Part shown: in pieces, positions 1 to 64,000 of the stretch
Numbering within the stretch: position 1 is the first letter of the stretch
How the letters are laid out: the number at the start of each line of letters is the position of its first letter
NCBI RefSeq assembly: GCF_034520025.1
Contig: NZ_JAXHNZ010000002.1
Location: forward strand, 1,722,460 to 1,786,459
Direction of reading: 5' to 3'
Origin: Rhodoferax sp.
GTDB taxonomy: Bacteria > Pseudomonadota > Gammaproteobacteria > Burkholderiales > Burkholderiaceae_C
DNA: 64,000 bases
Notes under the pieces: model-generated
The model's input: the letters and a program-made list of their open reading frames with translations, nothing else
What the model was told of the DNA's origin: nothing
The model's database searches: none
Made by a program: the position numbers and the translations under genes

Positions 1-1464
1 ACTTTGCTCCACCAGCGCCGCATTCTGCTGGGTCATTTGCTCCAGCTCGCTTACTGCCTCGTTCACTTCATGCATGTCTTGGCTTTGTTCGGCGCTCGAT
101 GCCGTGATGTCAGCAATGATTCCACTAACCCGCTGCACCGCACTCACTACCTCTTGCATGGTCTGCCCGGCGCCATCCACCAAGCGGGAGCCGTGCTCCA
201 CATTGGCCACCGAGCTGCCGATCAAGGATTTGATCTCTTTAGCCGCCTCGGCGCTGCGCCCAGCCAGCGCCCGCACTTCGCTGGCCACCACGGCAAAGCC
301 GCGCCCTTGCTCGCCCGCCCGTGCAGCCTCAACAGCGGCGTTCAAGGCCAGAATATTGGTTTGAAACGCGATACCGTCTATCACCCCGATGATGTCCACA
401 ATCTGGCGGGACGACCCGTGGATCTCATGCATGGTGCTCACCACTTGCGCCACTGAAGTGCCGCCACTCTCCGCCACCGAATAAGCTGAGCCGGCCATGG
501 CATTAGCCTGCCTGGCAGCTTCTGCAGATTGCTGCACTGAGCCATTGAGTCGCGCCATGGAAGACGCTGCGCGCTGCAAGTTGTAGGCAGTAGTCTCCGT
601 GCGGTTGGACAGGTCCTGGTTGCCATGCGCAATCTCGGAGCTCGCCACCGTGATACTGCCGGTCGATTTATGCACTTGGCCCACCAGGTCCGCCAAAGAG
701 CGAGTCATGTGCGCGAGCGCGCGCAACACATCGCCCATTTCGTCTTGGCGCTCGGTGTGGATACGGACATTCAGATTACCGTTGCCGATAGCGGTCGCCA
801 CCCGTACTACTTCGTCCAAGGGGTCGCAGACGTTGCGCTGCAGCAATCGTGTGCCCAACGAGATCAACACCACGATCAAAGCCATGATTCCGGCAACGGA
901 CCAAACAGTGCGCATCCGCTCTGCGCCTGCTTTTTCGCGCAAAGCGGTGGCCCCCTCCTCCGTCAACTTGACCATGGCCTGTTGAGCTGAGAGAAAGGCC
1001 GTGAGCTCGGACTGGGTCACGTTTTGGATGTGCGTGAGCGCTGCCGACATGTCACCTGTGGCTTTCAGGGCTTCAGCACGGGTAATCGCCGCTTTTAAGG
1101 TGCTCGCCCTGCGTTGTACCTCTTGCAAGGCGGCCCGCTCGGCGGCGCTTTGCATCAGGCGGCCGAGCTCAGACTCCAAGCGGGCCTCTTCCTGCGCACC
1201 GGCCTCTTTCCCTGCGAGCAAAAACTGGGCTCCTGCGGGCTCGCTCGCCAATACAGCGCCTATCCCGCGCAAGGCTTGGGCTTGCGCGACGCCATACCAG
1301 CGGGCACTCATCTCCAGCTTGCTTTGTTGCTCAGATTGCTCCGCGACTGTCACGGCTTGCGAGCGGATGGTCCTCAGTGCGGAGCCACTCGCCATGGCGA
1401 CCAGCGCGATGCTGACGGAGATGGCGGGCAGCCACAACTTGAGAGCAATGCTGAGTGACTTCAT
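1..1464 (-). CDS. Methyl-accepting chemotaxis protein (3' end runs off the window)
   Basis: Translated by hand from ATG 1464 ([13 protein letters not shown]...): TM, periplasmic helices, TM, HAMP, then the MCP hairpin signature [34 protein letters not shown]. Open to base 1, so absent from the ORF track. Confidence 0.95.
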
Positions 1465-1518
1465 GGGCTTTGTCGGAAGAGATCAAAGGGACAGTATCCC
1501 GACAAAGCCCAGCTACGG

Positions 1519-2964
1519 TCAATACCGGACCAAGGTGCGATAGGTCAAAACTGTTTTGCCTTCCGCTGGAACTGTCACCTTCCAGACAGCCATATTCGCC
1601 AAAACCTTGGTGTGAGGCTGGCTGGCCGCCAGCATTTGCCAATCCCCGGGGATCGGCTCTTGCACCGTCACAGTTACCGGTTCTTTTTTTGCGTTCCGCA
1701 GAACGATTTCATAGGCACTCTCGGCAACGAATCCAAATTTGGAGGTGTTGGAAAGGCGCTTGAAATCTGTTTGCTTCTTGTCCGCCGACACGTCGAAAGC
1801 GTTGCCAAGCTTTAGCCGGACCTTCTCATTTTTCGCGGTGTGATCCAGCCGATCTTCGCCAATGAATTGGGCGTTACCGCTCTTGTCTTTTTTATAGACC
1901 CGCGCCACGCCTTTGGGCAGAGGCACACCCAAGCGGGAAGCTTCCTTGTTGTCGAACTCCAAAAACGCCGTCACTTTCAGCTTGGTGCCCAGGTCCCCCG
2001 AGAGCCCTTGGTAGTAATAGTCCGCCCCCTGCAGCACCAGCTCGCGGCGTGCCGGAACGCCGGCTGCAGACAACAAGGCAACTTGCTTGGTTTGATTCTC
2101 TGCAATCGTGGTGGGGCGCTCGAGGGTGTAGAGGTGGTATTCGAAAAGCGACTCTTCAACCACATCGCTTTCGACTTTTTCCATCGCGGTAGCCGCCATC
2201 AACTGCGGGCGTCCGCGTGTAGCCATTTCAGGACCCACTTGGTTTACGTCGCCCGCGACCAATTGCAAGCGAGCGTTGCGATAGGTCGCCCCACTGGTAT
2301 TCGTCAGGGTGACCCAGCCGGACACATCCAGCGCATCGTCAGCCGCATTGAGCTCGACTACGTAATCTGCTCTCCACGACAGGCCGCCTGTGAGATAGCT
2401 CAACTCCACATCTTGCTGGGCCGGTCCGGTGTTCTGTAGGTTCATGACCAGCGTGGGGCGGTCCCGCAAATTAGGCGGCACATCGTCAAACACCAAGCGA
2501 CCCGGAACGCCAGTCTCGATGCGTTGTCCAATTTGCAGCACGACACCGTTGTTGGCCGACAAAACGGTCGCGGTCTCTACCGTTTCAGCACCCGTGGTCG
2601 GATGGGTGCGCACCACTTTGACCTGCTTGCCCACATACTTTTCGAGCATTTTTTGGGGCGTGAGGAGATCGAAGTCAAAGTTTTGCTCCTGAACGCGCAG
2701 GGCACCCGGAGAAGACAAGCTGCGCATCAGCGCAGTCTCAGCACGCATTCGGGCACTGACATCGCGGAACGCCAACGCCGATGCGCCCGCCTTGAGCGGC
2801 ACCTTGCGCACATCTTTGACCAAGGCCAAGTTGTCGTTGTAAATCGTTACCGCCACTTCTTGCTGGTCGGCGAGAGTGCTTCGTTGCTCCTGGGCTTGAG
2901 CAGGCCCAGCAGAAAGAGTGACCACGAGCAAGGCGGCAGCCGCCAAGGGAAAAGGAGCACGCAT
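1519..2964 (-). CDS. Secreted DUF4139/DUF4140-domain protein
   Basis: Signal peptide, VAVTIYNDNLALVKDVR, LSYLTGGLSWRADY and YHLYTLERPTTIAENQTKQV motifs. ORF extends to 2991; ATG 2964 preferred. Confidence 0.8.
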   Translation of the reverse strand: MRAPFPLAAAALLVVTLSAGPAQAQEQRSTLADQQEVAVTIYNDNLALVKDVRKVPLKAGASALAFRDVSARMRAETALMRSLSSPGALRVQEQNFDFDLLTPQKMLEKYVGKQVKVVRTHPTTGAETVETATVLSANNGVVLQIGQRIETGVPGRLVFDDVPPNLRDRPTLVMNLQNTGPAQQDVELSYLTGGLSWRADYVVELNAADDALDVSGWVTLTNTSGATYRNARLQLVAGDVNQVGPEMATRGRPQLMAATAMEKVESDVVEESLFEYHLYTLERPTTIAENQTKQVALLSAAGVPARRELVLQGADYYYQGLSGDLGTKLKVTAFLEFDNKEASRLGVPLPKGVARVYKKDKSGNAQFIGEDRLDHTAKNEKVRLKLGNAFDVSADKKQTDFKRLSNTSKFGFVAESAYEIVLRNAKKEPVTVTVQEPIPGDWQMLAASQPHTKVLANMAVWKVTVPAEGKTVLTYRTLVRY

Positions 2965-3083
2965 AAAAACCCTCAAATAAATGTAAAGCACTCAGCGCAC
3001 AACGCCACACATCCGGTGCAGGCTGACGCATTTGCATTGTGTTACCAAAAGAGACAGCACCGCCCCACCGGTTAGCATCTGGC

Positions 3084-4781
3084 ATGCCTTTGACACCCCA
3101 CTGGATTCGCCACTACCCGAGGCAGCACCTGCGAGACGACTTGATAGCGGGTGTGTTGCTCACCGTTCTGGTCATTCCCCAGAGCTTGGCCTATGCCATG
3201 CTGGCTGGCCTACAGCCACAGGCCGGGCTGTATGCGAGCATATTGCCGGCCATCGCTTACGCTTGGTTCGGCAGTAGCATGGTGCAGGCGGTAGGGCCGG
3301 TAGCCATTACTGCCATCATGACGGCCAGTGTGCTGGGCCCCTTAGCACCCGTTGGAAGCGCGCTCTACCTTCAGCTGGCCGTGTGGCTAAGCCTGGGCTC
3401 TGGCGTGCTGATTACGTTGTGCGGGCTGGCTCGCTTGGGTTTTTTATCCCAACTGCTGAGCAAGCCTGTGGTCAGTGGGTTTATCACGGGCTCTGCACTG
3501 CTCATCATCTTGAGCCAGCTGCGATTCATCGGCGGCATAGATGCCCGCGGAAGTACAAGCTGGCAACTCCTGCACAGCCTTTGGGCTTGGCTGCCCGACA
3601 TCCATGCTCCAACCCTCCTGCTGGGAGTAGGCGCCGTTGTCGCCTTAGCCTTGGCGCGCACAGGTCTGAAGCGCTGGCCAATGTGGCAACGTTTGTTTCC
3701 ATTGTTGTTGATACTGGTCTGCCCTTGGGTAGTGCAAGGGCTGGCCCTGGACCCGGACCAGCGTATTGCGGTGGTGGGCCCTGTGTCGCTGGAGTGGGCA
3801 TCTTTCGACTTTTCGATGCCCCACCCGTCCGTCTTCAGTGCATTGGTTGGTCCGACGTTTCTGATCGCCTTTATCGGCATGGTGCAAGGTATCACCATGG
3901 CACAAGCATTGGCCACCCAACGGCGGGAGCGTATCGATGCCAACCGGGAACTGCTCGGGCTGGGGGCTGCGAATATCGCGGCCACCTTCAGTGGCGGTAT
4001 GCCGGTCGGGGGCGGCCTGAGCCGCTCGGCGATCAATGTGGCATCGGGTGCACAGACGCCCTTGGCGGGCATTGTCTCTGGCGTCAGCATGTTGGCAGTT
4101 TTGCTGCTCGGCACAGATTGGCTGAATCACGTTCCATTAGCGATTCTTGCGGCCAACATCATCATTGCGGCCTGGGGAATGATCGACCTCACCGCTTTGC
4201 GACAGGCATGGACTTATGACCGAGCGGATGCAATCGCTTGGCTGGGCGCCGCATCGGGGGTGCTGGCTCTAGGGATTGAAACCGGGATTGCCGTGGGTAT
4301 CGGCTTGTCACTGGCGACCCTTTTGTGGCGCACTAGCTCACCCCATATCGCTGTCATCGGCCGCTTGCCGGGCACACAATCGTTCCGGAACGTGAACCGG
4401 TACGCCACTGAAACACTGCCCCGGACACTGATGTTGCGGATCGACGAGAGTCTGTTTTTCGGCAATTTGCAAGCGGTGGAAGAACGCCTCGGACTGGAAC
4501 TCGCCCGGGCGCCAGACACCCAAGATGTGGTGTGGGTCATGACCGCGGTGAACCGGGTAGACACCTCTGCCATGGCGGCACTGCTCAACTTGAACCGGGA
4601 CCTCAAGGATCGCGGCATCCGCATGCATTTTGCGGAGGTGAAAGGCCCGGTACAAGACCGTTTGGTGCACACGCCCCTGTGGACTGAGCTCTCCGGTGAG
4701 TTCTTTCACTCGGTGCCCGATGCGTTCGCTGCCCTCCAAGCTTCGCGGCAGGAGCCACACGACGCCGCTTTGTCGATCTAA
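3084..4781 (+). CDS. SulP family anion transporter with STAS domain
   Basis: DDLIAG...IPQSLAYAMLAG..PQAGLY signature, many TM helices, C-terminal STAS (LRIDESLFFGN, VDTSAM). ORF from 3039; ATG 3084 preferred. Confidence 0.93.
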   Translation: MPLTPHWIRHYPRQHLRDDLIAGVLLTVLVIPQSLAYAMLAGLQPQAGLYASILPAIAYAWFGSSMVQAVGPVAITAIMTASVLGPLAPVGSALYLQLAVWLSLGSGVLITLCGLARLGFLSQLLSKPVVSGFITGSALLIILSQLRFIGGIDARGSTSWQLLHSLWAWLPDIHAPTLLLGVGAVVALALARTGLKRWPMWQRLFPLLLILVCPWVVQGLALDPDQRIAVVGPVSLEWASFDFSMPHPSVFSALVGPTFLIAFIGMVQGITMAQALATQRRERIDANRELLGLGAANIAATFSGGMPVGGGLSRSAINVASGAQTPLAGIVSGVSMLAVLLLGTDWLNHVPLAILAANIIIAAWGMIDLTALRQAWTYDRADAIAWLGAASGVLALGIETGIAVGIGLSLATLLWRTSSPHIAVIGRLPGTQSFRNVNRYATETLPRTLMLRIDESLFFGNLQAVEERLGLELARAPDTQDVVWVMTAVNRVDTSAMAALLNLNRDLKDRGIRMHFAEVKGPVQDRLVHTPLWTELSGEFFHSVPDAFAALQASRQEPHDAALSI

Positions 4782-4930
4782 GCGCAGCCTTTGAGTGGCA
4801 CCACAGGTTTTGGTGCAGTCTTGCACTGTCTTGCTTTGAGCGCGCTAGACTGAGACACTGCCCCCGGGGCGGATCACCCTTGTTCACCGCGCACTGTCGT
4901 GCGAGGACCTGTTTTTTAGGAGCGCTAGTT

Positions 4931-5425
4931 ATGGCTAAAAATGTGGCACCCAAGATGCCGATCGACATCGGTATCAGCGAACGCGAGCGAAAGAAAATTG
5001 CCGAAGGCTTGTCAGGTCTTTTGGCAGACAGCTACACCCTGTACCTGATGACGCACAACTTTCACTGGAACGTGACAGGCCCCCAGTTCAATAGCTTGCA
5101 CACCATGTTCATGGCGCAGTACACCGAGCAGTGGACCGCTCTGGATCTGATTGCCGAGCGCATCCGCGCACTGGGTTTTCCAGCGCCGGGCACCTACAAA
5201 GAGTTCACCAAGCTTGCCAGTATCAAAGAGGTCGAGGGCGTGCCCAAAGCCAACGAGATGATTCACCACCTGCTGGCTGCACAAGAAGCTACTGCGCGCA
5301 CTGCCCGCAAGCTGTTCCCCGTGGTGGATGCCGCGAATGACCAGCCCACCGCAGATGTCTTGACCCAGCGTATTGACGTCCACGAAAAAACGGCCTGGAT
5401 GCTGCGCAGCCTCATCACCGAGTAA
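4931..5425 (+). CDS. dps: Dps family ferritin-like DNA protection protein
   Basis: THNFHWNVTGPQF, DLIAERIRALG, HEKTAWML ferroxidase motifs. Confidence 0.95.
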   Translation: MAKNVAPKMPIDIGISERERKKIAEGLSGLLADSYTLYLMTHNFHWNVTGPQFNSLHTMFMAQYTEQWTALDLIAERIRALGFPAPGTYKEFTKLASIKEVEGVPKANEMIHHLLAAQEATARTARKLFPVVDAANDQPTADVLTQRIDVHEKTAWMLRSLITE

Positions 5426-5479
5426 GCCCCCTCACGCCCGCCTAGCACCACGAGCACCCTGCTGCGGCGATGGGTGCTG

Positions 5480-5980
5480 TCAGCGTAATGCTATCGCTTG
5501 ATTCAACACAAAATCGGCGATGGCGCTTGCCTTTTTCAGGTCAAGCACGGGCACTGTGCATTCGGGGACCAGGCTGTCGCTCGCAATGCCCACAATGCCC
5601 GGCCAGCGTGGCCACAAGGTGCTTTTCCCCTCACTGGCACGCCAGACTTCCAGCTTGGGGAAGTCTCCTTCCTTGAAGCCCTCCACCAGCACCAGGTCAC
5701 AGTCTTGCAATCGCGTCAGCAAATAGTCCAGTGATGGCTCCGGCTCACCACGCAGTTCATGCATCAGCGCCCAGCGGGTGCGGCCGAGCAGCAGCACTTC
5801 AGTGCAACCCGCCTCCCGCAGACGAAAGGAATCCTTGCCTGGCCGGTCGATCTCGATATCTTTGTGGCTGTGCTTGATCAGGGACACCCGCAAACCACGC
5901 TGCTTGAGCTCTGGAATCAGGTGTTCCAGCAGCGTGGTCTTGCCCATGCCGGAGTAACCGGCAATTCCGAAAATGCGCAT
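5480..5980 (-). CDS. mobB: Molybdopterin-guanine dinucleotide biosynthesis protein B
   Basis: GYSGMGKTTL P-loop, SLIKHSH, DRPGKDS, VLVEGFK. Confidence 0.92.
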   Translation of the reverse strand: MRIFGIAGYSGMGKTTLLEHLIPELKQRGLRVSLIKHSHKDIEIDRPGKDSFRLREAGCTEVLLLGRTRWALMHELRGEPEPSLDYLLTRLQDCDLVLVEGFKEGDFPKLEVWRASEGKSTLWPRWPGIVGIASDSLVPECTVPVLDLKKASAIADFVLNQAIALR

Positions 5981-5986
5981 CGAGGC

Positions 5987-7882
5987 TTACTCGACGGTCA
6001 CGCTCTTGGCGAGGTTGCGCGGCTTGTCGACGTCCGTACCCTTAGCCAAAGCCGTGTGGTACGACAGCAGTTGCAAGGGCACCACGTGCAATAAGGGAGA
6101 AAGCTCGCCGTAATGCTCGGGCATACGAATGACATGCAATCCTTCGCCACTCTCAATTTTGGTATCAGCGTCCGCCAACACATAGAGCACACCACCTCGC
6201 GCGCGCACCTCATGCATATTGCTCTTGAGTTTTTCAAGCAGCGTGTCATTCGGCGCCACCGTCACCACCGGCATGTCACTCGTCACGAGTGCCAATGGCC
6301 CGTGCTTGAGTTCTCCTGCCGCATAAGCCTCGGCGTGGATGTAAGTGATTTCTTTGAGCTTGAGTGCACCTTCGAGGGCAATCGGGTAATGCAGACCACG
6401 GCCCAAAAAGAGAGCGTTTTCTTTTTTGGCGAAGTCATCGGCCCACGCAATGATCTGGGGCTCCAGAGCCAACACCGCCTGGAGCGCCGCCGGCAGATGG
6501 CGCATGGCTTTCAAATGGCGGGCCTCATCCGCATCACTCAAACGGCCCTTGGCCTGGGCCAGGCACAAGGTCAGCAAAAACAGGCCTGCCAACTGGGTGG
6601 TAAAGGCCTTGGTGGATGCCACGCCGATTTCCACACCCGCCCGCGTTACATACGCCAGGCTGCATTCGCGTACCATGGCGCTGGTAGCCACATTGCAAAT
6701 GGTGAGCGTGTGCTGCATGCCCAGGCTTTGTGCATGGCGCAAGGCCGCCAGCGTGTCTGCGGTCTCGCCACTCTGGGTGATGGTGACTACCAGGGTCTTG
6801 GGGTTGGGAACCGAGTCCCGGTACCGGTACTCACTGGCAACTTCCACATTGCACGGAATTTTGGCAATGCTCTCGATCCAGTATTTGGCGGCGCAGCCGC
6901 TGTAATAGCTGGTGCCGCACGCCAATATCAACACATTGTCGATCTGCTGGAACACACGGGCCGCATTGGCACCGGGCTGGTGGTTACCTTGTTGGTCAAA
7001 CAATTCCGGCACGATGCCTTCCACGCCTTCCAGCGTATCGGCAATGGCGCGGGGCTGCTCGAAAATCTCTTTTTGCATGTAATGGCGGTACGGGCCCAGT
7101 TCGGCCGCGCCGCTGTGGGCCACCACGGTTTTGACCGGGCGCTGTGCAGGCGCCACCGCCTTGTGCGCTTTGTCGAACAACCAGTACTTACCAAGCTGCA
7201 AGTCGACCACATCACCCTCTTCCAGGTACACGATCTGATCAGTCACACCGGCCAAGGCCATTGCGTCACTCGCCAGAAAGTGCTCTTGTCCGTCTTTTCC
7301 AACGCCCAAAATCAGGGGCGAGCCCGCCCGGGCACCAATCAAACGCTGCGGCTCATCTTTGCAAAACACGGCAATCGCATACGCACCGTGCAACTGCAAA
7401 ACAGCGGCCTTGACGGACTCGAACAAATCACCGTCATAGAGGCTATCGACCAGGTGGGCAATCACCTCGGTGTCGGTCTGGCTATGAAACACATAACCTT
7501 TAGCCTTGAGCGCTGCACGGAGTTCATCGTGGTTTTCAATGATGCCGTTGTGCACCAGCGCGATGCGGCCGGGCTTACTCTCGGCATCTGCACCGGTTCC
7601 ATGGCTGAAGTGAGGGTGGGCGTTGTGCACCACAGGGGCGCCGTGGGTGGCCCAGCGGGTATGTGCAATGCCCAAATGTCCCTGCACATCACCTGCAGCC
7701 ACCTGCTCCATCAGCTCAGACACCCGTGCCGTGCTGCGCGCGCGGCGCAGGCCGCTCTGTGCCCCCAGCCCGTACACCGCAACACCGCAGGAGTCGTAAC
7801 CCCGGTACTCTAGGCGCTCCAAGCCCTGAACCAAAACGGGAACAATATTCCGGGTAGAAACCGCGCCGACGATGCCGCACAT
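5987..7882 (-). CDS. glmS: Glutamine--fructose-6-phosphate transaminase
   Basis: N-terminal [34 protein letters not shown]-terminal [15 protein letters not shown]. Confidence 0.99.
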
Positions 7883-7900
7883 AGAAAACCTCCAAAACAA

Positions 7901-8017
7901 ACAATGGAGCGAATGGTAGAGTTTTGATAAGAAATTACCGATTGAAATTCAAAGTTTTTTGACTTTAAATTTCACCATTACGAGACAATATATTTTTATT
8001 TCAAAAAATGTCATTCA
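7901..8017. promoter_or_regulatory. AT-rich divergent promoter region between glmS and the Lrp/AsnC regulator
   Basis: Markedly AT-rich 117 bp with repeated GAAATT/AAATTT tracts between divergent genes. Binding by the adjacent regulator is inferred. Confidence 0.55.
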
Positions 8018-8509
8018 ATGAAAGAAATAGAGCTTGATGCCATTGATCTGCAGTTGCTGGATCAACTGCAAAAAGACGCATCCCTGAGCAATCAGGTCTT
8101 GGCTGACCGGGTTCACACCTCGGCGCCGACCTGCTTGCGCCGTGTAAAACGCCTGCGTGAAAGCGGCTTGATTGAAAAGCAAGTGGCCGTGCTGAACCCA
8201 CAAACCCTGGCGGCCCACACGGGCCACGGGCTCACGGCGATCGTGGAAGTCTCTTTGGACCGGCAAGATACCGGCGCAATGGAAGCATTTGAGAAGAGAG
8301 TGGCGCTAGAGGCCGCAGTGCAACAGTGCTACCGGGTGTCCCCGGGCCCTGACTTTTGCCTCGTGGTCCACACTTGGGACATGCCGGCTTACCGGGCCCT
8401 CACCCAGCGCTTGTTCACCACCGATGCCAATGTGCGCAACGTGAAAGCCTTCTTCAGCGTACATCGCAGCAAATTTGGCGCGGAGCTGCCGATGCATGTA
8501 CCCCGCTAA
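8018..8509 (+). CDS. Lrp/AsnC family transcriptional regulator
   Basis: LDAIDLQLLDQLQKDASLSNQVLADRV...CLRRVKRLRESGLI HTH; VQQCYRVSPGPDF RAM domain. Confidence 0.95.
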   Translation: MKEIELDAIDLQLLDQLQKDASLSNQVLADRVHTSAPTCLRRVKRLRESGLIEKQVAVLNPQTLAAHTGHGLTAIVEVSLDRQDTGAMEAFEKRVALEAAVQQCYRVSPGPDFCLVVHTWDMPAYRALTQRLFTTDANVRNVKAFFSVHRSKFGAELPMHVPR

Positions 8510-8523
8510 GCCGTGAGTTCAGT

Positions 8524-9462
8524 TCACTGGCATTGGCCGCCGCAGGCCTCGTGAGCGCCTGCCAACAACAATGCGGTTTGCTCCGACAAATAGTCCAAAA
8601 ATACCCTGGTACGCCTTGGCAAATACTGCCGGCTGGGCAAGGCTGCATAGAGGTGCAGCTGACCTGCAACCCACGGCGACAGCACCCGCACCAAGTCACC
8701 GCTGGCTAAAAATGGGGCAACCAACTCCACCGTGCAAGGGGTGATGCCCGCACCATCCAGCGTAGCGGAAATCAAGGTTTCAATATGGTTGGAGCTGAGA
8801 ACCGGGGTGAGATTCAGGTCTATGGATTCGTTCAAGTCCAGCTCATTGCGCAAATGCCAACGCCGGTGGCGCGCAATACCGCCTTTGAGTTCGAGGCAAT
8901 GGTGATTCGCCAAATCCTGCGGGTTAACAGGAATCCCCATGCGGCGCAAATAGTCAGGGGTGGCGACCAGAATGCCACGGGTTGACGCAATTTTTCGGGC
9001 CACGATCGTTCCATCAAAAGCCTCGTCCGCAGTGAACAGCGTCACATCGTGTGCCTCCACTGGCGGCTCTTCGAAGGACTCCACTTGCACATGGAGGGTG
9101 ATTTTGGGGTACTGCGCCCGGAAGCCCGCAAGCAACGGCGCCAACACATAGGTCGCCAGCACAGGGGTCGACAGCACATTGAGCTCGCCTGACAACTCCT
9201 GCGTATGAAGGTGGGCGATGGCATCTGCCTCGTCGATGTCTTGCAGAATCGCACGCACCCGCGCGAGATACGCATCACCGGGCTCGCTCAATGAAATCCG
9301 CCGGGTCGACCGATGCAGCAGGCGGGTACCAAGGTGCTCTTCCAAATCGGCGACTAATCGGGTCACCACGGCCGGCGACATATCCAAGGCACGCGCGGCT
9401 GCAGCAAAGCCCCCTTCGTCGATGACTTTTTGAAACACACGCATTGAGAGCAAACGATCCAT
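8524..9462 (-). CDS. LysR family transcriptional regulator (CrgA/DmlR-like)
   Basis: MDRLLSMRVFQKVIDEGGFAAAARAL...LEEHLGTRLLHRSTRR HTH plus substrate-binding domain. Confidence 0.95.
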   Translation of the reverse strand: MDRLLSMRVFQKVIDEGGFAAAARALDMSPAVVTRLVADLEEHLGTRLLHRSTRRISLSEPGDAYLARVRAILQDIDEADAIAHLHTQELSGELNVLSTPVLATYVLAPLLAGFRAQYPKITLHVQVESFEEPPVEAHDVTLFTADEAFDGTIVARKIASTRGILVATPDYLRRMGIPVNPQDLANHHCLELKGGIARHRRWHLRNELDLNESIDLNLTPVLSSNHIETLISATLDGAGITPCTVELVAPFLASGDLVRVLSPWVAGQLHLYAALPSRQYLPRRTRVFLDYLSEQTALLLAGAHEACGGQCQ

Positions 9463-9659
9463 GAAGGCACTTTAGCGATTTATAGACCGTCCATTATTTC
9501 TCTTTCAGCAACATAGCGATGCCATTTTGATTTTTTCCCGGGATTTCATCGCCCATAGCACGTACAAAACCCGCCACCCACACATTGATCACCGCACCTT
9601 TCGTACATCAACGGGGTGAGCATCATTTTGAAGGCTGCTCCTTTCATGAGAACCAGTCT

Positions 9660-9701
9660 CCGGCTGAAAAAATCACACTCGCTCAGTCGGGCTTTCTTTT
9701 G
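9660..9701 (+). terminator. Possible + strand intrinsic terminator
   Basis: CCGGCTGA (9660-9667) pairs with TCAGTCGG (9683-9690, one G-U pair), followed by GCTTTCTTTT. Confidence 0.35.
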
Positions 9702-10449
9702 TGCCTTGAAACCTGATCTCAGCGACCGCTCCGCACGGTGCTGTTGCGGTCAAACTCACCCTTGCACCCACGTTGTGCAACAGCCTTTGTGCAGTCAGCA
9801 GCCCTACTCCCAAACCGGGAAACTGCTTGGCGGTGTGTAGGCGCCCGAATACCTTGAAAAGCTTGTCTTGCATGGCAGGGTTGAAACCCGCACCGTTATC
9901 CACGACCCGGCACACCAGGTCGCCGCCCGGCTCCAGATCCACCGTGACCTGAACCTGCGGTTGTGGCGTACGCGCTGTAAATTTAAAAGCATTGCCAAGC
10001 ACCTGCAACACGGCTTGGCGCAACAGCTGGGGATCCGTAGACAGCACCGCACCGGCCGGAATGCTCCATTCCACCGGCACATCTCGCGCCGGGTCCGTCG
10101 CCTGCACCTGGGCCCACGCATCTTTCAACAGCGGCTCCAACGCGATATCCGACCATTGCACCGGTAACCCATCGATACGTGACAAACCTGTCAGCGCATC
10201 CAAGAGCTCGCCCATGTGCCGGGCCGATGCAGAAATAGTGCGCAAAAAATCGGCGCTCTCGCCTTGCAGTTGCGAACCGGCCTCTTCTTCCAGCAACTGC
10301 GCAAACGACACTAAATGCCGCAGAGGCGCCCGCAAATCGTGGGATACCGCGTAGGTAAATTCTTGCAAGCTCGCACGGGTGGCGGCCAGCTCCGCTTCGA
10401 GTGCGTCAACCCGCCGCTGCAGATCTTGGTGAGAAAGCCGCTCCGCCAT
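9673..10449 (-). CDS. Histidine kinase lacking a sensor domain (HisKA + HATPase)
   Basis: H-box VSHDLRAPLRH, N-box QVLGNAFKF, G1 DNGAGF, G2 GLGVGL. Only a short coiled coil precedes HisKA. Confidence 0.88.
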   Translation of the reverse strand: MAERLSHQDLQRRVDALEAELAATRASLQEFTYAVSHDLRAPLRHLVSFAQLLEEEAGSQLQGESADFLRTISASARHMGELLDALTGLSRIDGLPVQWSDIALEPLLKDAWAQVQATDPARDVPVEWSIPAGAVLSTDPQLLRQAVLQVLGNAFKFTARTPQPQVQVTVDLEPGGDLVCRVVDNGAGFNPAMQDKLFKVFGRLHTAKQFPGLGVGLLTAQRLLHNVGARVSLTATAPCGAVAEIRFQGTKESPTERV

Positions 10450-10452
10450 GCA

Positions 10453-11904
10453 TCAAGCTTTCGGCTTTTTGACCGGGCGACTCCAGTTGGGAATGCTCAC
10501 CTGCTTGCCACGGGCCACGCTCAATGCGCCAGCCTCGGTGCTCTTGGTGATGGTGGAGCCACCACCCACAGTTCCCCCAGCCCCGATGGTGACAGGGGCC
10601 ACCAACACACAGTTGCTGCCGATGTGCACATCAGCCTCAATCACTGTGCGGTGTTTGTTCGCACCGTCGTAGTTGGCGGTGATGCTGCCGGCACCGTAGT
10701 TGACCCGCTCACCCACCGTGGCATCGCCCAAATAGGCGAGATGATTGGCTTTGGCACCGGCGGCCATGGTGGAGTTTTTCACTTCCACAAAGTTGCCAAT
10801 GTGCACCTCGGGCCCCAGCCGCGCGCCGGGGCGCAAGCGGGCAAACGGCCCGATGAGCGCGCCAGCCCCCACGCTCACGCCCTGCTTCTCGCCATCGATA
10901 TGGGTGAAAGGATGAATCACGACACCCGCCTCGATCACGGCATTCGCGATCACGCAATTCGCGCCGACCGAAACCCCTTCCCCCAAACTCACCTGCCCCG
11001 CAAACACGCAGTTCACATCGATGCTGACATCGTGGGCGCAGAGTAAATCGCCCCGCACATCAATGCGGGCAGGGTCTGCCAGGCGCACGCCTTCTTCCAT
11101 CAACCGGTGCGCTTGCTGCAGTTGGTAGGCCCGCTCCAGCTCTGCCAGTTGTACCGGGCTGTTCACACCGGCGACCTGCACCGCGTCGGTGATCTTGTGC
11201 CCGACCACTTCGACACCATCCGCCACCGCGAACTTCACGACATCGGTCAGGTAATACTCTTGCTGGGCATTGCGGTTGTCCAGGCGAGCTAGCCAGGCCT
11301 TCAGCCGCGCAGCAGGCACCGCCATGATTCCGCTGTAAATCTCGGTGATGGCGCGCTGCGCTTCGCTGGCGTCTTTGTGCTCCACGATGGCCTGCACCGC
11401 GCCACTGGCGTCGCGCACGATACGCCCATAACCGGCCGGGTTGCTTTGCTCCAGCGTCAGCAGGGCCAGCTTGTCACCGCCACTGGCCTGGATCAAGTGA
11501 AACAGCGTGTCAGATTGGGTCAAGGGCACATCACCGGACAAGACCACCACCACACCGTCATCCGGCAGTGCCGGCACAGCCTGCTGCACCGCGTGCCCAG
11601 TGCCGAGCTGAGGCTCCTGCCGCACGAAATTCAAAGAAAAACCGGCGCTAGCCCCCGAAAAACCTGCGCAGACTGCTTCAACTTCGATAGCACCATGCCC
11701 GGTGATCACCACCACATGGCGGGCCTGCAAATCGGCAGCCGTATCGACCACATGTTGTAACAGCGGCCGGCCGGCCAAGCGCTGCAAGACCTTGGGAATT
11801 TTGCTACACATGCGCGTGCCTTTGCCCGCCGCCATAATGACCACATCCACCGGTGCAGTAGACGATTCGACGTTTGCAAGAGGGGAACTAGAAGTCAAAG
11901 CCAT
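10453..11904 (-). CDS. glmU: Bifunctional UDP-GlcNAc pyrophosphorylase / glucosamine-1-P acetyltransferase
   Basis: IMAAGKGTRM, QLGTGHAV, LSGDVPL, EYYLTD, hexapeptide repeats, KANHLAYLGDA. Start uncertain. Confidence 0.98.
   Translation of the reverse strand: MALTSSSPLANVESSTAPVDVVIMAAGKGTRMCSKIPKVLQRLAGRPLLQHVVDTAADLQARHVVVITGHGAIEVEAVCAGFSGASAGFSLNFVRQEPQLGTGHAVQQAVPALPDDGVVVVLSGDVPLTQSDTLFHLIQASGGDKLALLTLEQSNPAGYGRIVRDASGAVQAIVEHKDASEAQRAITEIYSGIMAVPAARLKAWLARLDNRNAQQEYYLTDVVKFAVADGVEVVGHKITDAVQVAGVNSPVQLAELERAYQLQQAHRLMEEGVRLADPARIDVRGDLLCAHDVSIDVNCVFAGQVSLGEGVSVGANCVIANAVIEAGVVIHPFTHIDGEKQGVSVGAGALIGPFARLRPGARLGPEVHIGNFVEVKNSTMAAGAKANHLAYLGDATVGERVNYGAGSITANYDGANKHRTVIEADVHIGSNCVLVAPVTIGAGGTVGGGSTITKSTEAGALSVARGKQVSIPNWSRPVKKPKA
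11634..11693 (-). repeat. 60-bp dispersed motif, copy 1 (inside glmU, in frame)
   Basis: GTGCTATCGAAGTTGAAGCAGTCTGCGCAGGTTTTTCGGGGGCTAGCGCC...; encodes GAIEVEAVCAGFSGASAGFS. Confidence 0.75.
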
Positions 11905-12808
11905 GCCTTTATTGAAACTTGGAAAGTTAGCGCGCCTCTGGCGCAATGCCTGGCGCTGGTTCGCCATTATCGGGCTGCTGAGCGTTGCGGCGACTTTGAC
12001 TGGCTGTGGAGCAGTCCGTTTGGCCTACAACAACGCACCCGACTTATCCTACTGGTGGCTGGACGGCTACCTCGACCTGGACAACCCCCAAAGCCTCAAG
12101 CTGCGTAGCGATCTGCAAGCGCTACAAACCTGGCACCGAAAAGAAGAGCTTCCGCAGATCGCGGACATGCTCAAGAACTTGCAAACGGCAGCCCCCAACA
12201 ATGTGACGAGTGAGCAGGTGTGCCAACTCTCCAGGTACCTGGAAACACGATTTCAAACCGTGTTGGACCGCACCACGCCCACCGCGCTGGCAATTGCACC
12301 GACCTTGACCCTTGCGCAACTCGACCACCTTGCCCGTGCCTGGGACAAACGCAACCAAGAATGGCGGGAAGAGTGGATGGACGGTACCCCGCAAGACCGC
12401 CTGAACCGCCGGATGAAATCTGCACTCGATCGCACCGAGAGTTTTTACGGCCGCCTGAGCGACGCCCAGAAACAAGCGCTGCGCGCCCAACTGGAAGCGT
12501 CCGCGTTTGACGCTGCCTCGCAATACAAAGAAACCATGCGCCGCCAAAAGGACATTCTGCAAACCTTGCGTGCACTGAAGGCCACACCCTCAACTGAACT
12601 GCAGCAGCAAGCAGAGGTGCGGGCGCTGCTGCTGCGCAGCACCCAATCACCCGATCCGGCGTTTCAGCAATACACCGAGCGGGTCCGGAGCAACTTTTGT
12701 GAATCTGCCGCCGAGCTCCACAACGGCACCAGCCCGGCACAACGCCTAAAACTCCAGCAAACGCTGCAAGCCTACGAGGCGGATGTGCGCGTGCTCATGC
12801 AACGCTGA
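11903..12808 (+). CDS. DUF6279-family lipoprotein
   Basis: Lipobox LTGC then GAVRLAYNNAPDLSYWWLDGYLDL; helical body. Start uncertain. Confidence 0.75.
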   Translation: MPLLKLGKLARLWRNAWRWFAIIGLLSVAATLTGCGAVRLAYNNAPDLSYWWLDGYLDLDNPQSLKLRSDLQALQTWHRKEELPQIADMLKNLQTAAPNNVTSEQVCQLSRYLETRFQTVLDRTTPTALAIAPTLTLAQLDHLARAWDKRNQEWREEWMDGTPQDRLNRRMKSALDRTESFYGRLSDAQKQALRAQLEASAFDAASQYKETMRRQKDILQTLRALKATPSTELQQQAEVRALLLRSTQSPDPAFQQYTERVRSNFCESAAELHNGTSPAQRLKLQQTLQAYEADVRVLMQR

Positions 12809-12838
12809 TCCGCACGCCGCCGGGCCTGATGGCCCGTG

Positions 12839-13441
12839 TCATCGAACTGGCCAGACGACTCCGTGGTCGTTCAAGATGGCATCCAGAGGCATGTCATGGG
12901 GCTCTGGCTCGAAGTCGTCGACAAACCCTGTGCCAAACCCCAGGCCCACGGTAAAGGGGCGCGGACTCAAGCTCGCCAGCATGCGGTCATAAAAGCCACC
13001 GCCATAACCCAGGCGGTAGCCACCGGGGCCGTAGCCAACACAGGGCACAAACAGCAGTGTGGGCACGATCAGCTCGGTGTCCTTGGGCTTGGGGATACCG
13101 TACGCGTCCTCTTCCATCGGGCAGCCGGGGTACCACGCATGAAAGGTCATGGTTTTGTGCTCCCGGTTCACCACCGGCAAGCCGATGCGGCGCGGCTGGG
13201 GTTGGTCAATCAGCTCGCCGTCTTCTTTCCAGCGGTGCAAAGCGGGCAAGGGGTCGAACTCGCCTTTGATGGGCCAGTAGGCGCCAATGACCGCATCCGG
13301 CCGGCCCACCAGCCAAATGCGCATCACACGCTGCAATAAATCGGCGCGCTGTAGGCGATCCGGCATGGCCAGACGTTGATCCAGTAGCGCCTTGCGAAGG
13401 GCTTTCTTTTGTGCAGCTTTGCTGTCGTCCGAGTTATCCAT
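12839..13441 (-). CDS. 5-formyltetrahydrofolate cyclo-ligase
   Basis: KKALRKALL, YWPIKGEFDP, YGIPKP, VPCVGY...RLGYGGGFYDR. Confidence 0.93.
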   Translation of the reverse strand: MDNSDDSKAAQKKALRKALLDQRLAMPDRLQRADLLQRVMRIWLVGRPDAVIGAYWPIKGEFDPLPALHRWKEDGELIDQPQPRRIGLPVVNREHKTMTFHAWYPGCPMEEDAYGIPKPKDTELIVPTLLFVPCVGYGPGGYRLGYGGGFYDRMLASLSPRPFTVGLGFGTGFVDDFEPEPHDMPLDAILNDHGVVWPVR

Positions 13442-13450
13442 AATCCCCAC

Positions 13451-15451
13451 ATGCAGTTTTCAGCCATTCTGACATCACTCGCCCTTTGCGGCGCCCTGAT
13501 GTCCACCACTACCCCCTCAGCATACGCCCAAGGGCGTGACCTTAGCCGCCTGGACGAGACTGTTCTGGACCTGTCACAGGCCTATAAAACCCGCGACCGC
13601 AAACGCCTTGCCGCTGCACTCCCGGGAGTACGCGGCCACATCCTCGAGCCTTGGGCAGCCTACTGGGACATGTCCGCCCGGCTGGACGATGCCAGCAAGT
13701 CAGAAATCCAGGATTTCCTGAACCGCTACAACGGCACCTACCAGGAAGACCGCTTGCGCGCGGAATGGCTGCTGCGGCTAGGCCGTTCCCGCGATTGGGA
13801 CACCTTCAGCCGCGAATACCCGCTCTACCGCATGAACGACGACCGATCGGTACGCTGCTATGCGCTCTGGGCAGACTACAACACCCGTGGTACAGATGTG
13901 ACAGAAGCCTTGGAGTCCGTGTGGTGGGGCCTGAAGGAGGCCGACGACGCCTGCGGTAGCTTGGCGACCCAGCTGGTCAAAGACAAAAAAATAAGCTCTC
14001 ACAGCGTCTGGGTCTGGGCGCGCCTCGGCATGGAAAACGACCGCCTGCGCGTCGCAACCCAAGCCGCCGGTGCGTTGGATACAGACTACGTCAAAACCAT
14101 CAACACCATCTACAACACGCCAGCCAAATACCTGAACGACAAGGTTACAGCGCTGCGGCCACAAACGCGGGAGTTTGTGTCACTGGCCATCATCCGCTTG
14201 GCGGATCAAGACCTGGAGGAAGCCGCGGAAGAGGTCGACAAACTCCGCTGGAAAGCACAGCTCACCCAAGAAGAGCGCAGCTGGATCTGGGGCGTCATTG
14301 GCAAACGGGCGGCACAAAAACTTTCCGATAACGCCACTGGCTACTTTGCCAAAGGTCAACTCAACCAAATGCATGAGGACCACCTCGCTTGGGCCGCACG
14401 GGCGGCCCTGCGTGCCGGGCGTTGGAACCAGGTCACTGATGCGATCAACGCCATGCCTGAATCCATGCGCAACGACCCTACCTGGGTCTATTGGCGTGCC
14501 CGTGCGTTGGCCCGCCGCAGCAATGTGGAGTCGGCAAAAATGGAAAGCCAAGCCCTGCTGGAGTCGATTGCGGGGACCAAAGGCTTTTACGAAATGCTGG
14601 CCCTTGAAGAACTGGGCCAGAAAATCGTGACGCCGCCCAAACCAGCCCCACTCACCGCAGACGAAAAAGACCAGGCCAAAAAGAACCCCGGTTTAGCGCG
14701 TGCGCTCTATGCCATACAGATCGGCCTGCGCAGCGATGGAGTGCGGGAGTGGAACTACACCACCAACCTGCATAACCGTGGCGGACTGGATGACCGCTCC
14801 TTACTGGCCGCCGCCGATCTGGCGTGCAAGGCCGAAGTGTGGGACCGCTGCATCAACACCAGCGAGCGCACCAAAGGCATGGTCGATGTGGACCAGCGCT
14901 ACCCCATGCCCCACAAATCAGCAGTACTGGCGCGCACCCAGCTGATCGGGCTCGACCCGGCTTACGTCTACGGGCTGATCCGCCAGGAAAGCCGCTTCAT
15001 TACCGACGCCAAGTCGGTGGTGGGCGCAGCCGGGCTGATGCAAGTCATGCCAGCAACCGCCAAATGGACCGCTAAAAAAATCGGGCTCAACGACTTCCAG
15101 GCACATCAAATCACTGAGCGGGATACCAACATCGCCATCGGCACCGGCTACCTCAAGCTGGTGCTGGACAGCTTTAACGGCTCCATGCCGATGGCAGCCG
15201 CTGCCTACAACGCAGGCCCCGGACGGCCGCGTATTTGGCGCGGGCAAGCCGGTGGCCCCACCTGGGAAGCGGCTATTTGGGCGGAAAACGTGCCGTTTAC
15301 CGAGACCCGCGACTACGTGAAAAAAGTCTTGGCCAACACCACGCTGTACTCTGCGCTGATCACTGGGCAACCCCAGTCGCTGAAAGCACGGCTGGGGGTG
15401 GTAGGCCCGCGCGATACGAGCACCGCGGAAGGTGGCCTCGACCTGCCTTAA
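13451..15451 (+). CDS. slt: Soluble lytic murein transglycosylase (Slt70-like)
   Basis: Signal peptide, superhelical domain, catalytic LIRQES, GLMQVMPATA, AAYNAGPG, ETRDYVKKV. Confidence 0.93.
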   Translation: MQFSAILTSLALCGALMSTTTPSAYAQGRDLSRLDETVLDLSQAYKTRDRKRLAAALPGVRGHILEPWAAYWDMSARLDDASKSEIQDFLNRYNGTYQEDRLRAEWLLRLGRSRDWDTFSREYPLYRMNDDRSVRCYALWADYNTRGTDVTEALESVWWGLKEADDACGSLATQLVKDKKISSHSVWVWARLGMENDRLRVATQAAGALDTDYVKTINTIYNTPAKYLNDKVTALRPQTREFVSLAIIRLADQDLEEAAEEVDKLRWKAQLTQEERSWIWGVIGKRAAQKLSDNATGYFAKGQLNQMHEDHLAWAARAALRAGRWNQVTDAINAMPESMRNDPTWVYWRARALARRSNVESAKMESQALLESIAGTKGFYEMLALEELGQKIVTPPKPAPLTADEKDQAKKNPGLARALYAIQIGLRSDGVREWNYTTNLHNRGGLDDRSLLAAADLACKAEVWDRCINTSERTKGMVDVDQRYPMPHKSAVLARTQLIGLDPAYVYGLIRQESRFITDAKSVVGAAGLMQVMPATAKWTAKKIGLNDFQAHQITERDTNIAIGTGYLKLVLDSFNGSMPMAAAAYNAGPGRPRIWRGQAGGPTWEAAIWAENVPFTETRDYVKKVLANTTLYSALITGQPQSLKARLGVVGPRDTSTAEGGLDLP

Positions 15452-16866
15452 GCCGGCCGGCGGTAAAACGCGCAGCGGTTGCGGCCGCAGCGCTTGGCCT
15501 CATACATCGCCTGATCGGCATGCAGCAACAAGGTTTGCGAGTCTGTGCCATCGCCCGGGTAAATGGCCAAGCCGAGACTAGCAGCCACTTGAATCACAGG
15601 CCCATCCGGTCCCGGGCCTAGGTGGCAAGGCTCTGCAAACGTCGCCATGATTTTGGCCACCAAGGTCGAGAGCTCACCGCTGTGCGACAGCCCACCCAGC
15701 AACATCACAAACTCGTCGCCCCCGAGGCGGGACACGGTATCTTCCGCCCGCAACACCCCCTGTAACCTGCGGGCCACGGCTTGCAACAGGGCGTCGCCGG
15801 CGTCATGGCCGTACATGTCGTTGACTTCTTTGAAATGGTCGAGGTCCAAAAAGCCGACCGCAAACAGGCCGTTGTGGCGATCGTGGTGGGCACACAGCAT
15901 TTTCAAGCGATCATGCAACAGCACACGGTTGGGCAGGCCGGTCAGGGCATCGTGCTCGGCAAAGTGGCTGCGGGCCTGCAAGCGCTTTTTCTCGGTTACA
16001 TCCTGCAGCACCGCGAGGCTGCGCTGGGGTTTGCCGTCTGCATCAAACTCCCACAGCGCAGAGAGCAATACATCGCGCACTGCACCATCCCGGGTAAGAA
16101 ACTGGTATTCCACGTTGTCGCAGCGGCCATCGTGCAAAGCCTGCGGAATCACGACATCGCGCGCATAGCGAGCGGACCCGGATGTCATGAAATCCGCAAC
16201 ATGCCGCCCCAACACATCGGCCTCTTGGTAGCCCAGGGTGTCGAGCCACAGCTGATTGACCTGCACGATGCGGCCGCTGCCATCGATCGAGTGCAACATG
16301 GCCGGCGTCGCGCGGTACAGGCTCAGTGCCCGGGCCTCGCGGTCCGCCAAGGCCTGGGTCATGCGGCGCTGCCCTTCGGACAAAACGGCCAGAAACAAAC
16401 CCGGCAACAGGGTAGCCAATACCGAGATGTAGAACACCGCATCGCCCCACCAGATAGACGATGGGGGTGGCAGCAAAACGCCCACGCGTATCAGAGCAGC
16501 CATGGCCAGCGCGATCAGGCTGTTGATCACCAAACTGTTGAGCAAGGTGCTGCGCACCGCTACCCACACCATCGGCGCCAACATCACCACAAAGGGTTTG
16601 GGCAAACTGGTGGCCGACCACAACACCACTGACAGACTGATCAGCGCCATCCCTACATGAACCGGCCGGAACCAACCTCGGGCCGCACTGCGCACACCCC
16701 GGGTCGCCAGCAGTAACACCAGTGGCAGCATGGCAACCGAACCAATGGTGCCGCCCACCAACCAGTTCAAGGCCATAGTCGACCAATCGCCCCGCAAGGC
16801 CAATACACCCGCCAGCCCACCTAGCGGCGCAGACACCATGGCGGGCAACAGCGCTCCGCGCAGCAA
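15448..16866 (-). CDS. MASE1(C-part)-PAS-GGDEF diguanylate cyclase, portion downstream of an in-frame TAG
   Basis: TM helices, PAS (LHSIDGSGRIVQVNQLW), intact RLGGDEF and RAED I-site; frame continues upstream across TAG 16927-16929. Confidence 0.9.
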   Translation of the reverse strand: MLRGALLPAMVSAPLGGLAGVLALRGDWSTMALNWLVGGTIGSVAMLPLVLLLATRGVRSAARGWFRPVHVGMALISLSVVLWSATSLPKPFVVMLAPMVWVAVRSTLLNSLVINSLIALAMAALIRVGVLLPPPSSIWWGDAVFYISVLATLLPGLFLAVLSEGQRRMTQALADREARALSLYRATPAMLHSIDGSGRIVQVNQLWLDTLGYQEADVLGRHVADFMTSGSARYARDVVIPQALHDGRCDNVEYQFLTRDGAVRDVLLSALWEFDADGKPQRSLAVLQDVTEKKRLQARSHFAEHDALTGLPNRVLLHDRLKMLCAHHDRHNGLFAVGFLDLDHFKEVNDMYGHDAGDALLQAVARRLQGVLRAEDTVSRLGGDEFVMLLGGLSHSGELSTLVAKIMATFAEPCHLGPGPDGPVIQVAASLGLAIYPGDGTDSQTLLLHADQAMYEAKRCGRNRCAFYRRPA

Positions 16867-16926
16867 AACTTGGGCCTGAACCGTAGGGCTCTCGCCGGCC
16901 TGCCCCAGCGCAGGCAGCCGCTCCAG

Positions 16927-17301
16927 CTACAGGGCGGCGAGCACCATGCCCAACAAGTAGCCCGGTACGTCGACAAAAGCCACCCAGGCCGTGTGCAAGC
17001 CACCGGCCTGACTGACGGCCACATTTGGCGACACCAGCGCAAAGCCACCATGCGCCGCCCACAGGACCAGCGCCACCAGCACCAGAAAGGCCGGCCACTG
17101 CCGTTTGGGCAAGCGCATCAGGGCGACAGCACCAAAAGCATTGGCAAACCACACCATCACCTGTCCCGAGCGCGGATCGGAGATCGTCAGTGACACACAT
17201 GCCGCCGCGCCCACGAGCAACGCCCACTGCCATAGCCACCCGGAGTGCGTCAGTCTGCACGGGGGTCCCTGTCTTTTAAAAGTGGGGTGCGTGCGCGCCA
17301 A
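16927..17301 (-). pseudogene. N-terminal MASE1 fragment, same frame as the downstream cyclase but cut by an amber codon
   Basis: VMVWFANAFGAVALMRLPKRQWPAFL is MASE1-like. Reads ...GMVLAAL-TAG-LERLPALGQ... straight into the 15448-16866 frame. Only a TTG start is available upstream. Confidence 0.7.
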
Positions 17302-18152
17302 ACCAGCATGAGCAGCACCCCGATGAACGTCAAGCCCAACGCTGCCCGTCGTAACCAGACGTGGAGCGGGTCTTCGTAGGTGAGAGTGTCCACATCGATC
17401 CAGCGGCGTAGCAGCGCCTGGCGGGTGGCAGGCGAAATATCCTGAAGGGCGGCGTTGAGGGCACTGCCCAGAGCTGTCAGCTCTTTGCGGTAGGCGAAGC
17501 TCAGCGCGTACTCAAAGGGCAATGTCTCGCCGACTTGCACCCCCCGCACACCGCTGTGGCGCTTGGCATCGCTGATGCTGGCGACATCCGCCACCACACC
17601 ATCGACCTCGCCACGCATCAAGAGCTGAAAGCCGCTCATGTCATCGCTCACAGCCACCCAGCGGATCTGCGGGTAGTGGGTGCGCACAAAGGTTTCCACC
17701 GCATAGCCCTTGCCCACCGCCACTGAACGGCCTGCAAGGTCTGCCAAAACAGGGGCCGCCGGCCCTTGTTTGACCACCAACACAGCAGGCACTTTGACAT
17801 AGGGCTCGGTGAATGCCAAGAACTCGGCCCGCTCGGGGGTGGGGCGCAATGAGGAGATCAAGTCCACCTCCCCGCGGCGGGCCGCATCGAGAATGTTGGC
17901 CAGGTTATCCGGGGGCAACATCTGCAACTCGCCGCCCAAGCGCGGTCGCAAGATCTCGAGCACATCCACTGACAAGCCCTGCACTTGCCCGGTGGGGCTT
18001 GCGCTCACGAACGGGGGGTAGTCTTTCTCCGGTGCAAAGCGGATCGTATGGGCAGCCGCAGCACCCGAGACCAAGCCTGCGCACACAGCAACACACCGCC
18101 ACAGGCCGTAACGCCAATGACGCCGGTCAGGGCGAACTGCTTGGTACGACAT
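17250..18152 (-). CDS. Periplasmic amino-acid-type binding domain (SBP_bac_3-like) with C-terminal TM helix
   Basis: Signal peptide, KDYPPF, GLSVDV, GEVDL, RAEFLAFTEPY, GEVDGVV, terminal hydrophobic helix. Confidence 0.85.
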   Translation of the reverse strand: MSYQAVRPDRRHWRYGLWRCVAVCAGLVSGAAAAHTIRFAPEKDYPPFVSASPTGQVQGLSVDVLEILRPRLGGELQMLPPDNLANILDAARRGEVDLISSLRPTPERAEFLAFTEPYVKVPAVLVVKQGPAAPVLADLAGRSVAVGKGYAVETFVRTHYPQIRWVAVSDDMSGFQLLMRGEVDGVVADVASISDAKRHSGVRGVQVGETLPFEYALSFAYRKELTALGSALNAALQDISPATRQALLRRWIDVDTLTYEDPLHVWLRRAALGLTFIGVLLMLVWRARTPLLKDRDPRAD

Positions 18153-18278
18153 GGGGTCTCCTCCCGGTGTTGGCAATACTTGGAAGTCTGCGCTTATGCA
18201 TTCAGTATAGGGCGGCCTCCTCTGAGTCGCCAACCCCTTTAGGCCCGACTATCATGCGAATTTGACCAAGGATTGCGC

Positions 18279-18962
18279 ATGATCAAGCTCTACATCGGCA
18301 ACAAGAACTACTCCTCGTGGTCCATGCGCCCCTGGGTACTCTTGAAGCAGGCGGGTATCGACTTTGAAGAGGTCATGGTCCGCTTCGACTCGTTCGAGAG
18401 CCAGTCGCAATTCAAAACCACACTCGCCCCGCTCTCCCCTACTGGCAAAGTGCCGCTGCTGATGGATGGCGATTTGGCGGTGTGGGACACGCTTGCGATT
18501 GCCGAATATGTAGCCGAGACCTTTCCCAACCTGCAGCTCTGGCCCGCTGACAAAACGGCCCGAGCCCGCGCCCGCAGCGTGTGCGCCGAAATGCACTCCG
18601 GCTTCACCGGCCTGCGCAGCAACTGCCCGATGAACATCGAAGCCACCCTGCTCGAAACAGGTGCCCTCATCTGGCGCGACAAACCGGCAGTGCGTGCCGA
18701 CGTGGTCCGCCTGAGCGCCATGTGGACCGAGCTGCTGGCCCAGTACGGCGGCCCCATGTTGTTTGGCCAGTTCTCGGTGGCGGATGCGTATTTCGCCCCG
18801 GTATGTGCCCGCCTCAAAACCTACGGCCTGCCGGTCAGCCCGGTGGTGGGCGCCTATGTGTCCCGCGTGCTGGCACTGCCCGGTGTGCAAGACTGGATCA
18901 CCGGCGCCCTGGCCGAAAAAGACTTTCTGGACTTTGAAGAACCCTACCGCCTGCAACGCTGA
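18279..18962 (+). CDS. Glutathione S-transferase family protein
   Basis: YIGNKNYSSWSMRPW, SPTGKVPLL, WDTLAIAEY, FSVADAYFAP. Confidence 0.94.
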   Translation: MIKLYIGNKNYSSWSMRPWVLLKQAGIDFEEVMVRFDSFESQSQFKTTLAPLSPTGKVPLLMDGDLAVWDTLAIAEYVAETFPNLQLWPADKTARARARSVCAEMHSGFTGLRSNCPMNIEATLLETGALIWRDKPAVRADVVRLSAMWTELLAQYGGPMLFGQFSVADAYFAPVCARLKTYGLPVSPVVGAYVSRVLALPGVQDWITGALAEKDFLDFEEPYRLQR

Positions 18963-18972
18963 ACCGCCTTTT

Positions 18973-20274
18973 ATGCCTTCCCACCCCACCGGCACCCACC
19001 TCAACACCGGCACCTTTTTGGTGGGCGGCGCGGTGCGCGACGCCCTTTTGGGCTTGGAAGTCAAAGACCGCGATTGGGTGGTCGTGGGTAGCAGCCCCCA
19101 GCAGATGCTGGATGCGGGCTTTATGGCTGTGGGCAAAGACTTCCCGGTGTTTTTGCACCCCCGCACCCAAGAGGAATACGCGCTGGCCCGCACCGAGCGC
19201 AAGACCGCGCCCGGCTACCGCGGCTTTGCGGTACACGCTGCGCCGGACGTGACGCTGGAAGAAGACCTTGCCCGGCGCGACCTTACTATCAATTCCATAG
19301 CTGCTCGCGCAGAAAGCACCTGGGCCAATGGTACTTTTGATGCTAAAAACTTGATAGACCCCTTCGGCGGCCAGGCCGACCTGCAGAGGCGCGTGCTGCG
19401 CCATGTGACCCCCGCCTTCCGCGAGGACCCGGTGCGCATCCTGCGCGTAGCCCGCTTTGCCGCGCGGTTGACCGAGTTCGCCGTGGCTCCCGAAACCACG
19501 GCGCTCATGCAGGCCATGGTGGAAGACGGCGAGGTGGACCACCTGGTGCCCGAGCGCGTGCGGCAAGAGCTGTCCAAAGGGCTGATGGAAGCCCGCCCCT
19601 CCCGCATGTTCGAGGTGCTGCGCAGCTGCGGAGCCCTGAAGCGCCTTCTGCCTGAACTGGACCGCCTGTGGGGCGTGCCCCAGAGCCCCGAGCACCACCC
19701 CGAGGTCGACACCGGTGTGCACGTCATGCTGGTGCTGGACCGCGCCGCCCAACTGGGTGCGCCACTGGCGGTGCGCTTTGCCTGCCTGGGCCACGACCTC
19801 GGCAAAGGCACCACGCCCACCGACGTGCTGCCCCGCCACATCGGGCATGAGGAACGCAGTGCCCGCCTGCTCAAAGCGGTGTGCCAGCGCCTGCGGGTGC
19901 CCAACGACAGCGCCGAGCTGGCCGACGTGGTGGCCCGCGAGCACGGCAACATCCACCGCAGCGGCTCGCTCAATGCTGCTGCCCTGCTGCGCCTCCTAGA
20001 GCGCTGCGACGCCATCCGCAAACCCGAGCGCTTTCGCGCGGCATTGCTTGCCTGCCAGTGCGATGCCCAAGGCCGCCTTGGCCTGACCGACACGCCTTAC
20101 CCCCAAGCCCAACGGCTGGGGCAGGCCCTCGACTTGGCGCTGGCCGTCGCTACAGATTCCATAGCTGCTCGCGCAATAGCGGCGGGCGCTACTGGCCCAA
20201 AGATTGGTCAATTCATCCAAACCGCACGCGCTGACGCTATTGCGGCTGGGCTGGCACCGGCGCCGCTTGCCTGA
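18973..20274 (+). CDS. cca: Multifunctional CCA-adding/repair enzyme
   Basis: LVGGAVRD..DRDWV, VGKDFPVF, RRDLTINS, FREDPVRILR, HD domain HDLGKG. Confidence 0.97.
   Translation: MPSHPTGTHLNTGTFLVGGAVRDALLGLEVKDRDWVVVGSSPQQMLDAGFMAVGKDFPVFLHPRTQEEYALARTERKTAPGYRGFAVHAAPDVTLEEDLARRDLTINSIAARAESTWANGTFDAKNLIDPFGGQADLQRRVLRHVTPAFREDPVRILRVARFAARLTEFAVAPETTALMQAMVEDGEVDHLVPERVRQELSKGLMEARPSRMFEVLRSCGALKRLLPELDRLWGVPQSPEHHPEVDTGVHVMLVLDRAAQLGAPLAVRFACLGHDLGKGTTPTDVLPRHIGHEERSARLLKAVCQRLRVPNDSAELADVVAREHGNIHRSGSLNAAALLRLLERCDAIRKPERFRAALLACQCDAQGRLGLTDTPYPQAQRLGQALDLALAVATDSIAARAIAAGATGPKIGQFIQTARADAIAAGLAPAPLA
19283..19342 (+). repeat. 60-bp dispersed motif, copy 2 (inside cca, in frame)
   Basis: TTACTATCAATTCCATAGCTGCTCGCGCAGAAAGCACCTGGGCCAATGGTACTTTTGATG; encodes LTINSIAARAESTWANGTFD. 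Confidence 0.88.
20147..20206 (+). repeat. 60-bp dispersed motif, copy 3 (inside cca, in frame)
   Basis: TCGCTACAGATTCCATAGCTGCTCGCGCAATAGCGGCGGGCGCTACTGGCCCAAAGATTG; encodes VATDSIAARAIAAGATGPKI. Confidence 0.88.
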
Positions 20275-20322
20275 GGGTAGATCCGCGCAGGGCAGAGCGC
20301 TCTGCCTTGGTATGCTCGCGCC

Positions 20323-21024
20323 ATGGCCCATTTACTGATTGTTGAAGACGACGAATTGCTGCGCGACGGCCTGTGCGCGCAGCTGGTGCACGCCGGCCAC
20401 AGCGTGAGCAGCGCCAGCGACGGCGCACAAGCCCAAAACCTGCTGGAGTCCACCCGTTTTGACGGCGTGGTGCTCGACCTGGGCTTGCCTGTGGTGGACG
20501 GCATTACCGTGCTGATCTGGATACGCCAGCGCCTGGCTGCGCTGCCGGTACTCATCCTCACCGCGCGCGATGGCGTGGAAGACCGGGTGCAAGGCTTGAA
20601 CGCTGGCGCTGACGACTACCTCACCAAACCCTTTGAGATGGCCGAGCTGCTTGCCCGCTTGGAGGCCATGCTGCGCCGCTCGCGGCTGCCCGCCTTTGGC
20701 GGTTCGCTCGAAGTGCAGAGCAGCACCAGCAAAAACCTGCGCCTCGACCCGGTACTGCCCTTGGGCTGGCTGGGCGAAGAAGCGATGGAGCTCACCCACC
20801 GCGAGTGGTCCTTGCTCTCGCTGATGGTCAACAACATGGGGCAAGTCGTGAGCCGCGAAGACGTGCTGGCCGTTTGGCAAACCGCGCCGCAAGAAGGTGG
20901 TGCCGCCGGCTCCAATGCGCTGGAGGTGTACGTGCACCGCCTGCGCCGCAAACTCAACGACAGTGGCCTCAACATCCGCAACGTACGCGGCTTGGGCTAC
21001 ATGCTCGAATCGGACACCCCGTGA
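20323..21024 (+). CDS. OmpR-family response regulator (TctD/QseB-like)
   Basis: LLIVEDD, VVLDLGLP, LILTARD, GADDYLTKPF, winged helix NALEVYVHRLRRKL..RNVRGLGY. Confidence 0.95.
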   Translation: MAHLLIVEDDELLRDGLCAQLVHAGHSVSSASDGAQAQNLLESTRFDGVVLDLGLPVVDGITVLIWIRQRLAALPVLILTARDGVEDRVQGLNAGADDYLTKPFEMAELLARLEAMLRRSRLPAFGGSLEVQSSTSKNLRLDPVLPLGWLGEEAMELTHREWSLLSLMVNNMGQVVSREDVLAVWQTAPQEGGAAGSNALEVYVHRLRRKLNDSGLNIRNVRGLGYMLESDTP

Positions 21025-22397
21025 GCCGCCCTGCGCGCTTTTCGCTCAAGCGACAGCTCTTGATATGGCTGTTGCTGCCACAGTTGGTGCTGTGGCTGAT
21101 GGGGGGCGTGCTGGCATTCCGGGTCGCGCTGGCCTATGCCGAAAAGACCATTGACCAATCGCTCACGCAATCGGTGCGCTCGCTGTCGCGGCAGGTCAAG
21201 CCCATGGGCTCGGGCCTGTTGATCGACTTTCCCCGCGCAGCACGCGACATCATTGAGCAAGACCCGGACGACCGCGTGGCCTACATGGTGTCATCGCCGC
21301 CAGGCAGCTTTTTGCTCGGCAACACCAAAATTCCCGGGCGCACGCCCGACCTTTACTCCGCCGACAACGAACCCGTGCTGTACGAGGTGGTCATGGACGG
21401 CAAGCCCATGCGGGTCGCATCCATCGACTTGAGTTTTGGCGATGGCTTTACCGACCAGCGCATGCGGGTGCAGGTGGCCAAAAGCCTGGTCGCGCAGCAG
21501 CGTATAGCCCGCGAGCTGGTGCGCGATGTGCTCTTCCCGCTTCTGCTGCTGGGCGCCGTGTTGAGCGTGCTGGTGTACGAGGGCGTGCGCCGCGGGCTGG
21601 CGCCGCTGGAGCGGCTGGAAGCGCAGCTGGCCAACCGCAATATGGCGTCGCTCTCGCCCATCGAGATGACGCAAGCGCCCGAAGAAGTGCACTCGTTGGC
21701 TAACACCCTGAACCAACTGCTCACCACCCTGCGCCGCAGCCTGAGCCAGGAAAAGCGCTTTTTGAACGATGCCGCCCACCAACTGCGCACGCCGCTGGCC
21801 GGCCTCATCAGCCAGACCGAGCTGGCCATGCAAGAGACAGACCCCGACGCCCTGCAACAGCGCCTGACCAAAGTGCACACCGGCGCCCAGCGCAGCGCCC
21901 ACCTGGTGCACCAGCTGCTGTCATTGGCCCGCACCGAGGCGGAGGTGAGCCTGGTGCCGGTGGATGCCGCGTCACTCGCGCGCGAAGTGGCCCGCGAATG
22001 GACCCGCCGCGCGTTAGCAGCTGGCGTGGACCTGGGCTACGAAGGCGAAGACAGCGTGATGGTGCCCGCCGACAAACTACTGCTGCGCGAAGTGCTGAGC
22101 AACCTCATCGACAACGCCCTGCGCTACGCCGGCAAAGGCGCCGTAGTCACGCTGCGCACCACGGTGCGCGACGGCGTATGCTGGCTGGATGTGGAAGACA
22201 CCGGCCCCGGCCTCTCGACCGAGCATCTGGAGCGCGTGTTTGAACGCTTCTGGCGCGCCAGCGAACTGCCCGGCGGCTGCGGCCTGGGCTTGTCTATCGT
22301 GGCGGAAATTGCGCGGCGGCATAACGGAACGGCAACTGCGCAGACGACATTGCCGCATGGGTTGACGATTCGGTTGGAGTTGCCGTTGCAGGGGTGA
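21021..22397 (+). CDS. Sensor histidine kinase (TctE/QseC-like)
   Basis: GTG 21021 overlaps the regulator stop; two TMs, HAMP, AAHQLRTPL, SNLIDNALRY, DTGPG, GCGLGLSIV. Confidence 0.93.
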   Translation: MSRPARFSLKRQLLIWLLLPQLVLWLMGGVLAFRVALAYAEKTIDQSLTQSVRSLSRQVKPMGSGLLIDFPRAARDIIEQDPDDRVAYMVSSPPGSFLLGNTKIPGRTPDLYSADNEPVLYEVVMDGKPMRVASIDLSFGDGFTDQRMRVQVAKSLVAQQRIARELVRDVLFPLLLLGAVLSVLVYEGVRRGLAPLERLEAQLANRNMASLSPIEMTQAPEEVHSLANTLNQLLTTLRRSLSQEKRFLNDAAHQLRTPLAGLISQTELAMQETDPDALQQRLTKVHTGAQRSAHLVHQLLSLARTEAEVSLVPVDAASLAREVAREWTRRALAAGVDLGYEGEDSVMVPADKLLLREVLSNLIDNALRYAGKGAVVTLRTTVRDGVCWLDVEDTGPGLSTEHLERVFERFWRASELPGGCGLGLSIVAEIARRHNGTATAQTTLPHGLTIRLELPLQG

Positions 22398-22695
22398 TGG
22401 TTAGTGTGGTGCATCGACCGGCTCAACCCGCCTGCGGATACCAGCGAATTCACCCGAACAGGGGATATTCAGAAGGCAACATTCCCGTGAAAATCTAGCA
22501 ATTTGCAACCCATTTCATTTCTTGCAAGCTGCTGGGTTTGTCGGAGTTTTTAGACCTGTACAAACGGATACGAAAATTTCTGAGATCGAGTCTGCGAGAG
22601 GCTTTTCAGCGCGATCTACGCTCAGCTTATCCCGTAGTCGCCAGAGTATCCCGCAGGTTGTGCCTGCACACATTACATCGGACATCTATTCATAA

Positions 22696-23261
22696 ATGAA
22701 AATCTACGAAGCCAAAAATCGCATCACAAGGCAGCGAACTATCGCAGCGGTCCTTATGCTTGTCTCAATACTTTTTTTGCATTTGCCGCGCTAAAGAGCA
22801 TCTATTTTTCTATGGCTGGTGACACAACTGCCCTCTCTTCTCTGAGTCGCGGAGTTCAACGACTGGTCTACTTCATCTACGAGAGAACACAGTTTTTCTC
22901 ATATTTCTGGGAGTGGGCACCAGTTATCAATCCTAAGGAGCCCAACACTTCGGGAAACCTTGGGTTTCTTTTCGTAGTTGTATGCGGAGCAATTGGACGC
23001 ACCATGTGGGATAGCGCATTAAGTCTGTCGTGGCGAATCAAGAAGACCATACAAAAAGTCGAGGAACTTGGGTGGGAGCAGGAACTCATGGCGCAGCGAG
23101 GGCAAATCCCGGGGGCAAAACCCGACGTACTTCAAATCAACATTGAGCTTGAACAGAAGGAGCAGTGGTACAAGCGGCCGATAGGTCTTCTATTAGTTTG
23201 TGTAGCCATTGCCATACTCGGACAGTGGATGAATCTGCAATTCGGACTCGTCAAGCTGTGA
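22696..23261 (+). pseudogene. YniB-like membrane protein interrupted by a frameshift in a T7 run
   Basis: ATG 22696 frame stops at TAA 22792-22794; one extra T in the run 22772-22778 fuses it to ORF 22812-23261, giving 188 aa. Resembles E. coli YniB as recalled from memory. Confidence 0.6.
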
Positions 23262-23262
23262 T

Positions 23263-23320
23263 GCCCAACCTGTCAATACAACGGACCGCCTCCGGCGGCC
23301 GCTGAATTCAAACGTTTATT
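23263..23320 (+). mobile_element. Integron attC site (59-base element)
   Basis: R'' GCCCAAC, 5-nt spacer CTGTC, L'' AATACAAC, stem GG(A)CCGCC-TCC-GGCGG-CC, L' GCTGAAT, 6-nt spacer TCAAAC, R' GTT. 58 bp, starting 1 bp after the upstream stop. Confidence 0.85.
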
Positions 23321-23332
23321 GCCAAATTCATC

Positions 23333-23989
23333 ATGTCGCATGAGTCCAACGGGTATGTAAGACTGATGCCGAAACGGGACTGGGCACGTGCACCCGCCCG
23401 GCAGCATCAGTTTCGGGTTCTGGAGCCATGGTGGCAACCGTACGAACTGATAGTCACGCGTTCGAGGCAACTCCGTAAGATCGAACCAAGTGCCTACTGC
23501 GAACTTCTTTGTGAAGGGGAGCGGAGACATCTCCTTATCCCACTAGCCTTGGAGCCGATCCTGGCTGATGCCGTTATTGGCCTTGGCAAGCTGTTACTTA
23601 CGGGCGGGCGAGAAGAGCGATTTATGACCTTGTTTAAGGTCTACGAGGCGCTCCAGCCAAATCCCGAGATGAAGTTCGCTGCAGTCCGCCACGCATTGGC
23701 GCACGCCACAGTCGTTCTGGATAGGCCAAAGACAGTTTCAGCACTTCTGGATCTCTTTGGCACGACGAGAATTGATCTATCAACCTACACGCATCAACGA
23801 ATTTTCTGGCAGGTGTTGGGCAGTCTTTTAACCACTGTTGACACCCTCCTTGCCTCAAGAATTGAAATGTCGGCTCTACAGTTCACGATGTCTGATGAGA
23901 TTGCACAGCCGCTCACCGTCAGTGTTGCCAGCTACTACTTCCGAACGGAGCTCAGTGAGTTGCGGTCTAACCAGCCTAGAGCAATGTGA
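23333..23989 (+). CDS. Hypothetical cassette-like protein with a possible HEPN motif
   Basis: 218-aa ORF starting 12 bp after attC; LFKVYEAL...VRHALAH (Rx4H); lower GC than flanks. Confidence 0.6.
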   Translation: MSHESNGYVRLMPKRDWARAPARQHQFRVLEPWWQPYELIVTRSRQLRKIEPSAYCELLCEGERRHLLIPLALEPILADAVIGLGKLLLTGGREERFMTLFKVYEALQPNPEMKFAAVRHALAHATVVLDRPKTVSALLDLFGTTRIDLSTYTHQRIFWQVLGSLLTTVDTLLASRIEMSALQFTMSDEIAQPLTVSVASYYFRTELSELRSNQPRAM

Positions 23990-24014
23990 AAGTCAGCTTA
24001 CAGCCTTGGATCAA

Positions 24015-24047
24015 CCGGGCTGCCCCATAAGGGCAGCCCGGCTTTTT
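24015..24047 (+). terminator. Intrinsic terminator between convergent genes
   Basis: CCGGGCTGCCC-CATAA-GGGCAGCCCGG perfect 11-bp stem, followed by CTTTTT on +. Confidence 0.8.
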
Positions 24048-24065
24048 CATTAAGGTCTTGAAAAA

Positions 24066-25142
24066 TTAAACGTCCAAACGCACACCCGTCGCAGTGCTGA
24101 ACCAGTTGGTGTTCGCAGGGTTCACGCGCAGGCCGACTTGGTCGCCGGCTTTCCAAGATGCGCTTGGGGCGGTGCGCACGGTCACTTCACCAGAGGCTGT
24201 TTTCACGACCACATAGGTGTCAGCGCCAGTGGGTTCCACTACCGCCACTTCGCCGCGCCAAGCAGCGTCACCAGCGATCAACTCGATGTGCTCGGGGCGC
24301 ACGCCCAGGGTGGCGTCGCCAGCGGCTGGGGTTGCCAGCTCCAGGGTGCTGCCGTTGAAAGTAAAGCGGCCTTGCGCGCCGGGCACTTCCACATGGCCCT
24401 TGATCAGGTTCATGGTGGGCGAGCCGATGAAGGTGGCCACATAGGTGTTAGCCGGGCGGTTGTAGATGTCGTCGGGTGTGCCGATTTGTTGCAGGATGCC
24501 GTCCTTCATGACAGCGATGCGGCTGCCCAAGGTCATGGCTTCGATCTGGTCGTGTGTCACGTACACGCTGGTGATGCCAGACACTTGATGCAGGCGCTTG
24601 ATTTCGGCGCGCATTTCCACGCGGAGCTTGGCGTCCAAGTTGGAGAGTGGCTCGTCAAACAAGAACAGCTGAGGGTCGCGTGCCAAGGCACGGCCCATGG
24701 CCACACGCTGGCGCTGACCGCCAGACAACTGCGCAGGGCGGCGGTCTAACAAGTGCTCGATCTGCAACATAGCGGCCACTTCGGCAATGCGCTTTTTACG
24801 CTCTTCCACGGGCACCTTGCGCATTTCCAAGGCGAAGCCGATGTTGTCGGCCACGCTCATGGTGGGGTACAGGGCGTAGCTCTGGAACACCATGGCAATG
24901 TCGCGCTGTGCGGGGGCTACGCCCACCACGTTTTTGCCGGCAATGCGCAGCTCACCTTCGGATGGCTCTTCGAGACCGGCAATGATGTTGAGCAAGGTGG
25001 ACTTGCCGCAACCCGAGGGGCCAACCAGGATCAAGAATTCGCCGGGGGCGACGTCGATTTCGATCTTTTTCAAGACTTCAACGGCTTTGTCGCCTTTGCC
25101 GAAAACTTTGCGAATGCCTGCGATTTGGAGAGAAGCTGCCAT
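24066..25142 (-). CDS. Sugar ABC transporter ATP-binding protein (MalK/UgpC-like)
   Basis: GPSGCGKST, AMVFQSYALYP, LSGGQRQRVAMGR, LFDEPLSNLDAKLR, TOBE domain. Confidence 0.96.
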   Translation of the reverse strand: MAASLQIAGIRKVFGKGDKAVEVLKKIEIDVAPGEFLILVGPSGCGKSTLLNIIAGLEEPSEGELRIAGKNVVGVAPAQRDIAMVFQSYALYPTMSVADNIGFALEMRKVPVEERKKRIAEVAAMLQIEHLLDRRPAQLSGGQRQRVAMGRALARDPQLFLFDEPLSNLDAKLRVEMRAEIKRLHQVSGITSVYVTHDQIEAMTLGSRIAVMKDGILQQIGTPDDIYNRPANTYVATFIGSPTMNLIKGHVEVPGAQGRFTFNGSTLELATPAAGDATLGVRPEHIELIAGDAAWRGEVAVVEPTGADTYVVVKTASGEVTVRTAPSASWKAGDQVGLRVNPANTNWFSTATGVRLDV

Positions 25143-25145
25143 TTT

Positions 25146-26000
25146 TTATCCTTTCACCGCGCCAGCGGTGAGACCTTTCACGAAGTATTGACCTGCCAGT
25201 ACGTAGACCAACATGGTGGGGAGACCTGCAATCACGGCCGCAGCCATGTCGACGTTGTAGCTTTTAACACTGCTGGAGGTGTTGGCCATGTTGTTCAGGC
25301 CGACAGTGATGGGCTTGCTGTCTGCGCCGCTGAAGGCCACGCCGAACAGGAAGTCGTTCCAGATGTTGGTGAATTGCCAGATGAGGGTCACCATCAAAAT
25401 CGGGGTGGACATGGGCACCACAATGCGGAAGAAAATGCGCCAGAAACCGGCACCGTCAATGCGCGCAGCGTTCACCAACTCTTTGGGGATGGCGGTGTAG
25501 TAGTTGCGGAAGAACAGCGTAGTACCGGCCAAACCTGCAATGCAGTGCACCAAAATCAAGCCACCCAGCGAGCTGGACAGGCCCAGAAAACCGAGCACCT
25601 GGCTCATGGGCAACAACACGACCTGGAAAGGCATGAACACGCCAAACAGCATGAAGCCAAACAGCACTTCGCTGCCTTTGAACTTCCACATGCTTAGTAC
25701 GTAGCCGTTGATAGCGCCCCACGCGGTGGAGATCAGCACCGCGGGCACCGCCATGATGATGGAGTTGGTAAAGAAGGGTTGCAAACCGCGGCAGTCCACA
25801 CCGGTGCAGGCGGTGGACCAGGCGGCAGACCAGGCCTCAAAGTTGAGCGAGGTGGGCAGGCTCAGCAAGTTGCCGGAGCGGATTTGCTCGGCGTCCTTGA
25901 ACGAGGTGGCCAACATCACGTACAGCGGCGCCAAAAAGAAGAAGGCGGCCAGCAGCAGCGTGGCGTAGATCAGGATGCGGGGTAGGTTTTTGGTCAGCAT
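25146..26000 (-). CDS. Carbohydrate ABC transporter permease (GtsC-like)
   Basis: TM helices; EAA loop IPKELVNAARIDGAG; QFTNIWNDFLFG. Confidence 0.95.
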   Translation of the reverse strand: MLTKNLPRILIYATLLLAAFFFLAPLYVMLATSFKDAEQIRSGNLLSLPTSLNFEAWSAAWSTACTGVDCRGLQPFFTNSIIMAVPAVLISTAWGAINGYVLSMWKFKGSEVLFGFMLFGVFMPFQVVLLPMSQVLGFLGLSSSLGGLILVHCIAGLAGTTLFFRNYYTAIPKELVNAARIDGAGFWRIFFRIVVPMSTPILMVTLIWQFTNIWNDFLFGVAFSGADSKPITVGLNNMANTSSSVKSYNVDMAAAVIAGLPTMLVYVLAGQYFVKGLTAGAVKG

Positions 26001-26006
26001 AAGGTG

Positions 26007-26060
26007 CGATCGTGGGGGACGGTCGTAAGTAACGGTCGTGGGTTAACGGTCGTGGGGTTT
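26007..26060. repeat. Four degenerate 13-14 bp tandem units across the permease junction
   Basis: CGATCGTGGGGGA / CGGTCGTAAGTAA / CGGTCGTGGGTTAA / CGGTCGTGGGGTTT. Confidence 0.75.
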
Positions 26061-26921
26061 GGTGCGCAATTCGCTGTACAGGTAGGGCACCACCAAGGCG
26101 GCCACGAACACCAGCATCATGGTGGCGCTGGCTGCGCCCAGGCCGATCTGGCCGCGGGTGAAGCTCATCACGTACATAAAGGTGGCAGGCACGTCAGACG
26201 CGTAGCCGGGGCCGCCCGAGGTGAGCGCCATGACCAAGTCAAAGCTCTTGATCGACAAGTGCGACAACACCAACACGGTGGAGAACACTACTGGGCGCAG
26301 GATGGGCAGAATAATGCGCCAGTAAATGCGGGGCAACGAGGCGCCGTCAATCTGGGCCGCTTTGATGATGCTGTCGTCAATGCCGCGCAGGCCAGCCAAC
26401 GACAAAGCCATGGCAAAACCGGCGGACTGCCAGATACCGGCAATCACCACGCAGTAAATGGCGGTTTCAGACTGAACCAGCCAGTCGAAGCTGAAGCTGG
26501 TCCAGCCAAAGTCGTGCATCAATTTTTCGAGGCCAAGACTGGGATTCAAGATCCACTTCCATGCGGTGCCGGTCACGATGAATGACAGAGCCATGGGGTA
26601 GAGGTAAATGGTGCGCAGCACGCCTTCGGCGCGAATTTTCTGGTCCAAGAAAATCGCCAAGCCCATGCCGAGAGCCATGGAGCCGCCCACATATAAAACG
26701 CTGAAAATGCCAAGGTTTTTCAAGGCGACATACCAGCGGTCCATTTCCCAGAGGCGCACATATTGCTCCAAGCCCACGAACTCGTCGTAGTTGGGCAGCA
26801 TGCGCGAGCCGGTGACCGACAGGATGCCGTTCCAGATCATGAATCCGTAAATGAAGGCGAAGCCGAGCACAAAGCCCGGGGCGATCACCAGCTTGGGGAG
26901 GATGTTTTCGATGGTTTTCAT
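26043..26921 (-). CDS. Carbohydrate ABC transporter permease (GtsB-like)
   Basis: FVGLEQY, RTIYLYPMALS, LAGLRGIDDSIIKAAQIDGA. Confidence 0.95.
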   Translation of the reverse strand: MKTIENILPKLVIAPGFVLGFAFIYGFMIWNGILSVTGSRMLPNYDEFVGLEQYVRLWEMDRWYVALKNLGIFSVLYVGGSMALGMGLAIFLDQKIRAEGVLRTIYLYPMALSFIVTGTAWKWILNPSLGLEKLMHDFGWTSFSFDWLVQSETAIYCVVIAGIWQSAGFAMALSLAGLRGIDDSIIKAAQIDGASLPRIYWRIILPILRPVVFSTVLVLSHLSIKSFDLVMALTSGGPGYASDVPATFMYVMSFTRGQIGLGAASATMMLVFVAALVVPYLYSELRTKPHDR

Positions 26922-26926
26922 AAGTC

Positions 26927-28189
26927 TTACTTTTGCTTTGGCGCGCTAACTGCGACCAATTTGGCGACGGCTTCGCTCACGCTCAGCTTGTCGTTGTTCC
27001 AGAACTCGCTTACTGCAGCGCGCATTGCAGCTTGCTGCGACGACGGCAATGCCATGCCATGTGCCACCGACGGAACCAGTGAGCCCGCAGCGGAGGTGGC
27101 GACAAAGTCTTTGCTGGAGGTTTTGGCGCAGTCGTCAAACTTGTCCATGTTCATACCCAAGCGGACCGGAATGGAGCCCTTGCGCAGATTGAACTTCTCC
27201 TGAAACTCTTTGCCCATCAACAAATAGGCCAGATAGCCCTGGGCCTTTTGGGCCTCCCAGCCTTTGAGCTGGAACATGGCAAAAGAGTCAACGTTAAAGG
27301 TATAGGCGTTGGCAGTGCCAGGGGCTGCTGAGCAGGTGAACTCTTTGCCCGGCGTTTGGCCTGCAGCCAGGAACTCGCCTTTGGCCCAATCGCCCATGAA
27401 TTGGAAACCGGCTTTGCCGTTGATCACCAGTTCGGTGGTGATATTCCAGTCGCGGCCGCTGGAGGCGGGGTCGGTATAGCTCTTGAGGCGGCGGAAAGTC
27501 TCTAGCGCCTTTTTCATGTCATCGCTGTTGATAGCAGCGCGGTCAAGTTTGACCAGTGCCTTGTCGTAAAGGCTTGCACCGCCCACACCCAGCACCACGG
27601 ACTCAAACACCGTGAAGTCTTGCCAGTCTTGGCCACCGTGGGCCAGGGGGATCAGGCCGGCGGCCTTGATTTTGTCAGCGGCAGCAAAAAACTCGTCATA
27701 GGTTTTGGGCAACGCGGCAACGCCTGCTTTTTTGAGCACGGCGGAGTTGGCCCACAACCAGTTCACCCGGTGCACATTGACAGGGACGGCCACATAGCGG
27801 CCTTTGTGTTTCATTTGGTCAGCAACGACCTTGGGGAGCGTTTCGTCCCACTTCTCGAAAGACGCCATTGCGTCGAGGTTGGTCAGTACACCCAACTCAG
27901 CCCACTCCTGAATGGCAGGGCCCTTGATATTGGCGGCTGCAGGGGCATTACCAGCCAGCACCCGCTGCTTGAGTACGGCCATGGCGTTCTGGCCACCACC
28001 ACCGGTCACGGTGAAGTCGCGCCAAGTGTGCCCACGTTTTCCCATCATGTCTTTGAGCTCAACCACCGACTTGGCTTCGCCGCCAGAGGTCCAATAGTGC
28101 AGCACCTCGACCTCTCCCGCGAACACGCTTGCGCCTGCGCATAAAGCACATGCAGCGGCAAACCGGCGCGCGAAAGCTGTAAAAGCCAT
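26927..28189 (-). CDS. Sugar ABC substrate-binding protein, second paralogue (GtsA-like)
   Basis: EVEVLHYWTSGGE, PVNVHRVNWLW, FMGDWAKGEF, NLRKGSIPVR. Confidence 0.93.
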   Translation of the reverse strand: MAFTAFARRFAAACALCAGASVFAGEVEVLHYWTSGGEAKSVVELKDMMGKRGHTWRDFTVTGGGGQNAMAVLKQRVLAGNAPAAANIKGPAIQEWAELGVLTNLDAMASFEKWDETLPKVVADQMKHKGRYVAVPVNVHRVNWLWANSAVLKKAGVAALPKTYDEFFAAADKIKAAGLIPLAHGGQDWQDFTVFESVVLGVGGASLYDKALVKLDRAAINSDDMKKALETFRRLKSYTDPASSGRDWNITTELVINGKAGFQFMGDWAKGEFLAAGQTPGKEFTCSAAPGTANAYTFNVDSFAMFQLKGWEAQKAQGYLAYLLMGKEFQEKFNLRKGSIPVRLGMNMDKFDDCAKTSSKDFVATSAAGSLVPSVAHGMALPSSQQAAMRAAVSEFWNNDKLSVSEAVAKLVAVSAPKQK

Positions 28190-28219
28190 GGGAATAGACC
28201 TGAAGAACACGGGATTTAA

Positions 28220-28252
28220 ATAGCCCTACCCCTGAGACAGAGATAGGGCTAT
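28220..28252. other. Stem-loop between the two binding-protein genes
   Basis: ATAGCCCTA (28220-28228) and TAGGGCTAT (28244-28252) form a perfect inverted repeat. Confidence 0.6.
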
Positions 28253-28290
28253 CGAACGAGAGAACGGCGCCTGCTGGCGCCGGCCAGGGC

Positions 28291-29541
28291 TTACTTTGTA
28301 GCAGCGGCCTTAGCGATGTTCTTAACGCCGTCAGCAACGGAGATCTTGTCGTCGTTCCAGAACTGGGACACGGCATCCTTGATCGCGCCTTCAGCAGCGG
28401 GCTTGATAGCCATGCCGTGGGCCACGGAAGGAACCAGGCCACCGGATTTGGCGGTGTCCACGAAATCCTTGGCGGATGTCTTGGCGCAATCGTCAAACTT
28501 GTCCATCTTCATGTTCAAACGAACAGGAATAGAACCCTTGTTCAAGTTGAACACTTCCTGGAACTCGGTGCCCATGATGGAAGCAGCCAGATCAGCCTGT
28601 GCCTTTTGAGCGCCAGCGTCCTTGAGCTTGTACATAGCGAACGAGTCCACGTTGAAGGTGTATGCGTTAGCGGTGCCTGGAGCAGCAGCGCAGACGTAGT
28701 CCTTGCCGGGAACCTTGCCAGCAGCGGAGAACTCACCCTTGGCCCAGTCACCCATGAACTGGAATGCGGCCTTCTCTTGGATCACCATGGCAGTGGCTAG
28801 GTTCCAGTCGCGGCCAGGAGCGGCTGCGTCGGTGTAACCCTTGACCTTGCGGAATGTTTCCAGGACCTTAGTCATGGTGGCGCTGGTCAGAGCCTTTTCG
28901 TCGAGCTTGATCAACGCGTCGTTGTAGAACTTGACACCGCCCACGCCCAGAGCCACAGACTCAAAGGTGGTGAAGTCTTGCCAGTTCTGGCCACCGTGTG
29001 CAACGGGGATCAGGCCAGCCTTCTTGACTTTTTCAGCAGCAGCAAAGAAGTCGTCCCATGTCTTGGGAGTGGAGGTCACGCCGGCCTTTTTCAGCACAGC
29101 AGAGTTAGCCCACATCCAGTTCACGCGGTGCACGTTCACGGGAGCAGCAACGTAGTTGCCCTTGTACTTCATGACGTCTGCAACCACCTTGGGCAGCAGG
29201 TCGTCCCACTTTTCGGCCTTGGCAGTTGCGTCGAGGTTAGCCAACACGCCTTCAGATGCCCACTCCTGGATGGCTGGACCCTTGATCTGGGCAGCTGCAG
29301 GTGGGTTGCCGCTCACGACACGGCTCTTCAGCACGGTAGCAGCGTTGTCACCGCCGCCGCCAGCCACTGCGAAGTCTTTCCATGTGTGGCCCTTGCCTTG
29401 CATGATCTTCTTCAGTTCAGCCACAGACTTGGCTTCGCCGCCGGATGTCCAGTAGTGCAGGACTTCCACTTCACCAGCCACAGCGGCCGAACCAGCAACC
29501 ACGAGTGCCACTGCGGTGGCGAGTTTAGAAAGCTTCAACAT
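28291..29541 (-). CDS. Sugar ABC substrate-binding protein, first paralogue (GtsA-like, glucose type)
   Basis: Signal peptide, EVEVLHYWTSGGEAKS, AVAGGGG, PVNVHRVNWMW, FMGDWAKGEF; highly biased codons. Confidence 0.95.
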   Translation of the reverse strand: MLKLSKLATAVALVVAGSAAVAGEVEVLHYWTSGGEAKSVAELKKIMQGKGHTWKDFAVAGGGGDNAATVLKSRVVSGNPPAAAQIKGPAIQEWASEGVLANLDATAKAEKWDDLLPKVVADVMKYKGNYVAAPVNVHRVNWMWANSAVLKKAGVTSTPKTWDDFFAAAEKVKKAGLIPVAHGGQNWQDFTTFESVALGVGGVKFYNDALIKLDEKALTSATMTKVLETFRKVKGYTDAAAPGRDWNLATAMVIQEKAAFQFMGDWAKGEFSAAGKVPGKDYVCAAAPGTANAYTFNVDSFAMYKLKDAGAQKAQADLAASIMGTEFQEVFNLNKGSIPVRLNMKMDKFDDCAKTSAKDFVDTAKSGGLVPSVAHGMAIKPAAEGAIKDAVSQFWNDDKISVADGVKNIAKAAATK

Positions 29542-29599
29542 CTTGTCTCCAAATAAAGTTTGTCTGTCCGGCCCCGTGTACCCAGGACCGAAAGCAACG

Positions 29600-29654
29600 T
29601 TGAATTCAATTGGACACCATGTCCACTTGAATTAATTAATTTTTAATTAATTTT
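29600..29654. promoter_or_regulatory. AT-rich operator-like palindromes upstream of the sugar ABC operon
   Basis: TTGAATTCAA, TGGAC-N5-GTCCA, TTAATTA-N5-TAATTAA (29632-29650), and an 11-bp direct repeat TAATTAATTTT x2. Confidence 0.55.
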
Positions 29655-29715
29655 TAACGCCAAACTACTAGGAGTTTCCCTAACTCACCCTAGATCACGC
29701 AGAGTGATTTAAGAA

Positions 29716-30696
29716 TCAGGCCACTACCAGCGCCAAAGCAGCGTAATCACCAACCTTGTCGCCCAATCCGGCCGGAACTACCTGCACACCGTTGGTCAGT
29801 GCGGGGAGCTTGCCCTGCAATGACGCTTGCAGCTTCGGCAACAAGAACTCGCGGTTGTGCCAGAACACGCTACCGCCCACGCTAATGCGCTCCAGATCAA
29901 GCGTGACCACCATGTTGTAGAGGGTGCGGCCCATCACATCGCACAGGTCATCCACTATGGCTGTAGCCCCCGGATCACCTGCGCGAGCCGCTACAAAAAG
30001 AGTAGCAGCATCCGTAAAACCTTGGGCGGCGAAGCGACGCGGAATCGCATTACCCGCTACCAAACCCTCGACATCGCCCACATTGCCGCAACCGCAGAGC
30101 GCATCGGTGTTGGTGCTCACGAACGTGTGGCCGGCATGGCCGGCGTTGCCGTTCTTGCCGCGCAAGATACGACCATCCACGCACAAGCCCATCCCGATAC
30201 CGGTGCTCCACGTCACGTAGGCACAGTTGGCAACACCTTGCAAAGCGCCCCAGCGGCGCTCGGCCTCCAAGGCGCCCACGCCATCGTTTTCGACACGGAC
30301 ATTGGGGAAAGCGGCTTTGAGCGGCGCCTCCAGCAGCGCGGTAACCCAGTCATTGGGAAGGCCGCGGGCCTTGCCGGCCAAGCCGCCACAGATGTTGGGG
30401 CCTGCCAGCTCGACCATGCCGCCATTGATCACAAAAGGCCCGCAAGTGGCCACGCCCACGGCGGCAATGTCTGCCACCGCCACACCCGCCAAGGCGCAAC
30501 TCTCGCCCACCATGCGGATGATCTGGCGTGCCAGAGCGTCGTTGGAGCCTTCTTTGGCGGTGGGCTCAGAGACTTTGCCACGCACACCTGCGGCGTCGGC
30601 AATATTGACTGCCACCTTGGTGCCGCCGATGTCTACGCAGGCAACCGGCTTGCTGCCGGGTGCGATGTTCAGTTCAATGTCGTGGGTCAAAGCCAT
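29716..30696 (-). CDS. ROK family sugar kinase (no HTH)
   Basis: CVDIGGTK, VENDG, STGIGMG, GHAGH, CGCGNVGDVE, VGGSV, LGDKVGDYAA. Confidence 0.88.
   Translation of the reverse strand: MALTHDIELNIAPGSKPVACVDIGGTKVAVNIADAAGVRGKVSEPTAKEGSNDALARQIIRMVGESCALAGVAVADIAAVGVATCGPFVINGGMVELAGPNICGGLAGKARGLPNDWVTALLEAPLKAAFPNVRVENDGVGALEAERRWGALQGVANCAYVTWSTGIGMGLCVDGRILRGKNGNAGHAGHTFVSTNTDALCGCGNVGDVEGLVAGNAIPRRFAAQGFTDAATLFVAARAGDPGATAIVDDLCDVMGRTLYNMVVTLDLERISVGGSVFWHNREFLLPKLQASLQGKLPALTNGVQVVPAGLGDKVGDYAALALVVA
29949..30008 (-). repeat. 60-bp dispersed motif, copy 4 (inside the ROK gene, in frame)
   Basis: CTGCTACTCTTTTTGTAGCGGCTCGCGCAGGTGATCCGGGGGCTACAGCCATAGTGGATG; encodes AATLFVAARAGDPGATAIVD. 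Confidence 0.82.
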
Positions 30697-30743
30697 GCTG
30701 CACTCGCTCTCAAATCTTGAAAAAACAGGGGGGGGTCGGAAGT

Positions 30744-31112
30744 TCAATCGCGGCCGTAGTCATCTTGCAGGCGAACGATATCGTCTTCGCCCAAGTAACT
30801 GCCGAACTGTACTTCCACAATCTCTACCGGGCCGTTGGTCAGGTTCGCCAAGCGGTGCACTTGGCCGATCGCGATGTCGCAATACTCCCCCGGCTGCAGG
30901 TCAAACTGGCGGTCGTCCAGTGTGACTCGTGCAGTGCCAGTGGTCACTACCCAGTGCTCGGCGCGCTGGTGGTGCTTTTGCAAACTGAGCTGCTGCCCGG
31001 GGTGCACCCCGATGCGCTTGATCTTGTTGCCCGGCACCTCCGAGATAGTTTCGTACCAGCCCCAAGGGCGCTCGGTGCGCTCAATCGTCTCAGTTCGCAA
31101 GGTAGTCTGCAT
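30744..31112 (-). CDS. Stand-alone cupin, phosphomannose isomerase type II C-terminal-like
   Basis: ERPWGWY, LSLQKHHQRAEHWVV, VHRLAN, EVQFGSYLGEDDIVRLQDDYGR. Confidence 0.9.
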   Translation of the reverse strand: MQTTLRTETIERTERPWGWYETISEVPGNKIKRIGVHPGQQLSLQKHHQRAEHWVVTTGTARVTLDDRQFDLQPGEYCDIAIGQVHRLANLTNGPVEIVEVQFGSYLGEDDIVRLQDDYGRD

Positions 31113-31192
31113 GATTAAACAATCCTTAAAACGGCGCGCAGATACTACCCCGCATCCCCCCTGTAGGGTTACTGGCTTGTTACTGCGCGTTT

Positions 31193-32260
31193 TCAGGATG
31201 CGGGAAATACATGGGCTGTGCCACGTGCAGATACAGCCACGCGGGCACCGACGAGTGGGGCATCGAGGCCCGCGCTGTGCACATGCACCAGGGTGCCGCC
31301 GGCATCTTGGTCCAGCTGCACCGACAACTCACACACCGCGCCACAAAAATCCGACTCGACCACAGTGCCCGCACACACGGTGCCGGATCCGGCAGATGGC
31401 GGTGTGCTGGTTAAGGGGGTGACGTTGAGCTGCTCGGGGCGCAACAGTATTTGCCCGTCTCCGTGGCGCAAGGTGTCGCCGGTGGGAAGGCGGCCCAGCG
31501 CACACTCTGCCCACCCTTGTGACAAGCGCGCATTCAGCACTACGGCCTCGCCCAAAAAGCTGGCGGTGACTGGGTCTTTCGGCCGGAGATACACCTCCAG
31601 CGGAGCGCCCACTTGTGCGAGCTGGCCAGCCCGCATCACGGCCACTTGGTCGGCAAATGACAGCGCCTCGGCCTGGTCGTGGGTCACCAGAATGGTGGTG
31701 ATGCCTGCCGCTTGCAGCAGCTGCGCCACAGCCTTTCGGGTGGATGCACGCAAGCCGGTGTCCAAGGCTGAAAAGGGCTCGTCCAGCAGCATCAGCTTGG
31801 GCCGTTGCGCCAGTGCTCTGGCGAGTGCAACGCGTTGCTGCTGACCACCCGATAGCTCATGTGGGCGGCGCCGCAGCATCGCGCGGTCCAGTGACACCAT
31901 GTCCATCAACTCGTCAATGCGCGCCTGGCGATCCGGTGCCGATTTATCGAGCCCGAAGCCCACGTTGTCCGCCACGCTCAGGTGAGGAAACAAGGCGCCG
32001 TCTTGTGGCACATAGCCAATACCGCGACGGTGCGCAGGCACGATGGCCGGGCCATCGGCCAGCACCTCGCCTTGCAACACGACCCTGCCAGCGTCTGGCG
32101 CTTCGAAGCCGGCAATGATGCGCAACAAACTGGTTTTCCCGGAACCGGAGGGCCCCACGATGGCCGTGCGGCTGCCCCGGTGCACGCTCAGTTGTATGCC
32201 TTTGAGCGCGGCGACCGCGCCATACAATTTGTGCACGCCGTGCAGTTCAAGAGAAGTCAT
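31193..32260 (-). CDS. fbpC: Fe3+ ABC transporter ATP-binding protein
   Basis: [43 protein letters not shown]; operonic with the Fe permease and binding protein. Confidence 0.88.
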
Positions 32261-33825
32261 CGTCCAGCAACACGTCGGGATTGGAGATACAGCAACCAGG
32301 TAAGGGGCAGCGACAAGAGCACCATCAGGAGGGCATAAGGTGCCGCGCCCGCGTAGTCGATCTCGGAGCTATGGGCCCAAAAGGCGGTTGCCAATGTTTG
32401 TGTGCCGTTGGGCGCGAGCAGCAGTGTCGCGGTCAGCTCGGTAGTGATGGCCAAGAACACCATGGCATAGCCGGAAGCCGCACCCGGAGCCGCTAGTCGC
32501 ATAGTGATCTGCCACATGGCCTGCAGCGGTGAGCGGCCCAGGCTGCGGGCCGCCTGCTCCAGCTCCTTGGGCGCCTGGGCAATGCCGGCACGCAGGCTGA
32601 CCAGCGCACGGGGCAGAAACATCAGGGCATAAGCCAGCATGACCGTGAACACCGTTTGGTACAAAGGCCGCGCCACCCGCACCGTGATGGTGACCAGCGC
32701 CAAAGCCACCACAATGCCCGGCAGAGCACCGGCCAGGTAATTGGCCCCCTCCACCCAGCGTTGCAATTTGCCGGGCGCACGGATCGACAGCCACGCCATG
32801 GGAACCGCAGCCACGGTAGTCAGGGCTGCGCCCAGTCCTGCCAGCAACAAGGTTTGCCACACCGCGGGGAGTAGTTCAGGCAGATTCCACACCGCAGCGC
32901 CACCGGCCCACAGCCAACGGCTCAAAGTCACCATGGGCACCCCCAGGGACAGCAGCGCCGTCACCACGGGCAAGAGCAGGCATAGCAACGACCAGCGCCC
33001 GAGTGCTTGCACCGGCACCTGCCGGGCGGAGCCGGAGCCGACCCGCGCATAGCGCTCGCGGCCACGGGTGCCGGCCTCCAGGCCCAAAAGCCCGAAACAG
33101 CAAATCACCAGCACACCGGCCAGCATGTTGGCGGCGGGGCCGTTGTAGGTGCTTTGAAACTGGTCCACGATAGCCGTGGTGAAAGTGTCAAACCGGATGG
33201 TGACAAACAAGCCATATTCGGCCAGCAAGTGCAGACCGACCAGCAAAGCCCCACCCCAGATTGCCAGGCGCATCTGCGGCAGAACCACACGCACAAACAC
33301 CGCCCACGGGCTCAGGCCCAGGGACGCGGCAGCATCCTCCATGGCCGGGTCCAAGCGGCGCAATGCAGCCGCAATCGGCAAATACACAAACGGAAAATAC
33401 GCCGCCACTGAAATCAAAACCGCCGCCCACAGGCCATGCATGCCGGGGGCGACGCTGATCCATGCATAGCTGTGCACAAAGGCCGGCACAGCCAGGGGCG
33501 CTGCGGCAATCCACGACCACCAGCGTGCGCCGGGCAGGTCGGATCGCTCGGTCAACCACGCCAGGGCCAGCGATAGCACGATGCACACAGGCACCGTCAA
33601 CACCACCAGCGCTGTGGTGTTGAGCAACAGCTCACTAACACGGGGCCGGAAGACCAGGGCAGCCACTACATCCCAGCCACTTTGAACGCCGACCCAGACG
33701 ACAAATGCCAAAGGCAGCAACGCCAATGCCGACACCAGCAAAGCCGCGCCCGCTACCCACGAAAAACGCCCCCGGCGCGCCCTGCGAGCCGGGGGCGCAT
33801 TGACATGCACCGCAAGAGTAGTCAC
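32257..33825 (-). CDS. fbpB: Fe3+ ABC transporter permease (two repeats)
   Basis: Two EAA loops ([16 protein letters not shown]), [13 protein letters not shown]. Confidence 0.9.
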
Positions 33826-33833
33826 AACAAGGC

Positions 33834-34862
33834 TTACAGCAAACCGGCTTGTGTCATCAGGTCGGACACTTTCCGACTATTGAGCTTGGCCGGCTCGACT
33901 TTGGGGGCCTGCAAGTCAGCCAGCGGCACGAGGCTGCGATGCGAAGCCGCACCTTGGCCCACCGCGTATTCATACGAAGAGCCGGTTCGCAAAATCTCTT
34001 GGCCGCCCTTCCCGGTGATCCACTTCACGAAAGCCTGAGCCTCTGCCTTGCGCTTGCTGGAGGCCAGCACGCCACCACCGGAAATGCTGACGAAGGCGCC
34101 CGGATCTTCGTTGCGGAAGTAGTGCAGGCCCACTTTTTCGCTGTTCTCGCCGGTCTTGGCCATGTCGCCGTAGTAGTAGTAGTGGTAAATGACCGCGCCA
34201 TCCACCTGGCCCGCATTCACTGCCTTCATGGCAATGCTGTTGCCCTTGAATGGAACCACGTTCTCTTTCATGCTCTTGAGCCAGGCCAAGGTGGCAGCCT
34301 CTCCCTTGAGCTCCAGCATGGCACTCACAATGGCCTGAAAGTCCGCACCAGCCTGAGCGGCAGCCCAGCGGCCTTTCCACTCGGGCTTCGCAAGATCCAT
34401 GATGGATTTGGGCAACTGGTCTTTGCTGAATTTGGTTTTGCGGTACACAAACACGGTGCTGCGCGCGGCAATACCAACCCAGCGGCCATGGGCTGTGCGG
34501 AAGTTGGGTGCCACTTGGCTGATGGAAGCGGGGTCGAGCGGAGCAAACAAGCCTGCGCCATCCACCAGCGCCATCGCAGGGGAGTTTTCCGTCAAAAACA
34601 CATCGGCAGGGGATGAGCCGCCCTCTTGCACCAACTGGTTGCCCAGCTCGGTGTCACCGCCCTGGCGCAGGGTCACCTTGATACCGGTTTCCTTGGTAAA
34701 GCCCTCGACCCATGCCTGTGTCAGGCTGGCATGCTGGGCGTTGTACACCACGATGCCCTCCGCAGAAGGCGTAACCGATTGCGCTTGCACCCATGCAGCG
34801 CTGCCTATAGCTGCGCCCAATACGGCGAGCCGGAAAAAGGAAGTCAAAAATGTGCGTTTCAT
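33834..34862 (-). CDS. fbpA: Fe3+ ABC transporter substrate-binding protein
   Basis: [21 protein letters not shown] iron-ligand tyrosines, SSYEY. Confidence 0.9.
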
Positions 34863-34912
34863 GAAGCGGGCTCTTGAATCTATGGCGACTGCAATATACA
34901 GACGCCGTCACG

Positions 34913-34931
34913 AATAAAAATAATTCGCATT
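34913..34931 (-). promoter_or_regulatory. Fur box upstream of fbpA
   Basis: Minus strand AATGCGAAT-T-ATTTTTATT matches AATGAGAAT-N-ATTCTCATT at 15/18 positions, about 50 bp upstream of an iron ABC operon. Confidence 0.75.
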
Positions 34932-34972
34932 TAGATTGTAGCCTCAACCACTGGGGTTTGTACTGATGCAGA

Positions 34973-36094
34973 TCAAAGCCGGTGGGTCCGGTCGCCACGG
35001 GCAAAGCCCAGCAAGGGCGTGTCCACCCCCCGCCCGATGGCAATCACCTTGAAAAGCTCGCCCATTTCGTGCTCCATGAGCAACTTGCTGGCCGCCACAC
35101 GGGCTGCCAAATCTTGAGACTGCATGGCCTCGACCATGCCGCAGTTGATCAAGAAGTGCGCTTGGTTGGTGTAGCCCAGCACGTCCATGCCTGCGTCTTG
35201 CGCGGCTACGGCGGTGCCGGTGAAGTTCACATGCGCGGTAATGTCTTTGAGGCCCACACGGTCCAGCGGATTGGCGTCAGCTTGGTGCGCTTGGTGGCAC
35301 ATCACCGTGCCGCCGGAGCGTTGCACATGGTAGTACTCACTCTCCGGAAAACCGTAATCCAGCAACAAGGCCGCGCCCAGCTGCAAGCGATCTGCCAGGG
35401 TGCGCACAAACGCGTCGCCTTGGGCGTGGATCTCGGTCAGGTAGTCGTGCTCGCCATCCACCTCCAGCGGGGGGCGCAGATCGGTCAAGCGGTCTGCCCA
35501 GACCAAGCCGTCACCAGAGAGCGCCACACCGCGCTCGTGCCACACGCCGGCCACCCGCGCCAGAAGCTGAACCGGCATCGCATCCAGCACCTCGTTGCCC
35601 ACCACCACTCCTCGCATGGTGGCCGGCAGTTCGCTCACCCATTGCACCTTGTCGGCGTGTCGGGCCAAGCGCTCACGCTGGCGGGCTTTGAGGGAGTCTG
35701 AGAGATCCACAATCGTGTACCGGCGCACTCGGTCGCCCAGTGCATCAAGCAACTGCCCCGCGAGCGCACCGGTGCCGGCGCCGAATTCCCACACCTCGTC
35801 TGTCCCGGTGGTCTCCAGTATTTGAGCCACTTGGCGAGCCAGTGCCTGACCGAACAGCGGGCTGATTTCAGGGGCCGTGACAAAGTCACTACCCGCGCCC
35901 TGCACGCCCTCTGCGGTGCTCACGCCTTGGGGCATTTGGCCGAACTTGGTCGAGCCATTGGTGTAGTAGCCCAGCCCCGGCGCATACAAAGCCATGGCCA
36001 TGAATGTGTCAAATCCCAACCATCCACCGGCTTTCTCGATGGCATCCGCGATAATTCGGGTCAGGTTGGCCGGAATGTTTTCCGTCGTGGACAT
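34973..36094 (-). CDS. SAM-dependent methyltransferase, MidA/NDUFAF7 family
   Basis: FMAMALY.PGLGYY, DFVTAPEIS, EFGAGTG, NEVLDAMP, LDYG, DITAHVNF, EMGELFKV. Confidence 0.92.
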   Translation of the reverse strand: MSTTENIPANLTRIIADAIEKAGGWLGFDTFMAMALYAPGLGYYTNGSTKFGQMPQGVSTAEGVQGAGSDFVTAPEISPLFGQALARQVAQILETTGTDEVWEFGAGTGALAGQLLDALGDRVRRYTIVDLSDSLKARQRERLARHADKVQWVSELPATMRGVVVGNEVLDAMPVQLLARVAGVWHERGVALSGDGLVWADRLTDLRPPLEVDGEHDYLTEIHAQGDAFVRTLADRLQLGAALLLDYGFPESEYYHVQRSGGTVMCHQAHQADANPLDRVGLKDITAHVNFTGTAVAAQDAGMDVLGYTNQAHFLINCGMVEAMQSQDLAARVAASKLLMEHEMGELFKVIAIGRGVDTPLLGFARGDRTHRL

Positions 36095-36169
36095 AGATGT
36101 TTGTTTTATGTTGCGTAAAGCCAAGGATTATCTTTCCCCCTCGCCCCACTCCCATTTCAGGAATCATTT

Positions 36170-36958
36170 GTGTTGAAGCGCGTACTTGTTACCGGCGGCG
36201 CCCACCGTTTGGGCGCCTTGATTTGCACCCGCTTTGCGGCTGCGGGTTGGGAGGTCTGGTGCCATTACCAACGCAGTGCGGACGCTGCACTCGCGCTCTG
36301 CGCACAACTGCGGACCCAAGGGCATGAGGCACATGCGATCTACGCCAACCTGGCCGACGAGACCAGCCGCAGGGATTTGATTGCCGAGATTGCTGTCAAA
36401 TCAGGTCCCCTACACTGTCTGGTCAACAACGCCAGCAGTTTTGAGCCCGATGCTGGCGACGCGATCGACACCGAGGGCGCACGCCAACAACTCGAAGTGA
36501 ACCTGATGGCGCCGCTGTCGCTGTCACGCTGGATGGCCAACAGCCTCGACCCTGACGCATTGGCGGGCGGGCACAGTGTGATTCACGTGTTGGACCAAAA
36601 AGTGTTCAACCTGAATCCGGATTATTTTTCATACACCGTCAGCAAACTCGCACTCGAGCGGGCGGTCGCCCTGCAGGCACAGGCGCTCGCACCTGCGGTG
36701 CGGGTATGCGGTGTGGCCCCGGGTCTGATGTTTCTGAGTGGCCCCCAATCGCAAGAAAACTTCGACAAAGCCGCCCGGGTAAATTTGCTGCGCGAGCCGA
36801 TTGACCCCGGCCAAGTGGCCGCCACCTGCCTGTTTCTTGCAGAGAACCCTTGCATCACCGGCACCACCTTGTGCGTGGACAACGGCCAACACCTGGTGCC
36901 ACTGGCCCGCGACGTGATGTTTGCGGTTGACGCCCAACCTGAGACTACACGCCCATGA
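36170..36958 (+). CDS. SDR oxidoreductase, pteridine reductase/FolM-like
   Basis: VLVTGGAHRLG, LVNNAS.F, YxxxK (YTVSK), VAPG, ITGTTLCVDNGQHL. Confidence 0.8.
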   Translation: MLKRVLVTGGAHRLGALICTRFAAAGWEVWCHYQRSADAALALCAQLRTQGHEAHAIYANLADETSRRDLIAEIAVKSGPLHCLVNNASSFEPDAGDAIDTEGARQQLEVNLMAPLSLSRWMANSLDPDALAGGHSVIHVLDQKVFNLNPDYFSYTVSKLALERAVALQAQALAPAVRVCGVAPGLMFLSGPQSQENFDKAARVNLLREPIDPGQVAATCLFLAENPCITGTTLCVDNGQHLVPLARDVMFAVDAQPETTRP

Positions 36959-37356
36959 GCCATGACCCGTTCGTCACCCTGGCGCTGGAATGCCGCCGCC
37001 TTTTTTTAAAGGACCATGTGGTGCAGGTGCGCATCGGTGCGCACGACTTTGAAAAAGGGGTCACCCAGCGGCTGATTTTCAATGTGGAGCTGTTCGTGCC
37101 TTTTGAGGGCAGCACACCCACCTCCGACAGCCTCTCTGAGGTAGTGGACTACGACTTTGTGCGGCAGCTGATTGCCAGCCGCGTGGCGCGAGGCCATGTC
37201 GAACTGCAAGAAACCTTGTGCGATGAGCTCGTACAGCAGATGCTGGCGCACCCGCAAGTGCGCGCCGTGCGCCTGTCCACCCAAAAACCTGACGTGTACC
37301 CCGACTGTGCGGGGGTAGGCGTTGAAGTATTCCGAATGAAAGGCGCCAATGCGTGA
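36955..37356 (+). CDS. folB: Dihydroneopterin aldolase family protein 1
   Basis: IGAHDFEK..QRL..NVEL, VVDYD, LQETL, STQKPDVYPD. Confidence 0.85.
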   Translation: MSHDPFVTLALECRRLFLKDHVVQVRIGAHDFEKGVTQRLIFNVELFVPFEGSTPTSDSLSEVVDYDFVRQLIASRVARGHVELQETLCDELVQQMLAHPQVRAVRLSTQKPDVYPDCAGVGVEVFRMKGANA

Positions 37357-37735
37357 TGAGAGCATGAAGGCCGGCACCGGTCACCAAACTTTGACCCTCA
37401 CGGGCCTGCGGTTTGACGCCAACTTGGGCATTCTGGAATCAGAAAAGCTCGCGCCACAACCCATTCAAGTGGACGCCGAGCTGAGTCTGGGCACCCAACC
37501 CCTGTTACCGCATGACGATGACATCAACCATGTGCTGGACTACCGCAAGGTGCGCCAAATCATCATCACGGAGTGCACAGCAGAGCATGTGAACCTGCTG
37601 GAAACGCTGATCGGCAAACTGGCCCACCGATTGATGCAATTGCCCGGCGTGCTGGGCGTGCGGGTCAAGATCGCCAAACTGGAAATTTTTGAAGACTGTG
37701 AAGTTGCCATCCGCATGGAAACCGGGCAGTGGTAA
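37349..37735 (+). CDS. folB: Dihydroneopterin aldolase family protein 2
   Basis: [36 protein letters not shown]. Confidence 0.85.
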
Positions 37736-37778
37736 GCCACCCCGCCGCGCGAACACTGCAACAAGGAAAGAGAACACT

Positions 37779-38744
37779 ATGAACGCCACATGGGTTGAAG
37801 AAGACACCATCGCCGACGCGGAGGCTGCAGAAGCCACCGCCAACCGCAACAAAGAACTCAAGATCGAGCGCGAAACCCACAAGCTCGAGAAGCGCCTGTG
37901 CCGCCAAGTCGGCCAAGCCATCATCGACTTCAACATGATCGAAGAAGGCGACCGCGTCATGGTCTGCATGTCGGGCGGCAAAGACAGCTACGGCATGCTC
38001 GATATCCTGCTCAAGATGCAGCAGCGCGCACCGATCAACTTCGAGATCGTGGCGGTCAACCTCGACCAGAAGCAACCCGGCTTTCCTGAACACATCCTGC
38101 CCGAGTACCTGGCCAAGCTGGGCGTGGAGTTCCACATCGAGACGCAGGACACCTACTCTATCGTCAAGCGCAATATCCCAGAAGGCAAGACCATGTGCAG
38201 CCTGTGCAGCCGTCTGCGCCGGGGCATTTTGTACAACGTGGCACGCAAGCTCAAATGCAACAAGCTCGCACTCGGCCACCACCGCGACGACATGTTGCAA
38301 ACCTTCTTCCTGAACATGTTCTTCGGTGGCAAGCTCAAGGGCATGCCCCCCAAGCTGACCAGCGACAACGGCGAATTCGTAGTGATCCGCCCGCTGGCTT
38401 ATGTGGCCGAGAAAGACCTGATCCGCTGGGCGGCGCATCGCGAGTTCCCCATCATCCCGTGCTCGCTGTGTGGCAGCCAGACCAACCTGCAACGGGTGCA
38501 AATCGGCAACATGCTGCGCGACTGGGAAAAACAATACCCCGGCCGCGCCGAAACCATGTTCACCGCGCTGCAAAACGTGGTTCCATCACACCTGATGGAC
38601 CACACCAAGCACGACTTCAAGAACATCCGCCCTACCGGCATTGCCGACGAGAATGGTGACAAGGCTTTTGACGCCGAAGACCTACCCGCCCCCACCTTGC
38701 CCGGCTTGGCGGGCTTGCCCGGAATGCAAGTGGTCAACCTGTAA
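37779..38744 (+). CDS. ttcA: tRNA 2-thiocytidine(32) synthetase
   Basis: SGGKDS PP-loop, [24 protein letters not shown]. Confidence 0.97.
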
Positions 38745-38777
38745 GCCACGGCCACAAGCCCCACTGGGAGACTGCTG

Positions 38778-39377
38778 ATGCTTTCGAACCTCCGAACCTG
38801 GCGCCTACCGGCCCTTGTGGTGCTGGCAGCTGCGCTCACGGGCTGCTCTTTGCCGCGCATGATCGACAGCGACGTGCAGAGCTTTGCCGGCGCCACCGCA
38901 CCCGTCAGCCCGGCAGACTTCCGGTTTGAGCGCCTGCCCTCCAAACAAAACAGCAGCGCCCAGGACACGATAGAAAACTTGACCCAGGAAGCCCTGGAGC
39001 GCGTGGGCGTGATGCGCAATGACGCATCGGGCCGCTACTTGGTGATGGTCGGGTTGGGGGTGGACAGCATCCGCAACCCGCACTACCGGCCGCCACGTTC
39101 GCGGTTCATCCGGGGCGCAGATGGACGGCTCTACGAAGACCGACCCCTGACACCCGACATCGAGGTGCCTTGGTATCGCCATCGGGTGCACTTGACACTG
39201 CGTGACAGCACGACCAGCCAGGTGGCCTATGAGACCACCGCCGTTTTTGATGGCCCGTGGCGCGATACCCTGAACCTGCTGCCCCCCATGCTGGAAGCCG
39301 CGCTTAAGGACTACCCCATGCCGGTGCAGCGCAAAGTGGTGGTGGAGTTACCGGCCGCGAACAAAGAGAACCCTTAA
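38778..39377 (+). CDS. DUF4136-like lipoprotein
   Basis: Lipobox LTGC, IDSDVQSF, YRHRVHLTLRD...AYETTA. Confidence 0.7.
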   Translation: MLSNLRTWRLPALVVLAAALTGCSLPRMIDSDVQSFAGATAPVSPADFRFERLPSKQNSSAQDTIENLTQEALERVGVMRNDASGRYLVMVGLGVDSIRNPHYRPPRSRFIRGADGRLYEDRPLTPDIEVPWYRHRVHLTLRDSTTSQVAYETTAVFDGPWRDTLNLLPPMLEAALKDYPMPVQRKVVVELPAANKENP

Positions 39378-40027
39378 TGCCGGTCACCCGCATCATCGCA
39401 GTGCGCCACGGCGAAACCGCCTGGAATGTGGACACCCGCATCCAAGGCCAGCTCGACATAGGCCTAAACGACCGTGGCCTGTGGCAAGCCGAGAGGGTGG
39501 GCAAGGCCTTGGCAGAGGAATCCATAGACCGGATCTACAGCAGCGACCTGCAACGCGCCCACACCACGGCCCAAGCCATTGCCCGACACGCAACCAACCC
39601 GACAGCGCACGAGGTGCAACTGCACACCGGCTTGCGCGAGCGGAGCTTTGGCACCTTCGAGGGCGAGACTTGGGCGGACATTGCTGAGAAATGGCCCGAT
39701 GAGTCCCGCCGCTGGAAGCAGCGCGACCCGCACTTCGCGCCACCCGGTGGTGAAACGCCTACCCAGCTGCTGGCCCGCGTGCAGACCACGGTGGATGGCA
39801 TCGCCGCACGCCATCCGGGTGAACATATCGTGCTGGTCGCCCACGGCGGTGTGATGGACATGCTCTACCGCCTGGCCACCCGACAGGAGCTCCATGCCCC
39901 GCGCACTTGGCACTTGGGCAACGCGGCCATCAACCGGTTGCTGTGGACGCCCGACGGACTGAGCCTGGTCGGCTGGGGCGACGCACGCCACTTGGAAGAC
40001 GACGTGCTCGATGAAACTACCACCTAA
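39377..40027 (+). CDS. Histidine phosphatase (phosphoglycerate mutase family)
   Basis: VRHGET.WN..RIQG, YSSDLQRA..TA, LRERSFG, PPGGE, VAHGG. Confidence 0.93.
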   Translation: MPVTRIIAVRHGETAWNVDTRIQGQLDIGLNDRGLWQAERVGKALAEESIDRIYSSDLQRAHTTAQAIARHATNPTAHEVQLHTGLRERSFGTFEGETWADIAEKWPDESRRWKQRDPHFAPPGGETPTQLLARVQTTVDGIAARHPGEHIVLVAHGGVMDMLYRLATRQELHAPRTWHLGNAAINRLLWTPDGLSLVGWGDARHLEDDVLDETTT

Positions 40028-40045
40028 TACTTAAGTAAAACCGCC

Positions 40046-40507
40046 ATGCTCCACTACGCCTTGCACGCAGGCTCGGTCCCGTGGCAAGACCAGTTGCTTT
40101 ACGCCGGCATCATCATCGCGGTCATCGCTGCCGTGTTCTTCAGCCTGTGGTGGCGCAAGCGGGCAAGTCGCCCCCGCCAAGGCGACTTTGCGGCGCTGGT
40201 CCAGCAAGGCAATGTGGGCCAAGCCATGGCCGCACAAGCCCAAAGCCCCTTGGCTGATGCAGCCGATGCGTGGCAGGAAACCCGGCAGACGATGGACAAC
40301 GTCAAGTCAGGCGTGGAACACTTTCTTGCGCTGATTTTTGCGCTGCTCTCCGGACTGCTGTGCGTGATCAGCGTGGCAGCGGTGCTGGGCTATGTGTGGG
40401 ACTTTCCGGCGATGGATTGGGCATTGTTGGCCTTTTATGCGGCGCTAGGCAGCATCACCGGCTGGTTCACCCGGCTGCAGTGGCGCGATTTCCGCGGACA
40501 AAAATAG
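40046..40507 (+). CDS. Hypothetical membrane protein
   Basis: 153 aa, three hydrophobic helices, operonic spacing; no recognised motif. Confidence 0.65.
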   Translation: MLHYALHAGSVPWQDQLLYAGIIIAVIAAVFFSLWWRKRASRPRQGDFAALVQQGNVGQAMAAQAQSPLADAADAWQETRQTMDNVKSGVEHFLALIFALLSGLLCVISVAAVLGYVWDFPAMDWALLAFYAALGSITGWFTRLQWRDFRGQK

Positions 40508-40576
40508 ACGTCCACCCCCAGCGCGGCCTAGGGTTCCCCCGATCAGCACCAAGCGCTTGCTCGGAAAAAATGCTGC

Positions 40577-42331
40577 ATGAGCAAAATCATCGTTTTCGCC
40601 ACCCCGGTTTTCTTCCTCCTCATCGCCCTAGAGTTCGCCTGGAGCCGACGTGCCAACGCCCGCGTGCCGGGCAGCCGGGCCTATCGCCTCAACGACGCGA
40701 TCAACAGTATCAGCCTCGGCATCCTGAGCCAGGTGGCAGGGGTGCTCAGCAAAGTGCTTGCCGTGGGCATTTATGCTGCAGTGTTCAAAGCCGTGGCCTT
40801 GTACCCCGACCTTGCGTTCTGGAGCACCTGGTACGGCGTGGTGCTGGCGCTGGTGTTTTACGATTTTTGCTACTACTGGCTGCACCGCGCCGGCCACGTG
40901 GTGGCGCTGTTCTGGGCGGCCCATGTGGTGCACCACCAGAGCCAGCACTACAACCTGTCGACCGCTTTGCGCCAGACCAGCAGCGGGGCATTGTTCGGCT
41001 GGGTGTTTTACCTGCCGATGGCTATAGCCGGGGTGCCACCGCTGATTTTCGGCATCGTGGCGCTGATCGACCTGCTTTACCAGTTCTGGGTGCACACCGA
41101 GCAGGTGGGCAAGCTAGGCTGGTTTGACCGCGTGTTTTGCTCACCCAGCAACCACCGGGTGCACCACGCAGTGAACGACCCATACATCGACAAAAACTAC
41201 GGAGGCATCCTGATGCTGTGGGACCGCATGTTTGGCACTTTCCGTGAGGAAGATGAGCCCTGCGTGTACGGCACCCGCGGCGCGCTCAACAGCTGGGACC
41301 CGGTCTGGGCCAATGCCGAGGTTTACTGGGGTCTGGCCAAAGACAGCTGGGCCACCCGCCGCTGGGTCGACAAGCTGCGCATCTGGTTCATGCCGCCGGG
41401 CTGGCAACCGGCAGACCTGGCCGCGGCCCATCCCAAACCCGCATTCTGCTTGGAGCAAGTGCAGACGTTTAACCCACCCTTAAGCACCCGCCAGCATTGG
41501 TTCGCAGGCCTTCAGTTCTTAGCTCTGCTGGGTGCTGTGGCGGCATTTTTGTGGGTGGCGGACAGCCTGAGCTTTACCGATGCTGCGCTCTACGCTTCGG
41601 GTCTGTTTGCCTCGGTATGGGCGGTAGGCCGATTCATGCAACATGGCCTGAGCACGCTGGAAGTGTTGGCAGTAGAGACTGCGGCTTGGGCGAGCCTGAG
41701 TGCCGTGGACCTGCTGCCTGGCCACTTACTAGCCAAACCGTTGGTGATGACAATCGCTATTATTTTTGTAGCAACTCGCGCTTATTTCATGAGCGCCAGT
41801 GAACAAAAACACTTCAAATCGACTAGTCTGCTACTTGCGGCGTTGGCATTTTCGCTGGCCGGTGATGTGTTTCTGATGCAGCCCGGCGACTATTTCATTC
41901 CCGGGCTGGCAGCGTTTCTGGTGGCGCACGCCTTCTACATCGCCCTGTTCCGGCAGGATGCGCCGTGGTTTGCTAACCGCAGGGCGTTGCAAAGTGTGCT
42001 GGCCGTTGGCGCCGGAGTGTATGCCGTGCTGTGGAGCCACTTGCCCGACATGGGCCTGCAAATCGCTGTGGCGGCCTACATCACGGTGATTTGCCTGATG
42101 ACCTCACAAGCCTTGGGCAGAGCCAGCACATTGGGTGATGCGGCTGCGGCGCGCGTGGCTTTGGGCGCCTGCATCTTCATGGCGAGTGACGCGCTGATCG
42201 CGGTCAACAAGTTCCTGATGCCGGTGCCGCTGGCATCGTTCTGGATTTTGGTGACTTACTTTGCTGCGCAGCTGTTGATCGTGCACTTTGCACGCCCCGC
42301 CGGTAAGGCTGCCGCCAACGCGATCGATTAG
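40577..42331 (+). CDS. Fusion: alkylglycerol monooxygenase-like (sterol desaturase family) + YhhN lysoplasmalogenase-like domain
   Basis: His boxes [27 protein letters not shown], then DKNYGG. C-terminal [34 protein letters not shown]. Confidence 0.85.
41754..41813 (+). repeat. 60-bp dispersed motif, copy 5 (inside the YhhN domain, in frame)
   Basis: TCGCTATTATTTTTGTAGCAACTCGCGCTTATTTCATGAGCGCCAGTGAACAAAAACACT; encodes [20 protein letters not shown]. Confidence 0.88.
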
Positions 42332-43395
42332 TCGCCCAGCAAATCCACCGCAGGACCCGCTGGTGCGGTCACCCCCAAGTGGCGGTAGGCCGCCAGCGTG
42401 GCAATGCGGCCGCGCGGGGTGCGCTGCAGGTAGCCCTGCTGGATCAGGTAGGGCTCGATCACGTCTTCAATGGTTTCGCGCTCTTCGCCGATGCTGGCGG
42501 CTATGTTGTCCAGCCCCACGGGGCCGCCATCGAAGCGGTGAATCACGGCCTCCAACAGCTTACGGTCCATCAGGTCAAAGCCTTGCGGATCCACATCCAG
42601 CATGGCCAGTGCGCGGTTGGCAATATCGAGAGTGATCTTGCCGTCGCCCTTGACCTCGGCAAAGTCGCGCACGCGGCGCAGCAGGCGGTTGGCAATCCGC
42701 GGTGTGCCGCGCGAACGGCGGGCGATCTCGAAACCACCGTCCTCATCCATGGGCACACCCAGCAAACCGGCACTGCGCTTCACGATGCGGGCCAGTTCCT
42801 CATTCGTATAAAACTCCAGCCGCGCTACGATGCCGAAGCGGTCCCGCAGCGGGTTGGTCAGCATGCCGGCGCGGGTGGTGGCGCCCACCAGCGTGAAAGG
42901 CTGCAAGTCGAGCTTGATGGAGCGGGCGGCCGGACCCTCGCCGATCATGATGTCGATCTTGTAGTCCTCCAGCGCGGGGTACAAGATCTCTTCCACCACC
43001 GCAGAGAGGCGGTGGATTTCATCGATGAAGAGAACGTCGTTCTTTTCCAGGTTGGTCAGCAGCGCGGCCAAATCTTTTGGCTTTTCGAGCACCGGGCCAG
43101 AGGTCTGGCGCAGGTTCACGCCGAGCTCGTGGGCAATGATGTGGCTCAGCGTGGTTTTGCCCAAACCGGGCGGGCCGAACAGCAGCACGTGATCCAACGC
43201 TTCGTCCCGCTTTTTGGCAGCGCCGATGAAAATTTCCAGCTGCTCGCGCACCTTTGCCTGGCCCACATACTCATCGAGCAGCTTGGGGCGCAGGGCGCGT
43301 TCGATGGCCTCTTCGCTGTTAGACACAGGCGCGGCCGACACTACGCGGGGCGCAGGCGGCGGGGGAACAGCAAAATCGTCGGTCTGAATGCTCAC
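42328..43395 (-). CDS. ruvB: Holliday junction branch migration helicase
   Basis: [49 protein letters not shown]. Confidence 0.99.
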
Positions 43396-43571
43396 AGCAG
43401 CGGCCTATCCAAGCAGAAAAAACAAGATACCCAAACGGGGTGCCCACTATAGCGCGCGCCATGCCGGACTTAAGAGAACCGGACCGACTGCCGATACCCA
43501 TCACAACACCACTGTGTCAGCTGAGGCCAGGCGCCGCCGCCAACTCCTGCCAGTGTTTGAAAGGCCCACCG

Positions 43572-44702
43572 TTGATACCCCGCTCCCTTGAACTCTACCG
43601 GCCACGCTTGCGACCACTGCGCTTGGGCACACCGTGGGCTGCACTATTGGCTGTCAGCCTGTGTATAGCGCCGGTGTGGGCCAACGATGCGAAGCCTGCC
43701 AAAAAGCCCGTGGTGGGTGAGATATCGGCCACCAGCGCCTCCAACCCCAAAGAGGTCGGCGACCAGCTGCGTGAAGCCTTGGGCAAAGACGTGATGGGCA
43801 AAAAGAAACTGCTGATCAACGTCTCCAAAGTGCCCGGAGCCGGCGGTTCACCCACCGCCCCGGCGCGCAACAAAGCGCCCAGCAAAAACAGCGACGCCAG
43901 CGGCTCAGGCGGCCAAAGCAGCCGCCAGTACATCGAGGCGCGCGCCGCTGCGATGGCGGGCACCAGCATTGGGCCCGCCTTGCCGGTGCTGACCGCGCCT
44001 GCTGGCATGCCGGCTATGCCGCCCATTTGGTCTTACGAGGGGGATAGCGGTCCGCAAGCCTGGGGGCAACTCCGCCCCGACTACCAGTTGTGTGCCAACG
44101 GCCAGCGCCAATCGCCCATCAACATTGAAGAGGGCAGCACTTTGCAGGGGCCCGCAGAGCCCATCGAGTTCAGCTACCTTCCCAGCCAAGGCGTCGTCAT
44201 CAACACCGGACGCACCATCCGGGTCGATGTCGATGGGGTCAACTCGATTTTTGTGCGCGGCTCGCGCTACCGCTTGGTCCATGTGGACTTCCACAGCCCG
44301 TCCGAGATGGCGATCAACTACCGCCGCTTCTCGATGGTGGCCCACTTGCACCACCAGAATGAGCAGGGCCAGCTCGCCATAGTCGCCGTCTCTTTGGACC
44401 CGGGCGAACCGAACCCCCTGATTGAAAAAGTGTGGACCTACATGCCACTCGATGTAGGCGACCGTGTGGAAATGCCGCGATCCACCTTGAATCTGAGCGA
44501 GCTGCTCCCGTCAGACACCCGGTATTTTCAGTACATGGGCTCGTTGACGACACCGCCTTGCACCGAAGGGGTGCTGTGGCTCGTTTTAAAGCAGCCCGCA
44601 GCCCTCAGCGCGCAGCAACTGCGCCTATTCACCCAGCTCTATCCGCAAAATGCCCGCCCTGTGCAGCGAACGAATGGCCGGCCTGTGCGTGAAGCGCAAT
44701 AA
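43572..44702 (+). CDS. Alpha-carbonic anhydrase family protein with N-terminal extension and altered active site
   Basis: WSYEGDSGPQAWG, C.NGQRQSPINI, YMGSLTTPPCTEGVLW, QNARPVQ. ORF opens at 43440; start uncertain. Confidence 0.85.
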   Translation: MIPRSLELYRPRLRPLRLGTPWAALLAVSLCIAPVWANDAKPAKKPVVGEISATSASNPKEVGDQLREALGKDVMGKKKLLINVSKVPGAGGSPTAPARNKAPSKNSDASGSGGQSSRQYIEARAAAMAGTSIGPALPVLTAPAGMPAMPPIWSYEGDSGPQAWGQLRPDYQLCANGQRQSPINIEEGSTLQGPAEPIEFSYLPSQGVVINTGRTIRVDVDGVNSIFVRGSRYRLVHVDFHSPSEMAINYRRFSMVAHLHHQNEQGQLAIVAVSLDPGEPNPLIEKVWTYMPLDVGDRVEMPRSTLNLSELLPSDTRYFQYMGSLTTPPCTEGVLWLVLKQPAALSAQQLRLFTQLYPQNARPVQRTNGRPVREAQ

Positions 44703-44718
44703 GGCGGCACGAAGCGAA

Positions 44719-44778
44719 TTGCTATCAAAAATATAGCTGCGGGCGCAATCAAAACCTGCGCTAGAGGCCTATTTGGCC
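44719..44778 (+). repeat. 60-bp dispersed motif, copy 6 (between CA and ruvA, overlapping the ruvA stop)
   Basis: TTGCTATCAAAAATATAGCTGCGGGCGCAATCAAAACCTGCGCTAGAGGCCTATTTGGCC. Confidence 0.9.
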
Positions 44779-45341
44779 AATGACTTCAGCGCCATCTTGA
44801 TGCCTTCGCTGACACCCACATCTTTGGGCAGGGCCTTGAGTGCGGCGGCCGCTTCCTTGTCACTGTAGCCCAGAGCCAGCAGCGCCTGCAGGATGTCAGA
44901 CTGCGCATCGCCCACGGCGCCCAGAGGCGCCCCAAGGTCTGCACCCAACTTGCCCTTGAGCTCCAGCAGCAAGCGCTCAGCCGTTTTCTTGCCAATGCCC
45001 GGCACCTTGATCAAGCGGCCCGCCTCCTGCAAGGTGACCGCCTGTGCCAAGTCGCCCACGTCCATGCCTGACAGCACGGACAAGGCGGTACGCGGCCCCA
45101 CACCAGAGATCTTGATCAATTCCCGGAACGCCTCGCGCTCGGTGCTGGTGGCAAAACCGTACAGAATTTGTGCGTCTTCCCGCACCACAAAGTGGGTAAG
45201 CAGCGTGACCTTGTTGCCGTCGGCGGGCAGGTTGTAGAAGGTGCTCATGGGCACCTGCACCTCGTAGCCCACGCCGCCGCAGTCGATGATGACTTGCGGT
45301 GGGTTTTTGTCGCTGACGATGCCTGTGAGTTTGCCGATCAT
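44769..45341 (-). CDS. ruvA: Holliday junction branch migration protein
   Basis: [59 protein letters not shown]. Confidence 0.98.
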
Positions 45342-45472
45342 GGTGCGGAGTCCGGGGTTCTTGGAGTGGTGGATGGCCAGCGAGGCCACGGTTCGGATCA
45401 AATTGGGGACAATGCAGGGGTAGCGCTCGTGTGGCGCCCCTTCGCAGTCCCCTGCTTTGCCGGATTATCAGC

Positions 45473-46495
45473 TTGATTCTCAAACACATCTTCACCCCGC
45501 TGAACAACACGCGTCTCTCGCACCTGTGCGGGCCGACCGACGAACACCTGCGCACCATCGAGCGCGAGCTGGAAGTCAAAATCGCCCACCGCCACGAGCA
45601 GTTCAAGGTGGAAGGCGCTAAGGCCAAAGCTCAGCGCGCCATGGAGATGCTGCAAGCCCTGTACGAGATTGCCGGCCGGCCGATTGCCGCCTCTACCGTG
45701 CAGCTCATGCTCAGCGGCGATGGCGAGTTGGGTGCTGACGGACCGACTTTGTCCACCCGCCGTGCGGATCTCAAACCCCGCAGCCAGAACCAGGCACTGT
45801 ACCTGGACAACATTGCCGAGTTCGACATTACCTTCGGCATTGGCCCCGCCGGCACCGGAAAGACCTATCTGGCAGTCGCCGCTGCAGTGGACGCGCTGCA
45901 GCGCAGCTCGGTGCAGCGGATTGTGCTGACCCGCCCCGCTGTGGAAGCGGGCGAGCGCTTGGGCTTTCTGCCCGGCGACCTGAACCAGAAGGTGGACCCG
46001 TATCTGCGTCCCCTGTACGACGCGCTCTACGACCTGATGGGCTACGACCAGGTGCACAAGGCCTTTGAGCGCCAGCAACTTGAAATTGCACCCCTGGCCT
46101 TCATGCGCGGGCGCACACTGAACAACGCCTTTGTGATTCTGGACGAGGCACAAAACACCACGCCCGAACAGATGAAGATGTTTTTGACGCGCGTGGGCTT
46201 CGGCACCAAAACGGTGATCACGGGCGACCTCACCCAGATCGACCTGCCCAAGGCGCAGATGAGCGGCTTGGTGGAAGCCGAGCGCGTGCTGCGCCGCACG
46301 CCGGGTATTGCCATCACCCGCCTTACCAGTTCTGACATCGTGCGCCATCCGCTGGTGGCCCGCATCGTGGACGCCTATGAGGCGGCGCGGCTGGAAGACC
46401 TGCCGCAAATTACGATTCCCGAGCCGGAGCCCGAACTCCCCCGCGTGGGCCTGCCCAAGACCCGCAGTGCATCACGAACCGTGCGCCGTAGCTAA
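45473..46495 (+). CDS. PhoH family protein (YbeZ-like)
   Basis: GPAGTGKTYLAV, RPAVEAGERLGFLPGD, FMRGRTL, LDEAQN, IVRHPLV. TTG start inferred. Confidence 0.95.
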   Translation: MILKHIFTPLNNTRLSHLCGPTDEHLRTIERELEVKIAHRHEQFKVEGAKAKAQRAMEMLQALYEIAGRPIAASTVQLMLSGDGELGADGPTLSTRRADLKPRSQNQALYLDNIAEFDITFGIGPAGTGKTYLAVAAAVDALQRSSVQRIVLTRPAVEAGERLGFLPGDLNQKVDPYLRPLYDALYDLMGYDQVHKAFERQQLEIAPLAFMRGRTLNNAFVILDEAQNTTPEQMKMFLTRVGFGTKTVITGDLTQIDLPKAQMSGLVEAERVLRRTPGIAITRLTSSDIVRHPLVARIVDAYEAARLEDLPQITIPEPEPELPRVGLPKTRSASRTVRRS

Positions 46496-46507
46496 ACCTT
46501 TTTTGCA

Positions 46508-46963
46508 ATGATGAAACCCATGCTCCCAGAACTCAGTCTCTCCCTGCAATTCGGCAAGATCCAAGACATAGACGAGCACCGCGAGGCGCTCAAGCGCCAC
46601 AAAGTCATCCGCTGGATCCGCAACACCCTGGAGGTGGACGGCGAAATCACCGTGCGCATCGTGGACGCCGAAGAGGGCCAGACGCTGAACCGCGAATACC
46701 GCCAGAAGGACTACGCCACCAACGTGCTGACCTTCGACTACACGCAAGAGCCTGTCACCGCAGACTTGGTGCTGTGCGCGCCGGTGATTGCCAAAGAAGC
46801 CAAAGAGCAAAAGAAAACGCTGGAAGCCCATTACGCCCACATGATCGTGCACGGCACCCTGCACGCGCAGGGCTGGGACCACGAGCTGGACGAAGACGCG
46901 GAAGTGATGGAGCTGCGCGAGAGCGAGATCATGGCGCGGTTGGGGTTCAAGAACCCCTATTGA
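46508..46963 (+). CDS. ybeY: rRNA maturation endoribonuclease YbeY
   Basis: [32 protein letters not shown]. Confidence 0.96.
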
Positions 46964-46989
46964 TCCTTGTTGGTGGTGCGCTCCGGAGC

Positions 46990-47067
46990 AGCCGCCTTGG
47001 GCGCTTTGCTCTGTGTCCCCCGCGCTTCGCGCTCCTCCTTGACCTGCGCAAAGCGCCCAAGGCGGCT
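46990..47067. repeat. 20-bp perfect inverted repeat element (REP/MITE-like, terminator-capable)
   Basis: AGCCGCCTTGGGCGCTTTGC ... GCAAAGCGCCCAAGGCGGCT, 38-nt interior with a GCGC-TTC-GCGC mini-hairpin, followed by TTT. Confidence 0.8.
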
Positions 47068-47112
47068 TTTCCTACGGATTATTCCTTGCGAGGGATGACC
47101 TGCGCCCCTCTA

Positions 47113-47511
47113 TCAATCCGCGTAACGCGTCCTAGCGATGTTCGTACGTTTGCGCATGCGGCCGATCAGCAGCAAGCCCACCGCAGCCAGCACCACCAAG
47201 CCCACCATGCCGAAAGCCCAGATCACCCACAAGAGCGGGGCCACCCAGTCCAGCAGCGGCGTGATCCACGGCATGACAGCGGCGAGCACTTCCACGGACC
47301 ACACGATGGTCGCGCGCACTGCTTCTGCGGTGCCTGCGTCTGTCCAGAGCGCAATCCATGGTGGCAGCGGCCATTGGGCGATGGTCTGAAGCCCGCCCTG
47401 CAAATCCACGCCTTGACCTGCCACCCAACTGGCCAAGGCCGCCGAGAGGCCGATAAAGCCGGTCCACAACAAGGCGAGAAATACGGTGGCAATAGCAAGT
47501 GCGATTTTCAT
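47113..47511 (-). CDS. Hypothetical membrane protein
   Basis: MKIALAIATVFLALLWTG..., two hydrophobic stretches, basic C-terminus. Confidence 0.7.
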   Translation of the reverse strand: MKIALAIATVFLALLWTGFIGLSAALASWVAGQGVDLQGGLQTIAQWPLPPWIALWTDAGTAEAVRATIVWSVEVLAAVMPWITPLLDWVAPLLWVIWAFGMVGLVVLAAVGLLLIGRMRKRTNIARTRYAD

Positions 47512-47658
47512 GGCCGGATTATCGAGACGATGCGCGATGGGGTCCTTGAATCCATGCGCAAGAGCCCGCACGCGCAGGGGCCTTCGCCATGAATGAACCG
47601 GCGTGCCTGCGCCACCAAGGCGACTGCTCCCGGACCCATGAGCCATCACAATGGAGCG

Positions 47659-48348
47659 ATGGAATTTACCGAACTCATCCAAGCACGCAAAAGCATCCGT
47701 GGCTACCTGCAAAAGCCCGTGCCGCGTCACCTCATTCGCGAAATTATTGAAGTCGCCAAGTGGGCGCCTTCGTCCATGAACACCCAGCCATGGCATGTCC
47801 ATGTCGTCACCGGTGCGCCGCTAGACCGTATTCGTGAAGGAAATACGCACAACATGTTGGCGGGGGTGCCCCCCAAGCGCGATTTCCCGATGAAAGAAGC
47901 GTACGAAGGCGTTCACCGCAGGCGTCAAATCGACATTGCGGTACAGCTGTTCGACGCGATGGGCATCGAACGCGACGACAAGGCCCGACGCACTGACTGG
48001 GTGATGCGCGGCTTCCGGCAATTCGATGCACCCGTGTCCTTGGTGCTGACCTATGACAAATACCTGGAACCTGCGGCCATCAGCCAATTCGACCTGGGTG
48101 CCCTGTCTCATGCCATCGTGCTCGCCGCGTGGGAGCGCGGTTTGGGTTGCGTGATCAACGGTCAAGGCATCATGCAGTCCGCTGTAGTGCGCGAGCATGC
48201 GGGCATTCCCGACGACCAGAACATCATGATCTGCATCGCCACGGGTTACCCGGATGAAAGCTTTGTGGCAAACGACGTGAAATCAGTGCGCGAAGCCCAC
48301 GACACCTTTGTGCGCTATGTCGGGTTTGAGGAGACCGGCGGCTGCTAA
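47659..48348 (+). CDS. Nitroreductase family flavoprotein
   Basis: [34 protein letters not shown]. Confidence 0.92.
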
Positions 48349-48836
48349 AGGTAGTCAAGCGAACGTGATGCGGCCTCGATAGGCGCCACCCGCATGGGAA
48401 TCGTCACTGGCCCGTCATTGACAAGCTCCACCTGCATGTCCGCGGCGAATATGCCGGTCTGCACAATGGAGTGCGCGGTGCGGGCCTGGGCCACAAAGTA
48501 GTCATACAAACGCCGCCCCTCATCGGGCGCAGCAGCCGCCTTAAAGCTGGGCCGGTTGCCGCCGGAGGTATCCGCAGCCAGCGTGAACTGGCTCACAAGG
48601 AGCAAGCCACCGTGCTGGCCTGCGCCGTCCAGATCTTGCACGCTGCGGTTCATCTTGCCGTTTGCATCGCTAAAGATGCGCAGCTTGAGCAACTTGGACA
48701 AGAGCTTGTCGGCCTGCGCTTCGGTATCACCCTGCTCGGCGCAGACCAATACCAGCAGGCCTTGCACAATCTTGCCCACCGTTGCGCCGCCCACCACCAC
48801 CTGTGCGCGGCGAACGCGCTGCACGACCGAGATCAT
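48345..48836 (-). CDS. dtd: D-aminoacyl-tRNA deacylase
   Basis: [44 protein letters not shown]. Confidence 0.97.
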
Positions 48837-48896
48837 GGTGTTTTTGGCCTCCAGCCCTTATAAAACATGCGCAAGCAGCTATGAAAATAGGAGCAA
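48837..48896 (-). repeat. 60-bp dispersed motif, copy 7 (entire tyrS-dtd intergenic spacer)
   Basis: TTGCTCCTATTTTCATAGCTGCTTGCGCATGTTTTATAAGGGCTGGAGGCCAAAAACACC, between the tyrS TAA and the dtd ATG. Confidence 0.9.
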
Positions 48897-50141
48897 TTAC
48901 GCCAGCGTCACGCGGGCAAATTTGCGCTTGCCCACTTGAAGAACATAGGTGCCCGCGCCTAGCTTCAAGCCCTTGTCGCTGACCACATTGCTGTCTACAC
49001 GCACGCCACCACCGTCAATCAAGCGGTTACCTTCGCCGCTGGAGGCGGCCAGGTTTGCAGACTTCAGCAGCGCGCCGATGCCTACCGCCGCACCCCCTTC
49101 GCCCAAAGACAAGGTGATTTCGTCGATCTGGTCCGGGATGCCACCCTTGCTGCGGTTAATGAAGTCTTGCTCTGCCGCATCGGCCGCAGCAGCGCTGTGA
49201 AAGCGGGCCGTGATCTCCTTGGCCAGCGCCACCTTGGCATCTTTGGGGTTGCGCCCGCCTTCGACTTCGGCCTTGAGCGCGGCGATTTCTGCCTCGCTCT
49301 TGAAGCTTAGCAGCGTGTACCACTTCCACATCAGCACATCAGAGATGCTCAGCACCTTGGCGAACATGGTGTTGGGCTCTTCCGAGATGCCAATGTAATT
49401 GTTTTTGCTCTTGGACATCTTCTCGACGCCGTCCAGCCCTTCGAGCAGCGGCATGGTCAAGATGCACTGGGGCTCCTGGCCGTATTCGGCCTGCAGGGTG
49501 CGGCCCATGAGCAGGTTGAACTTCTGGTCAGTACCGCCTAGCTCAAGGTCGCTTTCCAGCGCCACCGAGTCGTAGCCCTGCATCAAAGGGTAGAGGAATT
49601 CATGCACCGCAATGGGGGTACCAGCCTTGAAGCGGTCGTGGAAATCATTACGCTCCATCATGCGGGCCACGGTATAGCGGCTCGCCAGCTGGATCATGCC
49701 GCGCGCACCCAGTGGATCGCTCCACTCGCTGTTGTAGCGAATTTCGGTTTTGGCAGGGTCCAGCACCAGGCTGGCTTGGCGGTAGTAGGTCTCGGCGTTG
49801 ACCTTGATCTGCTCGGCCGTCAGTGGCGGGCGCGTACTGTTGCGGCCGGACGGGTCGCCGATCATGCTGGTGAAGTCACCAATCAAAAAGATGACCGTGT
49901 GGCCCAAGTCTTGCAACTGGCGCATCTTGTTGAGCACCACGGTGTGGCCGATGTGGATGTCAGGCGCGGTCGGGTCCAGCCCCAGCTTGATGCGCAGCGG
50001 TTTGCCGGTGGCTTCTGACTTGGCGAGCTTTTTCACCCACTCGTCTTGCGGAAGCAATTCTTCTACGCCGCGCAGGGTGACCGCAAGGGCCTCACGCACA
50101 CGATCGCTTACAACTAATTGGGGGCTTAAGGCTTGATTCAT
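48897..50141 (-). CDS. tyrS: Tyrosine--tRNA ligase
   Basis: [37 protein letters not shown]4 domain QVGKRKF. Confidence 0.98.
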
Positions 50142-50263
50142 AAGGGTTTTTCTTGTGGCCGAAACAGGCGCGGCGGCTATACTACCCGCTCCTTTACGCA
50201 ACGCTTCCGTTGCCAGCGGCTGGATTTTAGTCGGGCCGCATCCCCCACACCGGAGTCTTTGAT

Positions 50264-51622
50264 TTGAAGCATGGACTGAACCAGGCTGTTGAGTTGTGCG
50301 TGGCGCGTGCCACGGCCTTCATCCAGCTGTACCCCAAACAAATTACTGCCGCCATTGCTGCCCTGTTGATCGGCGGCACGGGCGCCACCTTCGCGGTAGC
50401 CACATTGGCGCCTGATGCCTCGGATTTGCCGGTGCGCACCGTGGTTGAAGTGGTGCAAAGTGAATCGCTTGCAGCCTATGGAAACGACATCAGCGATCAG
50501 GCCATGCGCTTGTATCGCACCGAAACAACCCGCTCAAGCGACACTGCCGACACCCTGCTCAAGCGCTTGGGCGTAGTCGATCCGCAAGTCGCTGCATTTT
50601 TGCGGGCAGACAGCCAAAGCCAGTCTGCACTGTTGGGCCGCGGTGGCCGCAACGTCACTGCTGAAGTCAACGCGGAACAAGGCCTGGAAAAGCTCAGCGC
50701 ACGCTGGAGCCCGAATGACGACGGCACGTTTAAGCGCCTGACCATCGAAAAAACTGCTGGCGGCTTCAGAGCCCGCACAGAAACACTGCCCCTGGTGGCC
50801 AACACACGGCTCGCCAGCGGCATCATTAACAGCTCCTTGTTTGCAGCGACAGACGACGCGCGCCTGCCCGATTCGGTGGCTACGCAAGTCGCTGAAATTT
50901 TCGCCGGCGACATCGACTTTCACCGGGCGCTGCGCAAGGGCGACCGCTTCTCGGTGATTTACGAAGCGCTGGAGGGCGACGGCGAACCTTTGCGCGCAGG
51001 CCGGGTGCTGAGTGCCGAGTTTGTGAACGCAGGCAAACCCTTCCAAGCCATGTGGTTCGCGGACCCCGTGGCAGCTGGAAAAGGTGCGTATTACACCTTA
51101 GGGGGCGAGAGCTTGCGCCGTGCTTTTTTGGCTTCGCCCTTGGAGTTCTCGCGGGTGACCAGTGGCTTCAAAATGCGCTTTCACCCCATTTTGCAAACAT
51201 GGCGCGCGCACTTGGGTGTGGACTACGCCGCGGCAACCGGCACCCCCGTACGGACGGTGGGCGATGGCGTGGTCGATTTTGCAGGTGTGCAAGGTGGCTT
51301 TGGCAATGTAGTGATGGTCAAACACCGCAACAACCAAACCACGGTATATGCGCACCTGAGTCGCATCAACGTCAAGAAAGGCCAGGCAGTGAGCCAGGGG
51401 CAGAACATCGGTGCGGTGGGTGCGACAGGCTGGGCTACGGGCCCGCATTTGCACTTTGAATTCCGGGTCAATGGCGCCCACCAGGATCCACTGTCGATTG
51501 CACGCCAGAGTGAGTCCGTCCCGGTATCGCCTGCCGCGAAGCCGGTCTTCGAGCAAGCCGCAGCGCAGGTACGTAGCCAGCTCGCCAGCGCAGCACAGAT
51601 GCTACCCGGCTCGGCTGAGTAA
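50264..51622 (+). CDS. M23 family peptidoglycan endopeptidase
   Basis: N-terminal TM, OapA-like region, [22 protein letters not shown]. Confidence 0.92.
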
Positions 51623-51634
51623 GCGCCTGCCCCT

Positions 51635-52762
51635 GTGTCGGAGTTATTCATCGGCCTGATGTCCGGCACGTCTTTGGACGGCGTGGACGGCGTTTTGGTG
51701 GATTTCGGGGGCGATGCCCCCAAAGTGTTGGCACATGAGACGCTTGGCTTCCCTGACACATTGCGAGCAAATTTTCTGGCGCTGAACACCAGCGGCCCGG
51801 ATGAAATTCACCGTGGTGCACTCGCTGCCAATGGCCTCGCCCGCCTCTATGCCAAGGTGGTTGACGGCCTGCTGCACAGCACCGGACTGACAGCAAATGC
51901 AGTGCAAGCGATCGGAGCGCACGGGCAGACGGTAAGACACCGCCCCGGCGAATTTGACGGCGTGGGCTATACCACCCAGCTCAATCAGCCTGCACTTCTC
52001 GCTGAACTCTGTGGCATCAACGTAGTGGCGGATTTCCGTAGCCGTGACGTCGCCGCGGGCGGGCAAGGGGCACCGCTGGTGCCACCGTTTCACCAGGCCT
52101 TTTTCAGCCCACGCGGCGAGCGATTGGCAGTGCTGAACATCGGCGGCATCTCCAATGTCACCCTGTTAAATGCCACTCCAGAGGCCCCAGTGCTGGGCTT
52201 TGACTGTGGCCCGGGCAACGCGCTGATGGACGCGTGGTGCCATCGCCATATAGGGCAGCACTTTGACGTGGATGGCGCGTGGTCCGCATCAGGCACCGTG
52301 CTGCCGGAACTGTTGAATCGTTTGTTGCAGGAGCCCTTCCTGCAAAAGAGCCCCCCCAAGAGTACCGGACGCGATCTTTTCAACATCGCTTGGCTGGAGG
52401 GCCATTTGAGTGCGTGGCGCGCCACGGGCAAAGACTTCACCCCCGCCGATATTCAAGCAACCCTGACGGAGTTCACAGCGCGCACCTGTGCTGATGCGTT
52501 ACAGCGAAATATGGCGGCGTGCCCAGTGGTCGCTGTGTGTGGCGGCGGGGCCTATAACGGCTCACTCATGCGACGTTTGCAAGCGCTGTTGCCGGGATGC
52601 GGGGTACAAAGCTCCGCGTCTCTAAGCCTGCCACCACTGCAAGTGGAGGCGACTGCTTTCGCTTGGCTGGCGCGGCAAACCTCACTTCACCGACCATCCA
52701 GTTTGCCAAAAGTAACGGGCGCCCAAGGCGCCCGCATACTCGGTGCAATCTATCCGGCCTGA
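51635..52762 (+). CDS. anmK: Anhydro-N-acetylmuramic acid kinase
   Basis: IGLMSGTSLDGVD, HGQTVRH, DFRSRDVAAGGQGAPL, NIGGISN, FDCGPGN, VEATAFAWLA. Confidence 0.97.
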   Translation: MSELFIGLMSGTSLDGVDGVLVDFGGDAPKVLAHETLGFPDTLRANFLALNTSGPDEIHRGALAANGLARLYAKVVDGLLHSTGLTANAVQAIGAHGQTVRHRPGEFDGVGYTTQLNQPALLAELCGINVVADFRSRDVAAGGQGAPLVPPFHQAFFSPRGERLAVLNIGGISNVTLLNATPEAPVLGFDCGPGNALMDAWCHRHIGQHFDVDGAWSASGTVLPELLNRLLQEPFLQKSPPKSTGRDLFNIAWLEGHLSAWRATGKDFTPADIQATLTEFTARTCADALQRNMAACPVVAVCGGGAYNGSLMRRLQALLPGCGVQSSASLSLPPLQVEATAFAWLARQTSLHRPSSLPKVTGAQGARILGAIYPA

Positions 52763-52765
52763 AGG

Positions 52766-53131
52766 TCAGGTCGAGAAAGACGAACCGCAGCCACAGGTAG
52801 TCGTGGCATTGGGGTTCTTGATGACGAACTGCGCGCCCTGCAAATCTTCTTTGTAGTCGATTTCTGCGCCTACCAAGTATTGGTAGCTCATGGCATCGAT
52901 CAACAAAGACACACCGTTTTTGGTCATGGTGGTGTCGTCTTCGTTCGTGATTTCGTCGAACGTGAATCCGTACTGGAAGCCGGAGCAACCGCCACCTTGC
53001 ACGAATACGCGCAATTTCAAATCAGGATTGCCTTCTTCGGCAATCAAGTCAGCCACTTTCGCCGCGGCGCTGTCGGTGAACAGAATCGGGGAAGGCATGT
53101 CAGTTTGGATGTTTTCAGCAACGGCGCTCAT
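52766..53131 (-). CDS. erpA: Fe-S cluster insertion protein
   Basis: [33 protein letters not shown]. Confidence 0.96.
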
Positions 53132-53192
53132 GGCGACTCCATTCAGATACGAGAATAAGACAAATAGTACAGGAATCCGCTCGGGAATTCTC

Positions 53193-53588
53193 TTATTGGT
53201 TGTTTGCCGCTAGTTTCAATGTGGGTTTTTCTTCGCCATGCAACATCGGACGCAGCTGGCCAGCGATCAAGGCGCCCTGGTGCATTTCCAGCGCCGCGTA
53301 TTCAATGTCACCCTCGATCCGGGCCTTGGGTTGCAGCTCCAACATGCGACGCGCATGGATGGGGCCTTTCACCGCGCCGTTGATGATGATGTGATCGGCC
53401 GTGATCGAACCGGTAACGCTCGCAGAATCCGAGATCACGAGGATGCTCATAGCCGCCTCAGCAGCATGTACGTTACCAACGACAGTGCCATCTACCCGCA
53501 GGCCATCAGAAAAGGACAGGTTCCCTTGGATCTCAGTTCCGTCCGCGATCAGGCTCTTGATGGGTGGCTGCTTATTTTTATTGAACAT
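53193..53588 (-). CDS. Bactofilin (polymer-forming cytoskeletal protein)
   Basis: [39 protein letters not shown]. Confidence 0.9.
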
Positions 53589-53606
53589 GGCATAGCTTTC
53601 AAAGAC

Positions 53607-54335
53607 TTAAAGCTTGAGCGTCTGCGTTGCTCGAACCACAGACCCGTCAAGAACACGCGCTGACACGCTTTTCACCACCGCTTGCGGCGGGAGGGGAAAC
53701 TCCCCCTCCATGCGCCCATATTGCTTGACCTTGAGGGCGATGGCCCCTTCGGGTAACGAAGCCGTCCAGGGCTTGCCGTTTGCCGTTCCCACCAGAGTTA
53801 TTTCCAAACGACCTACAAACTCTTGGCTGTTACGGCCGGCCTGCATGACCAACGCTTGCCATTTTAAAGTGCCCGGAGCGATGAGCTCCGCTTGAAGACC
53901 CCTTATCGCAATGCCCTCAACCCCGCCCGCAGGAATCAGCTTCTCGAAAAAACCCAGATCGTCGCGCAAGGCTCGGTTGTCGGCCTCGAGTTGTTTCACT
54001 TGCGAGATGAGCTTTTCTTGAGACGCCTTTTCGGCGGTCACCAATGTATCGGCGGTATTTGCGACTGATTGCGCTTGATCCCGCTCCGCTTTCAGCGTCA
54101 GCATTTCGGCTTGTAGCGCAGCGGCGGTTGCGCGGAGCTGCACCAGTTCGTCCTTAGACCCTTTTTCGAGACCGGCAATATCCTTGCCAAACTCAAATGC
54201 CCACAGGCCAATGGCCGCACAAAAGCCCAACACAATCGCGAGTAATGCCCAGCGGAAGGGCCACGGCATGGCACTGCGCACGGCCATCCGGGGCGCACTG
54301 ATGGTGAGGCGGCGTCGAAGGAGTCGAAATCTCAT
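53607..54335 (-). CDS. DUF6776-like membrane-anchored coiled-coil protein
   Basis: TM near the N-terminus, coiled coil, LRDDLGFFEKL, beta-rich C-terminus; directly upstream of bactofilin. Confidence 0.65.
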   Translation of the reverse strand: MRFRLLRRRLTISAPRMAVRSAMPWPFRWALLAIVLGFCAAIGLWAFEFGKDIAGLEKGSKDELVQLRATAAALQAEMLTLKAERDQAQSVANTADTLVTAEKASQEKLISQVKQLEADNRALRDDLGFFEKLIPAGGVEGIAIRGLQAELIAPGTLKWQALVMQAGRNSQEFVGRLEITLVGTANGKPWTASLPEGAIALKVKQYGRMEGEFPLPPQAVVKSVSARVLDGSVVRATQTLKL

Positions 54336-54361
54336 GAGGGGCGAAGTCTAGCAGTCCACAG

Positions 54362-54397
54362 AAAAACAGCCGCCAGAGCTTGCACTCGGGCGGCTGT
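54362..54397 (-). terminator. Intrinsic terminator of rplM-rpsI
   Basis: ACAGCCGCC/GGCGGCTGT stem followed by a T5 tract on the minus strand. Confidence 0.8.
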
Positions 54398-54425
54398 CGA
54401 TGTGCAACCAGAGGTTGCAGCGTGA

Positions 54426-54818
54426 TTAACGCTTGGAGAACTGCTTACGACGACGAGCGCCGTGGAAGCCGACCTTCTTACGTTCCACTTCACGCGCGTC
54501 ACGAGTTACGAAGCCGGCTTGGCTCAGTGCGGGCTTGAGGCTCGCGTCGTAATCGATCAATGCACGTGTGATGCCGTGACGGGTAGCACCTGCCTGGCCG
54601 GACTCACCGCCGCCAGCGACGTTGACCATGATGTCAAACGTTTCAGCGTGGTTAGTCAGCATCAGAGGTTGCTTGCAGATCATGATGGAGGTTTGACGAC
54701 CGAAGAAGTTTTCGATGTCTTTACCGTTCACAGTGATCTTGCCAGTGCCTTTTTTCAGGAAAACGCGGGCGACGCTGGATTTGCGACGGCCTGTTCCATT
54801 GTTCCATTCACCAATCAT
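54426..54818 (-). CDS. rpsI: 30S ribosomal protein S9
   Basis: [38 protein letters not shown]. Confidence 0.99.
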
Positions 54819-54827
54819 GAGAGCTCC

Positions 54828-55256
54828 TTACAGTTCCAACACTTTGGGTTGCTGGGCAGTGTGGGGATGCTCAGCACCACCGTACACCTTGAGCTTCTTG
54901 ATCATGGCGTAGCCCAGGGGACCCTTGGGCAGCATGCCCTTGACGGCTTTTTCCAAAGCGCGACCGGGATGCTTGGACTGCATGTCACGGAAGTTAGTGG
55001 CTGTGATACCGCCGGGATAACCGGAGTGGCGGTAGTACACCTTGTCCAGGGACTTGGTACCAGTCACTTTGAGTTGGGCTGCGTTGATAACGACGATGAA
55101 ATCACCGGTATCGACGTGAGGCGTGTAAATGGCCTTGTGTTTGCCGCGCAAACGGAGAGCAACTTCGCTGGCTACTCGTCCGAGGACCTTATCGGTCGCG
55201 TCAACCACAAACCACTCGTGCACGACCTCAGCGGGTTTTGCGCTGAATGTAGACAT
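54828..55256 (-). CDS. rplM: 50S ribosomal protein L13
   Basis: [50 protein letters not shown]. Confidence 0.99.
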
Positions 55257-55415
55257 GAGTTTTCTCTTTAAAAAGAAGGTTTGGGAGGGCTCTTTTCCAC
55301 GGTCGGCGTTCCTCTGTTGGGAATCTCTTAGGTGGGGAGTACGCTGTGCACTGCCGTGAGACGGTACCCAGAGTTGCTTCGCCGCGGAGCCGCAAAAAGC
55401 GCTGCGAAGCCCTCG

Positions 55416-55444
55416 ATTATACAAAGCCCCCGCAAAAATCGCAA
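55416..55444 (-). promoter_or_regulatory. Sigma70 promoter for rplM-rpsI
   Basis: Minus strand TTGCGA (55444-55439), 17 nt, TATAAT (55421-55416). Confidence 0.7.
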
Positions 55445-55460
55445 ATCCGCCCTGACGGGA

Positions 55461-57185
55461 TCAGTTGCGGGACTTGTTCTGCTCTTCCCAGTGCTTGCGG
55501 TCTGCCACGCAAACGGCCAAGTTGTAAAACTCGGGTTTCTGGCATTCCCGGTAGACGCACATAGTCCGCGAAAAGATCGATGCAGTCGCGCAGATGGCGG
55601 TGGGATCTTTCGCAGGAGAAGCGCCAGCAGACGATGTTTCGGCACCACCCTGCCCTGTGGCGGCACCAGTCGCCGGAGGGCTCGACGGCTTCTCGGCCAC
55701 TGCAGGTGACGTCGCAGCTCCCCAAGACTGCTTGGGAGCAGCGTTCGGCTTGGCGCGACCATTGGCAACCGTTCCACTCGCGGATTTCGCAGGCGCAAGC
55801 GGCACAGCGGCAGGGTTTTGCGATGGCTGAACTTGTGATGTAGCTACAACCGGCGCAGCTTCTGTCACCGGGGGGCTTGGGGGCACGATACTTTCGACTG
55901 GCGGTGTTGCCGCTGTGACTGGAGGTGTCGGCCGCATGGACCACACGAGGGCGCCAACAAGCACCACGCCCCCTGCAATCCACAGCCAGGGCGACTTTGC
56001 GCCTGCCTTTCCTTGGGCGGCCTCAGCGCGGCGCTCTTTAACCGGTGACTCTCCCTTGGGAGGCACCTTCACTGTTTTGGATTGATCGAACGTAGCAGGC
56101 TGAAACACGGTCTCCGGAAAATGCGGGGCCGGCTGCGTTGTGAGCAACTCCGTGGTGACCGGTTCCGGATCATTACCGGTCTCGACCAAAGTCACCGAAT
56201 CGCCCAGAGATTTGCGCCAGTCGAATCGCGCAAGATCGGGGGGCGACTTCATGCCGATTTCTTGAGTAAAGGCCTCCACACTTGCAGTTCGGTCAGCAGG
56301 CTCAATCGCCAGCGCGTGCGAGATGGCTCGGACAAAGCCGTCAGAGTATTTCTGGTTGAAATGTGTCTCGGCCGTCTGGGCCACCTGCGAAAAAGCCGGC
56401 AAGCGGTCGCGCACTGCGCGGAACGTCGCTGGCAGAGGCGGCTCATTGCAGATGCAGCCGTGCATCACAGCCGCTACCGCATAGAGATCGGTCCACGGCC
56501 CCTCTTGCATGTCCCGGGCGTCGGCGTACTGCTCGATCGGCGCGTAATTCACCTTGAGGATGGCCGTGTGCTTTTGACTGGCATCGAGAATGGCCCGTCG
56601 CGCAGCTCCCAAATCCAGCAGGACCGGAGGGCCGATGTTCTGCAGAAAAATGTTGTCTGGCGACACATCCCGGTGCAGCGTGCTGTTGTCATGCAGTACC
56701 TTGAGTCCAGCCAATACCGACCACAACACCGACTGCAGCCACTCCTGGGGCGGGGGCCCACTCATTCTGCGACGGGCCTCCTTGAGGGTTATGCCCTCAT
56801 ACAAGGGCATCGCCATATAGGCGGTGTTGTTGGCCTCCCAAAAGCGATACACCTTCACCAAAGACGGGTGGTCAAAGCGGGCCAACAAGCGCGCCTCTGC
56901 AATAAAAGAACTCAAACCCGACTCAAAAGCCGCCGCGTCTGCGACCGACTTCACCGTGAGAGAGGACAGGTTATCTCGCCCTACCAGGCTGGTAGGCATG
57001 TACTCTTTGATCGCGACCGCCCGGTGCAATGAATGGTCATAACCCCGGTACACCATGCCAAAACCGCCCACGCCCAGCAAGCCCTTGATCTCAAACTCGG
57101 CGAGACGGGTGCCGTTTGCGAGGGCGTCCATATGCCCGGCCTCAGTGACCCGGGCTGAAGCAGGCGGAGTGTGAATGTCAACCAT
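55461..57185 (-). CDS. Hanks-type Ser/Thr protein kinase with TM and Cys-rich C-terminus
   Basis: LGVGGFGMVY, VAIKEY, LHRDVSPDN, LLDLG, YAPIEQY, DLYAV; TM, Pro/Ala linker, 4-Cys tail. Confidence 0.92.
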   Translation of the reverse strand: MVDIHTPPASARVTEAGHMDALANGTRLAEFEIKGLLGVGGFGMVYRGYDHSLHRAVAIKEYMPTSLVGRDNLSSLTVKSVADAAAFESGLSSFIAEARLLARFDHPSLVKVYRFWEANNTAYMAMPLYEGITLKEARRRMSGPPPQEWLQSVLWSVLAGLKVLHDNSTLHRDVSPDNIFLQNIGPPVLLDLGAARRAILDASQKHTAILKVNYAPIEQYADARDMQEGPWTDLYAVAAVMHGCICNEPPLPATFRAVRDRLPAFSQVAQTAETHFNQKYSDGFVRAISHALAIEPADRTASVEAFTQEIGMKSPPDLARFDWRKSLGDSVTLVETGNDPEPVTTELLTTQPAPHFPETVFQPATFDQSKTVKVPPKGESPVKERRAEAAQGKAGAKSPWLWIAGGVVLVGALVWSMRPTPPVTAATPPVESIVPPSPPVTEAAPVVATSQVQPSQNPAAVPLAPAKSASGTVANGRAKPNAAPKQSWGAATSPAVAEKPSSPPATGAATGQGGAETSSAGASPAKDPTAICATASIFSRTMCVYRECQKPEFYNLAVCVADRKHWEEQNKSRN

Positions 57186-57289
57186 GGCGTGAGATGAACT
57201 CTGTATTTTTTATGCCCGCAAAGGCCCTGTCAGGGGCCCTTTCCAAACTCGATGCACATGGCAACGCGGGTCGATAGGTATCATAGGGG

Positions 57290-58180
57290 ATGTTTAGTTA
57301 TCGACACGCCTTCCACGCCGGCAACCACGCCGACGTGTTGAAACACACCACGTTGCTGGCAGTTTTGCGCCATATGACGCAAAAAGAGACCGCGCTCAAC
57401 GTCTTTGACACCCATGCGGGAGCCGGGCTGTACAAACTCGATGGAGACTTTGCCAAGACCAGTGAAGAAGCCGCCGAAGGCTTCCTGAAACTAGTTGCCA
57501 GCAAGCCTGAGACGCCGTTTGCACCTGCCCTGCAGGACTACATCGACATGGTGGAGAGCTTCAATGCCGGTAACACCTGGTCGGTTTACCCCGGCTCGCC
57601 ATTCATCATCCAGAGTCTCCTCAGCGGCCGCGACAAGCTCAAGATGTTTGAGTTGCACCCGACCGACACCAAAACACTGATTGCCAACGTCGCCCAGCTC
57701 GAAGCCGGCCGGCAAGTAACCGTGTTGCGCGAAGACGGGTTTGAGGGGCTCAAGAAATTTCTGCCCCCACCGTCGCGCCGTGCTTTGGTGCTGTGCGATC
57801 CGAGCTATGAGGTCAAAAACGACTACATGCGGGTGGCAAGTATGGTGGCGGACTCCATGCTGCGGTTTGCCACCGGAACCTATGCGGTGTGGTACCCCAT
57901 CATCCCGCGGCCAGAGGCCCATGACTTGCCGAAGAAACTCAAAACCATGGCCAACAAGGCCGGCAAATCATGGTTGCACGCGACGCTCACCGTCAAGTCG
58001 AGCAAGCTGACGACCGACGAGCAAGGCGAAGTGGTCCGCCCCGGATTGCCCGCAAGCGGCATGTTTTTGATCAACCCACCGCACACACTTAAGGCAGCCC
58101 TCAAGGACGCGCTGCCCCAAATGGTGAAGCTGCTCGGGCAGGACGCCAATGCGACGTCCACCCTCGACTCCGGCGGCTAA
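57290..58180 (+). CDS. rlmJ: 23S rRNA A2030 N6-methyltransferase
   Basis: SYRHAFHAGNHADVLKH, DTHAGAG.Y, YPGSP, ELHPTD, DPSYE. Confidence 0.96.
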   Translation: MFSYRHAFHAGNHADVLKHTTLLAVLRHMTQKETALNVFDTHAGAGLYKLDGDFAKTSEEAAEGFLKLVASKPETPFAPALQDYIDMVESFNAGNTWSVYPGSPFIIQSLLSGRDKLKMFELHPTDTKTLIANVAQLEAGRQVTVLREDGFEGLKKFLPPPSRRALVLCDPSYEVKNDYMRVASMVADSMLRFATGTYAVWYPIIPRPEAHDLPKKLKTMANKAGKSWLHATLTVKSSKLTTDEQGEVVRPGLPASGMFLINPPHTLKAALKDALPQMVKLLGQDANATSTLDSGG

Positions 58181-58193
58181 GTCGGTAGTTACC

Positions 58194-59039
58194 TCAGGCG
58201 CTTAGGCCGAGGTTTTGACACAAGGCCAGAGTCGGAGCACTCTGGTTCATGGTGTAGAAATGGATGGAGGGTGCACCGCCTGCGCGCAGTTGCTCGCACA
58301 AATCGGTCACTACCTCCAAGCCAAACGCCTTGATGGATGCCACGTCATCCCCATAGCTCTGCAGGCGCAAGCGAATCCAACGCGGAATTTCGGCGCCACA
58401 GGCATCCGAGAAACGCATCAACTGGGTCGAGCTGGTAATCGGCATGATGCCCGGCACCACGGGCACTGTGACGCCCAGAGCATCCACCTCTTCCAGAAAC
58501 CGGAAGTAGGCATCGGAGTTGTAGAAGTATTGGGTGATTGCGGAATTGGCACCTGCTTTGACCTTGGCAGCAAATGCCTGCAGGTCGCTGGCCGGTGATT
58601 TGGCCTGCGGGTGCACTTCGGGGTAGGCCGCCACTTCAATGTGGAAATCGTCGCCGGTTTCGGCACGGATAAAGGCCACCAAATCACTGGCGTATTGAAA
58701 CTCACCGCCGGCGCCATAGCCGCTCGGCAAGTCGCCGCGCAAAGCGACCAGGCGCTTCACGCCCATTGCCTTCAAGGTGGCCAATTGCACCCGCACAGTG
58801 GCTTTGGTCGCACCCACGCACGAAAAGTGGGAAGCAGCGCTCACCCCTTCGGACAAGATGTCGCGCACGGTGTTGAACGTACCCTCTTGGGTCGAACCGC
58901 CAGCACCAAAAGTCACAGAACAAAACTCGGGGATGAGGCCATACAACTGTTGGCGCACCACGCGCAGCTTTTCGGCACCCTCAGGAGTTTTGGGCGGAAA
59001 GAATTCCAGACTCAGTGGAATCCGATGGCTTGTAAACAT
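58194..59039 (-). CDS. metF: Methylenetetrahydrofolate reductase
   Basis: SLEFFPPKT, SVTFGAGGS, ALRGDLP, AAYPEVHP, ITQYFY, HFYTMN. Confidence 0.97.
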   Translation of the reverse strand: MFTSHRIPLSLEFFPPKTPEGAEKLRVVRQQLYGLIPEFCSVTFGAGGSTQEGTFNTVRDILSEGVSAASHFSCVGATKATVRVQLATLKAMGVKRLVALRGDLPSGYGAGGEFQYASDLVAFIRAETGDDFHIEVAAYPEVHPQAKSPASDLQAFAAKVKAGANSAITQYFYNSDAYFRFLEEVDALGVTVPVVPGIMPITSSTQLMRFSDACGAEIPRWIRLRLQSYGDDVASIKAFGLEVVTDLCEQLRAGGAPSIHFYTMNQSAPTLALCQNLGLSA

Positions 59040-59079
59040 AGTGTTCTCCGTCTCAGCCCCGCTCTGGCGAGGGCCGGAT

Positions 59080-59991
59080 TCAACCCGCCTTGCGGGCACA
59101 AATAAAGAATTCGCGGTTTCCGTCTCCACCTTCGATGGCGGAGTCAAACCAATGGGTCACGGTGAGCCCGAGGTCTGCACACGTCTCGCGCAAGCGCTGT
59201 TCCACGATCGGGTACATGGCTGGATCTTTGACGATCCCGCCCTTGCCCACCTGGCCGGGCTGCAGCTCGAACTGGGGTTTGACCAGAGTGAGCAACATGC
59301 CACCCTCTTTGAGCAACTCCACCGCTGCAGGCAGCACCAGGGTCTGCGAAATAAAGGACAGATCAGCCACGAGCAGATCAAAGGGCGGAGCAAACTCAGG
59401 CGGCAGTTCTACCGGTTCTGGCTCGGCAGCCTCTTGCGCCGGAGCCGCGTCTTCGTCGTCGAAGTCGTCTTCATCGCCCCAGTCATCCACGCTGTCTGAT
59501 TCTTCATCAAATTGGCCGCCCGCGCCGGTGCTATCTGCGTAAGCAGCTACCAAATCCATAGCAGACAGCGTGCGCGCGTTGACAGACTCGACGCACAGCA
59601 CACGCGGATCGCTGCGCAGCGAGGGATGCAACTGGGCACTGCCCACATCCACGCCCACGACCGATTGCGCACCGGCTTGCAGCAAGCAATCAGTGAAGCC
59701 ACCGGTGCTTTGCCCCACATCCAGACAACGCAGTCCGGTGACAGACAAGCCGACGTGCTTCAGGGCAGCTTCGAGCTTGAGGCCACCGCGGGACACGTAA
59801 CGCGCTTCGGAATCATCGAGCAAACGGATCTTGGCGCCATCGGGCACTTCATCGCCATTTTTGGCCACACGTTTCCAGACTTCGCCCGCAAGCTCCATCT
59901 TCAGCCACTCCACGCCATCCGCAATCAGGCGCTGGGCCTGCGAGCGGGTGCTGGCCAGCCCGCGCTGCACCAAAAGTTGATCAATTCGCAT
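59080..59991 (-). CDS. tlyA: TlyA family rRNA 2'-O-methyltransferase
   Basis: MRIDQLL S4 domain, YVSRGGLKL, LDVGQSTGGFTD, DLSFIS, LVKPQFE, GGDGNREF. Confidence 0.94.
   Translation of the reverse strand: MRIDQLLVQRGLASTRSQAQRLIADGVEWLKMELAGEVWKRVAKNGDEVPDGAKIRLLDDSEARYVSRGGLKLEAALKHVGLSVTGLRCLDVGQSTGGFTDCLLQAGAQSVVGVDVGSAQLHPSLRSDPRVLCVESVNARTLSAMDLVAAYADSTGAGGQFDEESDSVDDWGDEDDFDDEDAAPAQEAAEPEPVELPPEFAPPFDLLVADLSFISQTLVLPAAVELLKEGGMLLTLVKPQFELQPGQVGKGGIVKDPAMYPIVEQRLRETCADLGLTVTHWFDSAIEGGDGNREFFICARKAG
59505..59564 (-). repeat. 60-bp dispersed motif, copy 8 (inside tlyA, in frame)
   Basis: CTGCTATGGATTTGGTAGCTGCTTACGCAGATAGCACCGGCGCGGGCGGCCAATTTGATG; encodes SAMDLVAAYADSTGAGGQFD. Confidence 0.88.
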
Positions 59992-60030
59992 CGTTATCCA
60001 AAGTTATCGCACACACCCTCTAGGCCAGAG

Positions 60031-60104
60031 ATACCGCAGGTTCGGCTCTGCCGACCTGCTGGTATTGCCCCTTGAGGGGGAGGCGCCAAAGGCGCCTCGG
60101 GGGT
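60031..60104. repeat. Three-hairpin REP-like element between ahcY and tlyA
   Basis: ATACC-GCAGG-T-TCGGC/GCCGA-CCTGC-T-GGTAT, CCCC-TTGA-GGGG, GAGGCGCC-AAA-GGCGCCTC. Confidence 0.65.
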
Positions 60105-60108
60105 GCTA

Positions 60109-61629
60109 TTAATAGCGGTAAGTGTCCGCCTTGTAGGGGCCGGCTTGACTCACACCGATGTACGCGGCCTGTTCTGCGGTCAGCTCGCTCAGCATCGCGC
60201 CAACCTTCTTCAAGTGCAAACGTGCCACCTTTTCATCCAAGTGCTTGGGCAAGACATAGACCTGACCGGCCTTGTATTCCTTGGGCTTGGTGAACAGTTC
60301 GATCTGTGCGATCGTCTGGTTTGCAAAGCTGGAAGACATCACAAAGCTGGGGTGGCCGGTGCCGCAACCCAGGTTCACCAAGCGGCCCTTCGCCAACAAG
60401 ATGATGCGCTTGGAAGCCTTCTTGCCCTTGGCAGGGAAGATCACGTGGTCCACTTGGGGCTTGATCTCTTCCCACTTCAGCTTTTCCAGCGAAGCGACGT
60501 CGATTTCATTGTCAAAGTGACCGATGTTGCAGACGATGGCTTGGTCCTTCATGGCTTCCATGTGCTTGAAGGTGATGACGTTTTTGTTGCCCGTGGCGGA
60601 CACAAAAATATCGGCCTTGTCGGCAGCGTATTCCATGGTCACGACCTTGTAGCCTTCCATGGCGGCTTGCAAGGCGTTGATCGGGTCAATTTCTGTCACC
60701 CATACTTGGGCGGACAAAGCACGCAGCGCCTGGGCGGAGCCCTTGCCCACGTCACCGTAACCAGCGACCACAGCGACCTTGCCGGCAATCATCACATCGG
60801 TGGCGCGCTTGATCGCGTCGACCAAAGACTCGCGGCAGCCGTACAGGTTGTCGAACTTGCTCTTGGTCACCGAGTCATTCACGTTGATGGCGCGGAATGC
60901 CAATGTGCCCTTGGCAGACATTTCGTTCAAGCGCAGCACACCGGTCGTCGTTTCTTCAGTCACGCCAATGATGTTCTTCAGGCGGCGGCTGTACCAGGTG
61001 GGGTCCACCTTCAGTTTGGCCTTGATGGCATTGAACAGGCAGATTTCTTCTTCGCTACCGGGCTTGGCCAAAACCTTGATGTCCTTCTCGGCGCGGGCGC
61101 CCAGGTGCATCAACAAGGTGGCATCGCCGCCGTCATCCAGAATCATGTTCGGGCCTTCAGCCGCAGTGCCCTTCTTGCCGCCGAATTCAAAAATGCGGTG
61201 GGTGAAGTCCCAGTACTCTTCCAGGGACTCGCCCTTGTGCGCGAACACGGGGGTGCCCTTGGCCACCAGCGCAGCAGCTGCGTGATCCTGGGTGGAGAAG
61301 ATGTTGCACGAGGCCCAACGAACTTCGGCGCCCAGGGACTGCAGGGTTTCGACCAGCACGCCGGTCTGAATGGTCATGTGCAGGGAACCGGTGATGCGCG
61401 CGCCCTTCAGAGGCTGGGCCTTGGCGAACTCTTCACGGATGGCCATCAGGCCGGGCATTTCGGTTTCGGCGATGGTCAGCTCTTTGCGGCCCCAATCGGC
61501 CAGGCTCAGGTCGGCGATCTTGAAGTCTTCAAATTGGGCCACGACGGCCTTTGCGGCAGTTACCGCTTTGACGGCCTTCACAGCCTTGGGGGTCTTGGCG
61601 TTCTTAACCAGTTTCAATACAGCGCTCAT
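60109..61629 (-). CDS. ahcY: Adenosylhomocysteinase
   Basis: [63 protein letters not shown]. Confidence 0.99.
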
Positions 61630-61716
61630 GGTGTGCTCCAAACGTTGATTTGCATAGCCACTGGCACACTCGGGGAGGGAATTTGACAAGCAACTCACCG
61701 CACGCGTTTCCAGTGG

Positions 61717-61818
61717 GTGAGCGCCGTTGTGAAGGCACGGTGCTGATTGCACCGTGTGTTCCGAGCCTCACTCGCGGTACCTACATGGGTACATGGCGGG
61801 CTGCAACGCTCCTCGGAA
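61717..61818 (-). ncRNA. SAH riboswitch upstream of ahcY
   Basis: Minus strand TTCCGAGGAGCGTTGCAG...AGGCTCGGAA...CAACGGCGCTCAC: P1 pairing plus pseudoknot partner typical of SAH riboswitches. A TAAAAT -10 box lies just upstream (61826-61831). Confidence 0.92.
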
Positions 61819-61889
61819 TGTGCGCATTTTAACCATGCGCCGATGCCACACCGCGCCGCCGGGACAATGCCCCGACAAGTCGAGTGCAC

Positions 61890-62903
61890 TCAATCGGCCG
61901 GGCCGCTACTACTCCCCACTTGCAAAGCGGGTTGGCGGAACAGCTGGTAAGGGCCGCTTTCGGGGTCACGTAGCACTTGCATCACCATCTCGGCCAAAGC
62001 GATGCCGGTGGTTTGCGGTGTAGGCTGCGTCACGGTAGTCACGTTCAGCCCGGTCAGCAAGGTGTCTTGCGGAATGTCGCCATGCACCACCACCGAGATG
62101 TCTTGCCCGACGCGCAGCCCCGCATCCATCAGCCCACGGATCAGGCCGACGCCGCCCAAGTTGTTGTCTACCAGCACCGCCGTAGGACGCGGGGACAGGG
62201 CCAAGACCTGCGCTACCGCATTCAACCCGCTACGCCGGTCGTTCACACCCCCGATGCAACAGCCGGACGGGCACTCCACACCGGCTGCCTGCAATGTGCT
62301 GACATAGCCCCGATGCCGCTGAAAAGCAAAATTCAACTCCAGTGGCGCATGCACATACGCAATACGGGTGTGGCCCAAGGCCAGCAAATGCTCCACGGCC
62401 AGTTTGCTGCCCAAGTCATTGTCAAAGTCCAGCCACGAATAGTGCGCGCACTCTGCGGTGCGGCCGTAGCCTACAAAGGGGTAGTTGTTTTCCAGCAAAA
62501 AATCTACGCGCGGGTCGTGCACACGGGTGTTAGGCACGATGACCGCATCCACCCGCCCGCCTTTGAACAGGCGCTCGTAAATTTCCAGCTCGGTTTCGTT
62601 TTTGGCCACCGCCAGTAACAAGTCTTGGTGCTCGCGCTCCAAGCGCTCGCCCAGACCATCGGCCATGTCCAAAAACTGCGGGTTACCCAGGTTTTCGACT
62701 GCCGCGGAATACACAATGCCGATCGCATCAGTATTGCCGCGCACCAGCCGGCGCGCACCCGCGTCGGGGCGGTAGCCCATGGCGTCTGCCATCTCTTTCA
62801 CACGGGTGCGGGTGAGTGCGTTGACGTCGGTGTACCCGTTCAAGGCCCTACTAACCGTGGAGGTGGACAGCCCTAGTGCCTGGGCCAACTGCTTGATGCT
62901 CAC
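61890..62903 (-). CDS. LacI family transcriptional regulator
   Basis: SIKQLAQALGLSTSTVSRALNG, MGYRPD..AR.L, DFDN..G, GHTRIA, DISVV. Confidence 0.94.
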   Translation of the reverse strand: MSIKQLAQALGLSTSTVSRALNGYTDVNALTRTRVKEMADAMGYRPDAGARRLVRGNTDAIGIVYSAAVENLGNPQFLDMADGLGERLEREHQDLLLAVAKNETELEIYERLFKGGRVDAVIVPNTRVHDPRVDFLLENNYPFVGYGRTAECAHYSWLDFDNDLGSKLAVEHLLALGHTRIAYVHAPLELNFAFQRHRGYVSTLQAAGVECPSGCCIGGVNDRRSGLNAVAQVLALSPRPTAVLVDNNLGGVGLIRGLMDAGLRVGQDISVVVHGDIPQDTLLTGLNVTTVTQPTPQTTGIALAEMVMQVLRDPESGPYQLFRQPALQVGSSSGPAD

Positions 62904-63047
62904 GCTTGTCTCCGCGAATGCTGTGTTTGTTGTGGGGCGAGTTTAAAGCCGACCCCGCGTGCGGCTGGCGGGGCACCTCTGTAAAATACGCCCTCTTTCC
63001 CCGCGGCCCGCCTGTGATGCGCGGCCCACCCGACCCTGGATCCCCCT

Positions 63048-64000
63048 GTGACCTACGCACCCGAGACCAAGCGCCGCCGCACTTTTGCGATCATTTCCCA
63101 CCCGGACGCCGGCAAGACCACGCTCACTGAAAAGCTCTTGCTGTTCTCGGGCGCGATCCAGATCGCCGGCTCGGTGAAGGCCCGCAAGGCCAGCCGCCAC
63201 GCTACCTCTGACTGGATGGAAATCGAAAAGCAGCGTGGCATCTCGGTGGCCTCCTCGGTCATGCAGATGTCGTACCGCGACCATGTGGTCAACCTGCTCG
63301 ACACCCCCGGCCACAAAGACTTCAGTGAAGACACCTACCGCGTGCTCACCGCCGTGGACTCGGCCCTTATGGTGATTGACGCGGCCAACGGTGTGGAAGC
63401 CCAGACCCGCCGCCTGATCGAGGTGTGCCGCCAGCGAGATACGCCCATCATCACCTTCGTGAACAAGATGGACCGCGAAGTCCGCGAGCCCCTGGACATC
63501 CTGGACGAAATCGAGCGCGAATTGGGCATGCCCTGCGTGCCGATGACCTGGCCTGTGGGCCAAGGCAAGCTGTTCGGCGGCATCATCAACCTGCGCACCC
63601 AGGCCATGACCGTGTTTGAGAGTGGCAGCGAGCGCCGCCCGCAAGACTTTGACGCCATCCCCCTGAGCGACCCGGCAGCGCTCAAGGCTCGCTTTGGCCA
63701 CGAATGGGACACCGCTGTTGAGAGCATGGAACTCGCCACCGGCGCCTCGCCCGCATGGGACCACGAAGCCTTTTTAGCTGGCAAACAGACGCCCGTGTTC
63801 TTCGGCTCCGGGGTCAACAACTTCGGCGTGATGGAAGTGCTGGACGCGCTGGTCGACTTGGCGCCCGCACCCCAGAAACGCATCAGCACTAAGCTGGTGA
63901 ATCGCCAGCCCGTGGTCAAAGAGATTCAGCCCGAAGACAGCGCCTTCAGTGGCGTGGTCTTCAAGGTGCAGGCCAACATGGACGCCAACCACCGCGACCG
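63048..64000 (+). CDS. prfC: Peptide chain release factor 3 (5' part; runs off the window)
   Basis: Translated by hand from GTG 63048: RRRTFAIISHPDAGKTTLTEKLL, SDWMEIEKQRGISV, LLDTPGHKDFSEDTYR, NKMDRE, FKVQANMDANHRD. Confidence 0.97.
   Translation, partial: MTYAPETKRRRTFAIISHPDAGKTTLTEKLLLFSGAIQIAGSVKARKASRHATSDWMEIEKQRGISVASSVMQMSYRDHVVNLLDTPGHKDFSEDTYRVLTAVDSALMVIDAANGVEAQTRRLIEVCRQRDTPIITFVNKMDREVREPLDILDEIERELGMPCVPMTWPVGQGKLFGGIINLRTQAMTVFESGSERRPQDFDAIPLSDPAALKARFGHEWDTAVESMELATGASPAWDHEAFLAGKQTPVFFGSGVNNFGVMEVLDALVDLAPAPQKRISTKLVNRQPVVKEIQPEDSAFSGVVFKVQANMDANHRD

What the first reader, a model, noticed from the sequence alone, without database searches (positions are those of the whole stretch)
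22657..23989. Integron gene-cassette remnant with a canonical attC but no integrase
Seen: a 58-bp site at 23263-23320 has the full attC layout (GCCCAAC, 5 nt, AATACAAC, GC stem with a bulged A, GCTGAAT, TCAAAC, GTT). GTTGTGC at 22657-22663, 32 bp before the first ATG, is one mismatch from the complement of GCCCAAC, as expected for the 5' end of the same cassette. A second ORF starts 12 bp after attC and ends over GTCTAAC-CAGCC (23965-23976), which looks like a truncated second attC. The patch is visibly lower in GC. Knowledge: attC sites without intI (CALIN/SALIN) can be excised by an integrase in trans. Inference: a two-cassette array was captured between the two-component genes and the sugar ABC operon.
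Basis: partly seen in the sequence, partly recalled or inferred. Interest (0 to 1): 0.7.

Follow-up and report, generated by a model that had tools for sequence, protein, structure and literature searches.

The report
Decayed integron cassette array, no integrase
The low-GC patch is a worn-out two-cassette integron array with no integrase gene nearby, an already familiar kind of element, but it hangs on a conserved docking sequence that also heads other integrase-less arrays in related bacteria.

Summary
Two attC covariance models, built only from attC sites outside this window, each give one hit in the whole 64-kb window, at 23263-23320 (25 bits, E 0.0017; 32 bits, E 3e-5).

Both ORFs are cassette genes elsewhere. 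The yniB-like gene is a bounded cassette in locus L037. The orphan 218-aa gene is a single cassette in L001, L003, L004 and L005, always starting GTTAGAC with an attC starting GTCTAAC.

The second attC is truncated by a deletion. No IntI-like gene occurs in the window.

Corrections:
- The 5' cassette boundary is ATCGGAC at 22677-22683, not GTTGTGC at 22657.
- It is the decayed crossover point of a conserved ~280-bp attI-like leader (22398-22676).
- The yniB-like gene is frameshifted.

The host is a Rhodoferax. Relatives carry other arrays, or unrelated inserts, in the same kinase/ABC gap.

The same leader heads integrase-less arrays at other chromosomal sites. In 10 of 13 arrays its junction exactly complements the first attC.

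Verdict: a fossil SALIN/CALIN, a new member of a known kind. The leader family is the more interesting lead.

The parts
20323..22397 (+). Left flank: response regulator (20323-21024) and histidine kinase (about 21060-22397). These are core genes of the genus.
   Evidence: Pfam Response_reg/Trans_reg_C and 2CSK_N/HisKA/HATPase_c. The kinase is 96-97% identical at the protein level in the closest Rhodoferax genomes, loci L008-L015; the pair aligns at 88-91% nucleotide identity there and at 74-84% in loci L016-L025.
22398..22676 (+). attI-like leader: a conserved non-coding element that heads cassette arrays. It is a degenerate copy here.
   Evidence: nhmmer with a profile of 7 leaders: window 22413-22689, E 4e-76 (the window copy is one of the 7 used to build the profile). 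The profile also hits L012 (twice), L013, L019, L020, L037 and 12 metagenome loci. See the alignments.
22677..22683 (+). Decayed attI/cassette junction, ATCGGAC. The expected sequence is G|TTGGGC, the complement of R'' GCCCAAC.
   Evidence: It aligns with GTTAGAC, GTTAGGC, GTTAAAT and similar junctions of the other leaders. Spacing to the ATG is 12 nt, as in the L037 yniB cassette (GTTGGGC + 12 nt + ATG). 3 of the 4 variable nucleotides match the expectation.
22696..23261 (+). Cassette 1 gene: yniB-like (PF14002) inner-membrane protein. It is frameshifted at the T7 run 22772-22778, so it is a pseudogene or an N-terminally truncated product from ATG 22812.
   Evidence: Pfam YniB, E 1.4e-10. 61 homologues, most 187-188 aa long. 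A 1-nt gap relative to L002. The run X1 contig, at depth 125, agrees with T7.
23263..23320 (+). attC of cassette 1: R'' GCCCAAC, L'' AATACAAC, GC stem with bulged A, L' GCTGAAT, R' GTTTATT. The crossover lies between G23314 and T23315.
   Evidence: The only hit of models R1 and R2 in the window. The bottom-strand DNA fold pairs AAC/GTT and the L boxes, -11.1 kcal/mol, z -2.2. It is homologous to the attC of the L037 yniB cassette, which also starts 1 nt after the stop codon.
23333..23989 (+). Cassette 2 gene: orphan 218-aa protein with no known family or fold, under purifying selection.
   Evidence: No Pfam, NCBIfam or PADLOC match, and only a weak PHROGs hit of unknown function (phrog_32331, E 0.0096). 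Only 8 homologues among 5.8 billion proteins. dN/dS is 0.28 against L002 and 0.12 against L001. The AlphaFold2 model has pLDDT 87.7 but no PDB or BFVD match.
23965..23987 (+). Truncated attC of cassette 2. Only R'' GTCTAAC, the spacer CAGCC and part of L'' remain.
   Evidence: Full attCs starting GTCTAAC follow the homologous gene in L001, L003 and L005. From 23988 the window is homologous to the right flank that follows the last attC in L020. Neither covariance model hits here.
23988..24041 (+). Right flank of the array (23988-24012) and the conserved intrinsic terminator hairpin (24015-24041).
   Evidence: The flank is homologous to L020 and L012. The terminator was found by scan. Homology with the other Rhodoferax genomes resumes at about 24013.
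24066..28210 (-). Right flank: convergent sugar-type ABC operon, with a MalK-like ATPase, two permeases and a solute-binding protein.
   Evidence: Pfam ABC_tran + TOBE_2 + OB_MalK, BPD_transp_1 twice, and SBP_bac_1.

Best explanation
Window 22398-24013 is a fossil integron cassette array without its integrase, in a Rhodoferax chromosome.

Anatomy. A ~280-bp attI-like leader sits directly after the histidine-kinase stop codon. Two cassettes follow in the same orientation:
1. A yniB-like membrane-protein gene with a recognisable attC.
2. An orphan 218-aa gene whose attC has lost everything after its L'' box.

How it was built (inferred). An integron integrase joined circular cassettes, through their folded attC, to the GTT at the end of the leader. 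This is attI x attC recombination. That integrase is encoded elsewhere in the genome or has been lost.

Present state (shown from sequence).
- The left junction has lost GTT (now ATC).
- The R' of attC1 is GTTTATT.
- attC2 is truncated.
- yniB is frameshifted.

Neither cassette can therefore be excised by standard attI x attC or attC x attC recombination. At most, attC1 could still receive a cassette from an integrase supplied in trans.

ORF2 is still kept by selection. It is presumably transcribed by read-through from the kinase operon or from the leader, ending at the hairpin 24015-24041. That transcription route is inferred.
For: attC1:
- It is the single hit in the window of two attC models trained only on outside sites.
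- Its scores fall in the range of genuine attCs that were not used for training. With R1, the blaIMP-1 attC scores 20 bits and the L037 attCs 21-27 bits.

Cassette 2:
- Its homologues are single cassettes in L001, L003, L004 and L005.
- Each starts GTTAGAC; in L001, L003 and L005 the cassette's own attC starts with the complementary GTCTAAC inside the 3' end of the ORF, while in L004 that R'' reads GTCTATC.
- L003 also begins with the 3' end of an ORF whose last 21 residues are 71% identical to the IntI1 C-terminus.

Cassette 1:
- Its homologue in L037 is bounded by GTTGGGC on the left and by GCCCAAC...GTTATGC on the right, with the same spacings as in the window.

Leader:
- It is conserved in 7 Rhodoferax-type copies and 13 other loci.
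- It always ends ...TACATTAC|GTTRRRY.
- attCs follow on the same strand in all 12 leader-bearing loci tested: 11 metagenome loci and L037.
- In 10 of 13 arrays the variable 4 nt are the exact complement of the first attC's R'' (3.7 of 4, against 2.0 of 4 in cross-pairs).

Other:
- The attC2 truncation is shown by homology of 23988-24012 to the post-array flank of L020 and L012.
- No IntI-like ORF is present in the window or in any locus flank.
- L002, a relative at dS 0.17, has the same two cassettes, the same decayed junction and the same truncation, so the array was already frozen before the two lineages split.
Against: - Only one attC passes a covariance model, so by the formal definitions this is a single site.
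- The L box of attC1 is imperfect. It has two non-canonical pairs, and an A/T where the usual extrahelical C/G sits.
- The R' of attC1 is GTTTATT, not GTTRRRY.
- The orthologous site in L002 scores poorly: 11.5 bits with R1 and 23.6 bits with R2.
- The leader's role as attI rests on comparative evidence only. No integrase that uses it has been identified, and no promoter was found in it by a simple scan.
- Only 64 kb of this genome could be searched for intI.
- E-values from the shortened calibration are rough.
Confidence: 0.85

Rival explanations
1. Secondary-site (attG-type) capture. A two-cassette circle was inserted by an integrase in trans at an arbitrary GTT in the kinase-ABC spacer, and GTTGTGC at 22657 is the left junction.
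For: Integrase-mediated insertion of cassettes outside att sites is documented and produces SALINs and small CALINs (bioRxiv 10.1101/2022.09.11.507474). GTTGTGC is one mismatch from the complement of GCCCAAC.
Against: - The motif is at chance frequency: 364 observed against 334 expected.
- It lies inside the conserved leader, which other genomes carry with different cassettes.
- The homologous cassette in L037 places the boundary 12 nt before the ATG, which is 22677 in the window.
Confidence: 0.05
2. The array is not a fossil. It is one of several attI platforms still served by an integrase encoded elsewhere in the same genome, so attC1 remains an active insertion point.
For: - Related genomes at the same locus carry quite different cassettes behind the same leader (L012, L013, L019, L020).
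- Junction complementarity is perfect in most arrays, which argues for recent integrase activity in the lineage.
- attC1 keeps AAC/GTT, both L boxes and a bulged stem.
Against: - In the window and in L002 the junction GTT is lost.
- The terminal hairpin of the leader has diverged from the consensus.
- attC2 is truncated.
- The content has not changed since the window and L002 lineages split at dS 0.17.
- No integrase has been seen.
Confidence: 0.1
3. The site is an ordinary intergenic hairpin or terminator between two genes of a generic low-GC islet, and its likeness to attC is coincidental.
For: The locus is a general insertion hotspot. About ten relatives carry unrelated low-GC inserts there with no detectable attC. 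The hairpin was flagged as weakly terminator-like on the minus strand.
Against: - It is the only covariance-model hit in 128 kb of searched sequence, with two models.
- Both genes occur separately as attC-bounded cassettes in six other loci.
- The core sites are complementary as cassette circularisation predicts.
Confidence: 0.02

Closest known systems
SALIN / CALIN (single attC, or clusters of attC sites, lacking an integron-integrase; IntegronFinder categories, PMC4889954 and PMC9024848; SALIN in bioRxiv 10.1101/2022.09.11.507474)
   Same: Cassette ORFs with attC, all on one strand, and no intI within many kilobases. No intI pseudogene is nearby, as for 95% of CALINs. The cassettes are orphan genes.
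   Different: Only one attC is detectable here, and the second is truncated. The array begins at a conserved attI-like leader, which the CALIN/SALIN definitions do not include. Most CALINs are not known to have one, because attI sequences are unknown for most integrons.
Sedentary chromosomal integrons at a fixed locus (for example Vibrio superintegrons, or Xanthomonas integrons next to ilvD)
   Same: A fixed chromosomal position across a genus. Cassette content is strain-specific and made up mostly of orphan genes. The attI-cassette junction complements the first attC.
   Different: Those integrons have intI, or a recognisable intI pseudogene, directly upstream of attI. Here the kinase stop codon abuts the leader, and no IntI-like sequence is found.
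Class 1 integron cassettes with short aadA-type attC (59-be), such as aadA2 and aac(6')-Ib
   Same: The same layout and length: 7-nt R'', 5-nt spacer, 8-nt L'', GC-rich bulged stem, L', 5-6-nt spacer, GTT. The window site aligns end to end with a model trained partly on these.
   Different: There is no resistance gene. The L box is imperfect, the extrahelical C/G is replaced, and R' is not GTTRRRY.
attG / secondary-site cassette insertions (Loot et al., bioRxiv 10.1101/2022.09.11.507474)
   Same: Cassettes in a chromosome far from any integrase, which may be expressed from a neighbouring promoter.
   Different: The insertion point is not arbitrary genomic DNA. It is the end of a conserved element found at the head of many arrays.

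Membership tests
attC recombination site | Scores above noise with a covariance model of attC sequence plus structure. | tested here: met
   R1 (8 outside sites): 25 bits, E 0.0017. R2 (32 outside sites): 32.2 bits, E 2.9e-5. It is the only hit in the window with either model. IntegronFinder's own model was not available.
attC recombination site | R'' RYYYAAC and R' GTTRRRY as inverted core sites. | tested here: inconclusive
   R'' GCCCAAC fits. R' is GTTTATT: the GTT is kept, but RRRY reads TATT. In L002 it is GTTAAAT. The RRRY part derives from the next cassette, which elsewhere starts TTAGAC, so it has mutated here.
attC recombination site | L''/L' pairing with an extrahelical base, an unpaired central spacer, and a bulged variable stem on the bottom strand. 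| tested here: inconclusive
   The bottom-strand fold gives AAC/GTT, an internal loop, an L helix containing a T.T mismatch and a G.T pair, and a bulged T in the GC stem. The model alignment marks 2 non-canonical L-box pairs, and an A where the C is usual.
attC recombination site | Recombined by an integron integrase. | not testable with these tools
   This needs a suicide-conjugation or excision assay.
Integron gene cassette | The 5' end TTRRRY complements the R'' of the cassette's own attC, which is the mark left by circularisation. | tested here: met
   Cassette 2 family: GTTAGAC and GTCTAAC in L001, L003 and L005; L004 also starts GTTAGAC but its R'' reads GTCTATC. Cassette 1 family: GTTGGGC and GCCCAAC in L037. 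In the window itself both 5' ends are decayed (ATCGGAC, GTTTATT).
Complete integron | An integron-integrase gene (intI) adjacent to the array. | tested here: not met
   tblastn with IntI1 against the window and all loci. There was nothing credible at E<=10 in the window. The only real hit is the 21-residue C-terminal match at the start of L003. There were none in 21 metagenome loci.
Complete integron | An attI site at the head of the array. | tested here: inconclusive
   A conserved leader ends at GTT, and its junction complements the first attC in 10 of 13 arrays. This is the expected footprint of attI x attC recombination, but integrase binding was not tested. The window copy has ATC in place of GTT.
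Complete integron | A Pc promoter driving the cassettes. | tested here: inconclusive
   No sigma-70-like site was found in 22300-24150 by the consensus scan. No RNA data exist for this metagenome-derived sequence.
CALIN | At least two detectable attC sites with no intI nearby. | tested here: not met
   One detectable attC plus one truncated remnant. Relatives L012 (5 sites), L019 (3) and L020 (2) at the same locus do qualify.
SALIN | A single attC associated with a CDS, with no intI or other att site nearby. | tested here: met
   The caveat is that a decayed attI-like leader is present.

The most novel reading that the evidence does not exclude
The leader defines a previously undescribed kind of integron platform. 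It is a portable, integrase-less attI 'docking station', consisting of the leader plus a conserved right flank.

What supports this:
- It is found at several unrelated chromosomal sites in Comamonadaceae and other Burkholderiales, and twice in tandem in L012.
- Cassettes are loaded by attI x attC recombination, as shown by exact junction complementarity in 10 of 13 arrays.
- No integrase lies within 1.6-22 kb on the leader side in at least nine different contexts.

If this reading is right, one integrase would serve multiple dispersed attI sites in trans, and many 'CALINs' of this clade would be working arrays rather than debris.
Probability: 0.35. Interest if true: 0.65.

Novelty: new member of a known kind. 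Interest (0 to 1): 0.4.

Why it matters
On its own, the window feature is one more decayed SALIN/CALIN. Thousands are known. It matters mainly as a clean worked example: both cassettes can be traced to intact copies in other arrays, and each step of decay can be named.

The wider value lies in the leader. The attI sequence is unknown for most integrons, and CALINs are usually treated as orphaned debris. Here there is a conserved attI-like element that:
- heads integrase-less arrays at many loci,
- carries fresh-looking recombination junctions,
- and occupies a fixed hotspot in Rhodoferax with strain-specific cassettes.

This offers a direct way to ask whether integrases routinely service remote attI sites in trans. 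It would also help to find arrays that attC-only searches fragment or miss.

One possible consequence, not checked here, concerns chromosomal genes reported as 'non-mobile' in these genera, such as environmental dfrB (PMC11662351). They may sit in arrays of this kind.

Tried and rejected
- Rfam over 22200-24200 gave only a sub-threshold RT-2 hit (20.5 bits against a gathering score of 40). It was rejected.
- PADLOC and NCBIfam gave nothing for either ORF, and PHROGs only a weak hit of unknown function for ORF2 (phrog_32331, E 0.0096).
- I suspected a HEPN Rx4H motif in ORF2 (R119...H124). The confident AlphaFold2 model has no PDB or BFVD match at all, so I do not claim it.
- I tried to read the 3' end of ORF2 plus the terminator hairpin as a complete long attC2. 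This was rejected because 23988-24012 is homologous to the post-array flank in L020 and L012, and neither model hits there.
- I tried to fold the leader, or the right flank plus leader, as an unusual long attC. There is no L-box complementarity, so this was rejected by inspection.
- I looked for terminal inverted repeats of the whole platform. They are significant in L064 (55 nt) and L058 (26 nt), but their sequences differ, and they are absent in L062, L012, L020 and the window. This remains unexplained.
- A fixed-register trim of 16 attCs failed for half of them because spacer lengths differ. MAFFT on all 14 misaligned the 3' arms. Model R1 was therefore built from the 8 sites that are in register.
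- The tyrosine recombinase at L037 9378-10439 is not an IntI (24% identity over 80 aa to IntI1).
- I considered that the yniB frameshift might be a homopolymer sequencing artefact. Run X1 (depth 125) supports T7. Run X2, from the same sample, shows T6 along with other homopolymer deletions. Neither count restores the frame.
Full report
**What is at the coordinates**

The site at 23263-23320 reads GCCCAAC CTGTC AATACAAC GGACCGCC-TCC-GGCGGCCG CTGAATT CAAAC GTTTATT. Folded as single-stranded DNA, the bottom strand pairs AAC with GTT, leaves an internal loop, pairs the two L boxes imperfectly, and closes with a GC stem carrying one bulged base (-11.1 kcal/mol, z = -2.2).

GC content falls from 0.62-0.70 in the flanks to 0.46-0.55 between 22400 and 24000.

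- A response regulator and a histidine kinase on the + strand, ending at 22397.
- A convergent ABC operon on the - strand: a MalK-type ATPase ending at 24066, two permeases and a solute-binding protein.

**Is the attC more than chance?**

Rfam has no attC family, so I built covariance models from sites outside this window.
- Model R1 used eight attCs. Four came from class 1 integron cassettes on plasmids (dfrA12, gcuF, aadA2, aac(6')-Ib). Four came from metagenomic arrays.
- With filters off and both strands of the 64-kb window searched at E<=10, R1 returned one hit: 23263-23320 on the + strand, 25 bits, E 0.0017.
- Model R2 was rebuilt from 32 attCs found in other loci, none from the window or its orthologue L002. 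It again returned that single hit: 32.2 bits, E 2.9e-5.
- Genuine attCs not used in training score in the same range with R1: the blaIMP-1 attC scores 20 bits and the L037 attCs 21-27 bits.
- The calibration was shortened, so these E-values are rough. The uniqueness of the hit and its exact coordinates are the stronger argument.

**The two ORFs are cassette genes elsewhere**

ORF2 (23333-23989, 218 aa):
- It has no Pfam, NCBIfam or PADLOC match, only a weak PHROGs hit of unknown function (E 0.0096), and only eight homologues among 5.8 billion proteins.
- In four independent metagenome contigs (L001, L003, L004, L005) the homologue is a single cassette. It starts GTTAGAC; in L001, L003 and L005 its own attC begins inside the 3' end of the ORF with the exact complement GTCTAAC (GTCTATC in L004), and the attCs end GTTGGGC, GTTAGGC or GTTAGCC.
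- L003 begins with the 3' end of an ORF whose last 21 residues are 71% identical to the IntI1 C-terminus (E 0.004).

ORF1:
- It is a YniB-family (PF14002) membrane protein.
- Most of its 61 homologues are 187-188 aa long.
- In L037 an 84%-identical copy is a bounded cassette. The preceding attC ends GTTGGGC, and 12 nt later comes ATG AAA ATC. Its own attC starts one base after the stop codon with GCCCAAC. The window has the same arrangement.

The pair is therefore two cassettes that occur separately elsewhere, not an operon.

1. The window's yniB frame is broken. The ATG at 22696 opens a frame that stops at 22794, and the rest of the protein is in another frame from 22812.
   - The cause is a T7 run (22772-22778) where L002 has T8.
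   - An independent assembly of run X1 (depth 125) agrees with T7. The second run from the same sample shows T6, together with other homopolymer deletions.

2. GTTGTGC at 22657 is not the cassette's 5' end.
   - Such near-matches occur at chance frequency: 364 observed against 334 expected.
   - This one lies inside a conserved element.
   - Alignment with other arrays and with the L037 cassette places the boundary at 22677-22683. The window has ATCGGAC there and L002 has ATTGGAT, where GTTGGGC is expected.

   - After GTCTAAC CAGCC TAGAGC..., the sequence from 23988 (GAAAGTCAGCTTACAGCC...) is homologous to the flank that follows the last complete attC in L020 and L012.

**Host and locus**

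A genome scan with the kinase places the window in Rhodoferax, Comamonadaceae (the kinase is 96-97% identical at the protein level in L008-L015). The sequence itself is held by two salt-pan metagenome runs.

The gap between the kinase and the ABC ATPase gene is hypervariable:
- It is about 8 bp in the distant relatives L023 and L025.
- It is 300 to more than 3300 bp of different low-GC DNA in about twenty closer genomes.
- Only L002 shares the window's two cassettes.
- L012, L019, L020 and L013 carry other cassettes, with attCs on the same strand.
- About ten genomes carry inserts with no detectable attC.
- L014 has an IS3-like transposase.

**The leader**

In the window, L002, L012, L013, L019 and L020, the first ~220-280 bp after the kinase stop codon is a conserved non-coding element. 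In L014 and L017 only the first ~90-105 bp is. Where the full element is present, it ends ...TTATACCGCAG-N3-TTTGCGG-N2-TACATTAC|GTTRRRY.

A profile of this element also hits L037, just upstream of that array. A metagenome scan with its terminal motif then found 13 further copies, representing 11 distinct sequences, in other gene neighbourhoods.

- In all 12 leader-bearing loci tested (11 metagenome loci and L037), attCs follow the leader on the same strand.
- In 10 of 13 arrays the four variable bases after GTT are the exact complement of the R'' of the first attC. The mean is 3.7 of 4, against 2.0 of 4 for mismatched pairs. This is the footprint of attI x attC recombination, so the leader behaves as an attI.
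- No IntI1-like ORF was found in any flank. The available sequence on the leader side ranges from 1.6 kb to 22 kb.
- After the last attC a short right flank is also conserved: GTTAACG ACTGCTT... in Rhodoferax, and GTTGAAC GTCTGCTYTT... elsewhere.
- L012 holds two leader copies in tandem.

**State and mechanism**

Inferred: an integron integrase loaded the two cassettes at the leader's GTT.

Shown: every site needed to move them is now damaged. The junction GTT reads ATC, the leader's terminal hairpin has diverged, the R' of attC1 is GTTTATT, and attC2 is cut.

L002 has the same cassettes and the same lesions at dS 0.17, so the array has been frozen since before the two lineages split.

ORF2 is nevertheless under purifying selection. 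Its dN/dS is 0.28 and 0.12, against 0.05 for the kinase. Its predicted structure is confident (pLDDT 87.7, pTM 0.84) but has no match in PDB or BFVD. Residues R119, H120, H124, RPKTV and LFGTT are invariant. Its function remains unknown.

Transcription by read-through, or from the leader, to the hairpin at 24015-24041 is inferred. No sigma-70 consensus was found, and no RNA data exist.

**Comparison with what is known**

This is a SALIN by IntegronFinder's definitions, or the remnant of a two-cassette CALIN. Both categories are abundant:
- 3400 SALINs and 2961 CALINs were counted in 21,105 genomes.
- 95% of CALINs are not near an intI pseudogene.

The finding is therefore a new member of a known kind.

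What I did not find described, in the papers read or in my own knowledge, is a conserved attI-like leader heading integrase-less arrays at many loci. That is offered as a lead, not a conclusion. The integrase was not found, only parts of genomes could be searched, and no binding or recombination was tested.

Noticed in passing
window 22398-22683; L012 5339-5613 and 7768-8043; L013, L019, L020 from about 5300; L037 4135-4331; L045-L064: A conserved 130-280-bp non-coding leader, ending TACATTAC|GTTRRRY, heads cassette arrays in many different gene neighbourhoods. None has an IntI-like gene in its flanks. The junction complements the first attC in 10 of 13 arrays.
   Followed up: partly
L012 7041-8070: Inside one Rhodoferax array, the right-flank sequence is followed directly by a second full leader copy and another cassette, as if the whole platform were duplicated in tandem. 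A shorter flank-plus-leader-like unit sits at L012 7041-7170 and at L020 6183-6314.
   Followed up: partly
L064 about 3620-3675 and 5070-5125; L058 (reverse strand), about 240-270 nt upstream of the leader junction and about 95-120 nt after the last attC: Long inverted repeats (55 nt and 26 nt; 0 of 300 shuffles reach the score) bracket the entire leader + array + right flank. The repeat sequences differ between the two loci. No such repeats were found in L062, L012, L020 or the window. Their meaning is unknown.
   Followed up: partly
window 22397-24013 versus L008-L031: The kinase-ABC spacer is a general insertion hotspot in Rhodoferax. About ten genomes carry unrelated low-GC inserts with no detectable attC. 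L014 has an IS3-like transposase after the first ~100 bp of the leader. L024-L031 share a different 2.5-kb insert.
   Followed up: partly
window 23333-23989: ORF2 family: a confident AlphaFold2 model (an N-terminal beta-sheet plus a helical bundle) with no PDB or BFVD match. It has the invariant motifs A-x-RH-x-L-x-H, RPKTV and LFGTT-x-(I/V)-DL.
   Followed up: partly
window 22772-22778: A homopolymer frameshift (T7) inactivates the yniB-like gene. Of the two runs from the same sample, one agrees (T7) and the other shows T6, together with several other single-base homopolymer deletions in the region (23111, 23117, 24008, 24043, 24061).
   Followed up: yes
L003 1-420: A metagenomic integron in which an IntI-like C-terminal end lies on the same strand as the cassettes. 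The attI region contains repeated GTAACCAT motifs. Its third cassette is the ORF2 homologue.
   Followed up: no
L037 3860-3945 and 9378-10439: A tRNA-like 3' fragment lies just upstream of the leader. A non-IntI tyrosine recombinase lies 4 kb beyond the array, so that array may sit in a tRNA-associated island.
   Followed up: no
literature, PMC11662351: Environmental dfrB10 and dfrB19 are reported as chromosomal and 'non-mobile' in Rhodoferax, Polaromonas and Variovorax. Because dfrB genes are classic cassettes, they might lie in integrase-less arrays of the kind seen here.
   Followed up: no
window 22759-22885 (- strand): A sub-threshold Rfam hit to RT-2 RNA (20.5 bits against a gathering score of 40, E 0.039), inside the yniB-like gene. 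I treated it as chance.
   Followed up: no

What the first reader, a model, noticed from the sequence alone, without database searches (positions are those of the whole stretch)
29949..30008. The motif overprints conserved protein sequence rather than only inserting
Seen: in the ROK kinase the copy encodes DAATLFVAARAGDPGATAIV, the normal ROK helix (aA..GD..A..i), with no extra length. cca copy 2 begins inside the conserved RRDLTIN(S/A)IA motif, and copy 3 covers the usual G..G..IG C-terminal segment. The glmU and tlyA copies look more like added loop sequence. Inference: the motif can arise through synonymous or near-neutral changes or gene conversion onto compatible coding DNA, as DNA uptake sequences do. 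That implies selection or a targeted conversion mechanism, not simple transposition.
Basis: partly seen in the sequence, partly recalled or inferred. Interest (0 to 1): 0.7.

Follow-up and report, generated by a model that had tools for sequence, protein, structure and literature searches.

The report
Repeat motif written over conserved codons
A 60-base repeated DNA motif of Rhodoferax-type bacteria sits inside a sugar kinase gene without adding any amino acid: it recodes an ancient helix with rare codons and has been kept that way across genera, so it was not simply inserted.

Summary
The window has 8 copies of a ~60-nt motif (GCTAY-N7-RTAGC-TGCTYGCGCA-N8-GGGGCTAGAGGCC-nATTT). Two are intergenic. 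Six lie in genes (glmU, cca twice, ROK, a YhhN fusion, tlyA), all sense and in one frame.

The ROK copy (exact coding 29953-30012, minus strand) adds no residue in 81 orthologues, in solved structures or in 44 distant representatives. AARAGD..A..V is an ancient ROK pattern.

The DNA is not explained by peptide plus codon usage. It scores 41 bits against a null of -15±10 (0 of 3000 recodings). Twenty-six orthologues (23 of them clear-cut) encode almost the same peptide in ordinary GC-rich codons and score 6.5 bits or less, 23 of them below zero. In the 55 motif-bearing orthologues, GC3 is 0.14-0.45 in the motif and 0.61-0.89 elsewhere. Synonymous codon identity peaks at the motif (0.74 vs 0.53).

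Presence is genome-wide, all or none: 63 other copies per 828 kb against 1 per 274 kb.

The cca C-terminal copy is also length-neutral. The other four overlay 4-10 native codons and add roughly 4-13 motif-coded ones (tlyA also carries a long acidic linker), never a clean 20.

The family resembles REP elements. Its function and the factor that reads it are unknown. I could not tell templated conversion from stepwise selection.

The parts
29947..30012 (-). Motif copy inside the ROK-family sugar kinase gene. It encodes DAATLFVAARAGDPGATAIVDD and adds no length. This is the finding itself.
   Evidence: Searches show the copy and its translation. Searches show no gaps. Searches give the null simulations. 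One search gives the synonymous constraint.
29716..30696 (-). ROK-family kinase gene (326 aa from ATG MALTH...; Pfam PF00480; named glucokinase or ROK family protein by the sources).
19282..19344 (+). Motif copy in cca, site 1. Its first six codons (TINSIA) lie on the conserved RRDLTINA(I/L/M)A motif. The rest adds about 10 aa compared with L052 and E. coli, and 6 aa compared with Aquifex 1vfg.
20146..20207 (+). Motif copy in the cca C-terminal helix (VATDSIAARAIAAGATGPKIG). Orthologues with and without the motif have the same length.
11635..11695 (-). Degenerate motif copy in glmU (HGAIEVEAVCAGFSGASAGFS). It overlays about 10 homologous codons and adds 7 aa compared with solved GlmU structures.
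41753..41813 (+). Motif copy in the YhhN-like C-terminal half of a 584-aa fusion ORF (40577-42331). It encodes [21 protein letters not shown] over the end of the first YhhN membrane helix and the following loop.
59503..59564 (-). Motif copy in tlyA (SAMDLVAAYADSTGAGGQFDE). AMDL aligns with PVDF of 3hp7. The rest begins an insertion of about 45 aa.
44717..44780 (+). Canonical intergenic copy between convergent genes. Its 3' end supplies the TAG stop of the minus-strand gene. An orthologous copy sits at the same site in Curvibacter sp. APW13 (L058).
48835..48898 (-). Intergenic copy filling the spacer between two same-strand genes. Its TGGAGGCC lies 9 nt before the downstream ATG.

Best explanation
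The ROK segment is a genuine member of a ~60-nt interspersed DNA repeat family found in Rhodoferax, Polaromonas, Curvibacter and their relatives.

Shown: the copy was made in place on a helix whose ancient sequence (A-x-L-F-x-A-A-R-A-G-D-x-x-A) already fitted the motif's fixed blocks (GCT..., GCT GCT CGC GCA, GGG GCT). About 20 codons were replaced by rare AT-rich synonymous or near-synonymous codons, with no insertion or deletion.

Inferred, most likely route: one templated short-patch replacement copied from another motif copy and anchored on chance similarity. That one mechanism also explains the sites where the 5' part overlays native codons and only the part that does not fit is added (cca site 1, GlmU, YhhN, TlyA).

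Shown: the copy has since been held by purifying constraint on the DNA itself, in step with the rest of the family in the genome.

Inferred: that constraint comes from a lineage-specific trans-acting reader of the sequence, probably a DNA-binding or DNA-processing protein like those known for REP or uptake sequences.
For: In-place origin.
- No gaps in 81 orthologues, in PDB homologues or in 44 deep representatives. AARAGD is ancient; for example P0243 at 57% identity reads DLMQAARAGDAHALAHVD.
- ROK-specific L-F, R and G-D sit at the motif's variable positions.

Not explained by the peptide.
- The real score is 41-42 bits. The null is -5±8 or -15±10, with a maximum of 24. None of 5000 and none of 3000 recodings reached it.
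- 26 orthologues with a near-identical peptide score 6.5 or less.

DNA-level constraint.
- GC3 is 0.14-0.45 in the motif and 0.61-0.89 in the rest of the gene.
- Synonymous codon identity is 0.743 in the motif against 0.531 elsewhere in motif-bearing pairs below 82% aa identity. It is the maximum of the profile. Motif-less pairs give 0.383 against 0.538.
- Each site keeps its own loop sequence across species.

Trans factor.
- 63 other copies in 828 kb around motif-bearing ROK genes, against 1 in 274 kb around motif-less ones.
- L011 keeps a same-length GC-rich fossil at cca site 1.
- One origin plus 11 losses, against 19 gains.

Patch replacement.
- Added length is 0, 0, 7, 4-8 and 6-10 aa, never 20.
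- The native TINAIA codons match 12 of 17 bases of the 5' block (the base count is my own reading).
- Scores are bimodal.

Sequence read as DNA rather than as RNA structure.
- GCTA-N9-TAGC is invariant, and the fifth pair does not covary.
- Fold z-scores run from -1.9 to +1.2 and the folds differ between copies.
- No Rfam match.
- In the wider census, orientation relative to transcription is balanced: 12 sense and 12 antisense copies in ORFs, and 7 against 9 in co-directional spacers.
Against: - No donor-recipient conversion tract was observed.
- The shared exact blocks are only about 15 nt, which is short for RecA-type conversion.
- The ROK copy probably arose once, so its origin is a single unobserved event.
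- The gene tree is a neighbour-joining tree of one 326-aa protein.
- Long-term purifying selection on the motif, which is shown, could also have built the length-neutral copies step by step.
- No trans-acting reader was identified. No RAYT or IS200-like gene lies in the 2.4 Mb held, and those search seeds were written from memory.
- All eight independent in-gene sites near ROK and in the window are in sense orientation. A purely DNA-level reading does not predict that.
- The classification of metagenome copies as coding or intergenic used a crude ORF and GC3 caller.
Confidence: 0.5

Rival explanations
1. Stepwise mutation with selection or molecular drive, as for DNA uptake sequences. A genome-wide bias or function rewards every improved match, so compatible coding sites drift into the motif through single synonymous or conservative substitutions. 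Sites with added residues arose separately, by insertion.
For: - Purifying constraint on the motif is demonstrated, so a selective gradient exists.
- Copies range from 15 to 50 bits.
- Uptake sequences are known to accumulate in coding DNA at tolerant positions and in preferred frames (PMC2817400).
- Presence and decay are genome-wide, all or none.
- Copies are enriched between convergent genes.
Against: - About 20 coordinated changes to rare codons are needed across 60 nt.
- ROK scores are bimodal, with only three weak intermediates that look like decay.
- It cannot produce the 12-30 added nucleotides at cca site 1, GlmU and YhhN without a second mechanism.
- The motif is five times longer than any known uptake sequence, and its density is about 1 per 8-13 kb rather than about 1 per kb.
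Confidence: 0.3
2. An ordinary in-frame insertion of a mobile REP-, MITE- or RPE-like element, followed by compensating deletions of adjacent native codons that restored protein length.
For: - The family behaves like a REP or MITE family. Canonical copies are mostly intergenic, common between convergent and co-directional genes and rare between divergent ones (16, 16 and 2).
- Intragenic REPs and RPEs are known and are read as insertions of 20-30 aa or more (PMC3733652).
- TlyA, GlmU and cca site 1 do carry extra residues.
Against: - ROK and the cca C-terminus have exactly zero length change.
- They keep host-specific conserved residues in register (L-F, R, G-D; G..G..IG). An inserted copy plus an exactly 20-codon deletion would reproduce that only by coincidence.
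- No allele with +20 codons was seen among 81 ROK, about 28 CCA, 120 GlmU or 120 TlyA relatives.
- No target-site duplication or terminal inverted repeats were noticed.
Confidence: 0.1
3. The resemblance is produced by amino-acid constraint and codon usage alone, or the shared feature is a selected peptide or a rare-codon pause cluster rather than a DNA motif.
For: The ROK peptide is inherently compatible with the motif (AARAGD), and some simulated recodings reach 22-24 bits.
Against: - None of 8000 simulations reached the real score.
- Orthologues with the same peptide and normal codons score below zero.
- The same 60-nt sequence occurs in non-coding spacers and in antisense orientation.
- Conservation is at synonymous sites and uses rare codons.
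Confidence: 0.02
4. The motif works as a structured RNA element in the mRNA, for example a processing, stability or binding site. The sense-only orientation of the in-gene copies in this window reflects that.
For: - All 8 window copies, and all recurrent in-gene sites near ROK, are in sense orientation.
- REPs elsewhere are thought to act partly as RNA (PMC3733652).
- The copy at 48835 places GGAGG 9 nt before an ATG.
Against: - Single-sequence folds are no more stable than shuffles, and no fold is shared between copies.
- No covariation in hairpin 1.
- No consensus second hairpin.
- No Rfam family matches.
- In the wider census, sense and antisense copies are equal in number.
- No RNA-seq run was available to test it.
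Confidence: 0.08

Closest known systems
REP / BIME elements and REPIN-RAYT systems (GTAG-tagged palindromic repeats; PMC3733652, PMC2817692)
   Same: - Short interspersed elements present in hundreds of copies.
- An RTAG tetranucleotide lies directly 5' of a GC-rich segment that is a perfect palindrome in some variants (for example CTAGCGC...GCGCTAG in L107).
- Located mainly downstream of genes, between convergent or co-directional ORFs and rarely between divergent ones.
- The 3' end can supply a TAG stop codon.
- The family is present or absent per genome.
- A minority of REPs elsewhere are intragenic.
   Different: - In this window 6 of 8 copies are inside genes.
- Two copies are length-neutral recodings of conserved helices, whereas published intragenic REPs are described as insertions.
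- In the commonest variant the second stem is barely palindromic.
- Copies are single, not inverted dimers.
- No RAYT gene was found in the 2.4 Mb held.
Rickettsia palindromic elements (RPE-1 and relatives)
   Same: - Present in frame in many unrelated housekeeping genes.
- One reading frame and a shared Ala-rich peptide.
- Retained at orthologous sites across species.
   Different: - RPEs are 100-150 nt insertions that add about 35-50 residues (my own knowledge; PMC3733652 describes intragenic REP and RPE inserts as insertions).
- Here 0 to about 13 motif-coded residues are added and conserved native residues are overwritten.
- Synonymous-site constraint is shown here.
DNA uptake sequences (DUS of Neisseria, USS of Pasteurellaceae; PMC2817400)
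   Same: - Copies in coding DNA arise without insertions or deletions.
- They sit at peptide-compatible positions and in preferred frames.
- The motif shifts local peptide content (here A to S in TINA, and V or I at a variable position).
- Both orientations occur.
- Enriched at 3' ends of genes.
- Depends on a trans-acting reader.
   Different: - The motif is about 60 nt with three fixed blocks, against a 9-12 nt core.
- Density is roughly ten times lower.
- Some copies add sequence.
- No evidence here of competence or uptake bias.
HIP1-type highly iterated palindromes of cyanobacteria (my own knowledge)
   Same: An over-represented DNA word maintained inside coding sequence.
   Different: An 8-nt palindrome, not a 60-nt asymmetric composite element.
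BRE, the beta-proteobacterial repeat element (Hot et al. 2011, PMC3110155)
   Same: - Reported in Polaromonas, Rhodoferax, Acidovorax and Delftia.
[quoted passage not shown]
   Different: - Unrelated sequence (TTTTTGGCCGCGGGCCGCCCAAGGCAAAAAAGCCCCCTCGGGGGGCAGC...).
- 75-91 bp and 69% GC.
- Tandem arrays.
- None of the motif's core words occur in its sequence list.

Membership tests
REP / REPIN-RAYT | A short imperfect palindrome (20-40 nt) tagged at one end by GTAG or CGTC | tested here: inconclusive
   RTAG directly precedes the GC-rich segment in every copy. That segment is a clean palindrome only in some variants. In the common form (GCTTGCGCA...GGGGGCTAG) alifold finds no consensus stem.
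REP / REPIN-RAYT | Extragenic location | tested here: not met
   The ROK copy and 5 other window copies lie inside genes. Across the wider family most canonical copies are intergenic.
REP / REPIN-RAYT | A cognate RAYT (Y1 transposase) gene in the genome, usually flanked by the REPs | tested here: inconclusive
   tblastn with three RAYT or IS200 seeds written from memory found nothing in the window plus 239 loci, 2.4 Mb in all. Whole genomes were not available.
REP / REPIN-RAYT | Units commonly paired in inverted orientation (REPIN or BIME) | tested here: not met
   All window copies are single. Only 3 of 159 pattern-anchored loci hold two copies, and those are 1.1 kb or more apart.
In-frame mobile insertion (RPE-like or intragenic MITE) | The host protein is longer than element-free orthologues by the length of the element | tested here: not met
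   ROK has 0 extra residues. The cca C-terminus has 0 among orthologues. GlmU has +7, cca site 1 has +6 to +10, and YhhN has about +4-8.
In-frame mobile insertion (RPE-like or intragenic MITE) | The same reading frame and a related peptide in all host genes | tested here: met
   All six copies read A-x-x-x-(V/I/E)-A-(A/V/T)-(R/Y/C)-A...G-A in one frame. Antisense copies elsewhere also use a single frame, A-Q-A-A-x-x-x-V-A.
DNA uptake sequence (DUS/USS) | Coding copies formed without insertions or deletions at peptide-compatible sites | tested here: met
   ROK and the cca C-terminus.
DNA uptake sequence (DUS/USS) | A short core (9-12 nt) at a density of about 1 per kb | tested here: not met
   The motif is about 60 nt with three fixed blocks. 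There are 8 copies in 64 kb, and 7.6 per 100 kb in related loci.
DNA uptake sequence (DUS/USS) | Preferential uptake of motif-bearing DNA by a competent cell with a specific receptor | not testable with these tools
   This needs transformation or uptake assays, or a whole-genome search for competence genes.
Structured RNA family (Rfam) | A match to a curated covariance model, or a conserved and covarying secondary structure | tested here: not met
   No Rfam hit at gathering score or at E up to 10. No covariation. Folds are not more stable than shuffles.
BRE (Hot et al. 2011) | Sequence similarity to the published BRE consensus | tested here: not met
   The published Bordetella BRE sequences share no core word with this motif.

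The most novel reading that the evidence does not exclude
These bacteria carry an active system that copies a ~60-nt DNA motif over loosely similar resident sequence, including conserved coding helices. This would be homology-anchored patch replacement by an element-encoded or domesticated enzyme, of HUH/RAYT or reverse-transcriptase type, rather than cut-and-paste insertion. The host then depends on the copies enough to hold them at synonymous sites for a genus-level span of time. That would be a new mode of spread for bacterial repeat elements, and a DNA-level force able to change residues in motifs as conserved as RRDLTINA.
Probability: 0.15. Interest if true: 0.85.

Novelty: new variant of a known kind. 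Interest (0 to 1): 0.68.

Why it matters
Intragenic copies of bacterial repeat elements are usually read as tolerated insertions. Here a long, composite, REP-like motif occupies conserved helices of essential or housekeeping enzymes with no change in length. It forces rare codons and even residue changes: TINA to TINS in CCA, and L-F to I-L in Polaromonas ROK. It is held at synonymous sites across Rhodoferax, Polaromonas and Curvibacter, and it decays genome-wide in lineages that lost the family.

This gives a clean natural system for asking what REP-like elements are for and what reads them. The system offers orthologous sites with and without the motif, same-length fossils, and presence that is all or none per genome. 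It also shows that a non-coding DNA signal of this size can shape protein sequence. Finally, it warns annotators and codon-model users that local clusters of rare codons and low dS in these genomes may mark an embedded DNA element.

Tried and rejected
- Rfam at gathering score over the whole window, and at E up to 10 around the two intergenic copies. Only an unrelated SAH riboswitch matched.
- RNAalifold on 117 canonical copies, both strands. It returned only the stems fixed by my search pattern and no consensus second hairpin.
- Single-sequence folds were unremarkable.
- A search for RAYT or IS200 transposases in all held DNA found nothing, with seeds written from memory.
- L128, where two inverted copies flank 1.2 kb, holds arfB-like and vapBC-like ORFs and no transposase.
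- Looking for empty sites of intergenic copies among related loci. Every syntenic relative had a filled site of similar length, so no insertion boundaries or target duplications could be defined.
- The literature. No paper contains the core words of the motif. The BRE of Hot et al. looked promising but is a different sequence.
- RNA evidence. Only metagenomic DNA runs hold the locus.
- The promoter and terminator scan found nothing at the intergenic copies.
- A third cca copy was not found with three different models.
- My first impression was that copies are nearly always coding and sense. An unbiased census corrected it: canonical copies are mostly intergenic, and those in ORFs are half antisense.
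- GlmU and TlyA homologue searches returned only relatives at 79% identity or more, all carrying the segment. They gave no empty site.
Full report
**What is at the coordinates.**
The window comes from a Rhodoferax-type member of the Comamonadaceae. Its ROK protein is 94% identical, and its TlyA 98% identical, to those of 'Comamonadaceae bacterium OS-4'. The finding lies in a ROK-family sugar kinase gene (29716-30696, minus strand; Pfam PF00480). The quoted peptide DAATLFVAARAGDPGATAIV is encoded by 29953-30012 on the minus strand.

The DNA reads GCT ACT CTT TTT GTA GCG GCT CGC GCA GGT GAT CCG GGG GCT ACA GCC ATA GTG GAT. This is a copy of a repeat that occurs 8 times in the window:
- 11635-11695 (minus), in glmU
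- 19282-19344 and 20146-20207 (plus), in cca
- 29947-30012 (minus), in ROK
- 41753-41813 (plus), in a YhhN fusion ORF
- 44717-44780 (plus), intergenic
- 48835-48898 (minus), intergenic
- 59503-59564 (minus), in tlyA

A model built from 117 independent metagenome copies recovers exactly these eight. The consensus is TT-GCTAY-N7-RTAGC-TGCTYGCGCA-N8-GGGGCTAGAGGCC-nATTTGAT. All six in-gene copies are in sense orientation and share one frame, reading A-x-x-x-(V/I)-A-A-(R/Y/C)-A...G-A. I found two copies in cca, not three.

**The ROK copy adds no length.**
- Across the window plus 80 orthologous loci (71-94% aa identity) there is no gap in the 22 codons.
- The segment aligns without gaps to Thermus glucokinase 3vov (DTRELFRLFQAGDPKAERLVLQ) and to NanK 6jdc.
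- Among 44 full-length representatives down to about 30% identity, the pattern x-L/V-F-x-A-A-R-A-G-D-x-x-A-x-x-x-V recurs. For example, P0243 at 57% identity reads DLMQAARAGDAHALAHVD.

So the peptide is older than the motif. The motif's fixed block GCT GCT CGC GCA coincides with the ancient A-A-R-A. The ROK-specific residues L-F and G-D fall in the motif's variable loops.

**The match is not explained by peptide constraint plus codon usage.**
- I used a weight matrix built only from non-ROK copies. The real gene scores 42.2 bits. Across 5000 recodings of the same peptide under this window's codon usage, the mean was -4.9, the sd 8.0 and the maximum 24.2.
- With a matrix from independent metagenome copies, ROK scores 41.1 against -15.1±9.8 (0 of 3000). 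The other five in-gene copies also beat all 3000 recodings.
- Nature supplies the same control. 55 of the 81 sequences (the window plus 54 loci) score 27.7 bits or more. The other 26 score 6.5 or less, 23 of them below zero, and encode almost the same peptide in ordinary GC-rich codons. L011, for example, reads AAQLFAAARAGDVPAQAIVDD.
- In motif-bearing genes, GC3 over the 22 codons is 0.14-0.45, against 0.61-0.89 in the rest of the gene.

**The copy is held at synonymous sites.**
Among motif-bearing pairs below 82% aa identity, the fraction of identical codons (given an identical residue) is 0.743 in the motif and 0.531 elsewhere. It is the highest point of the profile, and it involves rare codons. 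Motif-less pairs give 0.383 and 0.538. Each host site keeps its own loop sequence across species. This is conservation of orthologous copies, not homogenisation among copies within a genome.

**Presence is a property of the genome.**
- Around motif-bearing ROK genes there are 63 other copies in 828 kb. Around motif-less ones there is 1 in 274 kb, and that locus has a half-decayed ROK copy.
- L011 is nested among motif-bearing Rhodoferax. It has no copies, yet at cca site 1 it keeps a same-length, GC-rich sequence that is clearly homologous (ACCATCAATGCCATGGCCGCGCGCGTGGACCCCACTGGAGCCATAGGCCTGCTGGAC). I read this as a fossil.
- On a neighbour-joining tree of ROK with the motif columns removed, one origin plus 11 losses explains the distribution, against 19 independent gains.

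**The other in-gene copies.**
- cca C-terminus: VATDSIAARAIAAGATGPKIG has the same length as motif-less orthologues (for example VETEAVAAQAMARGAKGMQIG and VSTQAIAEEAMASGLKGPKIG), including orthologues from genomes that carry the motif elsewhere. This is a second length-neutral overprint.
- cca site 1: the first six codons (ACT ATC AAT TCC ATA GCT, TINSIA) lie on the conserved RRDLTINA(I/L/M)A, and only motif-bearing genes have S in place of A. Extra length is about 10 aa against L052 and E. coli (the E. coli sequence is from memory) and 6 aa against Aquifex 1vfg.
- GlmU: HGAIEVEAVCA aligns with HGGDHVKKTFA of 5vmk, followed by 7 extra residues. All 120 close relatives share this.
- TlyA: AMDL aligns with PVDF of 3hp7, followed by about 45 extra residues. 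The motif-encoded part is highly conserved and the acidic remainder is hypervariable.
- YhhN fusion: the copy covers the end of a membrane helix and the following loop. All 13 available orthologues carry it.

No site shows a clean 20-residue insertion.

**What kind of element it is.**
- An exact-core pattern search found more than 116 metagenome stretches and 43 viral contigs.
- By a crude ORF and GC3 caller, canonical copies are mostly intergenic: 16 between convergent genes, 16 between co-directional genes (7 in one orientation, 9 in the other) and 2 between divergent genes. The 24 copies in ORFs split 12 sense and 12 antisense, and the antisense ones use one frame that reads A-Q-A-A-x-x-x-V-A.
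- This distribution, the RTAG tag before a GC-rich segment, and a 3' end that supplies a TAG stop all resemble REP elements (PMC3733652).
- The conserved features are sequence blocks rather than base pairs. GCTA-N9-TAGC is invariant, while the fifth pair is C-G 29, C-A 28, T-G 18 and T-A 8.
- Folds are no better than shuffles and differ between copies. Rfam has nothing.
- No RAYT or IS200 gene lies in the 2.4 Mb held (seeds from memory).
- The intergenic copy at 44717 is conserved at the same site in Curvibacter sp. APW13.
- The BRE element described for Polaromonas and Rhodoferax is a different sequence.

**Interpretation.**
Shown:
- the ROK and cca C-terminal copies were formed in place over compatible codons;
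- they are under DNA-level constraint;
- the family is all or none per genome and leaves fossils when lost.

Inferred:
- a lineage-specific trans-acting reader, most likely one that reads DNA;
- as the route of formation, a single templated patch replacement anchored on chance similarity. I prefer this because one mechanism then covers both the length-neutral sites and the sites that overlay 4-10 native codons and add only the remainder. The bimodal scores also fit it.

A stepwise process like that of uptake sequences (PMC2817400) remains a serious rival for the length-neutral sites. Insertion followed by an exact compensating deletion is unlikely. Chance is excluded.

The comparison with uptake sequences remains an analogy.

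**Limits.**
- The gene tree rests on one protein.
- The coding calls in metagenome loci are heuristic.
- Whole genomes, transcriptomes and the identity of any reader were out of reach.

Noticed in passing
window 19285-19302; loci L003, L009, L013, L014, L021 and others: Motif-bearing cca genes read TINS in the conserved RRDLTINA motif, with TCC in place of GCC. Motif-less orthologues keep TINA. In Polaromonas ROK genes the conserved L-F is replaced by I-L, and the hairpin shifts to CTAT...ATAG. The DNA motif seems to alter conserved residues.
   Followed up: partly
L197-L239 (IMG/VR viral contigs): 43 viral contigs carry an exact match to the motif core. Several groups share near-identical copies (for example L207, L209, L230 and L233). 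I did not examine whether these are phages of the same hosts, prophage edges or misclassified host DNA.
   Followed up: no
window 59380-59500 (tlyA, residues about 164-195): Directly after the motif-encoded segment, TlyA carries a hypervariable acidic linker (D/E-rich, 20-60 residues). It differs in length in almost every relative and is absent from solved TlyA structures.
   Followed up: partly
L128 1683-2985: Two motif copies in inverted orientation flank a 1.2-kb block. By my reading of the translations the block encodes an ArfB-like peptidyl-tRNA hydrolase (GGQ motif) and a VapB/VapC-like pair (PIN domain). It holds no transposase.
   Followed up: partly
window 61712-61820 (-): An SAH riboswitch (RF01057, 52.4 bits against a gathering score of 37) lies at the 5' end of the long minus-strand ORF 60109-61752.
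   Followed up: no
window 26927-28210 and 28291-29541 (-): Two tandem paralogous ORFs (about 72-78% DNA identity over several blocks, offset 1358 nt) lie just downstream of the ROK gene. By my reading they look like periplasmic sugar-binding proteins, next to ABC-transporter ORFs.
   Followed up: no
window 40577-42331 (+): A 584-aa ORF appears to fuse an N-terminal histidine-box (HxxxH, HxxHH) membrane domain to a C-terminal YhhN-like domain. The fusion is conserved at about 570-600 aa in at least 12 related loci.
   Followed up: partly
window 46985-47072: A 25-nt inverted repeat, 92% complementary, with a 38-nt spacer (GGAGCAGCCGCCTTGGGCGCTTTGC / GCAAAGCGCCCAAGGCGGCTTTTCC). It is unrelated to the motif.
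   Followed up: no
metagenome loci L085, L104, L129, L149, L159, L181, L187: Antisense in-gene copies of the motif all use one frame and encode (P)-L-A-P-V-x-x-A-Q-A-A-(T/I)-x-x-V-A. Both orientations therefore give Ala-rich, helix-like peptides. I did not test whether these copies are also length-neutral.
   Followed up: partly
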